IMG/VR virus record: IMGVR_UViG_3300020048_000087
Coordinates: 1-64,000 of that record
Strand: one strand, 5' to 3'
Origin: a virus
Lineage: Duplodnaviria > Caudoviricetes
Length of the DNA: 64,000 nucleotides
The notes under the pieces are model-generated. The model saw only the letters and a program-made list of their open reading frames with translations. It ran no database searches and had not been told where the DNA came from. The position numbers and the translations under genes were made by a program. This document shows positions 1-64,000 of this stretch, one piece after another (position 1 is the first letter of the stretch; every line of letters begins with the position of its first letter).

Positions 1-617
1 CAACTGAAACCCCAACAAATACCCCAACAATAACCCCAACAAATACCATAACGCCAACTGAAACTCCGACTAATACCCCAACCGAAACCCCGACTAATAC
101 TCCAACAGAAACACCAACAAACACTCCAACAAACACACCAACAATAACACCTACCGAAACACCTACAAATACACCAACTAATACAATAACACCTACCGAA
201 ACTCCTACAAATACACCTACTGAAACCCCCACAAATACCCCAACCAACACTATAACGCCTACCGAAACTCCTACGAATACACCTACTGAAACTCCCACAA
301 ATACAATAACGCCTACCGAAACTCCTACGAATACACCCACAAATACTCCAACCAACACTATAACACCAACTGAGACCCCGACTAATACTCCGACAGAAAC
401 ACCGACAAATACACCAACCAACACTATAACCCCAACAAATAGCGTTACACCGACAACGTCAGTGACACCAACATACACACCATCACACACTCCAAGTATG
501 ACACCATCATACACCCCATCACCTACACCGACAACATTATCAGGAAATTTATTATTATTACAAGATGGTGGTTATATCATATTACAAGATGGGTCAGGAT
601 TCATAGAACTACAATAA
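1..617 (+). CDS. 5'-truncated Thr/Pro-rich ([10 protein letters not shown] repeat) mucin-like protein, probably virion-associated
   Basis: Not in the ORF track because it has no start codon in the window. Frame 3 is open from base 3 to TAA at 615-617 and reads ...[22 protein letters not shown]...[33 protein letters not shown]. Confidence 0.85.
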
Positions 618-624
618 AAGGCAT

Positions 625-654
625 AAAAAAAGGGATGACTAATCACCCCTTTTT
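625..654. terminator. Bidirectional intrinsic terminator between convergent genes
   Basis: A-tract, then GGGATGA-ctaa-TCACCCC (stem with one mismatch), then T-tract. Confidence 0.65.
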
Positions 655-671
655 ATATTATCTTATTTTTT

Positions 672-1271
672 TTACCAAATCTTTTCTTGAGACATAAAAC
701 CCAAAACGCAACAATAAGCATCTGTTTGGTCAAAATTTTCTTTTTTCAATGTATTATTTTTAGTATATAACCATTGAATTTGTGGTTCTCGTTTAGCAAC
801 GTTTTCCCATACTATCATTTTTTTATCAGCATCTTTTGGTAAACCACCAAATAACACGTGTTTTCCCTTATCATTAAGTTGAACAAGTTCAGGAAATGCG
901 TATTTTCTCGAATTATATGTTGAAATAAATTCAGGAACAATCCCCAACGTATCATATATTACTTTACAAACAAAGCTATTGAATCTCAACAATGTCTGAA
1001 CCGTTCTAATATTATTTGAATTTAATAATGGTTCCTCAATAATAACCTTAGTTATACCCATATCTTGATACTGAACTAATTTACTTTTAAAGATATCACT
1101 TTTAAGTAACAATTCTTTAATTTTATATTCTTCAACAGGTTTGGGTACAGGTGAAATATGGGTTAATTCTAATAATTCTCGACTTTGGATATCAAATAAT
1201 GCCCATCCGATAGTTTTTGTTGAGACATCTAAACCTAAAACTTTAGGACTTTCTTTTAACGTTTTTTTCAT
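672..1271 (-). CDS. ruvC: RuvC-like Holliday junction resolvase
   Basis: RNase H-fold motifs VLGLDVSTKTIGWA, IIEEP and DQTDAY. Start MKKTLK at 1271 is preferred over 1283. Confidence 0.75.
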   Translation of the reverse strand: MKKTLKESPKVLGLDVSTKTIGWALFDIQSRELLELTHISPVPKPVEEYKIKELLLKSDIFKSKLVQYQDMGITKVIIEEPLLNSNNIRTVQTLLRFNSFVCKVIYDTLGIVPEFISTYNSRKYAFPELVQLNDKGKHVLFGGLPKDADKKMIVWENVAKREPQIQWLYTKNNTLKKENFDQTDAYCCVLGFMSQEKIW

Positions 1272-1272
1272 A

Positions 1273-3705
1273 TTAAAAATCAAATTTAATCAAAAATTGC
1301 TGAATTCCCTGTCTTACCACAGGTGATTGTAGCTTAGATACAATCATAAGATTTTTATCTGAATCGTAAAGACCAATTTCAGTAAGATAAGGTTTTGCCG
1401 TTGTATTCCAAGTTGGGTTAGTACTCGTTAGGAATTCACTATTAGATAAATTAACTTTATACCTCATTTCATAGATAGTCGCTTGTATATCAGTCTCTAA
1501 TGACCCATAAAAATAATATTCATCACCAAAGTTGAGTTGTACTGACGTATTATCACCTTGAGTTGTTAATGGAATATAATTATTTAAATAATAAGTCGGA
1601 GCCAAATCATAAAGGTCTTTAGTTATCACAAACGTATGACCTGTCAACGCCGCTTCAGTAATATACCCATTAACAGTACTACCACTTATTTGGTCAGTCA
1701 TATCAATTATTTTCCAATCGTCAGAATTTGGTCGTAAACCTGTGGTCACTTTTTGACAAATAATTTCAACTTTTTCAGCAAAAAATCCTTGTTTAAAAGT
1801 ATCATTATATATGGCTAAACAAGATAAATTACCCCCAAATCTAACCCCAACATTTTCCGAATCAGAAGGATTACATAAATTATCAGGACCCATAATTTGA
1901 CTATAATAATTACAATGTAATGATTCAGTGAAAGCACTTGAGTTACTAAAACGATAAGTAACAAACATAGTCTCATTTGACCCTGTTAAAACCCCTAGAG
2001 TACTACCAATTGTGTTACAAGTGTTTGGTGTTGATAAAAACAATTTAGTTGCCGGTAACGTCCAATTACGATTTGATTTGTACGACATTGCAGCTATTAT
2101 CTCTTCATCATCAATCACTATCATTCTATCATCTGGAAAAACTTTACCGATTCTACTTGGTAAACTTGGTAAACCATTAACAATGGTTGGATTAGTATCC
2201 CATAAATTATAGTAACGTAACCCAGGTGAATTCATATCAAGATTTTTCTTAGATTGCATATAATGAGGTGTAAATAAACCTAAACCATCAAAATTTGGTG
2301 GGTCCACCCAAAATGTTTCACCATAACAACATTCAGGGTTTTTATGCCACATTAACCAAGGGATATGTAATTTAAAGTTTCTTGCTTGTCCTGTCGCATC
2401 ATAAGGTATTGACGGGTCATAAGGTTCTAACGCAAATTTCTCACCATAAAATAAATCAATTGTCTGATTAGTATAATGGATTATTGCGATTGATTTTTGT
2501 TCTTTAGGTTCAACTTTAATCTTTTCATCAAATGAATTATAATAATAAGTATCAGTCGTTTCCGCAGTTAACACATTATTCACATAGAATGTTTGACCAC
2601 TATTTGACATATACCCCAAATATTCTTTAGCCCCTAAATAATTAACTGAACCGAATTGTGTATAGTCTTTATCCGATGAAATCATACCCGCTAGATTCTC
2701 CGACCAAGGAATATTCATATTCCAAATCTTAACGTTAAATTCATCAACACCACAAACAGATTCGAAATTAATTATATCATCAGCATAATGGTCTAACGGC
2801 GTTACACTATCATATAAATTAGTCATCTTTTTTGGATACACAATAACTCGAGCATAACACCCTGTGAACGTAATATTAGAATAATCAGGTGTTGGTCTAT
2901 CTAAAGTCACTACATTATTACAAATATCAACAATTCGATACGTTAAAACAGGATAACAAGAGGTCATTGACATAGTACACTCAGTACTAATTATTTTTGG
3001 TTTAGGTCCAGGACAATAACTCGATGATGGTGTTGGTGTCGGTGATGGTGTTGCACAAGGAGCTCCAGGACTTGGTGTTGAACTTGGCGTTGGCGTGGGT
3101 GTCGAATGTTGACTTGATGTTGGTGTCGGTGTCGGTAAATTAATACACCCACAATTATTACCACCCAAATTATCATAATAAATTGTTATAATATCCCCAA
3201 TTGATGGTTGAGAAAACTGAATTGGGTTACAAGTTAAATCAACTAAACGAATTGTTGTACCTCCTGTAATACTTGACATATTAACAACGTAATTAGAATT
3301 AACCACATAATCATTTCCCGTCAACGCACTCCAACTAGTTGGTAAAACATTTGTATCCCCACTAAAAAACCCTCTAATTGCTGCAGTATTATAGATAGGA
3401 CTAACAACCGAATCCATAAAAGGAATACCATAAGTGTTACCACCTGTACCATCAACATAAAATGGATATTTAACATTTTGTTTATTAGACTCAGGAGTAC
3501 CACTTGAATTTTGAGCATTAAACCCCGGTTCTAATATCATTGTATTAGTCTGAACATATGTTGTCGGTAATGTATTATATAAAACCTCACTATCTCCAAC
3601 TTGGAAATAACTAATATTAAACTTACCCTGTGATAATTTTTGTCTTGCGGCATCAGTAAACCTCGTATTCACTAACCCTGATGTATTTTTTAAAATAAAC
3701 CCCAT
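1273..3705 (-). CDS. Virion structural protein (baseplate/tail-collar-like) with internal Pro/Thr/Ser linker
   Basis: C-terminal YLTEIGLYDSDKNLMIVSKL resembles tail-collar/baseplate motifs. Contains a TPTPTSS...TPSPTPTP tract and lies in the structural operon. Confidence 0.55.
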   Translation of the reverse strand: MGFILKNTSGLVNTRFTDAARQKLSQGKFNISYFQVGDSEVLYNTLPTTYVQTNTMILEPGFNAQNSSGTPESNKQNVKYPFYVDGTGGNTYGIPFMDSVVSPIYNTAAIRGFFSGDTNVLPTSWSALTGNDYVVNSNYVVNMSSITGGTTIRLVDLTCNPIQFSQPSIGDIITIYYDNLGGNNCGCINLPTPTPTSSQHSTPTPTPSSTPSPGAPCATPSPTPTPSSSYCPGPKPKIISTECTMSMTSCYPVLTYRIVDICNNVVTLDRPTPDYSNITFTGCYARVIVYPKKMTNLYDSVTPLDHYADDIINFESVCGVDEFNVKIWNMNIPWSENLAGMISSDKDYTQFGSVNYLGAKEYLGYMSNSGQTFYVNNVLTAETTDTYYYNSFDEKIKVEPKEQKSIAIIHYTNQTIDLFYGEKFALEPYDPSIPYDATGQARNFKLHIPWLMWHKNPECCYGETFWVDPPNFDGLGLFTPHYMQSKKNLDMNSPGLRYYNLWDTNPTIVNGLPSLPSRIGKVFPDDRMIVIDDEEIIAAMSYKSNRNWTLPATKLFLSTPNTCNTIGSTLGVLTGSNETMFVTYRFSNSSAFTESLHCNYYSQIMGPDNLCNPSDSENVGVRFGGNLSCLAIYNDTFKQGFFAEKVEIICQKVTTGLRPNSDDWKIIDMTDQISGSTVNGYITEAALTGHTFVITKDLYDLAPTYYLNNYIPLTTQGDNTSVQLNFGDEYYFYGSLETDIQATIYEMRYKVNLSNSEFLTSTNPTWNTTAKPYLTEIGLYDSDKNLMIVSKLQSPVVRQGIQQFLIKFDF

Positions 3706-3733
3706 TTTATATTATTTTTTTCTTTTTTTTATT

Positions 3734-4861
3734 TTAAGACCTATTATAGAAATAGTTCCAATAATCTGTTTCTGTTACCGTACAACAATTACAACCACTT
3801 AAAGTTTGGTTTGACATCTGACCTGAAGGTGGTCTACTAAAATACCCCTTACAACAATTTGTTGTACTTGTACCCGGATAACCAATACTTAATGGACCCA
3901 ATTCACTATTCGATAACTCGTATAAAGATTTAGTACAATCTAACACATAATCACTTATCGCCTCAATCGTATAGTTATCACCCGTTTTAAACTTTATCGA
4001 AGGATATTTGTTAGAATAATTTGTAGTATATTGTAGAGACCCTTGACAACCAGCAGTTGCGTTAACAACGTATTGAAATTCGTTAATAGAAATAGTCGGT
4101 ATTATAGTTAAAGTATTTTTAACGACATTTGTCGTAAATGTCGAAGTTGCTGAAGTTTTATTAGGTGTTCTTAGAAATTCCGCATCAAGAGTCAAATCAA
4201 ACGTCACCTCAACACCCGGAGGTAATGTTGGTATTACCTCAATAGCGTAGACATATTTAATTGAGGTACTAGTTAAATTAGTTGTTGAAATCACTTTTAG
4301 ATTAGTGGTATAATTAATTTTCGGTGTCGCAGCAGGTAGCACAATAGTATTAGTTACTATAGTCCCTGCGGAATCTTTTGTTTTAACGGTAAAAATATTA
4401 TCACCACATAAATCGGTTTTAATCGGACCACCACCATACGTAATACCATTATCAAACGAATATTGATATGGTGGAACACCACCCGTTGCGGTAATATTAA
4501 TTGACCCATTACAAACACAATCAGGACTATTGTAATCAGTCTTAGCAACTAAAACATCAATTGGTGGACATTCACCTTGAGTCGCCACCGAACTATAATT
4601 AGCCCCTAAAACGGTCCAATTACCATTAATTGGCGGATAACTATTGTTAGTATTAATCACTTGAACGGTAGTAAAACTACTTCCCGATAATTTCCAAGCG
4701 TTTAGAGTTGTATCCCAAATAATTTTAGTAGTACCATCATCCGATAACCAAGAATTTTTACTATTAAAGAACCCATCAGGGTTAAAATGAAGATTAAAAG
4801 GTTTTGAGAATAAACCTGAACTTGTTACTCCCCAACTAAAAATTGGTTGATTATTTTCCAT
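3734..4861 (-). CDS. SprB-like repeat, Cys-rich putative tail fibre/adhesin protein
   Basis: NGSINITATGGVPPYQYSFDNG matches the SprB repeat pattern; Cys clusters near the C-terminus. Confidence 0.55.
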   Translation of the reverse strand: MENNQPIFSWGVTSSGLFSKPFNLHFNPDGFFNSKNSWLSDDGTTKIIWDTTLNAWKLSGSSFTTVQVINTNNSYPPINGNWTVLGANYSSVATQGECPPIDVLVAKTDYNSPDCVCNGSINITATGGVPPYQYSFDNGITYGGGPIKTDLCGDNIFTVKTKDSAGTIVTNTIVLPAATPKINYTTNLKVISTTNLTSTSIKYVYAIEVIPTLPPGVEVTFDLTLDAEFLRTPNKTSATSTFTTNVVKNTLTIIPTISINEFQYVVNATAGCQGSLQYTTNYSNKYPSIKFKTGDNYTIEAISDYVLDCTKSLYELSNSELGPLSIGYPGTSTTNCCKGYFSRPPSGQMSNQTLSGCNCCTVTETDYWNYFYNRS

Positions 4862-4869
4862 ATTTTATA

Positions 4870-5256
4870 TTATTGTTCTCGAATTTGATAACCACCATTG
4901 TTGGTTATAGGTTTAAACGTTAGACAGAAATCATAAAGAGGTAACGTTGTCGTTGTAGTTGTTGTAGTTGTCGTAGTTGTTGTTGGTTGTCCCAAATTAC
5001 AAGTACTTTGAATTGTATAATCACCATATGAATCAGTAACCGTCGCAACATAAGAACCTGAACTTAAATTGTTTATTGATTGACTAATACTACCATTATT
5101 CCAAGTAATTTTATAAGGTGGTGAACCACCTGAGATTATTAAACTTGCAACCCCATCGGAACCCCCATAACTCGACGGATTTGTAGAATTACAAGTCACA
5201 GACATCGGGAAAATTGTTATTACCCCACATTCATTTCTTTCTGTTGGTGTTGCCAT
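4870..5256 (-). CDS. Small SprB-repeat protein with poly-Thr linker
   Basis: DGVASLIISGGSPPYKITWNNG...NLSSGSYVATVTDS SprB repeat, followed by PTTTTTTTTTTTT. Confidence 0.65.
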   Translation of the reverse strand: MATPTERNECGVITIFPMSVTCNSTNPSSYGGSDGVASLIISGGSPPYKITWNNGSISQSINNLSSGSYVATVTDSYGDYTIQSTCNLGQPTTTTTTTTTTTTTLPLYDFCLTFKPITNNGGYQIREQ

Positions 5257-5268
5257 ATAATGTTTTTA

Positions 5269-6258
5269 CTATAAATAACCTTTAGTCTCGTTTTTTAACA
5301 TAGATTTCATAACTTCAATGTATTTTTTTGTTGAGCTATTCTCATCTATGTAATCAAAAAATCCATCATCAATCTTTAATAAGTCCAAAGGATTTAAACT
5401 TATATAATCACCTTTATAAAATTTACTATCTCTTAATTCACCTGTTACACCAGCCATATGAAGTATCACTTTTTTATTATATTGGTCTATAGTATCTGTA
5501 GCCCAAGAAAAACTAAGAGAATCAGTTACTTTAGTTTCTTTCTTTAAGAACCATAAATTCCATAAAACCGCCCACATATCTGAAGTCCATATTTGTAAAC
5601 CATTCTGTATCGGATATGCCTTATGAAACATAATTAACATTTGATAAAGATTTTCACTATCTTTATAAACTTTATCCCAAAATGTATAATCAGTATTTTT
5701 AATCAAATACTGAGCACCACCTGAATTCTTTTGATTTTTTTCAATTGTTTCAATATCAACACCAACAATGCCACACATCGAAGTCAATAGTTTATCTTTT
5801 GGTAATATCTGATGTTCAACATCATACCTATCACTAGACTCTTTAAGGTAGTTATAACCAATGTATGAGGTCGTATCAGATAAATAACATACATCGTTAT
5901 CAATCATAGAATTAAAGTCAGGTAACTCTCTAAAAATGATATCAGAATCGTGGTAAAAATAACACTTACCAAATTGGGGATTTTCTTTTAACCATTTAGA
6001 TAATATTAATGGTCGTAAACTTGGAATATATTCTTTATTTTTCCTATCATCAAGATAATGGTATACATTAACCCCATAAGACTCCAATTCCAACGATTTT
6101 ATTGAAGGTTTATCTCCATCAACAATAACAAACAAAACGTGTATTTGATTTGGGCTAACACCTTTATCAATAAAATTATGAACATATATTTTTGTTTGCC
6201 AATGAAAATAAGGAACATCGGGTTGTGCGGATACAAATACTAAATCATTAAAATTCAT
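5269..6258 (-). CDS. GT-A glycosyltransferase resembling plant HPAT/SERGT protein O-glycosyltransferases (GT95/GT96)
   Basis: DxD motif (YHDSDIIF) preceded by LRPLILSKWL and followed by GGAQYLI and WTSDMWAVLW. These parallel the HPAT motifs NRPWAFVQWL, EPDHI, GNSPVI and WVLEMYAY as recalled from the family. Confidence 0.6.
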   Translation of the reverse strand: MNFNDLVFVSAQPDVPYFHWQTKIYVHNFIDKGVSPNQIHVLFVIVDGDKPSIKSLELESYGVNVYHYLDDRKNKEYIPSLRPLILSKWLKENPQFGKCYFYHDSDIIFRELPDFNSMIDNDVCYLSDTTSYIGYNYLKESSDRYDVEHQILPKDKLLTSMCGIVGVDIETIEKNQKNSGGAQYLIKNTDYTFWDKVYKDSENLYQMLIMFHKAYPIQNGLQIWTSDMWAVLWNLWFLKKETKVTDSLSFSWATDTIDQYNKKVILHMAGVTGELRDSKFYKGDYISLNPLDLLKIDDGFFDYIDENSSTKKYIEVMKSMLKNETKGYL

Positions 6259-6330
6259 CTTCTTTTTAATTAAAAATATTAAAGAAGTTAATTTTATAAA
6301 TGATTATATTTACTTAAATCATCAAAATGA

Positions 6331-8223
6331 TTAAATACCCGCACCCGTCCAAGAGGCCGGGTTAATCGGTAATGTTATACAATCAGCCGGTTGTGCCGAA
6401 CTATTAGCAGGATTAGTAGGTATTTGAGTCGTACTACCAACTAAAGTTAATTTTGTCGTATTTGTTGGGTTAATTCGATAAACATTATTTTCACCACCTG
6501 TTTTATTATCAATCGCATAAACTCCACCACCTTCAACGAATAATGCCGCAAAATAATTTGCTGACCCTAAAAGTGTATCGAAGTCAACAGTACCCGTAGA
6601 ATAATCAACTTGAGTTAAATAAAAATTACTACTTGTTGTATAGTTTAGATAGATAACTTTATCATTAGTTGTGTAAAGAGCGTTACCCTGTACTTTTCTA
6701 TTTGATGGTGTAGCCCATAAATCGGTTTGACCTGCGGGGTTTGTTGTAATATCTATAGAAATAAAATTAGAAGGGTAACTACCATAGAAACCAATTAATT
6801 CAGTATTACTTTTAGCGAAGGACCCATCAAAAGCGTTACCCGCACCATTTTTAGAAATTGAGAAAGTTCTTGATAATGTAACACTATATGGGTTTTCCAC
6901 TAAATTATATTCATTAACATATACGGTTGACACAGAACTTTGATATTCTAACCATAGTTTATTATGACTTCTACCCATTATACGATTGAAAATTAAAGAT
7001 GGTGTTAATATTGACTTAGTAGTGTTAGTACTAACTTTATATGTGAATAATTCATAAGTACCAGCCCCTTTGTTAAATAAAAACATAGGGTCACAAGCCG
7101 CTAAACCAACAAATGGTGTTATCGGTGAACTAGATGTTGGCGTCATTGTCATTGTTGGTGTTGGTGTTGGTGACGAACTAATCGGCCCACTAGATGTTGG
7201 TGTCATCGTCATTGTTGGTGTTGGTGTTGGTGTTGGTGTTGGTGTTATGGATGGTATATTAACACAAACAAAAGGTATTATAGATGGAGACCCACCATAA
7301 GTTACTTTAATATTATCATATGTATTTGTCCCTATACCTATAACTGTTAAAACACCTACCGAAAAATCAAGTGGTTGTGTTGTTATTGTAAAATAACCAA
7401 GTGGTAAACCACCAACGGTGAAAGCATTTAAATCTGTTTCTAATTGAGGGTATAATGACGATTTCCATAAATCCCCAAATGGGTATTCAATACCATTTAT
7501 TGTAATAGAAAAAGTACTAGGACCATAATCAGCAAAGTCGGTGGAAACGGTGCAAGAGTATGTTCCTATATTAGTAGGTGTTGGTGTTGGTGTTGGTGAC
7601 GAACTAATCGGTGAACTAGATGTTGGCGTTGGCGTTATCGCGGGTGAACTAGATGTGGGTGTCATCGTCATTGTTGGTGTTGGTGTTGGTGTTAACCCTA
7701 TTGGGTAAAATTCGGTAAATGTGGTTTCTTCAAATGTTTCACCCATAATTAACACCATAATATTCTTAATGTCACACATAAATTTAACCATAGAATCCTG
7801 ATAAGCAATAACATTTGACATATTAAAACTACCATCACCATAATCAACAACATAGTCAAAATCAATATCATCACCCCCACCTATAGTTGGGAGTCTCATT
7901 GATTGATATTCTAAACCCGTTTTTTTATCAATACCGTCACAAAACAACATATTCCAAAATATGTCAAATTTTGTGTAAAAATCAATGAAAGTCCCTTGCC
8001 AAAAATCAGTATATATTTTTTCCTGTATTATTGAGTCACAAGTCCCATCAACATCACAAGTTGTCACACTCTTAATATATTGGTTTAAAGCTTTAACATA
8101 CGCGTTACGTGTCTCTCTAGCCGTTGACGCCATATCCTCAAAATTGACACAATTAGCCTCAATAGTATCAACACCAATCATATTACTCCCTAAGTAATCA
8201 CATATATCGAAAAAAAATGCCAT
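6331..8223 (-). CDS. Putative fibre/receptor-binding protein with two mucin-like Thr-Pro/Ser-Pro linkers
   Basis: Two (TP)n/TPTSSSP tracts separate globular domains; the C-terminal region is beta-rich; lies in the structural operon. Confidence 0.55.
   Translation of the reverse strand: MAFFFDICDYLGSNMIGVDTIEANCVNFEDMASTARETRNAYVKALNQYIKSVTTCDVDGTCDSIIQEKIYTDFWQGTFIDFYTKFDIFWNMLFCDGIDKKTGLEYQSMRLPTIGGGDDIDFDYVVDYGDGSFNMSNVIAYQDSMVKFMCDIKNIMVLIMGETFEETTFTEFYPIGLTPTPTPTMTMTPTSSSPAITPTPTSSSPISSSPTPTPTPTNIGTYSCTVSTDFADYGPSTFSITINGIEYPFGDLWKSSLYPQLETDLNAFTVGGLPLGYFTITTQPLDFSVGVLTVIGIGTNTYDNIKVTYGGSPSIIPFVCVNIPSITPTPTPTPTPTMTMTPTSSGPISSSPTPTPTMTMTPTSSSPITPFVGLAACDPMFLFNKGAGTYELFTYKVSTNTTKSILTPSLIFNRIMGRSHNKLWLEYQSSVSTVYVNEYNLVENPYSVTLSRTFSISKNGAGNAFDGSFAKSNTELIGFYGSYPSNFISIDITTNPAGQTDLWATPSNRKVQGNALYTTNDKVIYLNYTTSSNFYLTQVDYSTGTVDFDTLLGSANYFAALFVEGGGVYAIDNKTGGENNVYRINPTNTTKLTLVGSTTQIPTNPANSSAQPADCITLPINPASWTGAGI
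7123..7246. repeat. Tandem GGTGTT-based repeat with duplicated GAACTAGATGTTGG modules (linker 2)
   Basis: Arrays of ggtgtt hexamers and recurring actagatgttgg / gacgaactaatcgg modules; near-copy at 7577-7692. Confidence 0.8.
7577..7692. repeat. Second copy of the Thr-Pro/Ser-Pro linker repeat (linker 1)
   Basis: Shares ggtgacgaactaatcgg, gaactagatgt and gtcatcgtcattgttggtgttggtgttgg modules with 7123-7246. Confidence 0.8.
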
Positions 8224-8238
8224 AATTTTTTATTTTAA

Positions 8239-11133
8239 TTAAGTTTTATATTTATATATTTGATAAAATGGTATATAAAAGTTCGACCAAGTAAACGGTC
8301 TACTAGCCAATCCCAATTGGTTTAAAGCTTTCAAATAAGCATTCCGTTTTTCCCTTTGACTTGACGCACAATCTTCTTGGTCAGGATAACCAACAATTGG
8401 GGTATTATCGTCCGTCCAATTATTACTATTAGGGTTCCAATAATACCACATATCTTCATCAACGACCATACACCGTTGTCCAAACTCACCTGTCAATGGT
8501 AAATCACCATATGATTGTACTTCAGTTAAGAAAACAATGTCAAAATCATATTGAGGACCTACAAGTCCTTCACTTTCATAATATCTTTTACAACTACACC
8601 CTTGTAAGACATTCATTTGAAGATATCCAACATTATTAGGACCTTGATAAAATGAATTTAAAGGATTATCCATTGATGGTGGGAGAACTATCGGTATAGA
8701 TTCCGCTAGCGTTATTTGTCCTGTAACCATTGCTAGAAAATATTCATTCGAATATTTTACATAAGAATCCCTCTGTTGTCTAAATTCAACCCCCAAATCT
8801 TCGGCCCCTCCGGCAGAACAATCTATTTGATTTGCCAACTGAACACATCTTGTTGGTATAATATTAACATTATCTAAGAAATCAAACCCAGTAAAAGGTA
8901 TTTTTATATCGTAAATAACTTTATCAGGTGTTTCACAATATTCTGCGGTTATCTCACATTCCGTTGGTACGTATTCTTCACAACACACACACGAAACATC
9001 ATAATGTATTACCATATAAACAGAAATATCGGCATCCAATAATGAAACTTCAGATTCACAATCAGTGCTTATTGTTATTTTATTCGTTGAATTGTTTATA
9101 ACAACCCCACCAATCCCATCAAACGATAATAGTAAATTTCTAATAGTCGTACCCCATAACGAATCACTTGGGTATTCATTCAATGTTTCACCAACAAAAA
9201 AGGATGCCGTTGTTGCCGAAACACCCTTAACACTAACACAAGCATCAAAAACCGCATTATTTAAAATACAATTTTTCTCATTAAGCGTTAAATCATAAAA
9301 CCCTTCAGTTAACATTTGATGAGGTCCTTTTTTAATTAGTTCACCTGTATTTACAAAATTCTCCGAACTAAGATTATAAACTTCATAAGCCACAGAACAA
9401 GTCATACCTAAAAGTATTTTTGTTTTTTGATTAACACAACCATTATTATCTGTGACTTTAACTGTGTAAGTACCCGCACCTAATCCCGTGACTAACATTC
9501 CTGTTTGTGAACCAACATTAGGACTCCATTCATATGTGAAAGGCGGTTGACCACTAGTGATAAATAATTCAATCCGTCCATCATTACCATTGACAGGGTT
9601 TTGTGAGTTAATCGTAAAATCAACACCAACCGAATCATTAATAAAAATCGTAGTACTTTGTTTACAAAGAACACTAGTATCCGTAACATCTAAAACATAA
9701 CTACCATTATCTAAATTTTGGAAAGTATGTCCTGTTGTCGTAATCTGTACTGATTGCCCACCCACCTGAAGTAAAAAAGGACCTGTACCACCACTTATTT
9801 TAACATTAACCGCCCCATTATTTAAACCACAAGTTGTTCCTGTAAGAGTCGGTGTAATATTAAATAACACCTCATTAATAATTTCATAAGTTCTAATATA
9901 TTCACAACCACCGGCATCTAAAATACTCAAAGTATAAACTCCTGACGATAACCCAACAAACTCATAACTATTTAATGTTGTTGTTACACTATTATTTGAA
10001 CCATTCGGTGATGTTAATTTAAATGTATATGGTGGTGAACCTGAAGTTACTAAAGGGCTAATAGAACCACTACTATTATTACATTTTGAATTTGTTTGAT
10101 TTACAGAAACAACGGTGAATGTTAATGGTGTAATTAATGATGTATCCCCATTAAAATTACATAACCCGGAATCCTGAACATAATAACTAAAAACACCGGA
10201 AGGTAAGTTATCGAACACAAAATAATTCGCAAACTGAACCGACACAGTACCATTTGAACCTGAATAATAGTATGGTGCAGTACCACCTGAAACAAATAAC
10301 GTTAGAGTACCATCACTTGCAAAACAAGAGGGTTGAGTTACCAACACTCCGGCCTGACCAACAGTCGGTACTTTAGAAACCATTGCGGTTTTATTAACAA
10401 CACAACCTGAACTATCACTAACAGTTACATTATACCCTCCACTAGTTAAATTTTCAATATTATCCGTAATTTCACCATTACTCCATAAATAACTATATGG
10501 TGGCGACCCTGTTAAACCTGTAATAAATAGTTTACCTGAATTAACATTACAACCAGCATCGTTAACAATATAAATACCAAAATCTAATTGGGTTGATTCT
10601 TTTACAATTACCGAATTGGTAATACCTGAACAACCACCACCATCATTTACCACAACATAGTAAGTTCCAGGTGATAAATCCGTAAACACTGCACCCGGAG
10701 GGGATATTGTGTTTGTTGTCGTACCTGAAGAAATATAACCTAACGTTGTATGATATAAATAAAATTTATTACTACCATAGTCATATTGAGTTGTCGCAGT
10801 TAATGAACCATTATTTAAATCACAAACCGTGTTTATTACGTTACTAATAGAAGTACATACCCCACTAGAAATGAAAACAGACACGGGAGCGACATTATTT
10901 ACAGGGTCCGAACAACTATCAATAATATTGAAACTATAAGTTCCCGATGTTAAATCAGTTACTTCATAATTTGTCACACCCTCACCTAAAGGTATAATAT
11001 CCGTGATTGGGGTTAACCATTGGATGGTATAACCAGGGGCTGAACCTTCAATTGTTAACCCAAAGGAACCAACACCTAAATTACTACAATCACCCGTTAT
11101 TCCCGTTAAAGTATAATTTAAAACACAACTCAT
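8239..11133 (-). CDS. Multi-SprB-repeat adhesin-like virion protein
   Basis: About 6-7 repeats of the pattern G.i.l.vtGGt.PY.Y.WSNG...L..G.Y.v.VtD..GC. Confidence 0.7.
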   Translation of the reverse strand: MSCVLNYTLTGITGDCSNLGVGSFGLTIEGSAPGYTIQWLTPITDIIPLGEGVTNYEVTDLTSGTYSFNIIDSCSDPVNNVAPVSVFISSGVCTSISNVINTVCDLNNGSLTATTQYDYGSNKFYLYHTTLGYISSGTTTNTISPPGAVFTDLSPGTYYVVVNDGGGCSGITNSVIVKESTQLDFGIYIVNDAGCNVNSGKLFITGLTGSPPYSYLWSNGEITDNIENLTSGGYNVTVSDSSGCVVNKTAMVSKVPTVGQAGVLVTQPSCFASDGTLTLFVSGGTAPYYYSGSNGTVSVQFANYFVFDNLPSGVFSYYVQDSGLCNFNGDTSLITPLTFTVVSVNQTNSKCNNSSGSISPLVTSGSPPYTFKLTSPNGSNNSVTTTLNSYEFVGLSSGVYTLSILDAGGCEYIRTYEIINEVLFNITPTLTGTTCGLNNGAVNVKISGGTGPFLLQVGGQSVQITTTGHTFQNLDNGSYVLDVTDTSVLCKQSTTIFINDSVGVDFTINSQNPVNGNDGRIELFITSGQPPFTYEWSPNVGSQTGMLVTGLGAGTYTVKVTDNNGCVNQKTKILLGMTCSVAYEVYNLSSENFVNTGELIKKGPHQMLTEGFYDLTLNEKNCILNNAVFDACVSVKGVSATTASFFVGETLNEYPSDSLWGTTIRNLLLSFDGIGGVVINNSTNKITISTDCESEVSLLDADISVYMVIHYDVSCVCCEEYVPTECEITAEYCETPDKVIYDIKIPFTGFDFLDNVNIIPTRCVQLANQIDCSAGGAEDLGVEFRQQRDSYVKYSNEYFLAMVTGQITLAESIPIVLPPSMDNPLNSFYQGPNNVGYLQMNVLQGCSCKRYYESEGLVGPQYDFDIVFLTEVQSYGDLPLTGEFGQRCMVVDEDMWYYWNPNSNNWTDDNTPIVGYPDQEDCASSQREKRNAYLKALNQLGLASRPFTWSNFYIPFYQIYKYKT

Positions 11134-14100
11134 TATTTACAACATAAATTTAAATTTATCCCGACATTCAATTTAAAGTTTAAACCTTGGTCAGATTCTG
11201 AACAAATAGAATTATAAACCACAACGGTCTCACTATCAGTTAAATAGTAATCGAACCCATCATTAGTTAAATCGTCTAATGAACTAATTAACGCACTATA
11301 CCATTGAGCATCACTTGGCGAACTTAAATTCGGTACTGAATATCCTGACCCAAAATAAAACGATTTCTTAACAAGAGTAATATCACGAACTCGTATGTCA
11401 ACAAACCATTCGGTTGACAAACTATTTAAATTACAATCAGTAATTGTTATATCATTCGTCGTTAAATAGTTAGTAACTACCGCACCTAATACCGCGGAAA
11501 AAGACTGAACTGTTGAACTTGTATCCCAAGGATATATCGCAGTCTCAATACTTTGGGTTGGACAATCAATAGGAAATACATTTGATGTTGCTGAACAAGG
11601 ATTACAAGGTACTGCGATAATCCTACAACCACCTTGTCTTCTCCACCCATATTTTTGTCTATGAAAAATAGAGTTTTCATATTTAACACCTGTATTCCAA
11701 ATAGTCGATGCCGGTATCATTTGTTCCACCAATCTAATCCAATAATCACCTAACCCACTAACATAATCAGTCATTGTTTGATATGTGAAATTATCATTAG
11801 GTTGACCTATGGCTTCTTCAGATAAAAGATATTTCCAATAGATAGATTCCAATGTCGGGTAACCTGTAGTTCCCCCGTTAGTAACATATTGTCGATTTCT
11901 AACGTTAATCATATTTCTCCAAAACGTTTGAGCAAATTCAAAAAATGTTTGACGTTTTGGTTTAGGGTCTATTTGAGTCCAATCAACCCCACCTCTTTGA
12001 GGATATGGAACATTAGGGAACGTAGCTTGAAATTGAGTATTACTCATTTTCATTATTTGATTAGGGAATGGATTACAACTAGTAGGTGCAACATAAAATA
12101 AACCCTCATTCGGTATTGGATAGTTATATTCTCTCGACATACTCCATACGTCATACAATAACCCTTGACCTGGATTTAAAAATAAATCAATATTTTTTAC
12201 ATTAAGAACCAATCTCTCATCGTTAACGAAATATTTGGCATTATAACCACCATCCAAATTATTCCTTAAACCAACTTCAGTATCGACCCAACTCTTATTA
12301 TTATCAACAGTTTGGGTTAAGTTATAACCTAACGCCATAAATGGGAATTGTCTAAATCTATCTAAATAATCTTGACCATAAGCATATGGTTTTAAATAAG
12401 TTTGGAAATTAGGGTTTGGCCCCACAAAAGTACTATTAGTAATATTAACTTGTTCAGGAGCTCTATGACTTGGAGTCTGTTCAAACCACCCACTACCTAA
12501 TTGGAAAAAATAACTTTCACTATCATCAGGTGCCATCGGATAACCATTATCATCCATTGGGAATTCACTTCTACCAATATTAACATCTTTTATTGTCGTA
12601 TCAGTAGTGAATCCCGTATATTGTACGCCTAAAAAGGTATACACATTATTAGTGTCCAATTTTGGTGTTTGACTAACATAAGTACCACCAGAAATATTCC
12701 CATATTGGACGTTAAATTGACTTAAATTAATTACTTGGTCCGCTAAATAAACGTGTTCATTAAACTCAACTAAAGCATCAGGAGCGCCAACCAATCTCAT
12801 TAATATTTCAACCGATTTTCTAGTTCCTTTAGATTTAAATAAATAAGCAGAATTTAATATTAAATTTCTAAAATATTGGTAATTTAACTCATCAGGTGTT
12901 GTTGCAGTACCAACCCCTGTAAATTGTGATTTATCGTGATTTTTTTCACCAAACACAGAACTTAAAAAATTATCATTAGTAATTGGTGACATATTTGTAT
13001 CCCACCCTAATGTTTGTGCTAAATTTTTAAGTAATTGTGATGGAATATCATTACTAACATTATAGTTAACAGAATTCATATACGCTAACGCATCTATAAA
13101 TTTTTTCGTTTCATCAAAACTTCTACCATAAATTTGCAATGTTTTTTCAGTTTTTTGACCTATAGTATCAAACTCTTTTAAAGCACCTGTTGTTAAAAAT
13201 CTCGATATTAAATTTGTTTTGTACAAATCTAACGATTCCGCAACCTCATTTAATAATTCTAAATAACGAGTAAAAGAGGCCGTTAAAATATCTATATTCC
13301 AAACACCATTTAATGGCCAAGTAATTTTTTGTGAGTAAGTATAAAAAGTACCATCATCATCCTCTTTTGGTGTTTTAAAAATACAAGTATATATTGGTGT
13401 TGAAGACCTATTCAATAAGAATTTTTCAACCTCATCAAATTCTTCATTAAACACTTTACTAACCTCGTAATCATTTGGTCTAACATATAAAGTTTCAAAA
13501 ACTTCAGTTTTACCGGAAAATGGATTACCATATACCGATATTGTTAAGACACCATTAACTAAAGACGTTGTTGGTACAACAAACGATAAATCATAAACCT
13601 CATTATTATAATATAATGCGTATCGAGCATATTCTACGGATAAATTTCGTAATGGTGATACAGGTATCTCTCTTAATTCTAAGTTTCGTGTTGAATTATC
13701 ACTAAAATCAATATCAAATTGATTACGTAATCTTTCAATTTGTAAATCAAACTTCGTAACATCATTAATCATATCATAAGTGATATTGTACGCAGTTGCT
13801 CCTGTTTCATAATTAATACCAACAAATGTTGACTCTAAAGCCGCAGGAAAAAAACTAATAATATTTTGAATTGACACCGACATTCTCTTCGTCAATGAAC
13901 CATATAATGTAAAGTTCGAAACTTCACTTAAATCAAAATTTGGATAAACTTGGAAGTTTTTCTCAAATATTGTCTTTGATTGTGAAACACTTTCAATCCC
14001 CAACCCCTCTAAACTAATTGGTTCTGAAAATGTTCCGGTGTTAAAAGTTCTATTAGATTTCTCAGTGATTGACTCAACAAAATTGAAATTCCCTTGCGTT

Positions 14101-14201
14101 AACCCACCACCCTGTACTAATTGGAAACCAACTAAATCATCAGAGAATGTACCAGCGCCTGTTGCCGGTGTTGGGGGACAGGTATATTTTTTAATCGCCA
14201 T
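11133..14201 (-). CDS. Baseplate wedge-like protein (gp7/P2 gpI-like motif)
   Basis: LLKNLAQTLGW and YLFKSKGTRKSVEILMRLVG resemble the P2 gpI / T4 gp7 family; located downstream of gp6/gp25. Confidence 0.55.
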   Translation of the reverse strand: MAIKKYTCPPTPATGAGTFSDDLVGFQLVQGGGLTQGNFNFVESITEKSNRTFNTGTFSEPISLEGLGIESVSQSKTIFEKNFQVYPNFDLSEVSNFTLYGSLTKRMSVSIQNIISFFPAALESTFVGINYETGATAYNITYDMINDVTKFDLQIERLRNQFDIDFSDNSTRNLELREIPVSPLRNLSVEYARYALYYNNEVYDLSFVVPTTSLVNGVLTISVYGNPFSGKTEVFETLYVRPNDYEVSKVFNEEFDEVEKFLLNRSSTPIYTCIFKTPKEDDDGTFYTYSQKITWPLNGVWNIDILTASFTRYLELLNEVAESLDLYKTNLISRFLTTGALKEFDTIGQKTEKTLQIYGRSFDETKKFIDALAYMNSVNYNVSNDIPSQLLKNLAQTLGWDTNMSPITNDNFLSSVFGEKNHDKSQFTGVGTATTPDELNYQYFRNLILNSAYLFKSKGTRKSVEILMRLVGAPDALVEFNEHVYLADQVINLSQFNVQYGNISGGTYVSQTPKLDTNNVYTFLGVQYTGFTTDTTIKDVNIGRSEFPMDDNGYPMAPDDSESYFFQLGSGWFEQTPSHRAPEQVNITNSTFVGPNPNFQTYLKPYAYGQDYLDRFRQFPFMALGYNLTQTVDNNKSWVDTEVGLRNNLDGGYNAKYFVNDERLVLNVKNIDLFLNPGQGLLYDVWSMSREYNYPIPNEGLFYVAPTSCNPFPNQIMKMSNTQFQATFPNVPYPQRGGVDWTQIDPKPKRQTFFEFAQTFWRNMINVRNRQYVTNGGTTGYPTLESIYWKYLLSEEAIGQPNDNFTYQTMTDYVSGLGDYWIRLVEQMIPASTIWNTGVKYENSIFHRQKYGWRRQGGCRIIAVPCNPCSATSNVFPIDCPTQSIETAIYPWDTSSTVQSFSAVLGAVVTNYLTTNDITITDCNLNSLSTEWFVDIRVRDITLVKKSFYFGSGYSVPNLSSPSDAQWYSALISSLDDLTNDGFDYYLTDSETVVVYNSICSESDQGLNFKLNVGINLNLCCK

Positions 14202-15121
14202 TATTGTGTTATGTTTGTAAAGTTTTTACTAAAATCAATATTATCACCTCTATCTTGTCTAACTTCATATAACAAGTGGTTATATTGGTCTCTAACCTCA
14301 TATAAATTATATTGTCTATAGATGTTATCATTAGTGTCATACATAGTATAAACACCATCATCCATAGATTTGGTTTGATTACCAAATAAGGCTATTGCCA
14401 ATGTTGAAAAATCGTGTTCCGCAATCTCAATATCCAATGTCATCGGATTGAAGAAAGTGTTTGTGATAATAACCTTTTGATTTGGTTGACCAATATAAGG
14501 TGTGGCATTTGGTTTGTTTGTCGGTGAAGAAGAAGGTGACACCGTACAAAACATTAAGTTTGTATTATTTTCAGTGTATCTATATCTAATCGCCTTTTGA
14601 GAACTATTTGTTAAATTTTGAACAACGGGTTCACAGAAAAATGTTGAGGTAATTAACCTAAAGAAATTCGGTATTTTAGTACCATCAGAATTTAAATACT
14701 CAATTCTAAACCCAACTAATCCTTGACTGACAAATTTATTTTTATACTCCGAAGGAACGTCAGTTAAATCAAAAACTAACCCTTTCACATTAGGTAATGA
14801 TGATAACACACCACAATCCAATATTTTAGTTCTAATTTGTGCGGGTCTGATAAATAACGTATAAATCCCAATCTTATTAAATTGGTCCGCTGGTAATTTT
14901 AAATTATATAAACCACCTAAAATCTCAACATTAGCGTTAGCACCTGTCGCAGCAGCCGTCGTCGCATTATGAAAATACGGTTTAAGTACCGCTTTTGCGT
15001 CCAATGTTGTTAATAAAAAATTGTCAGTATCATCCCTTGATGGTGTATAATTCAAAATTATCTCAACATCTGAAGGTGATACGTCTGCCGGTCTTACCGT
15101 TCCATATGTTCCTGTTGCCAT
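14201..15121 (-). CDS. Putative virion structural protein
   Basis: Coupled ORF within the baseplate operon; no recognisable catalytic motif. Confidence 0.5.
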   Translation of the reverse strand: MATGTYGTVRPADVSPSDVEIILNYTPSRDDTDNFLLTTLDAKAVLKPYFHNATTAAATGANANVEILGGLYNLKLPADQFNKIGIYTLFIRPAQIRTKILDCGVLSSLPNVKGLVFDLTDVPSEYKNKFVSQGLVGFRIEYLNSDGTKIPNFFRLITSTFFCEPVVQNLTNSSQKAIRYRYTENNTNLMFCTVSPSSSPTNKPNATPYIGQPNQKVIITNTFFNPMTLDIEIAEHDFSTLAIALFGNQTKSMDDGVYTMYDTNDNIYRQYNLYEVRDQYNHLLYEVRQDRGDNIDFSKNFTNITQ

Positions 15122-15122
15122 T

Positions 15123-16310
15123 TTATATCTCTATTACTTTAAAAAATCCATAACCATATTTTAAAAGGTCACCGACATTATCTACTTCACCAAGTCGGAT
15201 AATTGACTCCAAACCTGATTGTTTTCCTCTTTCTATAAATACATCAGATTGCACTTCTGCGTCGTCAATTACATTTAATAATACCTCATTTTTTGTAATT
15301 GCGGTACAAACTATCATATCAGACGTTAAACCCGACGTTGACGCTGAAAATATTGTGGTCCCATCTATATAATCGAAATAACTAATATTATTAATTGTAT
15401 ATGAAGTGTATAACCCATTATTTGATGGCCCCCAAAATGTTCCGACACTTTCAGAATCCCCTGTCACTTGAACCCCTTTTTTAAACCTACCATCAAACAA
15501 TAATGGATTATGTTTACTACCATATTGTTCCAAGTCATTCATCGTTGAATTGGTATACCCTGATACAATTATCGGTATAGTTGTGTAATTGTCACTAGTT
15601 TGAACGTCAACATCACAAATAGAGTCCCCACTGAATATATAATCATACATTAATGGTGTCCCCGACCAATTACCACCCGATGGGTAAAAATATGCGGTTC
15701 CTTTAGGGTTTTGAATTAACACATTGGTGTATGGTACTGTAACATCTTTTTTAACCAAATTAACCCCCCAAGGGCTCATTCCTGACATTGTTATCGTAAA
15801 CGTACCCGTTTGGGTATAAGTATGACTATAAAAATTAGGACTTGTCGACAAAATTGTTGTCGCAGGGGAACCATCACCCCAATCGACTTTATAAGTACTA
15901 AACTCCAAATATTTTTTAAATTCAGTATCTGAAGTATTATAGAAGTTATATGTGTTGGGACTTAGAGTTGTTGAGGAAAAAATAAAATTAGTAATAACGT
16001 CTTTTTGTGTTACCATCCCGTCAAATGCCGAATAATAACCAATATCTATCGTATTTTCCGTAATAAAAATTGGTATTGTTAAACCTGTTAATAACGAATT
16101 ACCATTTGTACCCCCCGAAACAATTTCAGTCATTGATGAATAAACATATGTTTGACCCGTAAAAAACTTAGTAACGGCACTTGTAAATATGTCACAACAA
16201 TAAATCACCTCAGCGTTTGTCGTTTCACTATCACCAGTAAAATTCACACTAAAAATATCACCACTAATCACTTCAGGTGATATTTTATAATAAAATATTC
16301 TATCTTCCAT
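15123..16310 (-). CDS. Putative virion protein with PKD-like Ig domain
   Basis: VDWGDGSP...YSHTYTQTGTFTITMSG is a PKD signature. Confidence 0.55.
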   Translation of the reverse strand: MEDRIFYYKISPEVISGDIFSVNFTGDSETTNAEVIYCCDIFTSAVTKFFTGQTYVYSSMTEIVSGGTNGNSLLTGLTIPIFITENTIDIGYYSAFDGMVTQKDVITNFIFSSTTLSPNTYNFYNTSDTEFKKYLEFSTYKVDWGDGSPATTILSTSPNFYSHTYTQTGTFTITMSGMSPWGVNLVKKDVTVPYTNVLIQNPKGTAYFYPSGGNWSGTPLMYDYIFSGDSICDVDVQTSDNYTTIPIIVSGYTNSTMNDLEQYGSKHNPLLFDGRFKKGVQVTGDSESVGTFWGPSNNGLYTSYTINNISYFDYIDGTTIFSASTSGLTSDMIVCTAITKNEVLLNVIDDAEVQSDVFIERGKQSGLESIIRLGEVDNVGDLLKYGYGFFKVIEI

Positions 16311-17122
16311 TATGGGTTAATATATTCATACCATTTTATGGAACTTGTCGTTCCTACTCTACTTCCCACTACATCATAAATAGAGTAAGTGAACTTATTA
16401 TAATCCAAAGTGACTTTATAATAAAAATATTTTCTGGCGTCAAAGATGAATTTATCAGGTAAACTTGATTGTGGAGTATTCATCATTTTAAGGAACCCAC
16501 CAAGTCTAGCATTAAAAAACTTAGCCGACATATAAAAGGTACTCAAATCAATAAAATCTTTTTTTCTCAACCAATAAATAAAAAACCCCTCTTTATCCCC
16601 AACAAAGTCAAGTTTAAACGTTGGGATATGAATATTAACATTCGGTATTAATGGTGAAATTGACGCCGATTCGAATCCACCTTGTTGTACCGGTATTATA
16701 ACCGTAAAATATAATGTTTGGGTATTAACATCATCCGTATCATAAAAATCCAATTTGAAAAATGATTTAGTAAAAGAGTTCTCATAATAATAAATTTGGT
16801 CGGCCGTAAACCCCTCATTCAAATATGTTGGACCCCAACTAGTTGGTCCTGATGTTATCACGTTAGGATTCGCAGATGGTAAATTGTTGAAGAAATTAAA
16901 TTCATAATTAACATCAGTACTATTACCATTATTAAATGGTTCGTGAGAAAAACGAATAATTTCAAAGTCTTTAGGACTTCCAATAATTTCTTTTATTACA
17001 TCTTCTTCATATAATTCAATACTATCATCACGACCATAAAAATCCCACTTTATTTCTAAAGGCAAATTAAGATAAGTATCTTTGGTCGGTATTGTAAATC
17101 TAAATTTATCACTCACAGTCAT
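16310..17122 (-). CDS. Putative virion structural protein
   Basis: Overlapping/coupled ORF within the baseplate operon. Confidence 0.5.
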   Translation of the reverse strand: MTVSDKFRFTIPTKDTYLNLPLEIKWDFYGRDDSIELYEEDVIKEIIGSPKDFEIIRFSHEPFNNGNSTDVNYEFNFFNNLPSANPNVITSGPTSWGPTYLNEGFTADQIYYYENSFTKSFFKLDFYDTDDVNTQTLYFTVIIPVQQGGFESASISPLIPNVNIHIPTFKLDFVGDKEGFFIYWLRKKDFIDLSTFYMSAKFFNARLGGFLKMMNTPQSSLPDKFIFDARKYFYYKVTLDYNKFTYSIYDVVGSRVGTTSSIKWYEYINP

Positions 17123-18875
17123 CAGTTGTTGGGTCTTGGATTATGTCATCGCTAACAAAGTTGCTACCTTCAGGTATTATTCTAAAAATTACATTACGAA
17201 ATGGATAATGAGAACCATTTAAAAATTGATAATCAACGCCTAACTTATCGTTATCTATAAAACCATAAGAATAAATATCTCGCCAAATAAATGATTTCTC
17301 AGTCGTTGAATAATGAGCATAATCAGGGATATCAACCACATTTGAAGGGTCACCATTTTCAATATAATCCGAATACTCCCTAATCGTTAACTTATGACTA
17401 GGTTGATAATAAAAACCAAATAAGTTATTATTACTTACTAAGGAACTTGTTCTAATATCGAAAACTAATGGATTATATTTAAATTTATGATATAACGTTG
17501 AGACGACACGTTCCTTTTGTTCATAACTATTCCACTCACAATAATCCCCATCAATAATGTCACCTTTTTTCAAAGATTCCGTATAATAAAAAGAATACCC
17601 GAAACCTCCTGACGTATTATTATAAATCCCATTAGGAAATCCCGTTTTAGAATCATTATTTGTGTTCGCCCACCAAGAATCAGGAGAATTAGCAATTAAC
17701 GGTAAATTATACTCATAACCTTGTTGTAAACCACTAGTATTACCAAACATCAACCCAAAATAACCTTTCCAAATAACATTAAAAAAAAGTTCAGTTATTG
17801 GCCTTTTTTGATTATCTCTTAATGGTGAGATATCAAAATCATTGTTAAATGATAACGTATAAGATTGAGAACCTTCTTTAACGGAAACTCTAGCTATATG
17901 GTTTGGGGTTAATCCACTACTTTCGTATTTTTTAGTTTTACCGAAAATATTTTGTTCAAACCCTGTTTTACTTAACACAGAATCAATCGGGTCAGACAAT
18001 ATTTTGAGTTCTTTTACATAATATTCTGATGTTGTATCCGAAGGATTATCAAGATTTAACACACGTTTAAATGTTCCTGTCACTGAATTACTGAAAGTTG
18101 CCCCAACAAAACCATAGTTAAAAATGTTAAAAACATATTCTTTACTATTTGAGGTCCCATCACCCAATGAATAAACCTCAAAATATTTATTAGTATTATA
18201 ACTAATACTCAATTCAACAAATTCCCCGACAGAAAGTCCGTGTTTAACAGGACTTTTAAAACTAACGATTTTGTTACCCCCTTCAGTCATATTTTTCACG
18301 ACAAAAGGTAAACCATCACCTGACCTCCAATTTATAATTTGGGATGTCGTAGCATTAGTATGTCTCATTGGTTTTATATAGTTATTCCTAAATGGATAAC
18401 TCATAAAATGATTCCAATTATAGGTTGACGCACTTTTACTGATAAAAGTTAAATGATTGTTAGGTGCTTGTGTATACCCCACAACATTGTAATCATTACG
18501 TATAAAATCAAACTCGTTATATTGAGGAAAACCACCCCAAGCAACCGCACCAGGTCCCGTAGCAGGATTACATTGTTTTTTCGCATATTCAGCTGCTTTA
18601 ACGTAATATAAATTATTTTCTAATGGGGTATAATTCGTAGTTCCCGTATATGAGTTTTTAAATAAAATCGAAAACTTAGCAACAGGTCTAAAGATTGTCG
18701 ACCTTTGTCTTTCATCGTCAAAAACCTGAGCTAAACTAATATTTATATTTCTATCAAACTCAACATTCTCTTTAACCGTTTGAATAAGCGGTATCTGAAA
18801 ACCTAACGTTGTTTCAGGGGCCGACTTATAACGTAACGACCCCAAAACAACTATATTATCATTTCTATTTCCCAT
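17109..18875 (-). CDS. Putative virion structural protein
   Basis: 588-aa ORF in the baseplate operon, rich in aromatic residues and Asn. Confidence 0.5.
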   Translation of the reverse strand: MGNRNDNIVVLGSLRYKSAPETTLGFQIPLIQTVKENVEFDRNINISLAQVFDDERQRSTIFRPVAKFSILFKNSYTGTTNYTPLENNLYYVKAAEYAKKQCNPATGPGAVAWGGFPQYNEFDFIRNDYNVVGYTQAPNNHLTFISKSASTYNWNHFMSYPFRNNYIKPMRHTNATTSQIINWRSGDGLPFVVKNMTEGGNKIVSFKSPVKHGLSVGEFVELSISYNTNKYFEVYSLGDGTSNSKEYVFNIFNYGFVGATFSNSVTGTFKRVLNLDNPSDTTSEYYVKELKILSDPIDSVLSKTGFEQNIFGKTKKYESSGLTPNHIARVSVKEGSQSYTLSFNNDFDISPLRDNQKRPITELFFNVIWKGYFGLMFGNTSGLQQGYEYNLPLIANSPDSWWANTNNDSKTGFPNGIYNNTSGGFGYSFYYTESLKKGDIIDGDYCEWNSYEQKERVVSTLYHKFKYNPLVFDIRTSSLVSNNNLFGFYYQPSHKLTIREYSDYIENGDPSNVVDIPDYAHYSTTEKSFIWRDIYSYGFIDNDKLGVDYQFLNGSHYPFRNVIFRIIPEGSNFVSDDIIQDPTTDDCE

Positions 18876-18877
18876 AA

Positions 18878-21800
18878 TTAATCAGTAGTAACTTCAGTAT
18901 CAATCCATTTTTTAGTAAACCTATCAAAAGCGGATTTCCCAATATTTAACCCAAAATAAAAGTGATATGGAGCTCCTGTATTTACAACTCTTTCCGCTTG
19001 AGGGACATTACTATCAGGTGCTGAATTTTTATCCCAATATTGGAGGTCAGCAGATTGTATTAAACTATTATCAACTGAATAAATATTCCCTCGATAATAT
19101 TTTGTCACCGAACTTCCGTTTGTTCTAAAATATCGTGAATTTCTCAACAACCTATCTAAATTTTGATAACCATAATTAAAAAAACTAGTACCCGAATATG
19201 GTTCAGTACTCCAATCGTTAAATTGACTACCAAAAATACTATCAGTAGGACCTGCACCATATAATGAACCCCCTGATGTAAAATCTTTATCCTCACCAGT
19301 ATTTGGCTTAATAAACCATTGATAAAATGGAACGACCTGAGTTTTAACTTTAATCGCCTCAAAAGCACAATCACTCAATGTTATTGGTGCGTCTTCATTG
19401 ATTATATTTCGTTTAGGTGTTAAATAATCTCTAACTTGGGTGATTGACGAAAAATACACCCCAAAAACACCATTATCAATTGTTCCACCATTATAAAATA
19501 AATCACAACTATCATAATTTTCATCACTAAACCCAACGGTTCCTATTTCAGAATTGATTGACAATAATTGAGCATAATCTCCATCTATTTTTAGATTTTC
19601 ACGACTAAAGAACTTTTTAATTGATGGTGTAGCAATTAACTTACTTAAAAAACTTCGATTTGTTAATCTTGAAATAATAAAGGTATTTAATAAGTCCGAC
19701 ACATCTTGGAAACTACTAGTATTTAAGTTTTTCATAACATACCCATCATAATCATTAGAAAATACAATCTCTTGTGTGTAAATATCTCTAGGACCTAAAT
19801 CCATCACAGTTGTCGGATACATTAAATTTTTACGATTACCTCCAAATGTGTTTTTAGTCAACCAATTCACAGGGTTTAATCTACCAACATACGAATCATT
19901 TGTATTATTATAAGGTGTTACTCTATAATAAAAATTATTACTATCTTGGTTAAAAAAAATATTGTTTTTACAATAACAATTATAAGGTTTATTTGCATCA
20001 GCTATAGGTGTTGTCGATGCCGGAGTAAATCTTCTTGAATTAGTGAAAGCAAAAGCAAATAATGTACCATTAACCCAATTATTTGTAAAATAATGTGCGA
20101 ACACATTTCGACAAGCTGCAAACGATACCAAAGTTCTTGCTCTCCATTCCGGTAATAGAGTAAATAAATCTAACTTTAACGTTTTAAATGGGACAGTAAC
20201 TAACAGATAACAACCACCCTGTAAAATTGTTTTAGGTTGTGGACCATAATCACTAGCTCCTGATTGTTCATTACTATAGCAAGCCTCCCCACCACTATTC
20301 GATATCGGTACAGGTCTTGGCCAAAAATTCATTCGTTGTTTAGGTGTATCATAATAATAACATCTAAGTGGTACTAAATTTTCACAAGAAAACGTACTTA
20401 ATAAATCACCACCACAACTAACTTCAGCATTCGCAAGTAAACTATCAGCAGAACCACCAACACCATCAACAGTTGATATTGTAGATAATGATGTTACACT
20501 ACCATCATTTGATATGATAAAAAACCCAAAATTATTGTTCCCCATCAAAGTATAACTAATATTACCCGGCCCGAATTCTTCATTAGATGAAGACGGTAAT
20601 CTGTCCGACCTCATAACTATTTGTCTACTATTAGACCCCAATGAAATATTCATATCTGTCGAATACCCATCACTTTTATATGTTATTGAAACATAAAGTG
20701 ATTGATGATTAATATCCCCCAAACTAAATTCACAAAAATTTAAGTTACCCGTTCTCAGTAAACCAACATTACCACCATCTAATATCTCATTATCGAAATA
20801 ACCTCGGTTATGTTTAAGGTTTATAGCTTGAGCGTTAGTACCATCATCACTTGTGGGTAAATTTTTATCAAGTTTAGGACAATTTAATCCTTGTTCAAAA
20901 TAATAAAGACCATATCCATTAGTAAACGACCCGAAATCCGCCAAATTATCATCACTATTGACCGTTAATGACGAACCCCCATCAACCAACCAAGCGCCTG
21001 ATGGTTGTCCCGCAACATTCACCAAACCATTTAAATACGAAGCGTCCGCACCATCAATTTTTGAATAAAATAAATGATTTTTTGTTGAGAATGGTGTAAA
21101 ACACCCCCAATTTACAGGTCGATAATTAGGGTCCGCAGTGTTAGGAACATAAGGTGACTGATTAACAGGATTAATTCCAGCAGGAACACCAGGTGAAGTC
21201 ACACTCGGTCCCCACATAAAAGATTCGTGATAGAACGATGTACTATTGGTAACTCTATGGTCAACACAAGTAAACCCACCCTGAATTGGGATGTTCATTC
21301 TACCCTTTACATCTTTAATAACATACCCAAAATCCTTTTTACCATATAATTTACTTAAATCGTATGATATGTTAGTTATAGGTGAATTAGGGTCAACACC
21401 TCTAACCATAAAAACCACCCTTAAATCGTCAGATTTATTATAATACCATCTAATCGGACCAGGAGTTCCTCCTCCTGAGTTTATCCCTGACCCAACAATA
21501 AAGTCAATTTTCTTACTAAAATTATCATCTGTATTAATAATACGATAACCACCATTTAATACTCTCGTATAAAATGAGTTTGGTAAGTCAGGTGTTTTAG
21601 AATTCACCGTCGCTAAATATTGTGACACTGAAACATTCTCAATTACTTGACAATACTCTAAGTCGATTGCAAATTTATGGTACGTAGTTTCAGAAGAACC
21701 CGTTATATCATAAGTAACAGTTGGGTTACTAGTATTAGTACCATTAGGATTCGCATAAGTAACAACTTTTTGAATATAATTAATTTTAGGGTCACCTAAA

Positions 21801-24331
21801 TATGGGACTCCAATATTTTTACCTAAAATACTATTAGTACCAAAATCATTAGCCGGAAAAACGTTTGTTAGATTAACATCCTTAGATAACGTAGGGTCAA
21901 CAAAAGTTAATAAAGTACCCTGTGGGAATTTACCCGAATCAGACGCATCAACTAACACCGCGATAACATTATCTAAGTGATATTTAGTACCTGTAAGACT
22001 ATTTGGGGTTGATGGCAAGGAACCACCATTCATATCAAGATTAAATCTAGCAGCAATTTGATTAACCCCACCTCCAGGATTACTTGAACTATCATCAAAA
22101 TATTTTGCTTTAGTATTAAATAAATTAAAACGTTCGTGCCACGGTAAATCAGTTGAGAATGTACGAACACAACCTAATATACACCCTTCCTTTTTCAAAT
22201 CTTCAGGAGTTCCTTTAGCGGATAAAGACAAAGGGTTTTGGGCCTCAACACCTGTAATTATCGAAGTGTCAAAAATCCTACCCCGACTAAAAACACCTGA
22301 CATACCACCAATCCAAGTACCACTACCTTCACTATAAGGACCTTTAAACGAACCATAATTCACTATATCACCAAAAGAACTATTAGATGTTTGAGCGTTC
22401 TCTAAAGCACTACCAGGTTCCGCCTTACCCGCAATAGGTTCTTGTGGGTCACAAGAACATAACTCACAATCAGGATACGTTATATTAGGTAGTTTTAAAA
22501 AAGTGTTTTGACATTTGTCCTCCATATCCTTAACCGTCCCATCTAGTTTTTCACAAGTTGGTACTAAAAAGTCAAGGAGTTCCTTTTTCGACATACGACA
22601 AATACTATCACGTATTACCGTAATAATTGGTTTTATAATATTACATAAAATCCAAAAGAATAAGTGAGATAAAAAGATTATAAAATATAATAACGGATAC
22701 GCTATCAACATTAGAAATTGGAATAATAAGAAAATAATATCTAATCTATACATCCCATCATTAGAGGGGAATTTATTATTTGTTGACTCACAAGTATCAT
22801 CAAGAATATTTTTAATAGCCACTATCCTATTATTTAACGACCCTTTACGATATTCACTAATTAATTGAGAAACGGTAAATACTTTATTGTATTGCATCTC
22901 ATAAAACCTATCTTGACAATTAATACCCTCCAAAACCATTTTTTCACCGGTTGTTGTTAAAACCCCCGCAGCGTCTTTTTCACCGTAATCATCCCAATCA
23001 AGACTAAAGGCGTATGATGCCTTAGCAGCTCTACCATTATTTGTTGTTGGAACCGTACTTGAATAAGTACAAGGGTTATCACCATTCCCAAAACCTGTTG
23101 AGAGATTAACTTTTTTACCCGTTAATGGGTCTGTACCATCAGCCGTTGCCCACCCATACTCTTTAATATTTGGGACTAAAAAACTCGCCCTTTTAACTCT
23201 TTCCCCTAAACTTGGTGGTTGATTCCACACAATCTTAAATCGGTACTTACCTTTGGTTGGGATACCTTTTTTAGGGTCTTTAGAAATTACTTGTTCACCA
23301 AATTCATTAGTTACAACATAATCAAGATTCATTGGTACATCAAACATCCAAGTACCATTATCATCAATAACTTGTCCACCCTCTTCAAAATCGGCAACTT
23401 CTAACGCCGGTCTACCTTTGGTATCCGTATATATTGTTTGTCTTATCGCTTGGATTTGTCCCGGCCCTGAAATCAAACTACATAATTGTCCTGATTTTAA
23501 CGCTGGTTTACATTTAAGTTTTAACGCTTGGTCTTCATTTGAAGATATCATTGACCCCATAAATATTGAGGTTGGTTGTATATTAACATTTTTCTCGGAC
23601 GACAAATCAAAGTCAGTCCTTGTTATACCTAAACTACACGTCGATTCATCACCCCATAATGGTTCAACCTCTAATGTTCGATTAATGGTTATAATTTGAG
23701 GTAATTCATTAATATTTGTTGACGATTTAAATTTAGTACCATTAACTTGTACCGGAGTAGCAATACCCATTCGAATCATATCTTGAGGCGATAATGAAAA
23801 TTCCCCAATATCTGACAAATCAACATTAACAACGATTGTTTGTGAACCGACGGGTACACCAAAAATCATATAATCCCCACTTTCATTGGTTACGGCGTTG
23901 TATTTAAAATACTTGTCATAAATCTCAATTTTAGTTGAGTTTGTTAATACTTCATTTTTAGTGAAGAATGAACCCGTAGGGACGTGATTACTATAAGATT
24001 GTTCTGTTGGTAATAAGTTATACCTATACCCGACATCATTAACTTGACTTAATGTCTTATACGGATATAAATCAGCTAATATCGGTTTATTAATCTCATC
24101 ATCAGATGATAATGGTATGAAAATTGAAACTTTAGCGTTAGGTATTCCAAAACCATTGTTAACACTAACACGACCAACTATGACACCATAATCCGTACAT
24201 TTTCGAGTATAAACTTGACTTTGTAATAATTTTAACGATAAAATCTCAAGGTATTCAAAATCTTGGTCAATTCTGACTCTAATTGATTTGTCAACTCCTG
24301 GTGTTGTTCTTATTCTGTATGAATTCGACAT
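18878..24331 (-). CDS. 1817-aa virion protein with N-terminal prealbumin/carboxypeptidase-regulatory-like fold and an internal hydrophobic segment
   Basis: GVIVGRVSVNNGFGIPNAKVSIF...TNESGDYMIFGVPVG is a beta-sandwich pattern. IIFLLFQFLMLIAYPLLYFIIFLSHLFFWILCNII is strongly hydrophobic. Confidence 0.55.
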   Translation of the reverse strand: MSNSYRIRTTPGVDKSIRVRIDQDFEYLEILSLKLLQSQVYTRKCTDYGVIVGRVSVNNGFGIPNAKVSIFIPLSSDDEINKPILADLYPYKTLSQVNDVGYRYNLLPTEQSYSNHVPTGSFFTKNEVLTNSTKIEIYDKYFKYNAVTNESGDYMIFGVPVGSQTIVVNVDLSDIGEFSLSPQDMIRMGIATPVQVNGTKFKSSTNINELPQIITINRTLEVEPLWGDESTCSLGITRTDFDLSSEKNVNIQPTSIFMGSMISSNEDQALKLKCKPALKSGQLCSLISGPGQIQAIRQTIYTDTKGRPALEVADFEEGGQVIDDNGTWMFDVPMNLDYVVTNEFGEQVISKDPKKGIPTKGKYRFKIVWNQPPSLGERVKRASFLVPNIKEYGWATADGTDPLTGKKVNLSTGFGNGDNPCTYSSTVPTTNNGRAAKASYAFSLDWDDYGEKDAAGVLTTTGEKMVLEGINCQDRFYEMQYNKVFTVSQLISEYRKGSLNNRIVAIKNILDDTCESTNNKFPSNDGMYRLDIIFLLFQFLMLIAYPLLYFIIFLSHLFFWILCNIIKPIITVIRDSICRMSKKELLDFLVPTCEKLDGTVKDMEDKCQNTFLKLPNITYPDCELCSCDPQEPIAGKAEPGSALENAQTSNSSFGDIVNYGSFKGPYSEGSGTWIGGMSGVFSRGRIFDTSIITGVEAQNPLSLSAKGTPEDLKKEGCILGCVRTFSTDLPWHERFNLFNTKAKYFDDSSSNPGGGVNQIAARFNLDMNGGSLPSTPNSLTGTKYHLDNVIAVLVDASDSGKFPQGTLLTFVDPTLSKDVNLTNVFPANDFGTNSILGKNIGVPYLGDPKINYIQKVVTYANPNGTNTSNPTVTYDITGSSETTYHKFAIDLEYCQVIENVSVSQYLATVNSKTPDLPNSFYTRVLNGGYRIINTDDNFSKKIDFIVGSGINSGGGTPGPIRWYYNKSDDLRVVFMVRGVDPNSPITNISYDLSKLYGKKDFGYVIKDVKGRMNIPIQGGFTCVDHRVTNSTSFYHESFMWGPSVTSPGVPAGINPVNQSPYVPNTADPNYRPVNWGCFTPFSTKNHLFYSKIDGADASYLNGLVNVAGQPSGAWLVDGGSSLTVNSDDNLADFGSFTNGYGLYYFEQGLNCPKLDKNLPTSDDGTNAQAINLKHNRGYFDNEILDGGNVGLLRTGNLNFCEFSLGDINHQSLYVSITYKSDGYSTDMNISLGSNSRQIVMRSDRLPSSSNEEFGPGNISYTLMGNNNFGFFIISNDGSVTSLSTISTVDGVGGSADSLLANAEVSCGGDLLSTFSCENLVPLRCYYYDTPKQRMNFWPRPVPISNSGGEACYSNEQSGASDYGPQPKTILQGGCYLLVTVPFKTLKLDLFTLLPEWRARTLVSFAACRNVFAHYFTNNWVNGTLFAFAFTNSRRFTPASTTPIADANKPYNCYCKNNIFFNQDSNNFYYRVTPYNNTNDSYVGRLNPVNWLTKNTFGGNRKNLMYPTTVMDLGPRDIYTQEIVFSNDYDGYVMKNLNTSSFQDVSDLLNTFIISRLTNRSFLSKLIATPSIKKFFSRENLKIDGDYAQLLSINSEIGTVGFSDENYDSCDLFYNGGTIDNGVFGVYFSSITQVRDYLTPKRNIINEDAPITLSDCAFEAIKVKTQVVPFYQWFIKPNTGEDKDFTSGGSLYGAGPTDSIFGSQFNDWSTEPYSGTSFFNYGYQNLDRLLRNSRYFRTNGSSVTKYYRGNIYSVDNSLIQSADLQYWDKNSAPDSNVPQAERVVNTGAPYHFYFGLNIGKSAFDRFTKKWIDTEVTTD

Positions 24332-24402
24332 TTAATTCTTTTAAAATAAATAGTTTATCTGCTATTTTTAAAATATAAATGATTATAATTCAAAATAAAT
24401 CA

Positions 24403-26241
24403 TCAAGTGAATTTAGTCGTTGTAAGATTTTTAACTCTAACGTTAATATCTTTACTTGGATATCTAATTTGGTAGGATTGACTTGGTTGAGCAAATATGG
24501 TATCATCAATCAACTTGATTTCTCTTGTCTGAGAATCTGAATATGGTTGTGACGTTTGTGATGACGAATATTGTCCACCAACTTTATTGAATACTTTAAT
24601 ATCTGAAATTGAAACCACCCCATTTTGTGTTTGTATTAATCTTCTAAGTTCTGAGATTATAATATCCTGACCCATTTGTAAATTACCAGGTTCAAAATAA
24701 TTTGAGATTATTGTTATAATTTGAGATATAACGGACCCTTGGTTTTGACTACTACTTAAAACAACATCAATTGTAAACCCTAAGTCAATCACGTTAGCCG
24801 TCTGAATTGAGATATAATCATTCATCATTCGATAATTTGATAAATAATTCGCCACATTACTTTTTAAAGTCTCTGAGATTATTTCAGTTAATTTACCCGA
24901 CTCATCATAAGATAACATCTTGATAATAATCTTATTATTTTCTTCAGTAATCGCCACTTTAGCCGGTGCTCCAAATTGTGAAGGCATTGTTCTAATTAAC
25001 GAATCATAGTCATTAACCGTCACCGCTCTATTTTGAGCTGAAAAGTTAAATGATACTAAATTTCTTACCTCCTCAATTGTCGGGAAATCCGCCCCACCAA
25101 TTGCCGCAGTTACGTTGGTACATCTTAATGAATTAACAACAGTTGTGTTTATAGACTCTGAAGGTCCGTTCACAAAGAAAGAAACAGTCCCTATTTGAGT
25201 GATAACATTAACACCTAAATTACTAGATGTTCCCCCACCTATTCTATATTGAACAAATAACGTTGTATTAGCCTTTAACGTACTACCTAACGCTAAATTG
25301 TTAGAATACTTATACAAATTCAAATTCATACCATTTTTGGCAAATTCTCTAAGTTGTTCATCGGCAGATTGACTACCACCACCAAAAGTCATTTTAAGGA
25401 AACCTTCAGGGGTGTATTCTGTGATAAATTTATCACTTGTTGATAGATATCTCCCAACTTTAAGTCCGGGACTATCAGACACCTTTGTAGGGTCCTCAAC
25501 AAACACTCTATCCTCAGCTAACGCTCTAACTTCGTACCATCTATTTTCTAAACCTAAAAATTCACTATTCGAAGGGACATTACCATATTGTGTACCATCT
25601 TTAAGTAAGACGCTAGTTATACCTAACACATTTTTTTCAGGTAAAAATGTTTCATAAAAAGGTTTAACATCATTTGGTGTTATAACTTTTTTAAATACTT
25701 TTGTAACACCATTAACAACGGTTTCTCGTTTAGTAATGGTATAATTAATTAATTTATTATTTGAATCAAAATTAGGTACTTTTAATCTATTTGGGAATCC
25801 ATCACCATTTATAGGTGACGCAAAATCAATATCGTAAACCGTTTCAAATACTTGACCAGCACCATTAACTTGAGAACCACGTCTTAATAGACCACAATAC
25901 CTTAAATCTTCTTTATCACCATAAGCCGGCACCGTAATTGATAAATCAACTAACGCAACTGAAGGTCTTTGACCCGGTACTTTTAAACCATAAGTTCTCG
26001 CAATATTATATATTGAAGACCTTTGTTGAGCATATTGTAACACCGTTTCCTGAATACTTCTATCAATGTTAAATTGTAAGTTATCAGTTACCGCAGCATT
26101 TAAATCCAATAACACGGAGAACACCGCAGCGTCATTAACGTTACTAATTAAATCGGGATAATAAGTCCTTGTAAAGTTAATTAACTCAGTTCTTATTGAT
26201 TGGAAATCCCTCGTTGTATACGAAATTTTCTTATTAGCCAT
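24403..26241 (-). CDS. gp6: Baseplate wedge protein, T4 gp6 / baseplate J-like
   Basis: ISYTTRDFQSIRTELI, LQYAQQRSSIYNIARTYG and AQNRAVTVNDY are typical of gp6; adjacent to gp25. Confidence 0.85.
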   Translation of the reverse strand: MANKKISYTTRDFQSIRTELINFTRTYYPDLISNVNDAAVFSVLLDLNAAVTDNLQFNIDRSIQETVLQYAQQRSSIYNIARTYGLKVPGQRPSVALVDLSITVPAYGDKEDLRYCGLLRRGSQVNGAGQVFETVYDIDFASPINGDGFPNRLKVPNFDSNNKLINYTITKRETVVNGVTKVFKKVITPNDVKPFYETFLPEKNVLGITSVLLKDGTQYGNVPSNSEFLGLENRWYEVRALAEDRVFVEDPTKVSDSPGLKVGRYLSTSDKFITEYTPEGFLKMTFGGGSQSADEQLREFAKNGMNLNLYKYSNNLALGSTLKANTTLFVQYRIGGGTSSNLGVNVITQIGTVSFFVNGPSESINTTVVNSLRCTNVTAAIGGADFPTIEEVRNLVSFNFSAQNRAVTVNDYDSLIRTMPSQFGAPAKVAITEENNKIIIKMLSYDESGKLTEIISETLKSNVANYLSNYRMMNDYISIQTANVIDLGFTIDVVLSSSQNQGSVISQIITIISNYFEPGNLQMGQDIIISELRRLIQTQNGVVSISDIKVFNKVGGQYSSSQTSQPYSDSQTREIKLIDDTIFAQPSQSYQIRYPSKDINVRVKNLTTTKFT

Positions 26242-26242
26242 A

Positions 26243-26701
26243 TTATAAATTTATAATTACAAAATCACTTGAACTGAACGCATCGTCATTTAACAAGTAA
26301 TCAATTTTAATTTTTGCGGTATGTTCTTTGGTTCCAATTCCTGGTACTCTAAATACCCTTTCATCATTGCCATTAACATAACTACCCATATCTTCTTCAG
26401 CGTCAGACGCAGCAGTTACCGAAATATTAGTTATAGTTATCCCCGGAATATATTCTTTAACAGAATCCCTTATTTCTGATTCAATTTCAGAATATGTCGG
26501 ACCATCCATTGGTTCAAATATATATTCGTATAATCTCGACCCAAAATCGGGTAAATAATATCTAGTACCTTTTCTTGTAAGTAAAAGATGTATCAAATTA
26601 GTACGTATTTCTTCCTGATTACTTTCAGATAAATCTAAATACTTACCATCGTAAGAATCCCTAAAAGGGAAATTAATACCATATGTTATTCCGTTCGCCA
26701 T
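26243..26701 (-). CDS. gp25: Baseplate wedge protein gp25 (sheath initiator)
   Basis: IRTNLIHLLLTRKGTRYYLPDFGSRLYEYIFEP is the gp25 signature. True start is likely MANG at 26701 (the track's start lies inside the upstream terminator). Confidence 0.9.
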   Translation of the reverse strand: MANGITYGINFPFRDSYDGKYLDLSESNQEEIRTNLIHLLLTRKGTRYYLPDFGSRLYEYIFEPMDGPTYSEIESEIRDSVKEYIPGITITNISVTAASDAEEDMGSYVNGNDERVFRVPGIGTKEHTAKIKIDYLLNDDAFSSSDFVIINL

Positions 26702-26751
26702 ATAACATAAATATAATGTGGTAATAAATTTTTTGTATATCGTTATAAAAT

Positions 26752-26781
26752 AAAAAACTCCCGACAATGCCGAGAGTTTTT
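26752..26781 (-). terminator. Intrinsic terminator after nrdA
   Basis: Minus strand ACTCTCGG-cattg-TCGGGAGT followed by a T-tract. Confidence 0.7.
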
Positions 26782-26796
26782 AAATTTTACGATTTA

Positions 26797-29211
26797 TTAT
26801 GAAGAACATCCAAAACATTCGAATTCAGAATCCGCAGGTTTTGGTGGTGCGACATTAACAATTGGTTTTTCATTAACAGGTTTATCTCGTCTTGACATAT
26901 CAACCGCCAAGTGTTTAGCCCCTGTTGAAATTGCTTTAGTTCGGATATAATAACTTAATGTTTTCAACCCTTTCTCCCATCCGTGGAAGTGTGATGAGGT
27001 TATTTTTGACAATGTTGGGTTACCCATATAAACATTCATTGATTGTGATTGGTCAATAAAAGGAGCCCTTTCAGCCGCCATATCAATCAATTCTCTTTGT
27101 GATATTTCCCAAATTGTTTTATATTTCACCATTAAGTGTTCAATACGTGTTACTTTTTTGTTGTAGTGTTTATCCTCAACATCAAGATAATTGTTGAAGT
27201 TAATGTTTTGAATTGAACCCTCATTTATAATGATATCATTTTTCAAATCTTCACACCAAATACCAATTTTCTCAAAATCTTGGATTAAATATTTATTTAC
27301 TATCAAAATCTCTCCACCTACAACACGTCTATTAAACAACGCCGAATGAGCGGGTTCCGTCATTTCAAATGAACCTGTTATTTTTGCTGAAGACGCAACA
27401 GGCATCTGAGCAGTAAATAACGAGTTACAAATTCCGTGTAACGAAACACTTTCTTTTAATGAGTTCCAATCCCACATACCCGATAAATTATCTTCAGTTA
27501 AACCCCACATATCAAATTGGAACGTTCCTTTTGACATTGGTGAACCTTCAAAGAATTTATATGGTTCGTATTTTTCCTCAATACACAATTGATTACTTTC
27601 AGTAATAGCCGCAAAATAAATCGTTTCAAATATTTCTTTATTTAATTTTCTCGCCTCATCAGAAGTGAATACGTAGTCCATTAAATAAAATACGTCAGCC
27701 AATCCCTGAACACCAATAGCAATTGCTCTTTGTTCTAAACCACCTTTAACACCTTTACTAGTTGAATAACTATTAATTTTAATAACTTTATTTAACGTTC
27801 TTGTTACTTTTCTAACCTCATCAAATAACAATTTGAAGTCGAATTTACCATCAATAATGAAGTTTTTCAATACCATAGAAGATAACGTACAAATCGCTGT
27901 TGTGTCCTCATCAGTATATTGGAATATCTCAGCACATAAGTTAGATTGACGAATAACACCAATATTTTGATGATTAGTCTTTTTATTTGCATTGTCTTTA
28001 GAACATAAATAAGGGACACCTGTTTCAATTTGGGATTCAATAATTTTAGTCCAAACTTCAGTTGCACTTACTTTTTTACCAAGACCTAACTCAACCGCTT
28101 TTGCATAAGTTTCTTCATATTCTTGACCATAAGACTCTTGTAATGGTTTTAGACCGGCCTTCTTAATATCATTAGGACAGAACAAATACCAATCAGAGTT
28201 ATTTTTAACTGCGTGCATAAAGTTATCAGGAATCCATAATGCCGTGAACAAATCTCTCGCTCTTAACTCATCTTTACCCGTATTCTTTTTGATATCTAAT
28301 AAGTCAAAAATATCTTTGTGCCAAGGTTCGATGTAGATAGCCGCACTACCAGGTCTTCTACCTTGTTGATTAAAGAATCTTAACGATTCGTTAACAATTT
28401 TAAGATACTTTAACAATCCACCCGCAAATCCACCTGAAGTTGTAATACGACTTTCTTTACTTCTTTGATTTGACATACATAATCCAATACCCGCAGCGTC
28501 AGAAGAATAAGTTGAGATATCATTCAATGTACCTAATAATCCTTGTCTTGAATCGGAATTGTTGTAATGTAATACACAAGACGCTAACTGAGGAATTAAT
28601 GTTCCTGAGTTAATCATAATTGGCGTTGCTTTAGAGATTCTTTGTTCTGACAATGATTTGTAGTAATCAACTGCCTCTTCAAAAGAATCTGTTACCCATA
28701 ACGCAATCCTCATATACATATGTTGGGGTCTCTCAATTGCCTTACCATTAGGTAATTTCAACAAATACATTTCCTGTAATGCTTTCCAAGCGAAAAAATC
28801 GAAGTTATAATCATTTTCGTGATTAATTAACGAATCAATATTACTTGGCCCGTATTTCTCAATAACACTCATCAAATTATCGTGTATAACACCTTCCGTG
28901 TGTAATACGTGCATAGTTTCAGAAAAACTTTCAATTGTGTCTTTATGATACGCCGAAATAGCGACAGAAGATGCTAATCTTGAGTAATCGTGATGACTAC
29001 CTGTGTATGATGAAGCAATTTCATACACCAATTTATCCAACTCTTTAGTTGTGATAAACCCCTCAGTTGGTAGAGAAGTCGTTACTTTAATGAATATCTC
29101 ATCAAAGTTAACGTTAAGACCTTTCGCGGCCTTTTTAACTCTATTGTAAATTTTTTGGGGGTTAAATGATTGTTTCTCCCCGTTTCTTTTTTTAATTTTT
29201 AATGACATCAT
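26797..29211 (-). CDS. nrdA: Ribonucleoside-diphosphate reductase class Ia alpha subunit with ATP cone
   Basis: N-terminal ATP cone (IKKRNGEKQSFN); QLASC, QSNLCAEI, ICTLSS and YYIRT motifs; C-terminal CFGC. Confidence 0.97.
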   Translation of the reverse strand: MMSLKIKKRNGEKQSFNPQKIYNRVKKAAKGLNVNFDEIFIKVTTSLPTEGFITTKELDKLVYEIASSYTGSHHDYSRLASSVAISAYHKDTIESFSETMHVLHTEGVIHDNLMSVIEKYGPSNIDSLINHENDYNFDFFAWKALQEMYLLKLPNGKAIERPQHMYMRIALWVTDSFEEAVDYYKSLSEQRISKATPIMINSGTLIPQLASCVLHYNNSDSRQGLLGTLNDISTYSSDAAGIGLCMSNQRSKESRITTSGGFAGGLLKYLKIVNESLRFFNQQGRRPGSAAIYIEPWHKDIFDLLDIKKNTGKDELRARDLFTALWIPDNFMHAVKNNSDWYLFCPNDIKKAGLKPLQESYGQEYEETYAKAVELGLGKKVSATEVWTKIIESQIETGVPYLCSKDNANKKTNHQNIGVIRQSNLCAEIFQYTDEDTTAICTLSSMVLKNFIIDGKFDFKLLFDEVRKVTRTLNKVIKINSYSTSKGVKGGLEQRAIAIGVQGLADVFYLMDYVFTSDEARKLNKEIFETIYFAAITESNQLCIEEKYEPYKFFEGSPMSKGTFQFDMWGLTEDNLSGMWDWNSLKESVSLHGICNSLFTAQMPVASSAKITGSFEMTEPAHSALFNRRVVGGEILIVNKYLIQDFEKIGIWCEDLKNDIIINEGSIQNINFNNYLDVEDKHYNKKVTRIEHLMVKYKTIWEISQRELIDMAAERAPFIDQSQSMNVYMGNPTLSKITSSHFHGWEKGLKTLSYYIRTKAISTGAKHLAVDMSRRDKPVNEKPIVNVAPPKPADSEFECFGCSS

Positions 29212-29229
29212 AATGTTTATAATATTTTA

Positions 29230-30177
29230 TTAAAACTCGTCAGTGAACGAAATTGTCTCATTCAACTTCGCTTTTTGGTATTCAAGGGTTCTATTCTCAA
29301 AGAAATTCCCTTTAGTTTCTACCGCAATCTGTTCCATAAATTTGAAAGGTTGTTCAACATTGAATTCTTTACTACAACCTAACTTATATAAAAGACCATC
29401 CACTACAAATTCTAAATATTGTTTCATTAGGTTTTGGTTCATACCAATCAATGAAACAGGTAAAGATTCTGTTACAAATTCTAACTCAATTTCCAAAGCC
29501 GAAAGTAAAATTTCTTTGATACGTTTTTCACTTGGTCTGTCAACAATATGTTTGTTTAATAAGTGAATAGCGAAGTCACAATGAAGATTTTCGTCTTTAA
29601 AGATTAAGGAATTAGCATCACATAAACCCTGCATAATACCTCTTGATTTTAACCAAAATATCGAACAAAATGAACCTGAAAAAAATATTCCTTCAACCGC
29701 AACAAAAGCGATTAATCTTTCTTGAAACGATGCGTTATCTATCCAATCCAACGCCCATTTAGCTTTCTTTTGAACTGCCGGTAATCTATCAATTGCGTGA
29801 AAACAATCGTCTTTATCTTTACTATCTGAAATGTAAGTATCAATTAATAATGAGTAAGTTAATGAATGTTCATTTTCCATCATAACTTGAAACCCGTAGA
29901 AAAACTTAGCTTCAGGGATTTGTACTTCCCTCGCAAAATTTTCTGCGATATTTTCATTTACAATACCATCCGAAGCCGCAAAGAACGCTAAGATATTCTT
30001 AATGAAGTATCTTTCATTGTCAGATAAATTCTCCCAATCTCTAATATCTTCACTTAAATCAAATTCCTCAGCCGTCCAAAACGCTGCTTTATGGTTCGTA
30101 TAGAATTCCCAAATATCGTGGTATTGTATTGGAAATACGACAAATCTGTCGGGGTTTGGCGCTAATAAGTATTCCAT
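29230..30177 (-). CDS. nrdB: Ribonucleoside-diphosphate reductase class Ia beta subunit
   Basis: [20 protein letters not shown] (radical Tyr), VEGIFFSG and DENLH di-iron motifs. Confidence 0.97.
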
Positions 30178-30179
30178 AA

Positions 30180-31574
30180 TTATTTATCGTTTTTCTTTTT
30201 TTGTTCTTCTCTCTCTTTTCGTTTATCTAACAACTCACGTACTTTATCACGTTGTTTTTGTTCGTTTTGTTCTTCAAGACCCAAGAATGTTACTGAAGTT
30301 TCAGTATCAATATCAATCATCCCATTATCAAACTTACAATTTTCAAATACAACCCCATCATCACCAATACGTGATTTAGTAATCGCAATTGTTGCTAATT
30401 TCATTTCTTTTTGTTGTAATGTCTTAGCCACCGAGATAATTACGTGACCAACTTGTGCTTTCTTAATAGAACCACCCATTTGGTCTGTAGTTACAACTTC
30501 CGCAGAGATTGAACTTCTATTACCTTGGGTTGCCGTCCAACCTACCAAGTTTAATTCGTGACACATTGCCTCAAATGCTCTCATCACCGAACCTTCAGAT
30601 TTCCACTCATCACCTAAATTTCTATCAGGTAACACACAATCAATATAATCTAAAGAAATCATATCAATTTTAATTCCATCAGCAATTAATTTTCTAACCT
30701 GATTTTTGATTTGTAACATCGTCATAGTATCTGAAGGTAATTTCTTTAAAATCAACTGATTTGGCATCGTTGTTTTAATCTCATTAACTTTAAGTAAGAC
30801 CTCTTCTTTTCTCGTTGTTAACTCATCAGGATGTATTTTAGTCCACAATGTTATATGTTTTCTTTGAATAATTTTAGGATTATCCTCAAAGAATAATTGT
30901 AATACGTTATACCCTAAGTTAAACGCGTGATTAGTTATTTTTGTCATCAAAGTTGTTTTACCAACACCGGTAGGTGCCAATACAACCCCAATTTCACCTT
31001 TAGCCAAACCCCCTTTTAAGAGCTTATCTAACCCAGCAATACCCATTGGTATCGGATGTCTATAATCCTCGTCTAAAACACTTTCTAAATCAGAGAATAC
31101 GTTAGTCATACCATCTTCTCTTTCACCTACTTGTAAAGCAGTTCTAACTAATTGTTCTACCTTATCATAGTTTTCGAATTCACCCCCATCAATAATTTTT
31201 TGGGCTTTATTCATTACTTTCTGTAACTCTTGTTGTTTACAGAACTTCATCGCTTTCTCTTGAACAAAGTCACTACCATCAATAGGAGCGTCTTTAATTT
31301 TACTAATTGTGTCGATAACAATCTTAGATGCGGTTTCTTGTTGTAATTCCGACTTAGTAATTTGTTCCAACGTTTCAAATGTTGGTGTGTGTTCGTATTT
31401 AGAATAATACTCTCTAATCATCTGTATGATTAGTTTAAAGTATTTATTCTCAAAATAATTCACTTCAATCACATCAATAATCGACCTAGAAAAGTCTTTA
31501 TCAATGATGATTTGATTTAATAATTGTAGTTGGAAACTACTCCCTAAGTACTCGAAATTTTTATTTGAACTCAT
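30180..31574 (-). CDS. dnaB: Replicative DNA helicase, DnaB / T4 gp41-like
   Basis: Walker [27 protein letters not shown] and KSRIG motifs. Confidence 0.9.
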
Positions 31575-31602
31575 ATTTTTAAAATTGATTTTTAAATAAA
31601 TA

Positions 31603-32058
31603 TTACGAAACTAGACTAACATTTAGGTATTCGTGTGATAAATTTTCAGATGAAAAAATGTCAGTTAATGACATAAGTAAGTTTTTTAGGTGTGGGCGTA
31701 CATCCACAGTGTATCTTATTTTTGGTGGGTATATTTTAGCGTCGATTTGACGATGAAAAATATTTACATCACCTTGTTTTATATAAACATTGAAGTACTC
31801 AGGACCATCAATAAATGATGTATCTAAAACTGATGGGTTATTAGCAATTTCATATGTGTTATCTAACATATAAGTCACCGTTTTCATCTTCAATTGTCGT
31901 TCAAAATCAAATTTAAAATCTTTAATCAATTCATACAGGTCCGTAGAATTTTTAGCATTAGGATTAAAATCTCTAACATTAAAAAAACGTTGTACGATAA
32001 TGTTATCATTAACCATCATTAAAAATTCTAACTTTGTTGATTCGTGTTGTTCTCTCAT
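31603..32058 (-). CDS. Hypothetical protein in the replication cassette
   Basis: 151-aa ORF tightly packed between the exonuclease and helicase genes. Confidence 0.7.
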   Translation of the reverse strand: MREQHESTKLEFLMMVNDNIIVQRFFNVRDFNPNAKNSTDLYELIKDFKFDFERQLKMKTVTYMLDNTYEIANNPSVLDTSFIDGPEYFNVYIKQGDVNIFHRQIDAKIYPPKIRYTVDVRPHLKNLLMSLTDIFSSENLSHEYLNVSLVS

Positions 32059-32062
32059 AATT

Positions 32063-33064
32063 TTATTTATTAAACTTTCTTTTTTCTTTTCTTGTTAATT
32101 TTAAAAAGGGTGTTAAAAAATTCACCCAAGCGTTGTCACCTTTCGGTAGGAACTTGAAGAACCCATCTTCCATCATCAATTTGATAACATTCCTATGACC
32201 TCGACCATCAGGGTCTAAGGTTTCTGAATAATACTCCTGAACTATATTTTTTCCATCTTCTGTAATTAAAGGGTTTGACAAATCTACTATTTTTTCGTTA
32301 ATAACAAAGAATTCTTCACCAAAGATACCACTTTTTGTTCTACCCGTTAAAAGATTTTGTAAAACTTTATTGTCTTTATCATCTTTGTGTAAAATCTCGG
32401 CCTTTTCTAAAATATCGGTGAAATTAACCTCTTGGTCAAGTAGCTCAGGGAATAATTTAATTAACGTCTTATCCCCAAGGTAATATATACCATTAATATT
32501 GTCAGATTTATCACCCGCAATTATCTTGTAAGTCTTAACGTTATAGTGGGGTAATTCAATCTCCTTAAACTTAATTTTATCACCAAGTTTATAGTATTGT
32601 TTCATATCAGGTAAGTACACTCTAACTTTATCAGAGATAAGTTGAGTTAAATCTCTATCACCTGAGAATATCGTTTTGTCTTCATCTGGTGATATTTGAC
32701 AATAGTAAGCTATCAAATCATCAGCTTCGTTATTATCGACCAACACCTGTCTTATAAACAACTCTTCCAAGTATTGTTTAACACGTTCTTTTTGTTCGGC
32801 AATCGAATCTTGTTTGGTAATATCAAAAGGGGTCTTTCGATTTTCTTTATATTGTGGATATAAAAGTTTTCGAGCTGATGAATTATCATCACCATCCCAA
32901 AAAACCACGACTTTATCAAAATTTTCAGTATCAATAAATCGTCTTAGTGTATTAATAAAATGCCACACACCGCCTATGTGTTTTCCGGAGTGAAAGAAAT
33001 CTTTCACCCCGTGAACACCAATTTTAATAAGGTTGTTTCCGTCAACCAATAAGGTTTTAGTCAT
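32063..33064 (-). CDS. 5'-3' exonuclease / flap endonuclease (T4 RNase H, Pol I N-terminal-like)
   Basis: LLVDGNNL, YPQYKENR, EADDLIA, SGDRDLTQL and GDKSDNINGI motifs. Confidence 0.92.
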   Translation of the reverse strand: MTKTLLVDGNNLIKIGVHGVKDFFHSGKHIGGVWHFINTLRRFIDTENFDKVVVFWDGDDNSSARKLLYPQYKENRKTPFDITKQDSIAEQKERVKQYLEELFIRQVLVDNNEADDLIAYYCQISPDEDKTIFSGDRDLTQLISDKVRVYLPDMKQYYKLGDKIKFKEIELPHYNVKTYKIIAGDKSDNINGIYYLGDKTLIKLFPELLDQEVNFTDILEKAEILHKDDKDNKVLQNLLTGRTKSGIFGEEFFVINEKIVDLSNPLITEDGKNIVQEYYSETLDPDGRGHRNVIKLMMEDGFFKFLPKGDNAWVNFLTPFLKLTRKEKRKFNK

Positions 33065-33089
33065 TTTTTACCATTAAATGGTTCTACAA

Positions 33090-34091
33090 TCAATTCTCGA
33101 ATTCTTCTTCTTCCGTTGGTACAAAAACTTCACTAAGTTTAAAATCTCCATCACCACCTAATTTTTTATTCCAATATTCAGAAAATTCTTTTTTATATTT
33201 CTCAATCGCCGTTTTATCATCTTTGATATAACCTTGAGGGACCGCCAATATTTTACCATCTTTATATGATAAACCATTAACGTGGTTCTTCAATATTGAG
33301 ATTTTAGTTCTCGTCGCGTAAACAACCGTTCTATTATTTTTAGTTGCGGTAATGTGATTAATTCCCGCTTTCTTTTGATTACCAAATAAAAACACTAATG
33401 ATGATGCTAGCCATATCGCTTCACCCCCTTTAGCCTTAATCTCAGGTTGCCCAAAAGGATTGTCAGGTAATTCCACCCAAGGTTGATTAATTATAATCAT
33501 AGTGGCATAAAATGGAACATCTTCTTTTTTAGTTTTAGATATTCTCGCCGAAATACCCATACCTATTTTGTCGGCAAATGTTGCCGCATTATGTTGTTTA
33601 CCACCTTTACCATCATAAGTCATCTTACAAGGTATAGAACCCACAGAATCCCATAAAAATTGAACGTTATAAGGTATTTCACCTTTCTCTTGAGCATCTA
33701 AAATATCATTAACGAATTGTGTTGCTTGTTCAATGTAATCAAAACTATCATTGAAGATGAAATGTCCATCCCACTCACCGTCAGCGTTTTGAGTCGCCTC
33801 TAACCCTAATTCAACCGCGTGTTCCCAATTCCATTTTCTTTCAGTAATAATAAATACAGGTAAATCCCCTTGTTTTTGAGCGTCAGCCGCAGCCAAAATC
33901 ATAGCAGTTGTTTTAGACGAATTTGAGTGACCTAAAAACATATTAATATGTCCTTTACTTGGGCCAGGTAACCCACACGCTTCGGTAAACGCTTCACCAC
34001 AATTGTAAAAACTCTCAGGTTTGTATTTAGTTTTAGTAGAAAACTTTCCTTTAATACTATCTAAATTAATTTCTTTTTTCTTTAAAGCCAT
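33090..34091 (-). CDS. recA: RecA/UvsX-like recombinase
   Basis: P-loop GHSNSSKT, FLWDSVGS (Walker B), IIINQ and KGGEAIWLASS motifs. Confidence 0.85.
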   Translation of the reverse strand: MALKKKEINLDSIKGKFSTKTKYKPESFYNCGEAFTEACGLPGPSKGHINMFLGHSNSSKTTAMILAAADAQKQGDLPVFIITERKWNWEHAVELGLEATQNADGEWDGHFIFNDSFDYIEQATQFVNDILDAQEKGEIPYNVQFLWDSVGSIPCKMTYDGKGGKQHNAATFADKIGMGISARISKTKKEDVPFYATMIIINQPWVELPDNPFGQPEIKAKGGEAIWLASSLVFLFGNQKKAGINHITATKNNRTVVYATRTKISILKNHVNGLSYKDGKILAVPQGYIKDDKTAIEKYKKEFSEYWNKKLGGDGDFKLSEVFVPTEEEEFEN

Positions 34092-34770
34092 AATATTCTT
34101 TTATTTGTTCATAATAATTATCGTCAAATTTTGGGTCTAAATCAATAATCCCTTCATTTTTTTCTTTTAATTTGTCAGCCCATTCATATTGTCGTATAAT
34201 CGGTATATCATCCATCCCCGAAATATGATAAGTTGACATACCCCACCTATAAATCATTGTTGGGGTATCTATAGATTCGTGTACACGTCCATTAAACTTG
34301 AAAGTAATGTCTAAGTCCTCACCAAAATTCTTATCGGGGAAAGTTATTCTATTTAAATAATCTTTAGAATAAACATTACCATTATTAACACTATTTTTAA
34401 AATCTATAAAGTTATTATGTTCAAAATAAAAATGACTCGACCTTCTATATATTTCATATCCAGGATTTTCATTTATTTGTTTCTCGACATTTTTTAAACC
34501 ATTTAAACTCAATAAATCATCGTCATCTAAACGATAAACATAATCATATTTACATTCTTTAAACCCCCATTCTATTTTTTTTGAAATGTTTTCAAAACGT
34601 TGGTTTAAATTTATAATTTTTACTTTTGGGTGATTAAATCTGTATGTAACATTTGGTTCATCATTAATAATAACCATTTCACTCTCATCAAAATTTTGTA
34701 ATAAAAAAGAATGAATTGATTCTTCTAATAATCTTTTCCTACCGTACGTTAAGGTTAACACTGAAATCAT
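34066..34770 (-). CDS. GT2-family glycosyltransferase
   Basis: ISVLTLTYGRKRLLEESIHSFLLQ, IINDE and RLDDDD are GT-A/GT2 motifs. Confidence 0.8.
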   Translation of the reverse strand: MISVLTLTYGRKRLLEESIHSFLLQNFDESEMVIINDEPNVTYRFNHPKVKIINLNQRFENISKKIEWGFKECKYDYVYRLDDDDLLSLNGLKNVEKQINENPGYEIYRRSSHFYFEHNNFIDFKNSVNNGNVYSKDYLNRITFPDKNFGEDLDITFKFNGRVHESIDTPTMIYRWGMSTYHISGMDDIPIIRQYEWADKLKEKNEGIIDLDPKFDDNYYEQIKEYYGFKEKRN

Positions 34771-34783
34771 ATTGAAAGGGGAT

Positions 34784-34815
34784 AAAAAAAGGTACTGACT
34801 TTATCAATCAGTACC
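34784..34815 (-). terminator. Intrinsic terminator/attenuator after the SSB gene
   Basis: Perfect 8-bp inverted repeat GGTACTGA/TCAGTACC followed by T7 on the minus strand. Confidence 0.8.
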
Positions 34816-34831
34816 TATTTATAGGGTCTTT

Positions 34832-35707
34832 TTAGAAAGGTAATTCTTCGTCTACCTCATCGTTAGCTTGAGGGTCAACAAGTACTTTTTTAGGTTCTTT
34901 CTCCACTTTCGGACTTGAACCACCAAATGATTCCTCACCTGATGTATGATTACCATACACATACTTACCTTGGTCATTATCCCATTTAGGTGTCTCACCA
35001 CGAGCAATTGCCTCCAAATACTCAACAGGTTTTTTAGAATAAACATCACTCCAAGTTAATTCATCATTAACCCAAAGATTTTTAGTTTGTTCATCTTCGT
35101 GAATCGGAGCCGGGTCATCATACATAACAGTTTGAATAACTGTGTATTCTTTACCTTTACCTTGGTTAGATTTCGCCTTAGTCATTTCAAGAATAAGGTC
35201 TCTACCTTTTTCAGATTCAGTAATATCACCTTTGTTTCTCCAAATTGGGATGATTTTGTCTAAGATACCTTCATTTTTGTAATTATGTTTAAATCTCCAA
35301 AATTTAGGACCATCTTCCTCTTTATCACGGTCAATAACTTTAACGATGTAAAATTTACGTGATTTGTAGGTTTTTGCGAGTTCTTTATCACCATCAAGTG
35401 TTAACTCTTCGTGTACCTCATTTAAAGGTGAACGTTCATTGTCGTTCATACCAGGGTCATATAACTTAATCCATTTCCCGTCGATAAACATTTCGTGGAA
35501 CCACACTTCTTTAAAAGGTGATGAACCATCAGGTGTTGGGAGAATTCTTATTCTCTTAGAACCTTGTTTCTCGTTATCATTCAAGATTGCTGCGAAATAT
35601 TTTTTCATTCGCTCATCTTGACTCATTTTGTTCCCGTTAGAAGGGTAACTTCCTTGTTGTGCTTTCTCGTATTGAGCTAACACTGAATCTAATGTACTTG
35701 TCGCCAT
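34832..35707 (-). CDS. Single-stranded DNA-binding protein, T4 gp32-like
   Basis: RIRILPTPDGSSPFKEVWFH, RKFYIVKVIDR and FWRF core; acidic tail ending DEVDEELPF; located in the replication cassette. Confidence 0.75.
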   Translation of the reverse strand: MATSTLDSVLAQYEKAQQGSYPSNGNKMSQDERMKKYFAAILNDNEKQGSKRIRILPTPDGSSPFKEVWFHEMFIDGKWIKLYDPGMNDNERSPLNEVHEELTLDGDKELAKTYKSRKFYIVKVIDRDKEEDGPKFWRFKHNYKNEGILDKIIPIWRNKGDITESEKGRDLILEMTKAKSNQGKGKEYTVIQTVMYDDPAPIHEDEQTKNLWVNDELTWSDVYSKKPVEYLEAIARGETPKWDNDQGKYVYGNHTSGEESFGGSSPKVEKEPKKVLVDPQANDEVDEELPF

Positions 35708-35732
35708 AAAATTTAGTTTATTTGTTTATTAA

Positions 35733-35761
35733 AGTATAAGTCCGCCGTTTTGTTTTGTCAA
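35733..35761 (-). promoter_or_regulatory. Sigma70-consensus (early) promoter
   Basis: Minus strand TTGACA-N17-TATACT about 25 nt upstream of the SSB start codon. Confidence 0.85.
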
Positions 35762-35770
35762 ATTTTTTGG

Positions 35771-35802
35771 AAAAAAAAACTTGTCTTTTTTTTAAGACAA
35801 GT
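35771..35802 (-). terminator. Intrinsic terminator ending the hub operon
   Basis: Perfect 9-bp inverted repeat ACTTGTCTT/AAGACAAGT followed by a T-tract on the minus strand. Confidence 0.85.
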
Positions 35803-35825
35803 AGTTTTCCATTATATGTTACTAA

Positions 35826-36515
35826 TTAGTAATTCTTTTTAAAACCTTCTTCATCGTCATAATCTCTGAAAGTTTTTTGTATTTCATTAGGTGAAAAATC
35901 CGTCACATCATCTTTGGTTAAAACATATTCATTTTTTCCCGATTTTTCCATATCTTCTTGTTTATCAATAAAAAAATCGCTTAATTTCTGATTAAATGGT
36001 CCAGAATCTAAACTTCTTAATTCTAATTTCTCTTGAGGTGTTTTTTCTCTATATTTATCAACTTTAGCTTCAAGACTATTTAATTGATTAACAATATTAT
36101 CCATTTCACCTAATTTACTTTCTAAAGTATCTAAATGACTAAATAATTGCTCAAAATAATCTTCTTGTCGTTTTTCAACATTTTTTTGTGATTTAACTAA
36201 ATCAGTAATGTCTAATTCTTCCTTACCTGATTCGTCACCAACTTTTTCAACATCAGGGTCAGCCTCCACATCCACAGGTTGTGGTACTTCGCCAGCAGAA
36301 GGTGGTGGTGGAGGTGTTGCCCCTGCAGGTGGTGCCGCCATTGGGTCAGTAGGTGGTGCAGCCATTGGGTCATCACCTAATCCCGCCATTGGGTCCGCAG
36401 CCGGGTCACCCGGAGGTGGAGGTAACTCTTGTTCGTTAATATATTTATTAATCGAGTTAAACCTTGATAACTCCTCTAAAATTTTTTTATCAATATTCAT
36501 AGTTTTGTTACCCAT
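35826..36515 (-). CDS. Pro-rich, acidic coiled-coil protein (possible head-internal/scaffold-like)
   Basis: KKILEELSRF...YINEQ N-terminus, poly-Pro tract with three DPMA repeats, then a heptad coiled coil. Confidence 0.6.
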   Translation of the reverse strand: MGNKTMNIDKKILEELSRFNSINKYINEQELPPPPGDPAADPMAGLGDDPMAAPPTDPMAAPPAGATPPPPPSAGEVPQPVDVEADPDVEKVGDESGKEELDITDLVKSQKNVEKRQEDYFEQLFSHLDTLESKLGEMDNIVNQLNSLEAKVDKYREKTPQEKLELRSLDSGPFNQKLSDFFIDKQEDMEKSGKNEYVLTKDDVTDFSPNEIQKTFRDYDDEEGFKKNY

Positions 36516-36732
36516 TTAAAAGTTGTTTAACACCTGTTAGTGTTTCTACTTGTATTTTTTTATTTGTACTCATCGTATTGTCAACTCGTTCAATTAGACC
36601 ATCTTTCATTCTAATTGTATAACAACTACCAGTATCTAAATCACAAACCTCTTTGAATCCATTTCCCGCATCTTTTTCGGTGTGACGGGTACTTTTACCC
36701 AAATAATTATCTAATATTAATTTCGTATTCAT
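36508..36732 (-). CDS. Small hypothetical protein
   Basis: 74-aa ORF preceded by the TATTTATA motif and overlapping the next gene. Confidence 0.65.
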   Translation of the reverse strand: MNTKLILDNYLGKSTRHTEKDAGNGFKEVCDLDTGSCYTIRMKDGLIERVDNTMSTNKKIQVETLTGVKQLLNG

Positions 36733-36779
36733 AATAGTTTCTTTCTATATAAATATCACCATAATAAAAAAAATTAGTA

Positions 36780-39700
36780 TTAGACATTAGCCGAGTTAAA
36801 TAAATTAATCGAACTTTCAACTTTACCAATAATATTATCTCTATCAGTCGTACTCATCGACATCCAATCAGTAACTTGAACACTACCATCGTTTGGTAAA
36901 CGATTTAAAAACCAAAATTCCGCAATTGATGGTGATAATTGACCTGAACTATTTGCTATAACTTTAGACATTCTTTTTTCGTATCTTGAAATTAACATAT
37001 CAATGTTTTTATCCACAGAACTAAACACCGCATAAGGTAATAATGTCGTACCACCTCTTTTCATACAATAATATGATTTTTCAAAAGAATCTATGGGTCC
37101 CCAATCTCTTGATAAATCAACACCTGATAAATTATTTGAGAATCCATTACCATTACTTGATAAAAGTATTGACGCAAATACAACATATTTTAATTTATTA
37201 TCATCAGTAACATTTGCACTCACCATTCTTGACATTATTTTAGTTACTAAATCTTTTGTGTTAACATTAGTTAATTCAGGTGTATCAACAGGTGTGTATT
37301 TTTTATACTTATCGGATAATAATTCAGAACAACTATTTGAATTTTCCAAAGTACCATCTTTACTTGTCGATGCCACGGCATTTTCTGCTTGATTTTGAGA
37401 AGTACCACCAACTGAATTGGCCATCGTTTTAATTGGGTCAGCATCTTGTTTTTGTTTATTTTTCTCAACAATTGACGCCAATAAATTAGTTTTTAATGAT
37501 TGGATATAATTTCCAAGTTTCGGTAATGATGCCGTCGGTTGTCTAATACCTTCAATAATTGTTTCAAAAACACCAGGTCCGATTGTGTGATTAACCGATG
37601 TTATCATATAAGGTCCTTGGAACATTGGTACGTGTCTTAAATTGAAATACATCGTTGGTTGTATCAACGCATTCCCCATCATAGAAATAGTACAAGTATA
37701 ACTTCTATTTTTATAGATGTTAAATAATGATATATTTTGTGTCGCCGACGATTTACCATTTGCTTGGTTAGCCATCATATTTTCCACCTCTAAAGATTCC
37801 GCAGTTGGTTTACCATTTTGTTGACCAACATTAAACCCATAAAATATTGATTGATTTTGAGGTCCAATATCAACATTAAACCCAACCACTTTATTCGATT
37901 TATCCCAATCCGTTTTTCCCATTTGATTTTCCAATAATGGATTATCACTAGATTTACGAATATCAAACGCATCGTCTCTAAATTTAAAATCAACGTTTTT
38001 AATATCTAATTGTTCACTCCCTTTACCACCATAAAAACAAACCATTTTAGCGGATGATGCTCGAGTATCCGCATTCATAAAAGTACCAAATAACGTATTT
38101 GCAAATTCTAACGTACCTTCAGGTCTTGGGTTAGCATTTTTAACCGCATCCTGTACGTTATAAAAATTCACATATGCGGGTAAATCCATCACAACAAAAT
38201 TATTATCCGATAATATTGTTTTAACAAACCCCAACATATCACCTTTAGCCCCGTCACCAAATAACGAATCTAAATTCGCCTTTAATTTATAGATATCAAC
38301 AATAATTTTATCACCGATATTTCTACTGGCCCTATCCATTAATAACACATCTTCAAAAAATGTTTTATTACTAACATCAGCACCAGCAATCCATTTATCA
38401 TTTAATGATTTAAAACTACTCCAATGGTCTAATTTACCTTGCGAACTTTCAAGAACAGAATCAACTATTTGTTGTGGTGTATTATTAACATTCGGTAAAG
38501 AGACTTGTAATCTTAACATTAAATTATTTAATGCTTTATCTAAGAATGAACTTGACGAAATTACATAATCATCCATTAACCCCCTAAAATTAGTTTCATT
38601 AAAATTCGATTTAGGGACAGGTTGTTTTATTAATTTTTTTGACCTTATTTTTTTTGAGACTATAGGATTTTCTTGAATACCTAAAGGTCCATAATGAGAT
38701 ATTATCAACTCATCAAATAATACTAAATCGTTTTGTTGATACGCTGAAGGTATTGAATCAATAAAAACATTATTCGGTCCAAACAATACCGCAGTTTTCT
38801 TTGGTCCAGGTCCTAAAAATATTTCAATAGTATTACCATCTTGTAAGATAGCCGTTGAGTTTTTATTTTGTGTTGACGGGGGTAGTGATGTATTACTAAC
38901 CGTTTCTGTTAATTTTTGGGTCGCGTATACCTTAATAATCGGTGCGAATGTTTTAATATTGTACTCAGTAAACGCAACGTTAAAATCTAAAAAGAAATCC
39001 GTAATATATGAACCATTATTACCATACATTAATGGACCAATTTCCGAATAACCAACATAGGTCTCAAGAGCTTTCCATTCATTAGGATAACTAACTTTAG
39101 ATGACGCTAATGTTACACTACCACCATAAGAAGGTAATGCGTTTGGTGTGACCGATTCATATTTTTCCCAAGTATAAGAGTCAGTTAAACTATAGTTAGA
39201 AAACGTATAAAATAATCGTTTATCAAAATTAGAAGGATTACCATATTTTATATACACTGAGGAAGTTATGAATTTTTTTAAAACATTATTAATATTAGTC
39301 ATTTGTTCCTTTTGAATTTTCTCTACAATGTCAGATGATGTATCTCCGGTTTGTTTTGGAGTTTTCATCATATCACCCATTAATTTTTGAAAATTCCATC
39401 CGTAATCTACTTTCTCATCAATATCATATTTTGATTTACAAAAATCTAAAAATTTAGTCTCAAACATATCCAAAATATTCGTTTCAAACACTGAAAACAT
39501 TTCACTGATATCCGAATATTTTGTAACATTACCTTTAATAGAAAAGTTAGGTTGTACCGTACTACCCGTTAATATTTCTTTTAAATATTGTGTTGGATTA
39601 GGTTTCATAACCTTACCACTATTAAAATACCCATAAGTTGGTGCTGCCCAAAATGTTCTTACAGAACCATTATACATTGAGGTGTTACCTGTAACCTCAA

Positions 39701-42700
39701 TTCTCAAGTCTTCATATTGGAAACATTCGTCTCTAGTTTGATTAATCACCGAACCCATTGAGGGCATTGGGTATATAGTATTACCATCTTTTGAACGAAC
39801 ATACACACTCCAAGGGATTATACTCAAATCTCGAAATTCATTATGAGGGTCAAATGTTTTTATCCCTGATATTGATGTTGTGTCAACATATTTTAATTCC
39901 ACACCAAATTTATCAATACCTGATTGAATTCCCGTATCGGTATAACCACTGAATGGTTCAAACCCTTGATAAAATACGTTGAAATCATTAATTAATTTAG
40001 GATAAAACCCCGTATTAATTAACGTTGAGGTATCAGCCCCAAACGTACTATTTTTTTCTAAAATAATATCAATAGAACCCCCATCTACAGTTAAAGAATA
40101 ATCTTTAGTTGTTGCAGAAGTTATTGGGTCAAAATTAGTTACATAATCAAAGTTTTTCCAAACACTATCTAAAATATCAACACCACTATTAACATATTTC
40201 TTATAACGATGCCATACTGAACCCAACTTAACAATCCAAGCATAAGGTAAATTATGTAACGCCCCAAATTTCTTTAATGACGCGAAGATATAATCAAGGT
40301 CCTCACTAACGCCATTATCGTATTTTTTATATTTTTCCCTTAACGTTGACAACGGCAAACTATTTAAGAATAGATAACCGGCCGAAATAAATGGTGTTTT
40401 ATCATATTTTCTAAAGTTAGATATTCCCTCTTGAATTGAATTAACAAAATATGGGGTATTAAACATAGATATTGTCTGATTAGGACTAACATAACCACTA
40501 TAATTAAAATAATTTAAATTACCTTCAGTTATTAATTGTTTATCCGGCGTTCTTGAATCATAAAATTCTTTTAAAGTTGCACTATCTTCAGGAGCCGGAG
40601 TTATAATAGGTTCCGCAAGATAAACAAAATTAGTTATAGGATTTCGAGTTAAACCATCACCAAAATTAGAAATAACTTTTAGTTCTTTATTAAAAGTTAA
40701 TACTTTAGTCGTATTAAATGCGTCTTTACTCTTTGAGAATGTTGCACTACTCGATAAATAATTTTTACACCAATCAGTATCGGTAAATGGATAAGTATCT
40801 AAAATATCAAAAACATTACTTTTAGTTGAACCTGTTAAATAATCCAACAAATCATCTTCTTTAGATAAACTTGTTAATGGTTTTGATAACGAGTTTAGTA
40901 TAACGGCAGTATCTAAAAATATAAAATTATCCGAGATTGATAATTGATTCAAATACGGTGTATTATAAATTCCTCTAATATAATTCTGCCAACTAACCCC
41001 AACACCTTGATTTGAGATATGTTCTAAGACTTTTACAAAATTCTGAGAACTTAATGAATATTCTTTTAATTTTTTAATTAAGAATGGATTTTCGTCACCT
41101 AAACTTTCCATAATATTTTTTAATTCACCCTCAGCAATTAAATTCGCCATTTTATCAGCACTAGGGGTAAAATTATTAGACCTATTTAACCTAGAATTAT
41201 ACGACATTGATAAAATCCTTTCAAATAACTCATAAAAAAACTTCACCTCTTCTTTATTCTGATAAACGGTATTCGATATTGGAAATTCGATAGCATTTAA
41301 ACTAATTCTTTTAACATCGGTAACCTCATTAAACTTAGGGGTCGCTAATTGAGGTTCAACCGCTCTTAACGTATAACCTTTTAAAAATTCTTCAACAAAT
41401 TCTATTTCAGGCCAAACATTTAATAAATTACCATTAGTGTCACCTATTACATCTTTATCCCCAGGATACTTAAATTCAAATTTTTCGTGACCATCTTCAC
41501 CACTTGTTGCAACCATATATGTCGGCCAAGGATAAACGGGTAATAATTCATTAACACCTGAACTAATATTATCAGGACTTGCATTTGAAATTGTTTTATT
41601 AAAAATTGGTTTTTGTCTTAAAGGGTTTAATCTCTCATCCCAAGCGTCGGAATGTACATTATCCATTAACCTTAAAAACCCCTCCCCATTTGCGAATACC
41701 ACCGCTAGTACATTTCTAATTGACGGAACAAATCCAATACCATTATCACTACTTTGTAGTAATTTAGCCAAAGCCTCAGTTAATTCTTCTTGGATTTTTT
41801 CTCTCCATTTTTTAACATCGGCCGCCATTTTTTCAATACCATCGTTAAAACTATTTTTACCTTCAAAATAAAACCAATCAAATTTTTGTTCAGTTTTACC
41901 ATCTTTTACCACAATAGTTTGGTCATTTAAATATTTTTTTTCAAGTAGTTCAATTTTAAACGCAGCTAACACCGCATCATCATTGGTCGCAACACCTTTT
42001 ATTTGTTTATAAGTCTCTTTAACATTAAGTTGTTCATCAGTAAATGAAATTTTAAAAACATCATCTTTAATCTCAAAAGGAATACTAGAATTTGTCGTTT
42101 TACCATCAATAGTGTATTTACCATCAATACCTAAAGTTTCATTTTCCGTTAAAATTTTACGATATTCCTGAACTATAGATTCTAATTTAGTTATTGCGTT
42201 GGCTCTATCTGTTGGTGTTTTAATTTCAGGTTTAAACGTATAAACTTTAAACTTACCCCCTAAATTATTTTGAGATATAGAATTCAATTCATTATATTTT
42301 TCAAGATTTCCAGGTGGGACAATTTTATTCCCACTAGCATCAAGAACCGTTAAACTCTCCTTTAAACTTGAAACTGAACCCAAATTTGGGTCATCAATAA
42401 TTAAAAAATTAATATTATCTAAATTTGTTGTAAACCAAGACGTTAATTCCATATACGTCTTACTTTTAAACTCATTAAGTTTTTTTTGATATAAATCTAC
42501 ATTGGTTAAGGCGTCTAAATTTTGTTTACTAAACGAATCTAAAATATTTTTAACAAAATTTTCAAGATTGTTCTTTAATCGAGATAGCGTTAATTCAGGA
42601 AAATCATCAGGTATTAAACCTTTAGTTTTATATTCAGTATAAACTTCTTTAACTTTTTGAAATCCTCGAGTCGCTGTCACATCAGTCACATTTGTTAAAT

Positions 42701-43502
42701 TACCGGGGGCCCCTGTTGTTGTTTTAACCGATATTCTTGAGGTATACATATGTGGAACCGCCAATAAATACCCCATAGACACCTCAGCAATTGCACTAAA
42801 CTGATATGTATGGAATACTAACTCAATAACAAAATTACTTGAGTTTGAGTCATAACGAGCGTTAAATGACCTTAACAATAATTTATATTTTATCGCTTTA
42901 CCATAATAACCTTTAACCGTTAATTCAAACAAAGGATAAGGCATATTAAAAAAGGCCGCGTAAGGTGAATTATTACCCGCTTCAAATAACGCTCTCCCTT
43001 TAACATCAACTAAAGTCACATTAAAAGTCGGCATAAAGTCCAAACCTTGTCGAATCGTAATATTAGTAATCCCCAACAACCCATTATCAGTTGCCTTTGC
43101 CTCACCATTTGACGTAATACTTGACCTTAAATAAACATCATCAGCAACATTCGGATTTTTAACCGATGTTTGTTTAGGTTGATTAACCCCTTTACCTTGT
43201 AAAGAATTTGCACCTGTTATTTCATCGGTATAACTATTATCCAAAAATTCTTTCCCACCGGGTTTAATAAAATTAATTGACGCTATTGATAAATTCTGAA
43301 CCCTATCATTACCCGCAACACCGGCAGCCAATTTAGTTCTAGGTAACAATTTACACTCTAAATTAGCGTACATCACCAAATTTTCCTGACTTACATATCG
43401 TTCTTTACCTTTACCATCATCACCTAAAACTTTATTAGGGTCAACGATTATAATGTTGTTGTAGTCAAAATCGACTAATATGTTTTCTGTTTTATCTACC
43501 AT
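36780..43502 (-). CDS. 2240-aa baseplate hub-like protein (gp27/late-control D-like) with possible degenerate GH73-like C-terminus
   Basis: CTISMMGNALIQPTMYFNL...GPYMITSVNHTI hub motif; follows the LysM/gp53-like gene. Confidence 0.6.
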   Translation of the reverse strand: MVDKTENILVDFDYNNIIIVDPNKVLGDDGKGKERYVSQENLVMYANLECKLLPRTKLAAGVAGNDRVQNLSIASINFIKPGGKEFLDNSYTDEITGANSLQGKGVNQPKQTSVKNPNVADDVYLRSSITSNGEAKATDNGLLGITNITIRQGLDFMPTFNVTLVDVKGRALFEAGNNSPYAAFFNMPYPLFELTVKGYYGKAIKYKLLLRSFNARYDSNSSNFVIELVFHTYQFSAIAEVSMGYLLAVPHMYTSRISVKTTTGAPGNLTNVTDVTATRGFQKVKEVYTEYKTKGLIPDDFPELTLSRLKNNLENFVKNILDSFSKQNLDALTNVDLYQKKLNEFKSKTYMELTSWFTTNLDNINFLIIDDPNLGSVSSLKESLTVLDASGNKIVPPGNLEKYNELNSISQNNLGGKFKVYTFKPEIKTPTDRANAITKLESIVQEYRKILTENETLGIDGKYTIDGKTTNSSIPFEIKDDVFKISFTDEQLNVKETYKQIKGVATNDDAVLAAFKIELLEKKYLNDQTIVVKDGKTEQKFDWFYFEGKNSFNDGIEKMAADVKKWREKIQEELTEALAKLLQSSDNGIGFVPSIRNVLAVVFANGEGFLRLMDNVHSDAWDERLNPLRQKPIFNKTISNASPDNISSGVNELLPVYPWPTYMVATSGEDGHEKFEFKYPGDKDVIGDTNGNLLNVWPEIEFVEEFLKGYTLRAVEPQLATPKFNEVTDVKRISLNAIEFPISNTVYQNKEEVKFFYELFERILSMSYNSRLNRSNNFTPSADKMANLIAEGELKNIMESLGDENPFLIKKLKEYSLSSQNFVKVLEHISNQGVGVSWQNYIRGIYNTPYLNQLSISDNFIFLDTAVILNSLSKPLTSLSKEDDLLDYLTGSTKSNVFDILDTYPFTDTDWCKNYLSSSATFSKSKDAFNTTKVLTFNKELKVISNFGDGLTRNPITNFVYLAEPIITPAPEDSATLKEFYDSRTPDKQLITEGNLNYFNYSGYVSPNQTISMFNTPYFVNSIQEGISNFRKYDKTPFISAGYLFLNSLPLSTLREKYKKYDNGVSEDLDYIFASLKKFGALHNLPYAWIVKLGSVWHRYKKYVNSGVDILDSVWKNFDYVTNFDPITSATTKDYSLTVDGGSIDIILEKNSTFGADTSTLINTGFYPKLINDFNVFYQGFEPFSGYTDTGIQSGIDKFGVELKYVDTTSISGIKTFDPHNEFRDLSIIPWSVYVRSKDGNTIYPMPSMGSVINQTRDECFQYEDLRIEVTGNTSMYNGSVRTFWAAPTYGYFNSGKVMKPNPTQYLKEILTGSTVQPNFSIKGNVTKYSDISEMFSVFETNILDMFETKFLDFCKSKYDIDEKVDYGWNFQKLMGDMMKTPKQTGDTSSDIVEKIQKEQMTNINNVLKKFITSSVYIKYGNPSNFDKRLFYTFSNYSLTDSYTWEKYESVTPNALPSYGGSVTLASSKVSYPNEWKALETYVGYSEIGPLMYGNNGSYITDFFLDFNVAFTEYNIKTFAPIIKVYATQKLTETVSNTSLPPSTQNKNSTAILQDGNTIEIFLGPGPKKTAVLFGPNNVFIDSIPSAYQQNDLVLFDELIISHYGPLGIQENPIVSKKIRSKKLIKQPVPKSNFNETNFRGLMDDYVISSSSFLDKALNNLMLRLQVSLPNVNNTPQQIVDSVLESSQGKLDHWSSFKSLNDKWIAGADVSNKTFFEDVLLMDRASRNIGDKIIVDIYKLKANLDSLFGDGAKGDMLGFVKTILSDNNFVVMDLPAYVNFYNVQDAVKNANPRPEGTLEFANTLFGTFMNADTRASSAKMVCFYGGKGSEQLDIKNVDFKFRDDAFDIRKSSDNPLLENQMGKTDWDKSNKVVGFNVDIGPQNQSIFYGFNVGQQNGKPTAESLEVENMMANQANGKSSATQNISLFNIYKNRSYTCTISMMGNALIQPTMYFNLRHVPMFQGPYMITSVNHTIGPGVFETIIEGIRQPTASLPKLGNYIQSLKTNLLASIVEKNKQKQDADPIKTMANSVGGTSQNQAENAVASTSKDGTLENSNSCSELLSDKYKKYTPVDTPELTNVNTKDLVTKIMSRMVSANVTDDNKLKYVVFASILLSSNGNGFSNNLSGVDLSRDWGPIDSFEKSYYCMKRGGTTLLPYAVFSSVDKNIDMLISRYEKRMSKVIANSSGQLSPSIAEFWFLNRLPNDGSVQVTDWMSMSTTDRDNIIGKVESSINLFNSANV

Positions 43503-43818
43503 AATAAAAGAAATGAGTTTCTAACTGAGAGTTATAATCCTGTAATGAAGCTACTAAAGGAAAAGGAATTGTCAATATAGAACCATCAGAAATGTTCCAT
43601 TCTTGTCCACCATACTTAGGATTCGCAGCCAATACCAACCATCCAAAATAAGGTGTGTTATAATATTGTTGAGATATTTTATCAAGTCTTGATTGTCCTA
43701 CCTTATAAATGTATCGTTTATCAGTACTTTTACTTGGCAAATCAACATAAGGGACAACGGTTTGTTCTCCATTTATAACAAATTTATTATATCTATTATA
43801 ATATTGTTTTCCACTCAT
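43492..43818 (-). CDS. LysM / gp53 / tail-X-like baseplate protein
   Basis: YKVGQSRLDKISQQYYNTPYFGWLVLAAN...LTIP pattern. Confidence 0.75.
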   Translation of the reverse strand: MSGKQYYNRYNKFVINGEQTVVPYVDLPSKSTDKRYIYKVGQSRLDKISQQYYNTPYFGWLVLAANPKYGGQEWNISDGSILTIPFPLVASLQDYNSQLETHFFYYGR

Positions 43819-43820
43819 TT

Positions 43821-46800
43821 TTAATTAAATTTAATTTTACCATCAAAGGTATCTAAGTCACTTATTAGTGACGGGTCACCTTTATATAAATTAGTTATTT
43901 CTGTTTTTTGTTGACTTTCTTTCGCAGCATCAGGAACCGTAGTAAAATTAAAAACCCTTGATTTACCTTTCTTGTATAAAAGTTCCTCAATACCATCAGT
44001 AAATTTTAAAAAATCAGAATTTTTCTTAAATTTTTCAAAGGCCTTTTCTTCCGCCTTTATTTCTTTAGTATAGTCGGACGCTAAATCATCCACAACATTC
44101 TCAAAAACTCTTTTAAGTTTTTTATTTGCCGTTGTAATATTTTGAGTTAAAACCGAACTATTAAACTCAGTCACTTTATTTTTATCGGTAAATAATCTAC
44201 CAATAACCATAAAGAAAGTTTGATTTTCTTGACCACCATCTAATTTAAATGGTGTGAATTCACCCATCGCAACAACTTTTGGTGGTAATATTGGTGGTCC
44301 ATCCCTATCATCGGATAATACTGTTAAATAACTTTCTAATTGAATATACACATTTGTAAAATCCCCCGTTAACTCATCATAAGTATTAGCATAAACTGTG
44401 TTAGTACCTGTTGGTGATGATTTATCGGTTTCAGTTAGACTATATATCTTAATTGAACCACTATCCCCAATTTTACCATCAGTTTTTGAATTAATAACAT
44501 TAACTTTTCTAATGTTCTGAATATATTCGACTTGTTGTTGACCTAATTTAGTATTAACAATACCATTTAAACTATTTAACATATCATTCTTAACTCTAAG
44601 AAGATAACGTGTTAAATTACTACGTAAAACACTTAAAGTGTTAGGGTCATTAATGTCTTTTTTCAAAAGCTTAGCAATAATCGGATTTGTCCCACTTTCA
44701 ATATCATCAATCGCCTTTTTGAATAATAAATCTAATGATTGTGCCAAATCAATTGGTTTACCAAAAATTTGAGTTGCGTTATTGGTTGGGAGTGGACCAG
44801 TTTTAACGGTTCCTTTAAAGTATTGTCGTTTATCACTTATCGTTTGTAAAATACCATAATTAGTTTGTGTAACTATCTCGTTTAAAGAGTTATATGTGTT
44901 ATTAAAATATGTTTTACTATCATCCAATAATTTATCCATAATTTTCATATAACTAATCTCACCGGTTTCACCACTCGTTACAATTGTTGTTGTTTTTATC
45001 TCACCAATAGTTGACCCAGCATCGTTAGTTTGTTGTACAGCATCTGAATTATCAACAGTAACAGGGGGTTGTTGAGCAACTATCGCATCAACTACCATTT
45101 TATCTAAAACTGACGTATCTTCAGTCCAAGTTGCTCTTTCGTCATATATTTCAGTATTACCATAATAATTGAATGATAATGCGTTTTGTAATTGTTCTAC
45201 AGGTTTCGCTAACCCCATACCACCAATTATCTTAAAACTTAAAGTTACTTTAGCAATCATTGGTTGGAGACCAATACCTTCCGGGTTCATATCAAGGACT
45301 AACGGGTCATAAGAGAAACTAAGAGCTTCAGGGATTATTTTAGTGTGATAGAAGTCACCAATTCTTAAAACTAAGACAGGTGGAGCACCAAATGATGTGT
45401 TAAATGCGTCAGAAACTTTTGGTTTACCATCACTACCAATAATTGGTATTGTTTCACCAGGTCTAACACATTGATTTAAGAATGTTAAACGAGCATTTAA
45501 ACCTTCAGGTGTCATCGAGTGGAATGCCGGATTAAAATATTTAATCTTTTCTTTAATAGAATTATACAACATCGGTGATTTCTCTTCAATAACTTCAAAA
45601 TAATCACATTCCGATAATAAATTTCTTAATATTTTTTTAGAAATCCCTTCTTTAATTTTTTGTACTATAGATTTTGTTGGTTCAGGTCGTTTAATCGGTA
45701 ATGTCTCAGTACTACCATTAGTATTCGTAACCACAACATCTGGTTTTAACGTTGTTGGTGGAGCTTGTGGCGTTGGTTTAACCGTTATAGTTTTTACCTT
45801 AACCCTACGACAAGCCATCGCATTTGTCGCATAGACTTCATAAATTGATTTAGTCATTTTTGGACCAGGAAAATCAGATTTAAGGTTAACCGTACAATCA
45901 ACATCACTTCCCGTACCTGAATCTTCTTTCCCTTCAACTACTTTACCATCAGCACCTAACTCTTTCCCCATTTTAGGTATAACAGTATTCTCACCCGTTC
46001 CTTTAGTATTAATAATTTTAATTTTACCATCGGCAAAAAACTTTTCTAAGGTTTTATCCCCCATAGGTTGACTCTTTAAAAAAGAAGTAATAGCGTCAAT
46101 ACGTCTTTCAGATAATTGTTTGTTATAAGCCGGACTAGCAACTGCCGATGCTGAACCTTCTAATTCGATAGTTATTGTTCCTAAACCTTTACTTAAAATA
46201 TCATAAGCATCAGTAATGAAATTTTTATCACCACCAGCAAATTTATTGTAATTAGTTTTGACAATCCTATCAAAGAATGATTTAACATTTCTATTAACAT
46301 TCCCATCTTTAAACGCTGATTCCGCATTTTTAACATATTTTTCAATATTACTATCACTAATGTAAGAATCATAAGTTCCTTGGTATTTGGTATTACTTAC
46401 AGAAGTACCCGCCTTACCCGGTATGTCATTATCAAAATAAAATGCGAAATCAAGGTATTCATTTTCAAACGCCTGAATTGAAGAATCCGGAACAACTTCT
46501 TTCTTAGAATTACCTCCAACTTCCCCTTTAGTCCCTGTAGAATTATCTTTAGGTATTTCTTGAATAATTTGACCAACAATCTCCTCATTAGTTAATTGTG
46601 GATTACTTAATATTTCCTGATATGTATACAAATCCTTAGTTGGAATCGTATTAAACTTTATTGCTAATTTATATATGTCAAATTTCACACAACCCGCAAA
46701 AAACGAGTCAATGATTGAATCTATACGTTCTTTTGTTTGACCCTTTAATTGTTTTTCAACCACAGTATTCATAACCGATGGGTGGTCAACTATTATTTTC

Positions 46801-48899
46801 CAAGATAAATTACCACTTCTACTAGTTTCTTTATAAGTATAAATTGGTTCAGGTCTACCTAAGAAACTTGTTGAATTCCACATTGCTTGACTTGAATCTG
46901 AAAATTGTAAATCATATGGTGGGAACCACATAACTCTACCCCCATTCGGTCCTTTCTCACAAACAGGTAACTCATCATAAGTATAACCCGGTCTACTTGA
47001 TGTTCTCCAAGCTAAATTCTCTATTGAGAACATATATTTTTTAGCATACCCTCCTTTACCTCCGGCATCACCTGAAATAATATTCGTTGACCCAGGATTT
47101 TTAAGAGGGGCAATATTAAGATTATAAGTATTATCTAAAACAGAGTTAGTGAATCTTCTACCATCCGTAGTTATACCATCCGTCTTTTGTAAATCAGCAT
47201 AAGTGTAATAAGGAGTATCTTTCGTAAATACACGACAATACTCAATACCTTTTTCACCACCGGTAGTATCATCTTTATATGATACCACTTGTGAACCTTT
47301 AGTCATTTCTTTATAACCATCATTGAATACTTTACTAACTTGATTCATTGCGTTACCGACGTGTTTCAATCGACTAACTCCAGAAACGTTATCCGCAGAA
47401 TCAATAATTCTCTGAGTATTATCTAATATAGAATTCTCTTTAAAGGTTAGACTTGTCGATTCACCCTTATTATATTGACTACTAATAGAACTAAACCCTT
47501 CATCGCTACTACCTGTACCACCTCCCGGTGTTGCGTGGAGTCCGGCCGCGGATTTGTATTTTGGTGAAGTCCAAATAAAACCACCATCAGTACCACCACC
47601 ATCACTTAATGATTTACCAGCTAAACCAAAATTTAACTTACCATCATTACCTTCAAATAGAATACCCAATTCAGACGGACCATAAACAGGTGTTTGAACT
47701 TGTTCTCCATAAGGATTTACAGGTATTTGATTTGGGGGTGAGGTTATTGAACTTGGTTCCGCATTAGTACTACCAACATAATATCCACCCGTTAAAGTAC
47801 CATTAGGGTTAATTAAACTAACCGCCAAATTAACGATTGCTTGAGCAACCCCTAAGATACCACCAAAATCTTTTTTATATCCCGGTTGATATCTATTAAA
47901 ATCTAAATTACTAAATAATACAGACCTTTGACCATTACCCGTATTCGCTAAAAATATTTGAGAAGGATTACGTTTCTTATTTAATATAGGCCCTAAAAAC
48001 CCACCCGTTAATTGATTAATAACGTTTAAAGCGTTTGAGGTTTGTTGTGTTTGTTGACCACCTTTAGTATTTTCGTCAAAATAATCACCAGGTATAAACG
48101 ATACGGGCCAATAAGCTCCCGAGATACGTGTGGCAAAATCGAACGCCGCTACTACAGGTGATTCAGGAACCGTTATCCTCCAATTACGATATATAAGGGG
48201 TTCTTTACCTGTAACCAATAAACTAGCTTCAAAAGGGTCCGATAATGATTCTAAATTAACCTTACCAATTGTTGCTTGATATATCTCAGCATTAATTCTT
48301 TCTTTAAATAAGAAATTTAATTGTTTAGCTCCTAATTTAGCGATAAACGAATCTTGAGACAATGAACCATCACTACCTGTTGGATTGTCAGATAATAATA
48401 TATCATATGGTGTATAAATTGAAGGTACGAATGTTGAAATGCCATAAGGTAGAAAGTAATGTGAGTTATTACTAGTTTCCCCAACATTATAAACGTTGGT
48501 ATAACCACCATTAGGTATAAACAAATTTTTAAGTGCCGGTGAGGTAACCGATTTATTTAAATATAAATCGTTACTTAATAATAACGTACTTTGATTTGGG
48601 GAATAGGGTCCTTGATTTGGTTTGATAGGTAATAGAGGTCCATTATAGGTTATATTAATATTATACCCACCGTTTGGACCATAGGCATTTAACGGATACG
48701 CTTTTTTAGCGTACGGGTCATTCGCAATTAAATCATTAGGTGAATCAACCACCGGGAATTGTGATAATACAACTTCATAATTTAATGGTCCTGAAGGTGG
48801 TGTATAACCACCAATAACACTATACGTTGATAGGTTTTTGGCCATCAACGCATTTCTAAAAGATGAGGTTGAAGCAAATGATAATGTACTATTCGGCAT
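43821..48899 (-). CDS. Baseplate/tail-tube initiator-like protein with embedded OmpA-like domain
   Basis: Tube-initiator-like segments (FPPYDLQFSDSSQAMWNSTSFLGRPEPIYTY; PPVLVLRIGDF...KVTLSF) flank IELEGSASAVASPAYNKQLSERR...TKGTGE...RRVKV. Confidence 0.6.
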   Translation of the reverse strand: MPNSTLSFASTSSFRNALMAKNLSTYSVIGGYTPPSGPLNYEVVLSQFPVVDSPNDLIANDPYAKKAYPLNAYGPNGGYNINITYNGPLLPIKPNQGPYSPNQSTLLLSNDLYLNKSVTSPALKNLFIPNGGYTNVYNVGETSNNSHYFLPYGISTFVPSIYTPYDILLSDNPTGSDGSLSQDSFIAKLGAKQLNFLFKERINAEIYQATIGKVNLESLSDPFEASLLVTGKEPLIYRNWRITVPESPVVAAFDFATRISGAYWPVSFIPGDYFDENTKGGQQTQQTSNALNVINQLTGGFLGPILNKKRNPSQIFLANTGNGQRSVLFSNLDFNRYQPGYKKDFGGILGVAQAIVNLAVSLINPNGTLTGGYYVGSTNAEPSSITSPPNQIPVNPYGEQVQTPVYGPSELGILFEGNDGKLNFGLAGKSLSDGGGTDGGFIWTSPKYKSAAGLHATPGGGTGSSDEGFSSISSQYNKGESTSLTFKENSILDNTQRIIDSADNVSGVSRLKHVGNAMNQVSKVFNDGYKEMTKGSQVVSYKDDTTGGEKGIEYCRVFTKDTPYYTYADLQKTDGITTDGRRFTNSVLDNTYNLNIAPLKNPGSTNIISGDAGGKGGYAKKYMFSIENLAWRTSSRPGYTYDELPVCEKGPNGGRVMWFPPYDLQFSDSSQAMWNSTSFLGRPEPIYTYKETSRSGNLSWKIIVDHPSVMNTVVEKQLKGQTKERIDSIIDSFFAGCVKFDIYKLAIKFNTIPTKDLYTYQEILSNPQLTNEEIVGQIIQEIPKDNSTGTKGEVGGNSKKEVVPDSSIQAFENEYLDFAFYFDNDIPGKAGTSVSNTKYQGTYDSYISDSNIEKYVKNAESAFKDGNVNRNVKSFFDRIVKTNYNKFAGGDKNFITDAYDILSKGLGTITIELEGSASAVASPAYNKQLSERRIDAITSFLKSQPMGDKTLEKFFADGKIKIINTKGTGENTVIPKMGKELGADGKVVEGKEDSGTGSDVDCTVNLKSDFPGPKMTKSIYEVYATNAMACRRVKVKTITVKPTPQAPPTTLKPDVVVTNTNGSTETLPIKRPEPTKSIVQKIKEGISKKILRNLLSECDYFEVIEEKSPMLYNSIKEKIKYFNPAFHSMTPEGLNARLTFLNQCVRPGETIPIIGSDGKPKVSDAFNTSFGAPPVLVLRIGDFYHTKIIPEALSFSYDPLVLDMNPEGIGLQPMIAKVTLSFKIIGGMGLAKPVEQLQNALSFNYYGNTEIYDERATWTEDTSVLDKMVVDAIVAQQPPVTVDNSDAVQQTNDAGSTIGEIKTTTIVTSGETGEISYMKIMDKLLDDSKTYFNNTYNSLNEIVTQTNYGILQTISDKRQYFKGTVKTGPLPTNNATQIFGKPIDLAQSLDLLFKKAIDDIESGTNPIIAKLLKKDINDPNTLSVLRSNLTRYLLRVKNDMLNSLNGIVNTKLGQQQVEYIQNIRKVNVINSKTDGKIGDSGSIKIYSLTETDKSSPTGTNTVYANTYDELTGDFTNVYIQLESYLTVLSDDRDGPPILPPKVVAMGEFTPFKLDGGQENQTFFMVIGRLFTDKNKVTEFNSSVLTQNITTANKKLKRVFENVVDDLASDYTKEIKAEEKAFEKFKKNSDFLKFTDGIEELLYKKGKSRVFNFTTVPDAAKESQQKTEITNLYKGDPSLISDLDTFDGKIKFN

Positions 48900-48933
48900 T
48901 GTTTATTTAGTTTTTATATAAATAGAACGTTTA

Positions 48934-50814
48934 CTATTTTTTAGTGTTATTATTCGGAACGTATTTCTCTAAAATTTCAACAATTTTCGCTTTAACTTCA
49001 GGGTCACCTAAAGCCAACGATAATTGTTTTGTATCAACACCTTGAGGAGCATCAACTTTAATATTTAATGTCATATCCCCACTTAATGTTGATTTATTTT
49101 CAATCGTAGCGGTTTCTTTTTCTTGTGCCGTCACTTTTGAAGACATTTCTTGAAACTCAGTAACTGACATACCCAACGATTGTGATACTTCAGCAATTTT
49201 TTCTTGAGACATTGTCGATGAATTAATTGGTGAACTCCCCATACTAACATTTTGACTTTTTAACACAATATCCCCCATCGCAGTAATAACATTCATTATC
49301 ATTTTAGAATAATTATTATCACCAGCTTGAATATCACTTTCAAGTTTAACTGAACCACCTGCAACATCTTTAGTTACGTTAAGAAACCCATCTTTCACAC
49401 TACTTCCCACAGTTAATAACATTTTACCAAAATCTTCTAATGAACCTTCACCTTTACTTAATTTATATAACACATCAGAAACCGCACCCATATTTTTATC
49501 AAACCCTTCACGTATTGTCTTAATATCTAACGCCTTATTAAATGCGTCGTAGACACCTGTCGCAATTTGATGTTCAGCTTCCATCATCTTACCACCTTCT
49601 TTACTTCCCGCCATAGCGGCACCCGTTTTACCTTTTAAGGCCGTCCGTGAATTTGCGATATCTTTTAAATAACCCGTCTGTTCTTTAGCTAAAGTTAACA
49701 TATCTTTTGGTTGACCATCAGCTAATAATTGAGCTAATTTTTCTTTATCATTACCAACACTTTTTAACGCAACATCAATGTCCGTCATTTTATTGTCAAC
49801 CATAATTGACATTTTACCATCTTTCATTTCGGTAATGTTCGCCAACATTTGTTTTTGTTCGTCAGTTGCAATCTCAGGGAATTGGATTTTTTTCATCTTA
49901 ATATCCATTTCACCAGCAGCTCTTGACATTGTTGATAATTCAGCCGTCGACATACCCAATGTCTTAGCAAGTTCTTTCATTTTACCAACTTGACCTGGAG
50001 CGATTTTAACGTTACCTTTTTCATCTAAAGTCGTTAACTCTTTACCCATTTCAGCAATCGCTTTTTGGAAAGCCTCAGGGTCATTTCGTGACATATTCAT
50101 TAACCTCATCGGGTCTAATAATTCACTTTGAGCAACACCTAATCGTTGAAATGATGCCGCCATTTCAATAGCTCCTTCAGGGTCAAACGCCTTATCAACC
50201 GCGGCTAATACTATACCCATATCAACACGTAAAGACGCTGATGTTGCCGCCATTTTGGCTAAACCACCTACACCACCTGAAAAGTTGACAGTGTCTAACG
50301 CCTTCATATTACTCATAACCGCGGCAGATACTGCCTGAGCACTGACACCTACCGACCTTGCAATATTAACAACATCTTCCATTTGTTTAGTTGTATTATA
50401 TAAACTAAAACCAGCGTTTTTGAATTCGGAGGTTAACTTGGCAGTTGCCACCCCTGTAACATTAGAAGTCGCTAATAAATCGTCAAAATATTCAGAACTC
50501 ATTTGAATATTTCTTCCTGTACTATTGACGAGTTCAATTTGCATATCGGCAATATTTTGCATATTACCACCAATTCTCGCAACGTCAGACTGAGCATCCC
50601 CCATTGATTTTCGATAACCTTCGGCAGATTCTCTACCGATACCCATAACTTTGGCGACTTGAGTGAATTTCTCATCAATATCGTACATAGTCTCTTTAAT
50701 AGCAGACGCTTTGGTATTACTATTAATAACCTCAGTTATTTTACTACCTATAGATTCCCCGTAACTCTTAACCGCGGATTCAACAGGTCCTTTTTTCTCA
50801 TCATCAGCTCCCAT
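48934..50814 (-). CDS. Tape-measure-like protein (T4 gp29-like)
   Basis: Ala/Met/Lys-rich, predicted helical; positioned immediately after the tail chaperone and before the baseplate initiator. Confidence 0.6.
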   Translation of the reverse strand: MGADDEKKGPVESAVKSYGESIGSKITEVINSNTKASAIKETMYDIDEKFTQVAKVMGIGRESAEGYRKSMGDAQSDVARIGGNMQNIADMQIELVNSTGRNIQMSSEYFDDLLATSNVTGVATAKLTSEFKNAGFSLYNTTKQMEDVVNIARSVGVSAQAVSAAVMSNMKALDTVNFSGGVGGLAKMAATSASLRVDMGIVLAAVDKAFDPEGAIEMAASFQRLGVAQSELLDPMRLMNMSRNDPEAFQKAIAEMGKELTTLDEKGNVKIAPGQVGKMKELAKTLGMSTAELSTMSRAAGEMDIKMKKIQFPEIATDEQKQMLANITEMKDGKMSIMVDNKMTDIDVALKSVGNDKEKLAQLLADGQPKDMLTLAKEQTGYLKDIANSRTALKGKTGAAMAGSKEGGKMMEAEHQIATGVYDAFNKALDIKTIREGFDKNMGAVSDVLYKLSKGEGSLEDFGKMLLTVGSSVKDGFLNVTKDVAGGSVKLESDIQAGDNNYSKMIMNVITAMGDIVLKSQNVSMGSSPINSSTMSQEKIAEVSQSLGMSVTEFQEMSSKVTAQEKETATIENKSTLSGDMTLNIKVDAPQGVDTKQLSLALGDPEVKAKIVEILEKYVPNNNTKK

Positions 50815-50851
50815 ACAATATTATTTTGGTATAATATAAATACACCAAAGG

Positions 50852-51013
50852 TTATTTTTCCTTTGGTGCATTATCTTCAATGATTCTATTGATTATGTAT
50901 TTTCTGATATAAGTAGGAATTTTTAAAAATTCACTATATTGAGTTCTTAAAACTTTACCCATAAGATAAAATTCCTCAATTAAAATTTGATTGTAATTAG
51001 AAGAAAGGGCGAA
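50852..51013 (-). CDS. Frameshift extension (GT/gp51-like) of the tail assembly chaperone
   Basis: Not in the track. The +1 frame reads FALSSNYNQILIEEFYLMGKVLRTQYSEFLKIPTYIRKYIINRIIEDNAPKEK*. An internal ATG at 50962 could instead start a 36-aa ORF. Confidence 0.6.
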   Translation of the reverse strand, partial: FALSSNYNQILIEEFYLMGKVLRTQYSEFLKIPTYIRKYIINRIIEDNAPKEK

Positions 51014-51749
51014 AAAACTCCACCCCAAAGGATACGTTAAACGTAACCAATTCTCCAGACGGGGCGTAAACTTCTCTCTTTAAATCCAATGAAGGTTGAT
51101 TGTCTCGTAAAAACGTCCTAATATGTTTTGAATCCATAATTGGGAGTGTACTAACAAATTGTGATATAACACCCGGTTCGCTATTACCATCAACTTCAAT
51201 AATTTGTTTATTCAATCTCCAAGTCACCGTTGGTGCCGTTCTACCTTTAGGATATTGTTCACTCATTTTATCAATTTCTAAACCCTCATAAAAAGTTAAA
51301 GGTCTTAATTTAACAGTTGTATTTGTTTTTGGTAATTTAGCCATAAAATTACCATCAGCGTCAGGTTTTACGGAAATTTCTTTAATGTTTAAAACATCAA
51401 TAATTTCGGTATGTTCAAATAATTTATTAGTTTTTGGGTCAATCAAATTAAGAACATATTCAGGTCCAAATGATGAATTCCTTAAAAATATTAAAATCGC
51501 TTCAACATCACCATCAGTCATTTCTTCAGGTCTTAAATCGTGTTCATAAACTTTATTTCTTAATAAAGTCATTACGATATGTTCTTTTGAATCATTATTT
51601 AATAAATAATTCTCGTCTTCAGCAGTTAAATAACCTACCTTAACCGCAGTTTTTTTTGATTTGTAAAAAACCCCTTTTGAAGGTAATTTAACAACATCGT
51701 GAGGTAAGTTAAAATTTTCTGTTGCTGCTTGTATTAAATCTGCATCCAT
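50997..51749 (-). CDS. Tail/baseplate assembly chaperone, T4 gp26-like
   Basis: VVKLPSKGVFY...GYLTAEDENYLL motif; lies between the tube and tape-measure genes. Confidence 0.7.
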   Translation of the reverse strand: MDADLIQAATENFNLPHDVVKLPSKGVFYKSKKTAVKVGYLTAEDENYLLNNDSKEHIVMTLLRNKVYEHDLRPEEMTDGDVEAILIFLRNSSFGPEYVLNLIDPKTNKLFEHTEIIDVLNIKEISVKPDADGNFMAKLPKTNTTVKLRPLTFYEGLEIDKMSEQYPKGRTAPTVTWRLNKQIIEVDGNSEPGVISQFVSTLPIMDSKHIRTFLRDNQPSLDLKREVYAPSGELVTFNVSFGVEFFRPFF

Positions 51750-51808
51750 ATTTTACTTGTTTTTTATTAAAATATAGTTTACATTAGTTTTTATTAAATA
51801 ATTAAAAC

Positions 51809-51839
51809 AAAAAAATCCACATACTTTAATATGTGGATT
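51809..51839 (-). terminator. Intrinsic terminator after the tail tube gene
   Basis: 10-bp inverted repeat AATCCACATA/TATGTGGATT with a T-tract on the minus strand. Confidence 0.85.
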
Positions 51840-51862
51840 AATAATTTTATATTTGAGTGTTT

Positions 51863-52351
51863 TTAGTAAACTAATACACAACGGTCAGGTCTAAGAGTTG
51901 CCGTGATAGATGCAATAGCATCAGAGTTGTAAGCTAATGAATCGAAATTCACATCAGATAACCAAGCTCCTTCTAAAATCCATTTTTCAACAACAACACC
52001 TGTTGGGTCTAACATTTCCAAGTCAACATTTTTCTTGTAACCTGCAGCATATCCCATACGTCCTGTAACAGACTCCGCACATAAACGAACCCATTCCATT
52101 AATGCTTGTGAAGCAGAAGGTCCGATTGGGTCACGGAACTTAACGTTAATTGTTCCCCAAGTAAAACGTCCAGCAACATAAGTTGACGTATTTAAAAACT
52201 GAACCTCAACCGGGTTAATAGTTATGTGTGGTCTTGATGCCGTCTCAACAAACCATTCATTAATTCCAAGGCTTGAAGGGAATCTCATTATAAACCTATT
52301 TTGTCTTTTAGGTTCGTATGGTATGGGCATTTTCATTAATAAATCAGCCAT
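51863..52351 (-). CDS. gp19: Tail tube protein, gp19-like
   Basis: YEPKRQNRF, YVAGRFTWGTINVKFRD, ALMEWV, YKKNVDL and WILEGAW motifs. Confidence 0.9.
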   Translation of the reverse strand: MADLLMKMPIPYEPKRQNRFIMRFPSSLGINEWFVETASRPHITINPVEVQFLNTSTYVAGRFTWGTINVKFRDPIGPSASQALMEWVRLCAESVTGRMGYAAGYKKNVDLEMLDPTGVVVEKWILEGAWLSDVNFDSLAYNSDAIASITATLRPDRCVLVY

Positions 52352-52527
52352 CTTATTTTTTTTTGTCTTTTTAAGTTTATTTTTATTTTATAAATATCTC
52401 TTGAAAGATTTTTCTATTTACTTCTAATTATTTTTAAAATATCTTTCTAGTAATAAATATCTAGTTTTATTAATTTAATATATTAATTTTAATATTTATT
52501 AATTATCTAGTTTATTATTATAGTTAA

Positions 52528-53358
52528 TTAATATCTTTTTTTAATTCCTCCTGCGGTTGAATAAGTTTTAATAATATTTTCTGGGTCATTCTCAAAATGT
52601 CCTTTAACTTTTTCCACATTTCTTAAATCATCATCTGAAAAACCAATTTGTGGTTCGTGATTAACAATTTTCTTTTTTAAGAAAGCTTGCTTACCTATAA
52701 ATTTTGAAAGATGTTTTACGTGACTCACAAACTCTTTTAAAGCTTTAATCTTACCTTCTTCAGGGTTAGTTGCTGAACCTTCACCATAAGTCACCGGATA
52801 GAATTTACAAAGGTCTAGATATTCTCTAATCATTTCCTCTTTAGATAATTGTTCTTCATCTGCTAAATCTCTATATTTTTCTAAATTTCTAACTAACTCT
52901 TCAGTATTAATACCACTATGATTTGAAACTATTAAATTATAAACCGCTTCTTTCATTACTGAAGGTGTATGTCCTCTAGCCGTAACAATTGAAAAAATTG
53001 AACCATTATTAATTGCCTCAACAAAATCACCCCAAGCAGGACCTTCTTTTGCCATCATAGAGTCAATTATAAAATTTTTATCACCTGTAACTGTAAAATA
53101 TCTAAATGGTAAATCCGCAAACCCAACAATTTGGTGTCCTTCATACTCAAAAGGTTCTTTACCAATTTCTAATCTATACTCAGCAAAATCTTCTGTTGAC
53201 ATCGGTACTTCTTCACCTTCATCATCTTTTAATATTATTTTTGTCGGCATATACATAATATTATCGTCCCAATCAAACGCATAATATTTCATATCGGGAG
53301 TCCCTGTCTCATCAATACCTTCTCTTAATATTTTTTTAATTAAATCATTTGTATTCAT
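52528..53358 (-). CDS. HAD-superfamily phosphatase (PNKP 3'-phosphatase-like)
   Basis: Motif I FDWDDN, motif II VTARGH, Lys in PEEGK, motif IV FSDDD. Confidence 0.65.
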   Translation of the reverse strand: MNTNDLIKKILREGIDETGTPDMKYYAFDWDDNIMYMPTKIILKDDEGEEVPMSTEDFAEYRLEIGKEPFEYEGHQIVGFADLPFRYFTVTGDKNFIIDSMMAKEGPAWGDFVEAINNGSIFSIVTARGHTPSVMKEAVYNLIVSNHSGINTEELVRNLEKYRDLADEEQLSKEEMIREYLDLCKFYPVTYGEGSATNPEEGKIKALKEFVSHVKHLSKFIGKQAFLKKKIVNHEPQIGFSDDDLRNVEKVKGHFENDPENIIKTYSTAGGIKKRY

Positions 53359-53378
53359 ACTTATAAATATTCATATAT

Positions 53379-53412
53379 AAAAAAAAGGGAGAACTTGTCT
53401 CCCCTTTTTTTT
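53379..53412 (-). terminator. Intrinsic terminator after the tail sheath gene
   Basis: GGGAGA-acttg-TCTCCC flanked by A- and T-tracts. Confidence 0.85.
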
Positions 53413-53424
53413 GTTATGTTGTTT

Positions 53425-56400
53425 TTAGATGTTTTCAAACGAAGCTCCCGTTGGTGTTATATAGAATGTGATATCTATAAATTCTAACGCTTTCGTAGGT
53501 TTGATAAATATCTTACCTGTCATTTGGTTTCTATCTAAATCCGCAGTGTCTGAAGAAACTGTTACACGGAAATCGTATAAACCTCTATCTCTTCTGATTG
53601 CATCTAAGATTGGATTAACCGCGTCTAAGAAATCTTGTCTTACTTTTTGGTCGTTTTGTTCAAACAACAATCTCACTGAAACCGCTGAAATCAATTTACG
53701 AGCTTGTAATAACAATCTTCTAACGTTTATTCTATCTAAAGCTGACTCTCTAACTTGAAGAGTTTTATTACCCCATATTACAGTTCCCACATCTGAGAAA
53801 GTAGCGATTGGATTAATTCTACCTTTGTATAGAACGTCTCTATCTTCTTGAGTTAATTTTTTACGTGCTTTAATAGCGTTTACGATACCTCTTGTGTAAC
53901 CTGCCGCCGCGAACCAAGGGAATGCGATGTTGTCAGTCAATGCTAAGTTTCTCGTCACCTCCGCAGTTGGTGGTAAGTAGATTTGTGTGTTATTAACACT
54001 ATCTCTTGTTAATACCCAAGGGTAGTAAGTCGCAGTGTAGTTAGAGTCAATACCTGTTGTTTCAAGGTTATCAATCGCCTCTTGTGGGTAGATTAAATCA
54101 AGTGGGTCACCTGTACTTGGTGTAAACATTTGGTAATCAGGTGTTGTACAGATATAAACTGAATCCGCTCTATCATTTTCAATCATATCAATCGCACTTT
54201 CTACGATGTCAGAATGATTCACATAATCAATACCCGGTGTTGCAAACACGTTAATGTTAACCGCTTCAGGATTTGCGAATGTTCTTTGTCCTAATAGGTA
54301 TGCGTAATAATCTGTATTACCCCAATCTTGTGTATTATCACCAACTGTGATTTGTTTGAATGCTCCCCATCCTGTAGCCGTTGGGTATTTAACTGAAGGA
54401 CAAGCTCCTTTTAAATATCCAGGTCTACCTAATACGAATCTATCAGTATTTGTTCTTGATTCTCTGTATATATCCCAAGCATCAAAACCTCCCTGAACGA
54501 TTAATGTGAATTTACGTGCGAAAAGTCTGTAATATGGGTTAGATTCGTTTGTTGGGTCAGAACTAAAGTTATCTGAACCTACATAGAATGCTGTTGTTGC
54601 ACTTGTGATTGCTGATAACACATATCTGTTTTCTGCAACATTAAATACTTTCTCATAGAATGTGTTATTAACTGTAAGACCTGAAGCTCTGTTATCCATA
54701 TGGAAACCTTTAGTTTTAGTATCCCACAATGCTCCTGTACTTTGAGTACAAACATCTAACGGTAATTGTTTACCTTTATATGCCGTGAAATCGACATCAT
54801 AACCAACAGTGTCTGAAACACCTAAATAAGTTCTACGAACGTTATCACCATTACTTCTAATTGCGTCATCAGCACCTGAAGATAAACCAAATGGGGGGTT
54901 ATAAATAACCTCACCTGGATAATCGTATTTAGTTTTGTAAACAGGGAAAGGTGAACGAACCCCAGCATATGTTCTAGTGTCATAACCTTCGAATCCACAA
55001 GGTAACGCGTCTTGAGGTGCATTTTCATTAACCTCAACCATAATATATTTTGAGTTTAATTGGTATTCACCATCTGATGTTCCTATTTTTTTCGCAATAA
55101 AGTTATTTTGATTAGGGTCCATTGAACAATTCGTAAATTTCTCAATAACAACAGGTGCTGAATCAGAGTCATAAAAATCTCTAACCATAACATCAAACGT
55201 TCCATTTCCGAATGAAATATTCGCGATTGATATCTTAACATCGGTGTTAGCCGCATCACCATCTGCGATAGTTGTAAATCTAAATAAGTTATAAACTTTA
55301 GTACCTCTTAATTCTGAAACAACCCAAGATGATGCTGGTGATTGGTATTTCTCTAAGTAAAAACCTAACGATGTTGGGTCAGCACCTTGTCTTGCGTCAG
55401 GTAATGCCGTTAAAGTTGAGCTTAAACCTCTAATGAAACCTTTTCTCCAAGCGTAATTTAATAACGTTTGGTATTTCTCTTCAACAAATAATGGAACCGC
55501 ATTTCTATCTTTAGAGAAATTACTAGAACCTAATACTTTAGTTATGTATTTTGAATCGGAATTAGAAAATGAAGTTTCAAATGAATAATTAGTACCTGTT
55601 TTACCTGTTGCGTTAACAACAAAAGTCGAATAAGGGTTTTTTGTAACACCAGAATATAACCCTGACATATCTAATTGAACATTATTTAACGTATCAACTT
55701 CATAAACCGCACCATTTTGACTTGAATAATCGGCCAAACCTCTTGAACGTAATGTTGCGATAACTAAATCATCATAATCTAAAAATGATTGACCATTTAA
55801 TAAAAAGTAAGTACCTACAACAGAACCACTATAACAAGAAGTTGTTGAACCAACATCCATACTACCTGTATCACCTGTCGTTGTTGGGTCACAAGGGTTA
55901 TCATTACTAACACATACTGTCCAAGTCGTTGTTTTTGAACCATCTTCAGAAACTAAAGTATAAGTTAAACAATTAGTAAAATCATTTGATGTTACATCAC
56001 TTGTTTGTTGAACTGAATTAATTGAAACATCACTTGTACAAGCGGTGAATGACGAAATTATTTGAGTTTGGTCAATATTAGAAGGTACATAAGCATAAAT
56101 TGTGTTGTTGTTGTAATTAATATTACCGTAAGTTGAACCTATCGTTAAAACATCAATCGTTGCATTAGCATCACCCGTTGATATGGTAACAGTGTCTCCA
56201 ATGATATAACCTGTACCCGCTTGATTAATAGTTACACCCGTAACCAAACCTGAACCGTTAGTTAAAACATCAACTGTTAAACCAACACCTGAACCTCCTG
56301 TTGTTGACACATTTGTACCATTAGTATAATTTGTACCACCAACTAAAGTATTGAAAGTTAAAATATTACCATTAATTAGAAAGTCATTGAATGATGCACA

Positions 56401-57267
56401 ATTTGACATATTAGATGTTTGAGTAACACCTGTTAAATAAGTGTAGAAAGATGAACCTGTATATACACCACCACCAATATTATCAAATAATGAGTAATAC
56501 CAAGCGTCATTTGCCGGTGCTGAATAATTTAAAGTTTCGGCGTTCATTGAATCTGCTTGGAATACGTTAGTTCTTGCGGTATACCCTAAATTAGTATTAC
56601 CACTATAATATGTTCCAGGTACTGCACCATAATAATAAACCGAACTAGCCTCTTTACTTGGTGTTACCATAACGTCAAAAATTTGACTTCTCAAGTCAGC
56701 ATCAAGACTAGTTACACTACCATCAAAATTTTCGTAAGGTAAATTTAATTTATCTAAAATTGCTTGTGGAACACCTGATGTTGTGTATGAAACACTTGAT
56801 GTATTATTATTACATCCTGTGAATGGGATTACAAAGTCTACTTCATAATATGAAACACATTCAGTTATACAATTCGCAGTTATCGCACTTAAACAACTGA
56901 ATTCAATTGTTGTTGGGTCAACGTTTGCTTTAGTCGTGATAGACCAAGATGGACCCGCATCATATCCCGAAAGACCTAAAATTCTAGTCACGAACAATTG
57001 ATTAGATTGTTGTAAGTATGATTTAGCGATATATGAAGCCTCATATTTAGGGATTTGTGTATTTATGAATTTCTCAGGTGATGTTCCCCCGAAGAATGTT
57101 GAGAATTCGTCAAAGTTACGGATAAAAATAGGTTCGAATGCGGGACCTTTTAACGTCTCCCCAACGATACCTAATGTAGTTACCCCTACACTTGATGCTA
57201 CGAAACTCAAATCAACTTCAGAAGTGTAAACTCCCGGTGAAACAAATACTTTACTGTTTGTTGCCAT
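53425..57267 (-). CDS. gp18: Contractile tail sheath protein (gp18-like), enlarged to 1280 aa by insertions
   Basis: N-terminal FVSPGVYTSEVD; C-terminal WFAAAGYTRG, LYKGRINPIATF, WGNKTLQ, LDRINVRRLL and FIKPTKALEFIDITF. Confidence 0.95.
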   Translation of the reverse strand: MATNSKVFVSPGVYTSEVDLSFVASSVGVTTLGIVGETLKGPAFEPIFIRNFDEFSTFFGGTSPEKFINTQIPKYEASYIAKSYLQQSNQLFVTRILGLSGYDAGPSWSITTKANVDPTTIEFSCLSAITANCITECVSYYEVDFVIPFTGCNNNTSSVSYTTSGVPQAILDKLNLPYENFDGSVTSLDADLRSQIFDVMVTPSKEASSVYYYGAVPGTYYSGNTNLGYTARTNVFQADSMNAETLNYSAPANDAWYYSLFDNIGGGVYTGSSFYTYLTGVTQTSNMSNCASFNDFLINGNILTFNTLVGGTNYTNGTNVSTTGGSGVGLTVDVLTNGSGLVTGVTINQAGTGYIIGDTVTISTGDANATIDVLTIGSTYGNINYNNNTIYAYVPSNIDQTQIISSFTACTSDVSINSVQQTSDVTSNDFTNCLTYTLVSEDGSKTTTWTVCVSNDNPCDPTTTGDTGSMDVGSTTSCYSGSVVGTYFLLNGQSFLDYDDLVIATLRSRGLADYSSQNGAVYEVDTLNNVQLDMSGLYSGVTKNPYSTFVVNATGKTGTNYSFETSFSNSDSKYITKVLGSSNFSKDRNAVPLFVEEKYQTLLNYAWRKGFIRGLSSTLTALPDARQGADPTSLGFYLEKYQSPASSWVVSELRGTKVYNLFRFTTIADGDAANTDVKISIANISFGNGTFDVMVRDFYDSDSAPVVIEKFTNCSMDPNQNNFIAKKIGTSDGEYQLNSKYIMVEVNENAPQDALPCGFEGYDTRTYAGVRSPFPVYKTKYDYPGEVIYNPPFGLSSGADDAIRSNGDNVRRTYLGVSDTVGYDVDFTAYKGKQLPLDVCTQSTGALWDTKTKGFHMDNRASGLTVNNTFYEKVFNVAENRYVLSAITSATTAFYVGSDNFSSDPTNESNPYYRLFARKFTLIVQGGFDAWDIYRESRTNTDRFVLGRPGYLKGACPSVKYPTATGWGAFKQITVGDNTQDWGNTDYYAYLLGQRTFANPEAVNINVFATPGIDYVNHSDIVESAIDMIENDRADSVYICTTPDYQMFTPSTGDPLDLIYPQEAIDNLETTGIDSNYTATYYPWVLTRDSVNNTQIYLPPTAEVTRNLALTDNIAFPWFAAAGYTRGIVNAIKARKKLTQEDRDVLYKGRINPIATFSDVGTVIWGNKTLQVRESALDRINVRRLLLQARKLISAVSVRLLFEQNDQKVRQDFLDAVNPILDAIRRDRGLYDFRVTVSSDTADLDRNQMTGKIFIKPTKALEFIDITFYITPTGASFENI

Positions 57268-57359
57268 TATTTTTTTGTTTTTCTTAAAAGATTTATTTTA
57301 TTGATAAATATTCTAGAAAAAACCAAAATACTTTACTTTATACGATGTATTTATATTTT

Positions 57360-57379
57360 AGGTAGAATATTTTCTACCT
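57360..57379. promoter_or_regulatory. Palindromic operator candidate upstream of the RHH gene
   Basis: AGGTAGAA-tatt-TTCTACCT perfect 8-bp inverted repeat in the divergent sheath/RHH intergenic region. Confidence 0.5.
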
Positions 57380-57389
57380 TTTTTCTACT

Positions 57390-57554
57390 ATGGCTGAAGA
57401 CAATAAGAAGATTAAAAACTTAAAAATATCCGAAGAGGTCCACGAAATTTTAAAAAGTTATTGTGATAAAAGAGGTATAAAAATATACCGATTTTTGGAA
57501 AAACTAATTATCGAAAAATGTAAGGATAAGAAAGATATTTACGGAGAAGATTAA
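57390..57554 (+). CDS. Small ribbon-helix-helix-like DNA-binding protein (54 aa)
   Basis: Below the track cutoff. Reads MAEDNKKIKNLKISEEVHEILKSYCDKRGIKIYRFLEKLIIEKCKDKKDIYGED*; has an upstream TATTTATA. Confidence 0.65.
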   Translation: MAEDNKKIKNLKISEEVHEILKSYCDKRGIKIYRFLEKLIIEKCKDKKDIYGED

Positions 57555-58594
57555 AGTAATTGGTTGTTAAACCCAATTGACGCTTCTAAAGTGTCATCAA
57601 ATTTGGTTGCAATAATTTTTAATACATCATTAGTGTTGATTTGTATTTCACTAATATCACTACCATAATATTGGTTATTAATGTACACATCAAATGTGTT
57701 AACATTAAGAACATCACCAACATTTAAATTTACGGTATAATCAAATAATTGTGTTAAAATATTGTTACCAATAATAAATAAACAATTTAGAGTTGTACTA
57801 CTTGGGTTTGAATCTAATTTTTTACCTTTTTTTAATTTGTCTGTTGATAATTCTGTAACTTGTAAAACTCTACTGATTGCTGGTGAAATCTCAAATTCGT
57901 CTTCATCAATTAGAAAACCTAACATAGTGAATTCGTATGATTGGATGTAGTATCGTCTTTTTTCTAAATCATTAACCGACTCATCAGTAATACCACCTTG
58001 TACTATTGGGATATAATGACCTTTAATTGTTGAGTAAGCTTGTTTTGATGCGAATTTACCCAATACAATTTTATTGAACTCGTTTAATTCTCTCATCCTA
58101 TTACAAACTATCTTAACTTGATATGTGATATCAACAGGTATTGGTTGGGGTATTTTATAAATGTCCATACCATTTCTTTGTCCGTTAAATGTTGGGACTT
58201 GTGCATAAAAATATTGTCGTCTATTTGGAATATTATAAACAACCGCGGGATTTGTTCCGAACTTAACTTCAGGTATTCTAACAACCGTAATTACCGGGGG
58301 CTCAACATTTTTATCTAAATTTTGTATATCCCAAGTTTCAATAAATTGTGACCAATTTTGAGTTGTTATTAAAATATCAATCATTGGGATTTTTTTTCCA
58401 TCAACAATTGTTTCTAATTCGGTTTTAACAAAATTTAAAAAACCACCATCCAAATCTGCGTGTAATAACGATTTTGGTAGATATGTTCCATCCTTATTGA
58501 TTTTATCCAATAACTCGTACCTTCTAGGTAATAGAGTTTTCGATTCCGTCAATGGAATATGTTTCTTAATACTATTTTTTTTTGGTAATCCCAT
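57551..58594 (-). CDS. Tail completion / sheath terminator-like protein (gp15-like)
   Basis: PQPIPVDITYQVKIVCNRMRELNEF pattern; lies between the neck and sheath genes. Confidence 0.55.
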   Translation of the reverse strand: MGLPKKNSIKKHIPLTESKTLLPRRYELLDKINKDGTYLPKSLLHADLDGGFLNFVKTELETIVDGKKIPMIDILITTQNWSQFIETWDIQNLDKNVEPPVITVVRIPEVKFGTNPAVVYNIPNRRQYFYAQVPTFNGQRNGMDIYKIPQPIPVDITYQVKIVCNRMRELNEFNKIVLGKFASKQAYSTIKGHYIPIVQGGITDESVNDLEKRRYYIQSYEFTMLGFLIDEDEFEISPAISRVLQVTELSTDKLKKGKKLDSNPSSTTLNCLFIIGNNILTQLFDYTVNLNVGDVLNVNTFDVYINNQYYGSDISEIQINTNDVLKIIATKFDDTLEASIGFNNQLL

Positions 58595-58601
58595 TTTTTA
58601 A

Positions 58602-58772
58602 TTATTTCGGAGTATTATCGTGACCACATTTATGACAAATGTATATGTCTTTATTACCTTTTTTCTTTTCCTCTTCCCAATCCCAATTCCAATTACATTT
58701 ATCGCAAAACACTTCATTATCAATGATACGTTCAATTAATTTTAGTTGTTTTTCTGTTATAATAATTTTCAT
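58602..58772 (-). CDS. Small zinc-ribbon protein (56 aa)
   Basis: Below the track cutoff. Reads MKIIITEKQLKLIERIIDNEVFCDKCNWNWDWEEEKKKGNKDIYICHKCGHDNTPK*, with two CxxC motifs and an ATGA overlap with the upstream gene. Confidence 0.75.
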   Translation of the reverse strand: MKIIITEKQLKLIERIIDNEVFCDKCNWNWDWEEEKKKGNKDIYICHKCGHDNTPK

Positions 58773-59284
58773 AGTCCTCTAAATTCGTTATCTGTAACAG
58801 GAGACGCGATAATACTTCTGTAATAAGGTCTTGTTCCACCATAGTTATGTTTATTATCTGAAACGACCCTACCATCGTTATTAACGGTGTAGTACCTTAC
58901 TCGTGTTTCAGTCTCATAATACCCAATATAATCACCAAAATTAACATCAATTCCTAATTCTTCTAAATGATGGTTATAAACACCAACTTTAAGATTACCT
59001 GGCTCAAATTGGTCTATTTTAGAATTACCCAACATTTTATTCTCAGGAGGTAATATTTGAACATAACCTTTAAATTCAATAGGGGGTAAAAACTTAATAC
59101 CATCTGAAATAGATTCACCGTATACGTCATCCGTTTTAGTTTTAATCCTATCAATACGATATAAAACTAATGTGAAATTCATATCACCGTGAAGCCATTC
59201 TTCACCCATATTCATATCAAGGCTAAAATCTTCATTACCGAAAAATTTACCCAAACGAGTAATTGGAATATTATTGTTAGACAT
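58769..59284 (-). CDS. Neck/head-closure protein (gp14-like)
   Basis: VLYRIDRIKTKTDDVYGES...PPIEFKGYV. True start is likely MSNN at 59284, directly after TATTTATC. Confidence 0.55.
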   Translation of the reverse strand: MSNNNIPITRLGKFFGNEDFSLDMNMGEEWLHGDMNFTLVLYRIDRIKTKTDDVYGESISDGIKFLPPIEFKGYVQILPPENKMLGNSKIDQFEPGNLKVGVYNHHLEELGIDVNFGDYIGYYETETRVRYYTVNNDGRVVSDNKHNYGGTRPYYRSIIASPVTDNEFRGL

Positions 59285-59332
59285 ATTGATAAATATCTTT
59301 ATATTTATTATTTTTAAAACAAACAAATAGTT

Positions 59333-61090
59333 TTGGAGAATAAAATCGTATCTATAGAACAACAAGCAATACAAATTCTTGAGTCTTACTCAGGGGGTAA
59401 TAACTATATATTAAAATTAAAATTACAGAAAGAAACTAATAAAAAGTTTTACCCAACAAGGTCACAATCAGATTATATCGTAAATTATTCAGATGTACAA
59501 CCAAAAGTCGCTAAGAAATGGGTGGAATTGGACCCATACTTTGCTAAAAAAATTGCCGATGATAATTCATATATTGAAATCCCTAAACAAATATGGGTCG
59601 AGAAATTATTGGTTGAAAAAGAAAAATCGTACCATATTTGGGGAAAGATTAATGAGTCGGAAACTATCCACGAACTATGGATGCCGAAAGGGGCTTTGTT
59701 AAAGACACATAAGACTGAGAATGTCGTAATTGATTACTCAAAATATTCTCACCGACCACCATTAGAACATCAGAAATTGGCAATTGAGCAATTAGCGGGT
59801 TCTAAAAGATATATTTTGGCGGATGATATGGGGTTAGGTAAAACTACCTCAACTATTATCGCAGCCTTAGAAACGGGAGCTAAAAAAATATTAATAATTT
59901 GTCCAGCAACATTAAAGATTAATTGGCAACGTGAGATTGAGAATTATTCGGATAGGTCTATCTATATTTCGGAAGGTAAAAATTTCTCAACTGAACACGA
60001 TTTTGTCATTATTAATTATGATATATTAAAGAACTTTTACGACCTCAAAGATAAAGATAATTCATTAATCACCAAAGGTAATTTTGATTTAATAATTATT
60101 GATGAGGCTCACTATATACAAAATGCTCAAGCTCAAAGAACAAAACTTATTAATAGTTTTTCAACAAAGGTAGATAGATTATGGTTGTTAACGGGAACTC
60201 CGATGACTTCAAGACCAATGAACTATTTTAACTTATTGAGTTTGATTGAAAGCCCTGTTGCTCAAAATTGGATGGCCTACGCTATTAGATATTGTCAAGG
60301 TTATCAGTTCACCGCTGGTAAACGAAAAATATGGAACGTGTCAGGAGCGTCTAATTTAGAGGAACTTAGAGATAGGACATCAAGACAAGTTTTAAGAAGA
60401 TTGAAAACAGAAGTGTTAGATTTACCTGATAAAATTATTACACCGGTATATCTAAGATTAAAATCTAAAGAATATGAAACTGAAGTAGGTGAATACTACG
60501 ATTGGTATGAAAATAAAAAAGAAGAGTCTAAATCTTTAACGATACAATTTAGTAGGTTAATGAAAGTTAGACAAATAATTGCGGAAGAGAAAATAAAACA
60601 AACAATAGAATTGGCCCAAAATATTATTGACCAAGATAAAAAGGTTATAATATTTACGAACTTTACTGATACACTAAAAAAGATTCACGAACATTTTGGG
60701 AAACAATCCGTTTATTTAGATGGGTCGTGTACTAAACCACAAAGACAATATGCTGTTGACCAATTTCAGGAAAACGATAAGATTAAAGTTTTTGTTGGGA
60801 ATTTAAAAGCTGCGGGTGTTGGAATTACTCTCACCGCTGGTGAGGCTTGTATAATGAATGACTTATCATTTGTACCTTCAGACCATTCACAAGCTGAAGA
60901 TAGAGCCTACCGATATGGTCAAAAAAACACGGTGTCAGTTTATTATCCGATATTTGAAAACACAATTGAGGGGATTATTTATGATATGTTAAATTATAAG
61001 AAAAATGTGTTTGAAACGGTGATGGGGGACAATATTGATAAAGGTGACTTCGTTGAACAAATGATGAATAGAATTAATCAAAGGAGATAA
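59333..61090 (+). CDS. SNF2/SWI2-family helicase
   Basis: ILADDMGLGKT, IICPATL, IIDEAH, LLTGTP and QAEDRAYRYGQ motifs. Confidence 0.92.
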   Translation: MENKIVSIEQQAIQILESYSGGNNYILKLKLQKETNKKFYPTRSQSDYIVNYSDVQPKVAKKWVELDPYFAKKIADDNSYIEIPKQIWVEKLLVEKEKSYHIWGKINESETIHELWMPKGALLKTHKTENVVIDYSKYSHRPPLEHQKLAIEQLAGSKRYILADDMGLGKTTSTIIAALETGAKKILIICPATLKINWQREIENYSDRSIYISEGKNFSTEHDFVIINYDILKNFYDLKDKDNSLITKGNFDLIIIDEAHYIQNAQAQRTKLINSFSTKVDRLWLLTGTPMTSRPMNYFNLLSLIESPVAQNWMAYAIRYCQGYQFTAGKRKIWNVSGASNLEELRDRTSRQVLRRLKTEVLDLPDKIITPVYLRLKSKEYETEVGEYYDWYENKKEESKSLTIQFSRLMKVRQIIAEEKIKQTIELAQNIIDQDKKVIIFTNFTDTLKKIHEHFGKQSVYLDGSCTKPQRQYAVDQFQENDKIKVFVGNLKAAGVGITLTAGEACIMNDLSFVPSDHSQAEDRAYRYGQKNTVSVYYPIFENTIEGIIYDMLNYKKNVFETVMGDNIDKGDFVEQMMNRINQRR

Positions 61091-61131
61091 TTCAAAACTT
61101 CCGCTTATTTATAAGATATAAAATAAGTAAG

Positions 61132-62670
61132 ATGAATAAAAATGAAAATCGTATCAAAGTGATTAACGAGCAGTTAGTAACTATTGATACTGAAAAAAAC
61201 AAAAAACTTTTCCTTACGGAAATGAAAAAGATAGGGATTGAAAAACTACCCTATGCTTATACTGCCTTGAAACAATTTATTGATGCTGAAACAATGTCTT
61301 ACCATTATAACAAACATTATAAAGGTTATGTTGAAAAATTAAATGATGCGTTATCCAAAAAAGATTATGGTGATATTGAACTTGAAGATATTGTTAAACG
61401 TATCGGTAAGTATAATAAAACAATTCGGAACAATGCCGGTGGGGCTTTTAACCACGCGTTGTTTTGGAAAATGTTATCACCTAAAGAACAAGTATGTGGT
61501 GGACCAATTTTAAAGAAAATTAATAGTTCTTTTGGTAATTTAAAAGAATTCAAAAATAAATTTGAGTCTGTTGCAAAAAATAGATTTGGTTCGGGGTGGG
61601 TTTGGTTAGTTTTAACTAAACGTAATACTTTAAAAGTTATATCAACCCCAAATCAAGATAATCCATTAATGAATATAATCCAAAATGGTGGTTACCCATT
61701 ACTTGGGTTAGATTTATGGGAACATTCTTATTATCTGAAATATCGTAACAAAAGAGATGAATATATCCGTAATTTTTGGAAATGTGTTAATTGGGGATTT
61801 GTTAATGAATTATTTAAAATGAAAACTAAGACAAGTATTAAAGAAAATGTTAGAATGAAAAAAATAATAAGTGAAGGGGTCTCTGAAAGATGTAGTCGTT
61901 TTGATGTCCAATTTTACCGAAATTTATTTAACACCAATGACAAGGTTAAGACAACATATAGATTTGGTATTGAAAAAATTTTAAGTGAGGTTTTTCCTAA
62001 CAATTTCTATGAGAAAAACGCTTATGGGCCAAATCAAATGCAAGGGATATATGATTTTGAAGATGAAGGTAGGTCGGTAATAAATAAGATGAACACAAAC
62101 TATGAAGTTTTTTGTGTGTTACTTAACGATATTAATTTAGTGATGACAAAATTAGGTAGACCACAAATTAACTTTAAAAATAAAAACTCAGAAGAACAAA
62201 TTGCTGAAGCGAAAAGATTGATTAGTGTTGTTGATGAGTTTAAAACAAGAATATTTTCTTTATCGTCAGGAACATTTGAAAATATTATGGCAACACTTGG
62301 TAGTACTAATTCATTTGGTGAGTTAACTGAAATTATGGTTGTGGAAATTCTTAAAAAAGAATATGGTGAAGACAATGTAACCAAAGTGGGTAAACTTGGT
62401 GGTTCTGAAGATGCTCTTGAGGGTATTGATTGTGAAGTTAAAATTAACGGTGTTATTCAAACCGCGCAAATTAAACCATATAAGTCAAATCAATTAGTTA
62501 ATGGATTTTACACAATGTTTGATACAGGACAAGTTAAACCATATACAACCGATTGGATGATTTTTTCTAAAAAAAATAAAGACGCTATGATATTCGATAA
62601 TAAAGATATTAAGATAGTTAAAGGTAACTATGTGATACCTGAAATAAATTTGATTAAACATATTTATTAG
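61132..62670 (+). CDS. sodA: Fe/Mn superoxide dismutase (Mn-type signature) fused to a C-terminal PD-(D/E)XK-like domain
   Basis: HYNKHYKGY, NNAGGAFNH, RFGSGWVWL, PNQD and LDLWEHSYY in roughly aa 35-225; then about 280 extra aa containing EGIDCEV...TAQIKPY. Confidence 0.85.
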   Translation: MNKNENRIKVINEQLVTIDTEKNKKLFLTEMKKIGIEKLPYAYTALKQFIDAETMSYHYNKHYKGYVEKLNDALSKKDYGDIELEDIVKRIGKYNKTIRNNAGGAFNHALFWKMLSPKEQVCGGPILKKINSSFGNLKEFKNKFESVAKNRFGSGWVWLVLTKRNTLKVISTPNQDNPLMNIIQNGGYPLLGLDLWEHSYYLKYRNKRDEYIRNFWKCVNWGFVNELFKMKTKTSIKENVRMKKIISEGVSERCSRFDVQFYRNLFNTNDKVKTTYRFGIEKILSEVFPNNFYEKNAYGPNQMQGIYDFEDEGRSVINKMNTNYEVFCVLLNDINLVMTKLGRPQINFKNKNSEEQIAEAKRLISVVDEFKTRIFSLSSGTFENIMATLGSTNSFGELTEIMVVEILKKEYGEDNVTKVGKLGGSEDALEGIDCEVKINGVIQTAQIKPYKSNQLVNGFYTMFDTGQVKPYTTDWMIFSKKNKDAMIFDNKDIKIVKGNYVIPEINLIKHIY

Positions 62671-62722
62671 TGTGTGACGTAAAATACTACATATGCTAAA
62701 TATTTATATATAAAACATAATT

Positions 62723-63850
62723 ATGTCAGTAATCCCAGAACCACATAGAAGTGAACTATATAAAAAGGTTCGACACTTATTAGGAGCACCTTTACGTTCA
62801 GTTGAACTTGAAGATGAACAAATGGATACTTTGTTAGAATTTTCAATTGATGATTATTCTGAACAAATCCAAAGTTGGTTAGTCGAATCTCAATGGACAT
62901 CCCTAAACAATTTAAATCTTGATACTCAATCATTAAGTCGAGCTTTTTTGACTAAAAGTTTAGATTACGAAACAAGGTATACTTACGCCTATTCTAAAAT
63001 TGTTGGATTACAAGCTGGTGGTGATTGGGTTTTAAAAAGAGATTATGTTGAATTAAAAACTAACCAACAAGTTTATGAGGTTCCTGCTAATCGTGAGATT
63101 AATGAGGTTCTTTGGTATTCACCAGCAGAATTAAATAATGCGATGTTTGACCCTTGGTCTTTCGGTGCTCTTGGTGCCGGTGGTGGACTTGGTGGTGCCG
63201 GTGGTTTAGCTCAAATGGGTAATGCTGGTGGTAGTTTCTTAATGATGCCAGCGTTTGATATGTTATTGAGAATGCAAGAAATCAATATACAAAGAAGGAT
63301 TATTACAGGTGATTTAACATATAAAATAACAGCATTACCTGAAGGTAAGAAGGCGTTACATTTAATGCAAACACCGGGTGGTAAATTCGACTTCGGTAAC
63401 TCATCATTAATGAGGGGTAAAGTTTGGTATTGTTATTATGATGCAGGGCCTGAAGATAGGGATAAATGTTTAAAAGATAATCCTGATATTATTAAATTAC
63501 CATCTGACGTTCCTTTCGATAAAATGTCTTGGACCGATTTAAATAACCCGGCACAAGTTTGGGTTAGACGTTGGTTTGTTGCCTCTTGTAAAGAGACGTT
63601 ATCTAAAGTTCGTGGTAAATATAGTGGTAATTTAAAAACACCTGATTCTGAATTGACTATGGATTATCAATCATTAGCAACTGAAGGTAAAGATGAAAAA
63701 ACAAAATTAATAGATGAATTAACAGGGGCTGAAGGTAAATTAACGAGATTAAAACCCGAAAAGGTTATGGAACGTGAAGCTCAACTTGCGGAAAACTTAA
63801 ATAAACAATTGAAGTTTAGAGCATTCCCAAGACAAATATACGTTATATAA
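62723..63850 (+). CDS. Neck protein / head-tail adaptor (gp13-like)
   Basis: VRHLLGAPLRSVELEDEQMDTLLEFSIDDY resembles the T4 gp13 N-terminus; contains a Gly-rich loop. Confidence 0.7.
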   Translation: MSVIPEPHRSELYKKVRHLLGAPLRSVELEDEQMDTLLEFSIDDYSEQIQSWLVESQWTSLNNLNLDTQSLSRAFLTKSLDYETRYTYAYSKIVGLQAGGDWVLKRDYVELKTNQQVYEVPANREINEVLWYSPAELNNAMFDPWSFGALGAGGGLGGAGGLAQMGNAGGSFLMMPAFDMLLRMQEINIQRRIITGDLTYKITALPEGKKALHLMQTPGGKFDFGNSSLMRGKVWYCYYDAGPEDRDKCLKDNPDIIKLPSDVPFDKMSWTDLNNPAQVWVRRWFVASCKETLSKVRGKYSGNLKTPDSELTMDYQSLATEGKDEKTKLIDELTGAEGKLTRLKPEKVMEREAQLAENLNKQLKFRAFPRQIYVI

Positions 63851-63851
63851 T

Positions 63852-64000
63852 ATGGTGAACCCAAGAAATACCGAAAGAAAATTAATAGGTGAAAAAATAT
63901 ACCTAAGAGGTTTTAACGACCCAATTAGTAGAATAATTACCGATTCTGTTTATAAAACAGATGGTGAATTTTTCTTAGTTATTAAAGATACTGAGACTTG
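63852..64000 (+). CDS. 3'-truncated hypothetical protein
   Basis: ATG at 63852, open to the window end: MVNPRNTERKLIGEKIYLRGFNDPISRIITDSVYKTDGEFFLVIKDTET... Confidence 0.6.
   Translation, partial: MVNPRNTERKLIGEKIYLRGFNDPISRIITDSVYKTDGEFFLVIKDTET

Follow-up and report, generated by a model that had tools for sequence, protein, structure and literature searches.

Virion glycosylation in mycobacteriophages (Che8 and others) is reportedly the subject of a 2023 study by Freeman et al. in Cell Host Microbe 31:1216. Enzymes of the HPAT/SGT1 type glycosylate hydroxyl amino acids in low-complexity Pro/Ser-rich proteins. HPAT carries a type II membrane anchor, uses hydroxyproline as the acceptor and UDP-L-arabinofuranose as the donor. 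The polypeptide alpha-GlcNAc-transferases of GT60 include Gnt1 from Dictyostelium and Toxoplasma as well as the mucin initiator of Trypanosoma cruzi. The classical roles of phage glycosyltransferases are the glucosylation of DNA and the conversion of serotypes (PMC12619734). For mycobacteriophages, three sources connect one or more phage glycosyltransferases, together with methyltransferase genes, with glycans that sit at the C-terminal ends of capsid and tail-tube subunits (PMC12619734, PMC13313380, PMC12894461).

We analysed positions 1 to 64,000 of the record IMGVR_UViG_3300020048_000087, an uncultured jumbo phage; this entire 64-kb stretch is referred to as the window. The original prediction had proposed a virion O-glycosylation system at 1-8223, and the following features of this region and its neighbour are relevant here.

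3..617, plus strand: C-terminal 204 aa of a start-truncated protein, open at the 5′ end, with a TPTNTPTE-type repeat of ~182 aa; candidate acceptor.
1273..3705, minus strand: 810-aa protein with a TPTPTSS/TPSP linker at aa 190-234; candidate acceptor.
3734..4861, minus strand: 375-aa SprB-repeat protein (Pfam SprB, E 7.6e-7); module member lacking a strict tract.
4870..5256, minus strand: 128-aa protein with an SprB-type repeat, followed by a 13-Thr run and a 24-aa C-terminus; candidate acceptor.
5269..6258, minus strand: predicted 329-aa soluble GT-A glycosyltransferase (GT) of phrog_4417; proposed Thr/Ser O-glycosyltransferase and remote HPAT (GT95) relative.
6331..8223, minus strand: 630-aa fibre-like protein with TPTPT/TPTSSSP linkers at aa 177-221 and 322-372; candidate acceptor.
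8239..11133, minus strand: 964-aa SprB protein (Pfam SprB, E 1.7e-22, 5 stretches); fibre- or adhesin-like neighbour.

The open reading frames, the Thr/Pro/Ser tracts and the DSD motif all lie where they had been predicted. The Thr tract described as PT12 at 4870-5256 contains a run of 13 Thr, and the repeat assigned to 1-617 with about 170 aa spans ~182 aa in an ORF at 3-617. The GC skew of -0.35 at 3..617, where the plus strand is C-rich, fits the ACN and CCN codons of this repeat. We defined a strict tract as at least 11 of 12 residues being T, S or P, including at least 5 T or S. By this rule, the four predicted tract-bearing proteins within ~8 kb around the glycosyltransferase are the only ones to qualify out of 42 genes called across the 64 kb. 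They all flank the enzyme within the first 8.2 kb and account for four of the six other genes of 1-8223 (hypergeometric C(6,4)/C(41,4), ~1.5e-4).

The genes of the GT module are co-directional with intergenic gaps of 8-72 nt and are therefore read as one late operon that follows genes for baseplate wedge proteins of the gp6 and gp25 type. The gene at 4870..5256 follows the glycosyltransferase gene immediately, a homologue of it adjoins the GT in the relative G001, and the GT module of G001, also tract-bearing, encodes a homologue of the 1273..3705 protein with 61% identity. Immediately upstream of the enzyme, the 6331..8223 gene encodes a protein whose two linkers divide three domains; we found no homologue of it in G001, and its residues 29-48 share 15 of 20 positions with the C-terminal end of the 964-aa SprB protein. 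The latter protein has a single weak tract, SSGTTTNTISPP. Searches of Pfam, PHROG and PDB gave neither a recognisable fold nor a virion annotation for the tract proteins (including PDB for the 1273..3705 protein, and PDB and Pfam for the 6331..8223 protein), and we infer that they are tail proteins from their position and the SprB repeats. No transmembrane segment or signal peptide was detected in the enzymes or the tract proteins. It is conceivable that the Thr/Pro linkers serve simply as flexible spacers.

The 5269..6258 protein was assigned to phrog_4417 (E 8e-69), a family of more than 2000 relatives without functional annotation, and had no match in Pfam, NCBIfam and PDB sequence searches. 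Its AlphaFold2 model has a pLDDT of 97.2. The fold search with this model returned 116 chains with a Z-score of at least 8, the top 20 being nearly all GT-A transferases, and Foldseek matched GT-A enzymes at E ~2e-6. The nearest solved folds are glycogenin, Skp1 Gat1 (6mw8, Z 14.2), WbbM, UGGT, LgtC, LARGE1 and GlyE, an enzyme of serine-rich-repeat protein glycosylation, with Z-scores of about 13-15 (14-15 for the first five). For those of the GT8/GT24 type, the Z-scores are 13.2-14.9 over 216-245 aligned residues at an rmsd of 3.5-4.3 and a sequence identity of 7-12%. As modelled, the protein is thus by the fold criterion a nucleotide-sugar glycosyltransferase of the GT-A fold, in agreement with the DxD glycosyltransferase of the original prediction. 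The DSD residues D104 and D106 and the downstream H267 are invariant across 68 family members.

The retaining GT-A enzymes of GT8 and GT24 (glycogenin, Gat1, LgtC, UGGT, LARGE1, GlyE) are the closest folds and resemble the phage family in the conserved DxD and downstream His; the GT8 likeness is confined to the fold level. No Pfam glycosyltransferase model such as PF01501 (CAZy GT8) was matched by any of the 68 members, among the 25 families listed of the 28 that they matched at E ≤1. Chlorovirus PBCV-1 A064R offers another comparison, as a virus-encoded cytoplasmic GT-A enzyme that decorates the capsid protein of its own virus. However, its fold is less close (2p6w, Z 11.2), the host of the virus is eukaryotic, and the glycan is attached to the capsid protein through another linkage.

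The motifs of the enzyme (YIPSLRPLILSKWL, HDSDIIF, SGGAQYLI and WTSDMWAVLW) had been likened to those of GT95 and GT96. The GT95 likeness stood at the level of profiles: hhalign aligned the phrog_4417 family with four bacterial PF23452 proteins at a probability of 92.8% and E 4.1e-7 over 254 columns, pairing the named motifs, whereas a control alignment with GT60 reached a probability of only 2.3%. The HPAT side of this alignment consists of just four sequences, all bacterial and related to one another, whose PF23452 scores do not exceed 26-35 bits. HPAT appears in 20 of the 30 named ESM-Atlas cluster neighbours of the protein, including the nearest ones. Membership in PF23452 did not hold, since the window protein has no match at E ≤1 (cut-off 23.9 bits), and it therefore represents a sister family rather than a GT95 member. 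Only one of 68 relatives matched PF23452, at E 0.09, and none of the six phage genomes searched contained a match. The matches of the fold search included no GT95 or GT96 chain, and GT8 and GT24 enzymes were the best solved folds. The GT95 resemblance is, at the sequence level, real but remote. Judging from profile comparisons, this large, unannotated and mostly phage-borne family is most likely a remote sister of the HPAT (GT95) peptide O-glycosyltransferases of plants and bacteria.

The remote homology to HPAT is nearly full-length, with a common motif order of Y..WQ, Y.P..RP, DxD, W..DM and H. Whereas plant HPAT is membrane-anchored, the phage enzyme is predicted to be soluble: it has no hydrophobic segment (KD19 maximum 1.0). 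The acceptors probably differ as well. The original prediction expected a prolyl hydroxylase elsewhere in the genome if hydroxyproline were the acceptor; the tract prolines would then be hydroxylated first and glycosylated by the enzyme afterwards, as HPAT does on extensins. The remote homology and the Pro-rich tracts of the window fit such chemistry, but we consider it very improbable. We found no 2OG-Fe(II) oxygenases of PF13640 or PF03171 in the record, from which ~70% of the genome is missing, or in three relatives that are 93-100% complete, and the tags of many carriers contain no proline at all, e.g., runs of T9-T16. Thr is therefore the likely acceptor instead of hydroxyproline.

The predicted co-occurrence with Thr-rich proteins proved to extend well beyond this phage. 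Homologues adjoin poly-Thr-tailed virion proteins in phages of Enterococcus, Lactococcus, Lactobacillus, Staphylococcus, Clostridium, Arcanobacterium and Chryseobacterium. In 12 of the 14 cultured-phage lineages sampled, the homologue has a poly-Thr-tailed capsid, tail-tube, portal or decoration protein in its vicinity, and the tails of small phages are pure poly-Thr. No further tracts were found in the stretches scanned, which comprised the whole of iLp84 and bIL285 and, of the 55.6-kb 1706 genome, the initial 50 kb. The bIL285 tail-tube protein ends in a T9 tail, which is absent from four 50-56% identical homologues of phages without the GT. Among related IMG/VR loci, which are phylogenetically related and therefore not independent, a tract gene lies at most two genes away in 69 of 80 and beyond seven genes in none. 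A relative with a complete genome of 318 kb has 10 tract genes, 6 of which are no more than 12 kb away from the two GTs, whereas only 9% of its genes overall are that close (permutation p 2e-4). A tract gene also lies immediately upstream of 18 of 29 single-domain homologues in bacterial genomes (Fisher p 7e-5). The two most divergent phage homologues, from LP65 and SAC12B, are without a tract up to 9 kb away.

The enzyme might instead modify host cell-wall or surface glycans, for superinfection exclusion or receptor masking, or phage DNA, with the tracts serving as unglycosylated linkers. The classical roles of phage glycosyltransferases mentioned in PMC12619734, the presence of LgtC (LOS) and WbbM (O-antigen) among the top folds and 50 multi-domain chromosomal homologues (Chitinophaga, Pedobacter, Sphingobacterium) showing no enrichment of tract neighbours are in line with this idea. 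Yet it leaves unexplained both the pairing with Thr-rich tags across phages of Bacillota, Actinomycetota and Bacteroidota and the loss of the tag in tail-tube homologues from GT-less phages. In siphophages, moreover, the gene resides inside the head/tail morphogenesis operon, with the capsid or tail-tube gene on one side and chaperone genes on the other, which is neither a moron nor an early-gene position, and no gene for hydroxymethyl-base synthesis is annotated in the small temperate carriers. We regard a non-virion target as improbable.

The place of the enzyme family beside Thr-tagged capsid or tail proteins in many unrelated phages makes it probable, as far as gene neighbourhoods can tell, that such phages coat their own particles with sugars. 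The Thr tags of the Firmicutes carriers occupy the same C-termini of capsid and tail-tube proteins as the mycobacteriophage glycans, and the glycosyltransferase and methyltransferase genes have counterparts in our record, although the glycans there are measured and those here predicted. In contrast to those C-terminal sites, the window features internal Thr/Pro linkers of fibre-like proteins. The hosts, Bacteroidota and Bacillota here, are also different, and none of the 77 phage records with the phrog_4417-type family is a Mycobacterium phage, so that the enzyme family differs from the mycobacteriophage one. We found no description of Thr-tag glycosylation by a phrog_4417-type enzyme in the literature searched.

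The system is larger than originally described. Outside the window, the record has a second locus (68-82 kb) with FkbM-type methyltransferases, an HtrL_YibB-like domain and the following gene.

L094:14403-15650: 415-aa GT60-type polypeptide GlcNAc-transferase (PF11397, 248.6 bits against a curated cut-off of 21 bits, E 1.6e-73).

This protein also matches the glycosyltransferase family phrog_24687 (E 1e-166). Its gene is conserved in four of four relatives and flanked by sugar-type methyltransferases and Thr/Pro-rich proteins, with a Thr/Pro-repeat protein two genes off. It shares PF11397 with Gnt1 and the T. cruzi enzyme but is bacteriophage-encoded, and no Skp1-type hydroxylase is present. 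Elsewhere, phrog_4417-type, HPAT-like domains are fused to PF11397 (P0142, P0152, P0153), to O-FucT and, weakly (24.3 bits, below the Pfam cut-off of 26.3), to a methyltransferase domain.

These observations raise the question of which transferase would act first. The GT60-type enzyme might place GlcNAc on Thr and the 5269..6258 enzyme merely extend it, by analogy with the Skp1 pathway, in which Gat1/glycogenin-like enzymes act after Gnt1. The nearest solved folds are mostly glycan-extending rather than glycan-initiating enzymes, and the best of them include Gat1, XXYLT1, LARGE1, GlyE and UGGT, which all add to sugars; the fusions to PF11397 and the presence of this gene in the same record and all four relatives point in the same direction. 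We nevertheless consider this order unlikely. The poly-Thr-tagged bIL285 and iLp84, as well as phiFL1A and 1706 over the stretches examined, have no second annotated glycosyltransferase, the homology points to enzymes of the HPAT type, which glycosylate hydroxyl groups of the peptide directly, and the two transferase genes are ~70 kb apart in the record.

We therefore favour, with good though not full confidence, a soluble, metal-dependent (DxD...His) GT-A enzyme that would O-glycosylate Thr tracts of the phage's own virion-type proteins. The best explanation draws on the fold, the invariant catalytic motifs, the remote homology, the gene order and the co-occurrence with Thr tags across lineages. 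As far as sequence analysis reaches, fold, HPAT homology and co-occurrence support the proposal that the phage glycosylates its own fibre stalks. Late in infection, the enzyme would draw on a host nucleotide sugar in the host cytoplasm and place sugars on Thr, perhaps also Ser, hydroxyls in the disordered Thr/Pro/Ser tracts of the fibre- and baseplate-like proteins encoded on both sides of it. In the jumbo phage it probably cooperates with the GT60/methyltransferase locus, and together they would turn the linkers of virion appendages into glycosylated, mucin-like structures. The phage may benefit through linkers that are stiff or withstand proteases, through a shield of glycans or through adhesion.

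More generally, we lean slightly towards the view that poly-Thr or Thr/Pro tracts are portable "glyco-tags" for one soluble enzyme of the HPAT superfamily, acting in the bacterial cytoplasm and related by descent to the extensin-glycosylating enzymes of plants. If so, the tags would reveal a widespread and as yet unreported way in which phages of Bacillota, Bacteroidota and Actinomycetota glycosylate their virions, to which jumbo phages would add a protist-type GT60 initiator and sugar methyltransferases, resulting in mucin-like fibres.

Every open reading frame, tract and motif named in the original prediction could be located in the window, and the candidate Thr/Ser O-glycosyltransferase is surrounded by the following genes:

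3-617 (+): TP-repeat gene
672-1283 (-): 203 aa, weakly similar to RuvC-like Holliday junction resolvase (phrog_159, E 5.6e-5); its first 11 nt are shared with the end of the 810-aa gene
1273-3705: 810-aa tract protein
3734-4861: 375-aa SprB protein
4870-5256: 128-aa tract protein
5269-6258 (-): candidate enzyme, 329 aa
6331-8223: 630-aa tract protein, beginning with MAFFFDICDY
8239-11133: 964-aa SprB protein

Applying a strict tract rule, we counted four genes with Thr/Ser/Pro tracts in the window, and all four are found among the six genes flanking the enzyme (chance by hypergeometric count, ~1.5e-4). The genes make up a single co-directional block, spaced 8-72 nt apart, and are located downstream of the baseplate genes. 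The 128-aa protein, previously described as containing a PT12 stretch, indeed carries a Thr run, but it is made up of 13 consecutive Thr residues. The 810-aa and 630-aa tract proteins had no match in a PDB sequence search. The C-terminus of the 964-aa SprB protein (aa 920-939) and the N-terminal region of the 630-aa protein (aa 29-48) share the 20-residue motif ED.AS..RE.RNAY.KALNQ, identical at 15 positions (E 4e-6).

The IMG/VR record is linear, 81.9 kb long and 28% complete according to CheckV, and the window makes up its first 64 kb. Encoded in the window are baseplate wedge proteins resembling gp6 and gp25, a baseplate hub and a tail sheath of 1280 aa, as well as ribonucleotide reductase, a DnaB-like helicase and a UvsX-like recombinase. 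Based on the tail and baseplate genes and on collinear homologues of 43 of the 51 genes (mostly 55-87% identity) in G001, a 318-kb, 100%-complete relative, the phage is classified as a jumbo myovirus. In the fibre-like genes, the SprB repeats together with a Por_Secre_tail match too weak for Pfam's cut-off point to Bacteroidota as the probable host. The record is broken at both ends within TP-repeat genes (3-617 (+) and 80425-81912 (-)), so assembly probably halted at these repeats. Compared with G001 (227044-234412), the module at window 672-6258, comprising the enzyme, the T13 protein, the SprB protein, the 810-aa protein and the RuvC-like gene, is inverted relative to the G001 baseplate operon, and the 630-aa protein is absent from the G001 counterpart. 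A 234-aa GT2-family glycosyltransferase (34066-34770 (-); PF00535, E 1.3e-11), which has no homologue in G001, sits among the replication genes, with the UvsX-like recombinase on one side and SSB on the other.

Sequence searches of Pfam, NCBIfam and PDB gave no match for the 329-aa enzyme; the sole near-match, to the GNPTAB/Stealth region, was insignificant (E 0.2) and was rejected. The enzyme belongs to phrog_4417, a family without an assigned function (E 8e-69), and its relatives number >2000 in 90% clusters and 838 among 50% representatives. None of the relatives listed bears a functional name or Pfam domain, except for the JGI label "TusA-related sulfurtransferase", and those in BFVD are labelled "uncharacterized". 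As AlphaFold2 prediction from the single sequence was unusable (pLDDT 42), we replaced it by a model based on a 68-sequence alignment (pLDDT 97.2). This model has a GT-A fold, a result with which Foldseek agrees; glycogenin is the best match in the structural search (Z 14.9), followed by the Skp1 alpha-galactosyltransferase Gat1 (14.2), WbbM (14.2), UGGT (14.1), LgtC (14.0), LARGE1 (13.4) and GlyE (13.2). D104, D106 and H267 are invariant in the alignment, which fits the expected DxD...His metal site. No hydrophobic segment was found in the enzyme.

The likeness to the plant hydroxyproline O-arabinosyltransferases (HPAT, GT95) that had been proposed from motif parallels is visible only when profiles are compared with each other. 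The Pfam HPAT HMM matched neither the window enzyme nor any other protein of the record and five carrier phage genomes. Nevertheless, HPAT-bearing clusters account for 20 of the 30 nearest named neighbours of the enzyme in the ESM Atlas, and four bacterial genomes with multi-domain relatives of the enzyme also contain a genuine PF23452 gene, scoring 26-35 bits, at the same locus; the distance is ~4.5 kb in L101, L103 and L112, and in L100 the two genes are adjacent. Aligning the family profile with these four PF23452 proteins by hhalign resulted in a probability of 92.8% (E 4.1e-7) over 254 columns, in which the Y..WQ, Y.P..RP...W, DxD, W..DM and His motifs are aligned. In a control comparison with a second GT-A family, the GT60-type enzymes of the phage, the same profile gave a probability of 2.3% over 16 columns. 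As judged from these profiles, the enzyme family is thus remotely related to HPAT (GT95) as a sister family, and by Pfam's criterion it lies outside HPAT; the aligned motifs are the parallels drawn in the original prediction. The ~1000-aa multi-domain relatives in L100-L106, L112 and L179-L182, which are Acidimicrobiia, Actinomycetota and Myxococcales MAGs, adjoin Thr/Ala/Pro-repeat proteins, and these loci are possibly a cellular version of the system.

A tract gene occurs no more than two genes from the enzyme in 69 of 80 related IMG/VR loci, and no locus has one more than seven genes away; as these loci are kin, the count shows conservation of the module and not independent co-occurrence. 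In G001, 6 of 10 tract genes lie within 12 kb of the two glycosyltransferase genes, compared with 9% of all genes (permutation p 2e-4). We used cultured carrier phages as independent lineages:

Thr-rich tags in cultured carrier phages
Enterococcus phiFL1A: both the major head and the major tail protein, at the C-terminus; the tail gene is directly followed by the enzyme gene
Enterococcus 4995_1: capsid C-terminus
Enterococcus Planchet: tail-tube C-terminus
Lactococcus 1706: T9-T10 ending the capsid-protease fusion and the tail tube
Lactococcus bIL285: T9 ending the tail tube
Lactobacillus iLp84 and Bacchae, Staphylococcus PMBT8: small Thr-rich proteins immediately upstream
Clostridium phiCTP1: portal and a 132-aa head protein
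Arcanobacterium TPWB06: tail tube
Chryseobacterium MA9V-3: two upstream proteins

No further such tracts occur in the whole genomes of iLp84 and bIL285 or in the first 50 kb of the 55.6-kb genome of 1706. The anticipated co-occurrence of the transferase with tract-rich genes is seen in most of the cultured lineages sampled; the most divergent carriers, LP65 and SAC12B, have no tract within 9 kb. Phage bIL285 provides a natural experiment: its tail-tube protein ends in KTTTTTTTTTRHD, and four homologues (50-56% identical) from phages without an enzyme match end just past the conserved VY motif, lacking the Thr run. In bacterial genomes, a tract gene is immediately upstream of 18 of the 29 single-domain homologues (Fisher p 7e-5); no tract enrichment was found for 50 multi-domain homologues, mostly from Chitinophaga, Pedobacter and Sphingobacterium. 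The chromosomal two-domain homologues of 500-590 aa (L109-L110 and L116-L176, from these genera and Mucilaginibacter) lack annotation in their C-terminal half and are not flanked by Thr-tract genes, and their role may differ.

The best-supported reading, which we consider probable, is that the enzyme would act in the cytoplasm and O-glycosylate Thr-rich tracts on virion proteins of the phage itself. A target other than virion proteins is quite improbable, as it would leave unexplained both the pairing with tags and the site of the enzyme gene within morphogenesis operons, and modification of DNA or the host surface ranks low. Plant-like chemistry on hydroxyproline is very improbable: the prolyl 4-hydroxylase expected in that case was not borne out, with no PF13640 or PF03171 oxygenase in the record (28% complete) or in 93-100% complete relatives. 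Many of the Thr-rich tags contain no proline, and Thr is the likely acceptor.

The record carries a second locus outside the window:

68042-68674 (L094:6042-6674): Thr/Pro-rich repeat protein
68732-71182: FkbM methyltransferase fused to an HtrL_YibB domain, 816 aa
71191-72954 and 73834-75525: two methyltransferase-domain proteins
76403-77650 (-) (L094:14403-15650): PF11397 (GT60) polypeptide GlcNAc-transferase homologue, 415 aa, 248.6 bits
77712-80396: Laminin_G_3 structural protein
80425-81912 (L094:18425-19912): Thr/Pro-rich repeat protein

Four related jumbo phage genomes each have a single copy of the GT60-type gene; 14 control prokaryote genomes have none. An alternative is that the phrog_4417 enzyme only extends glycans after the GT60 enzyme has acted; this agrees with the fold neighbours but is unlikely, because small phages such as bIL285 and iLp84 have the enzyme as their sole annotated transferase. 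Record 68732-75525 (L094:6732-13525) is a row of sugar-tailoring-type genes, encoding the FkbM-HtrL_YibB fusion, proteins of the Methyltransf_24 (587 aa) and FkbM (563 aa) types and two unknowns; as most of them have no homologue in G001, the row is a variable island. In other metagenomic proteins, HPAT-like domains are fused to PF11397 and O-FucT and, more weakly, to a methyltransferase domain (24.3 bits, under Pfam's 26.3-bit cut-off), which ties these activities together. The combination of glycosyltransferase and methyltransferase has been used by other authors as a signature of virion glycosylation.

As far as it is described in the papers citing it (PMC12619734, PMC13313380, PMC12894461), mycobacteriophage virion glycosylation is the known system closest to the phrog_4417 module; the enzyme family is absent from Mycobacterium phages in a 50,697-record collection. 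In the literature found, virion glycosylation has been demonstrated only in some actinobacteriophages, and our search retrieved neither a description of the enzyme family nor a link between HPAT and phages. If the proposed function is true, glycosylated capsids, tails and fibres would be common in dairy, gut, clinical (Enterococcus, Staphylococcus) and freshwater phages, with a bearing on immune recognition of therapeutic phages, virion stability and adsorption, as well as on the reading of cryo-EM densities and proteomics. One enzyme and a short tag would constitute a minimal cytoplasmic O-glycosylation system tractable in cultured phages, and the plant extensin glycosyltransferases would be connected to a large bacterial and phage family.
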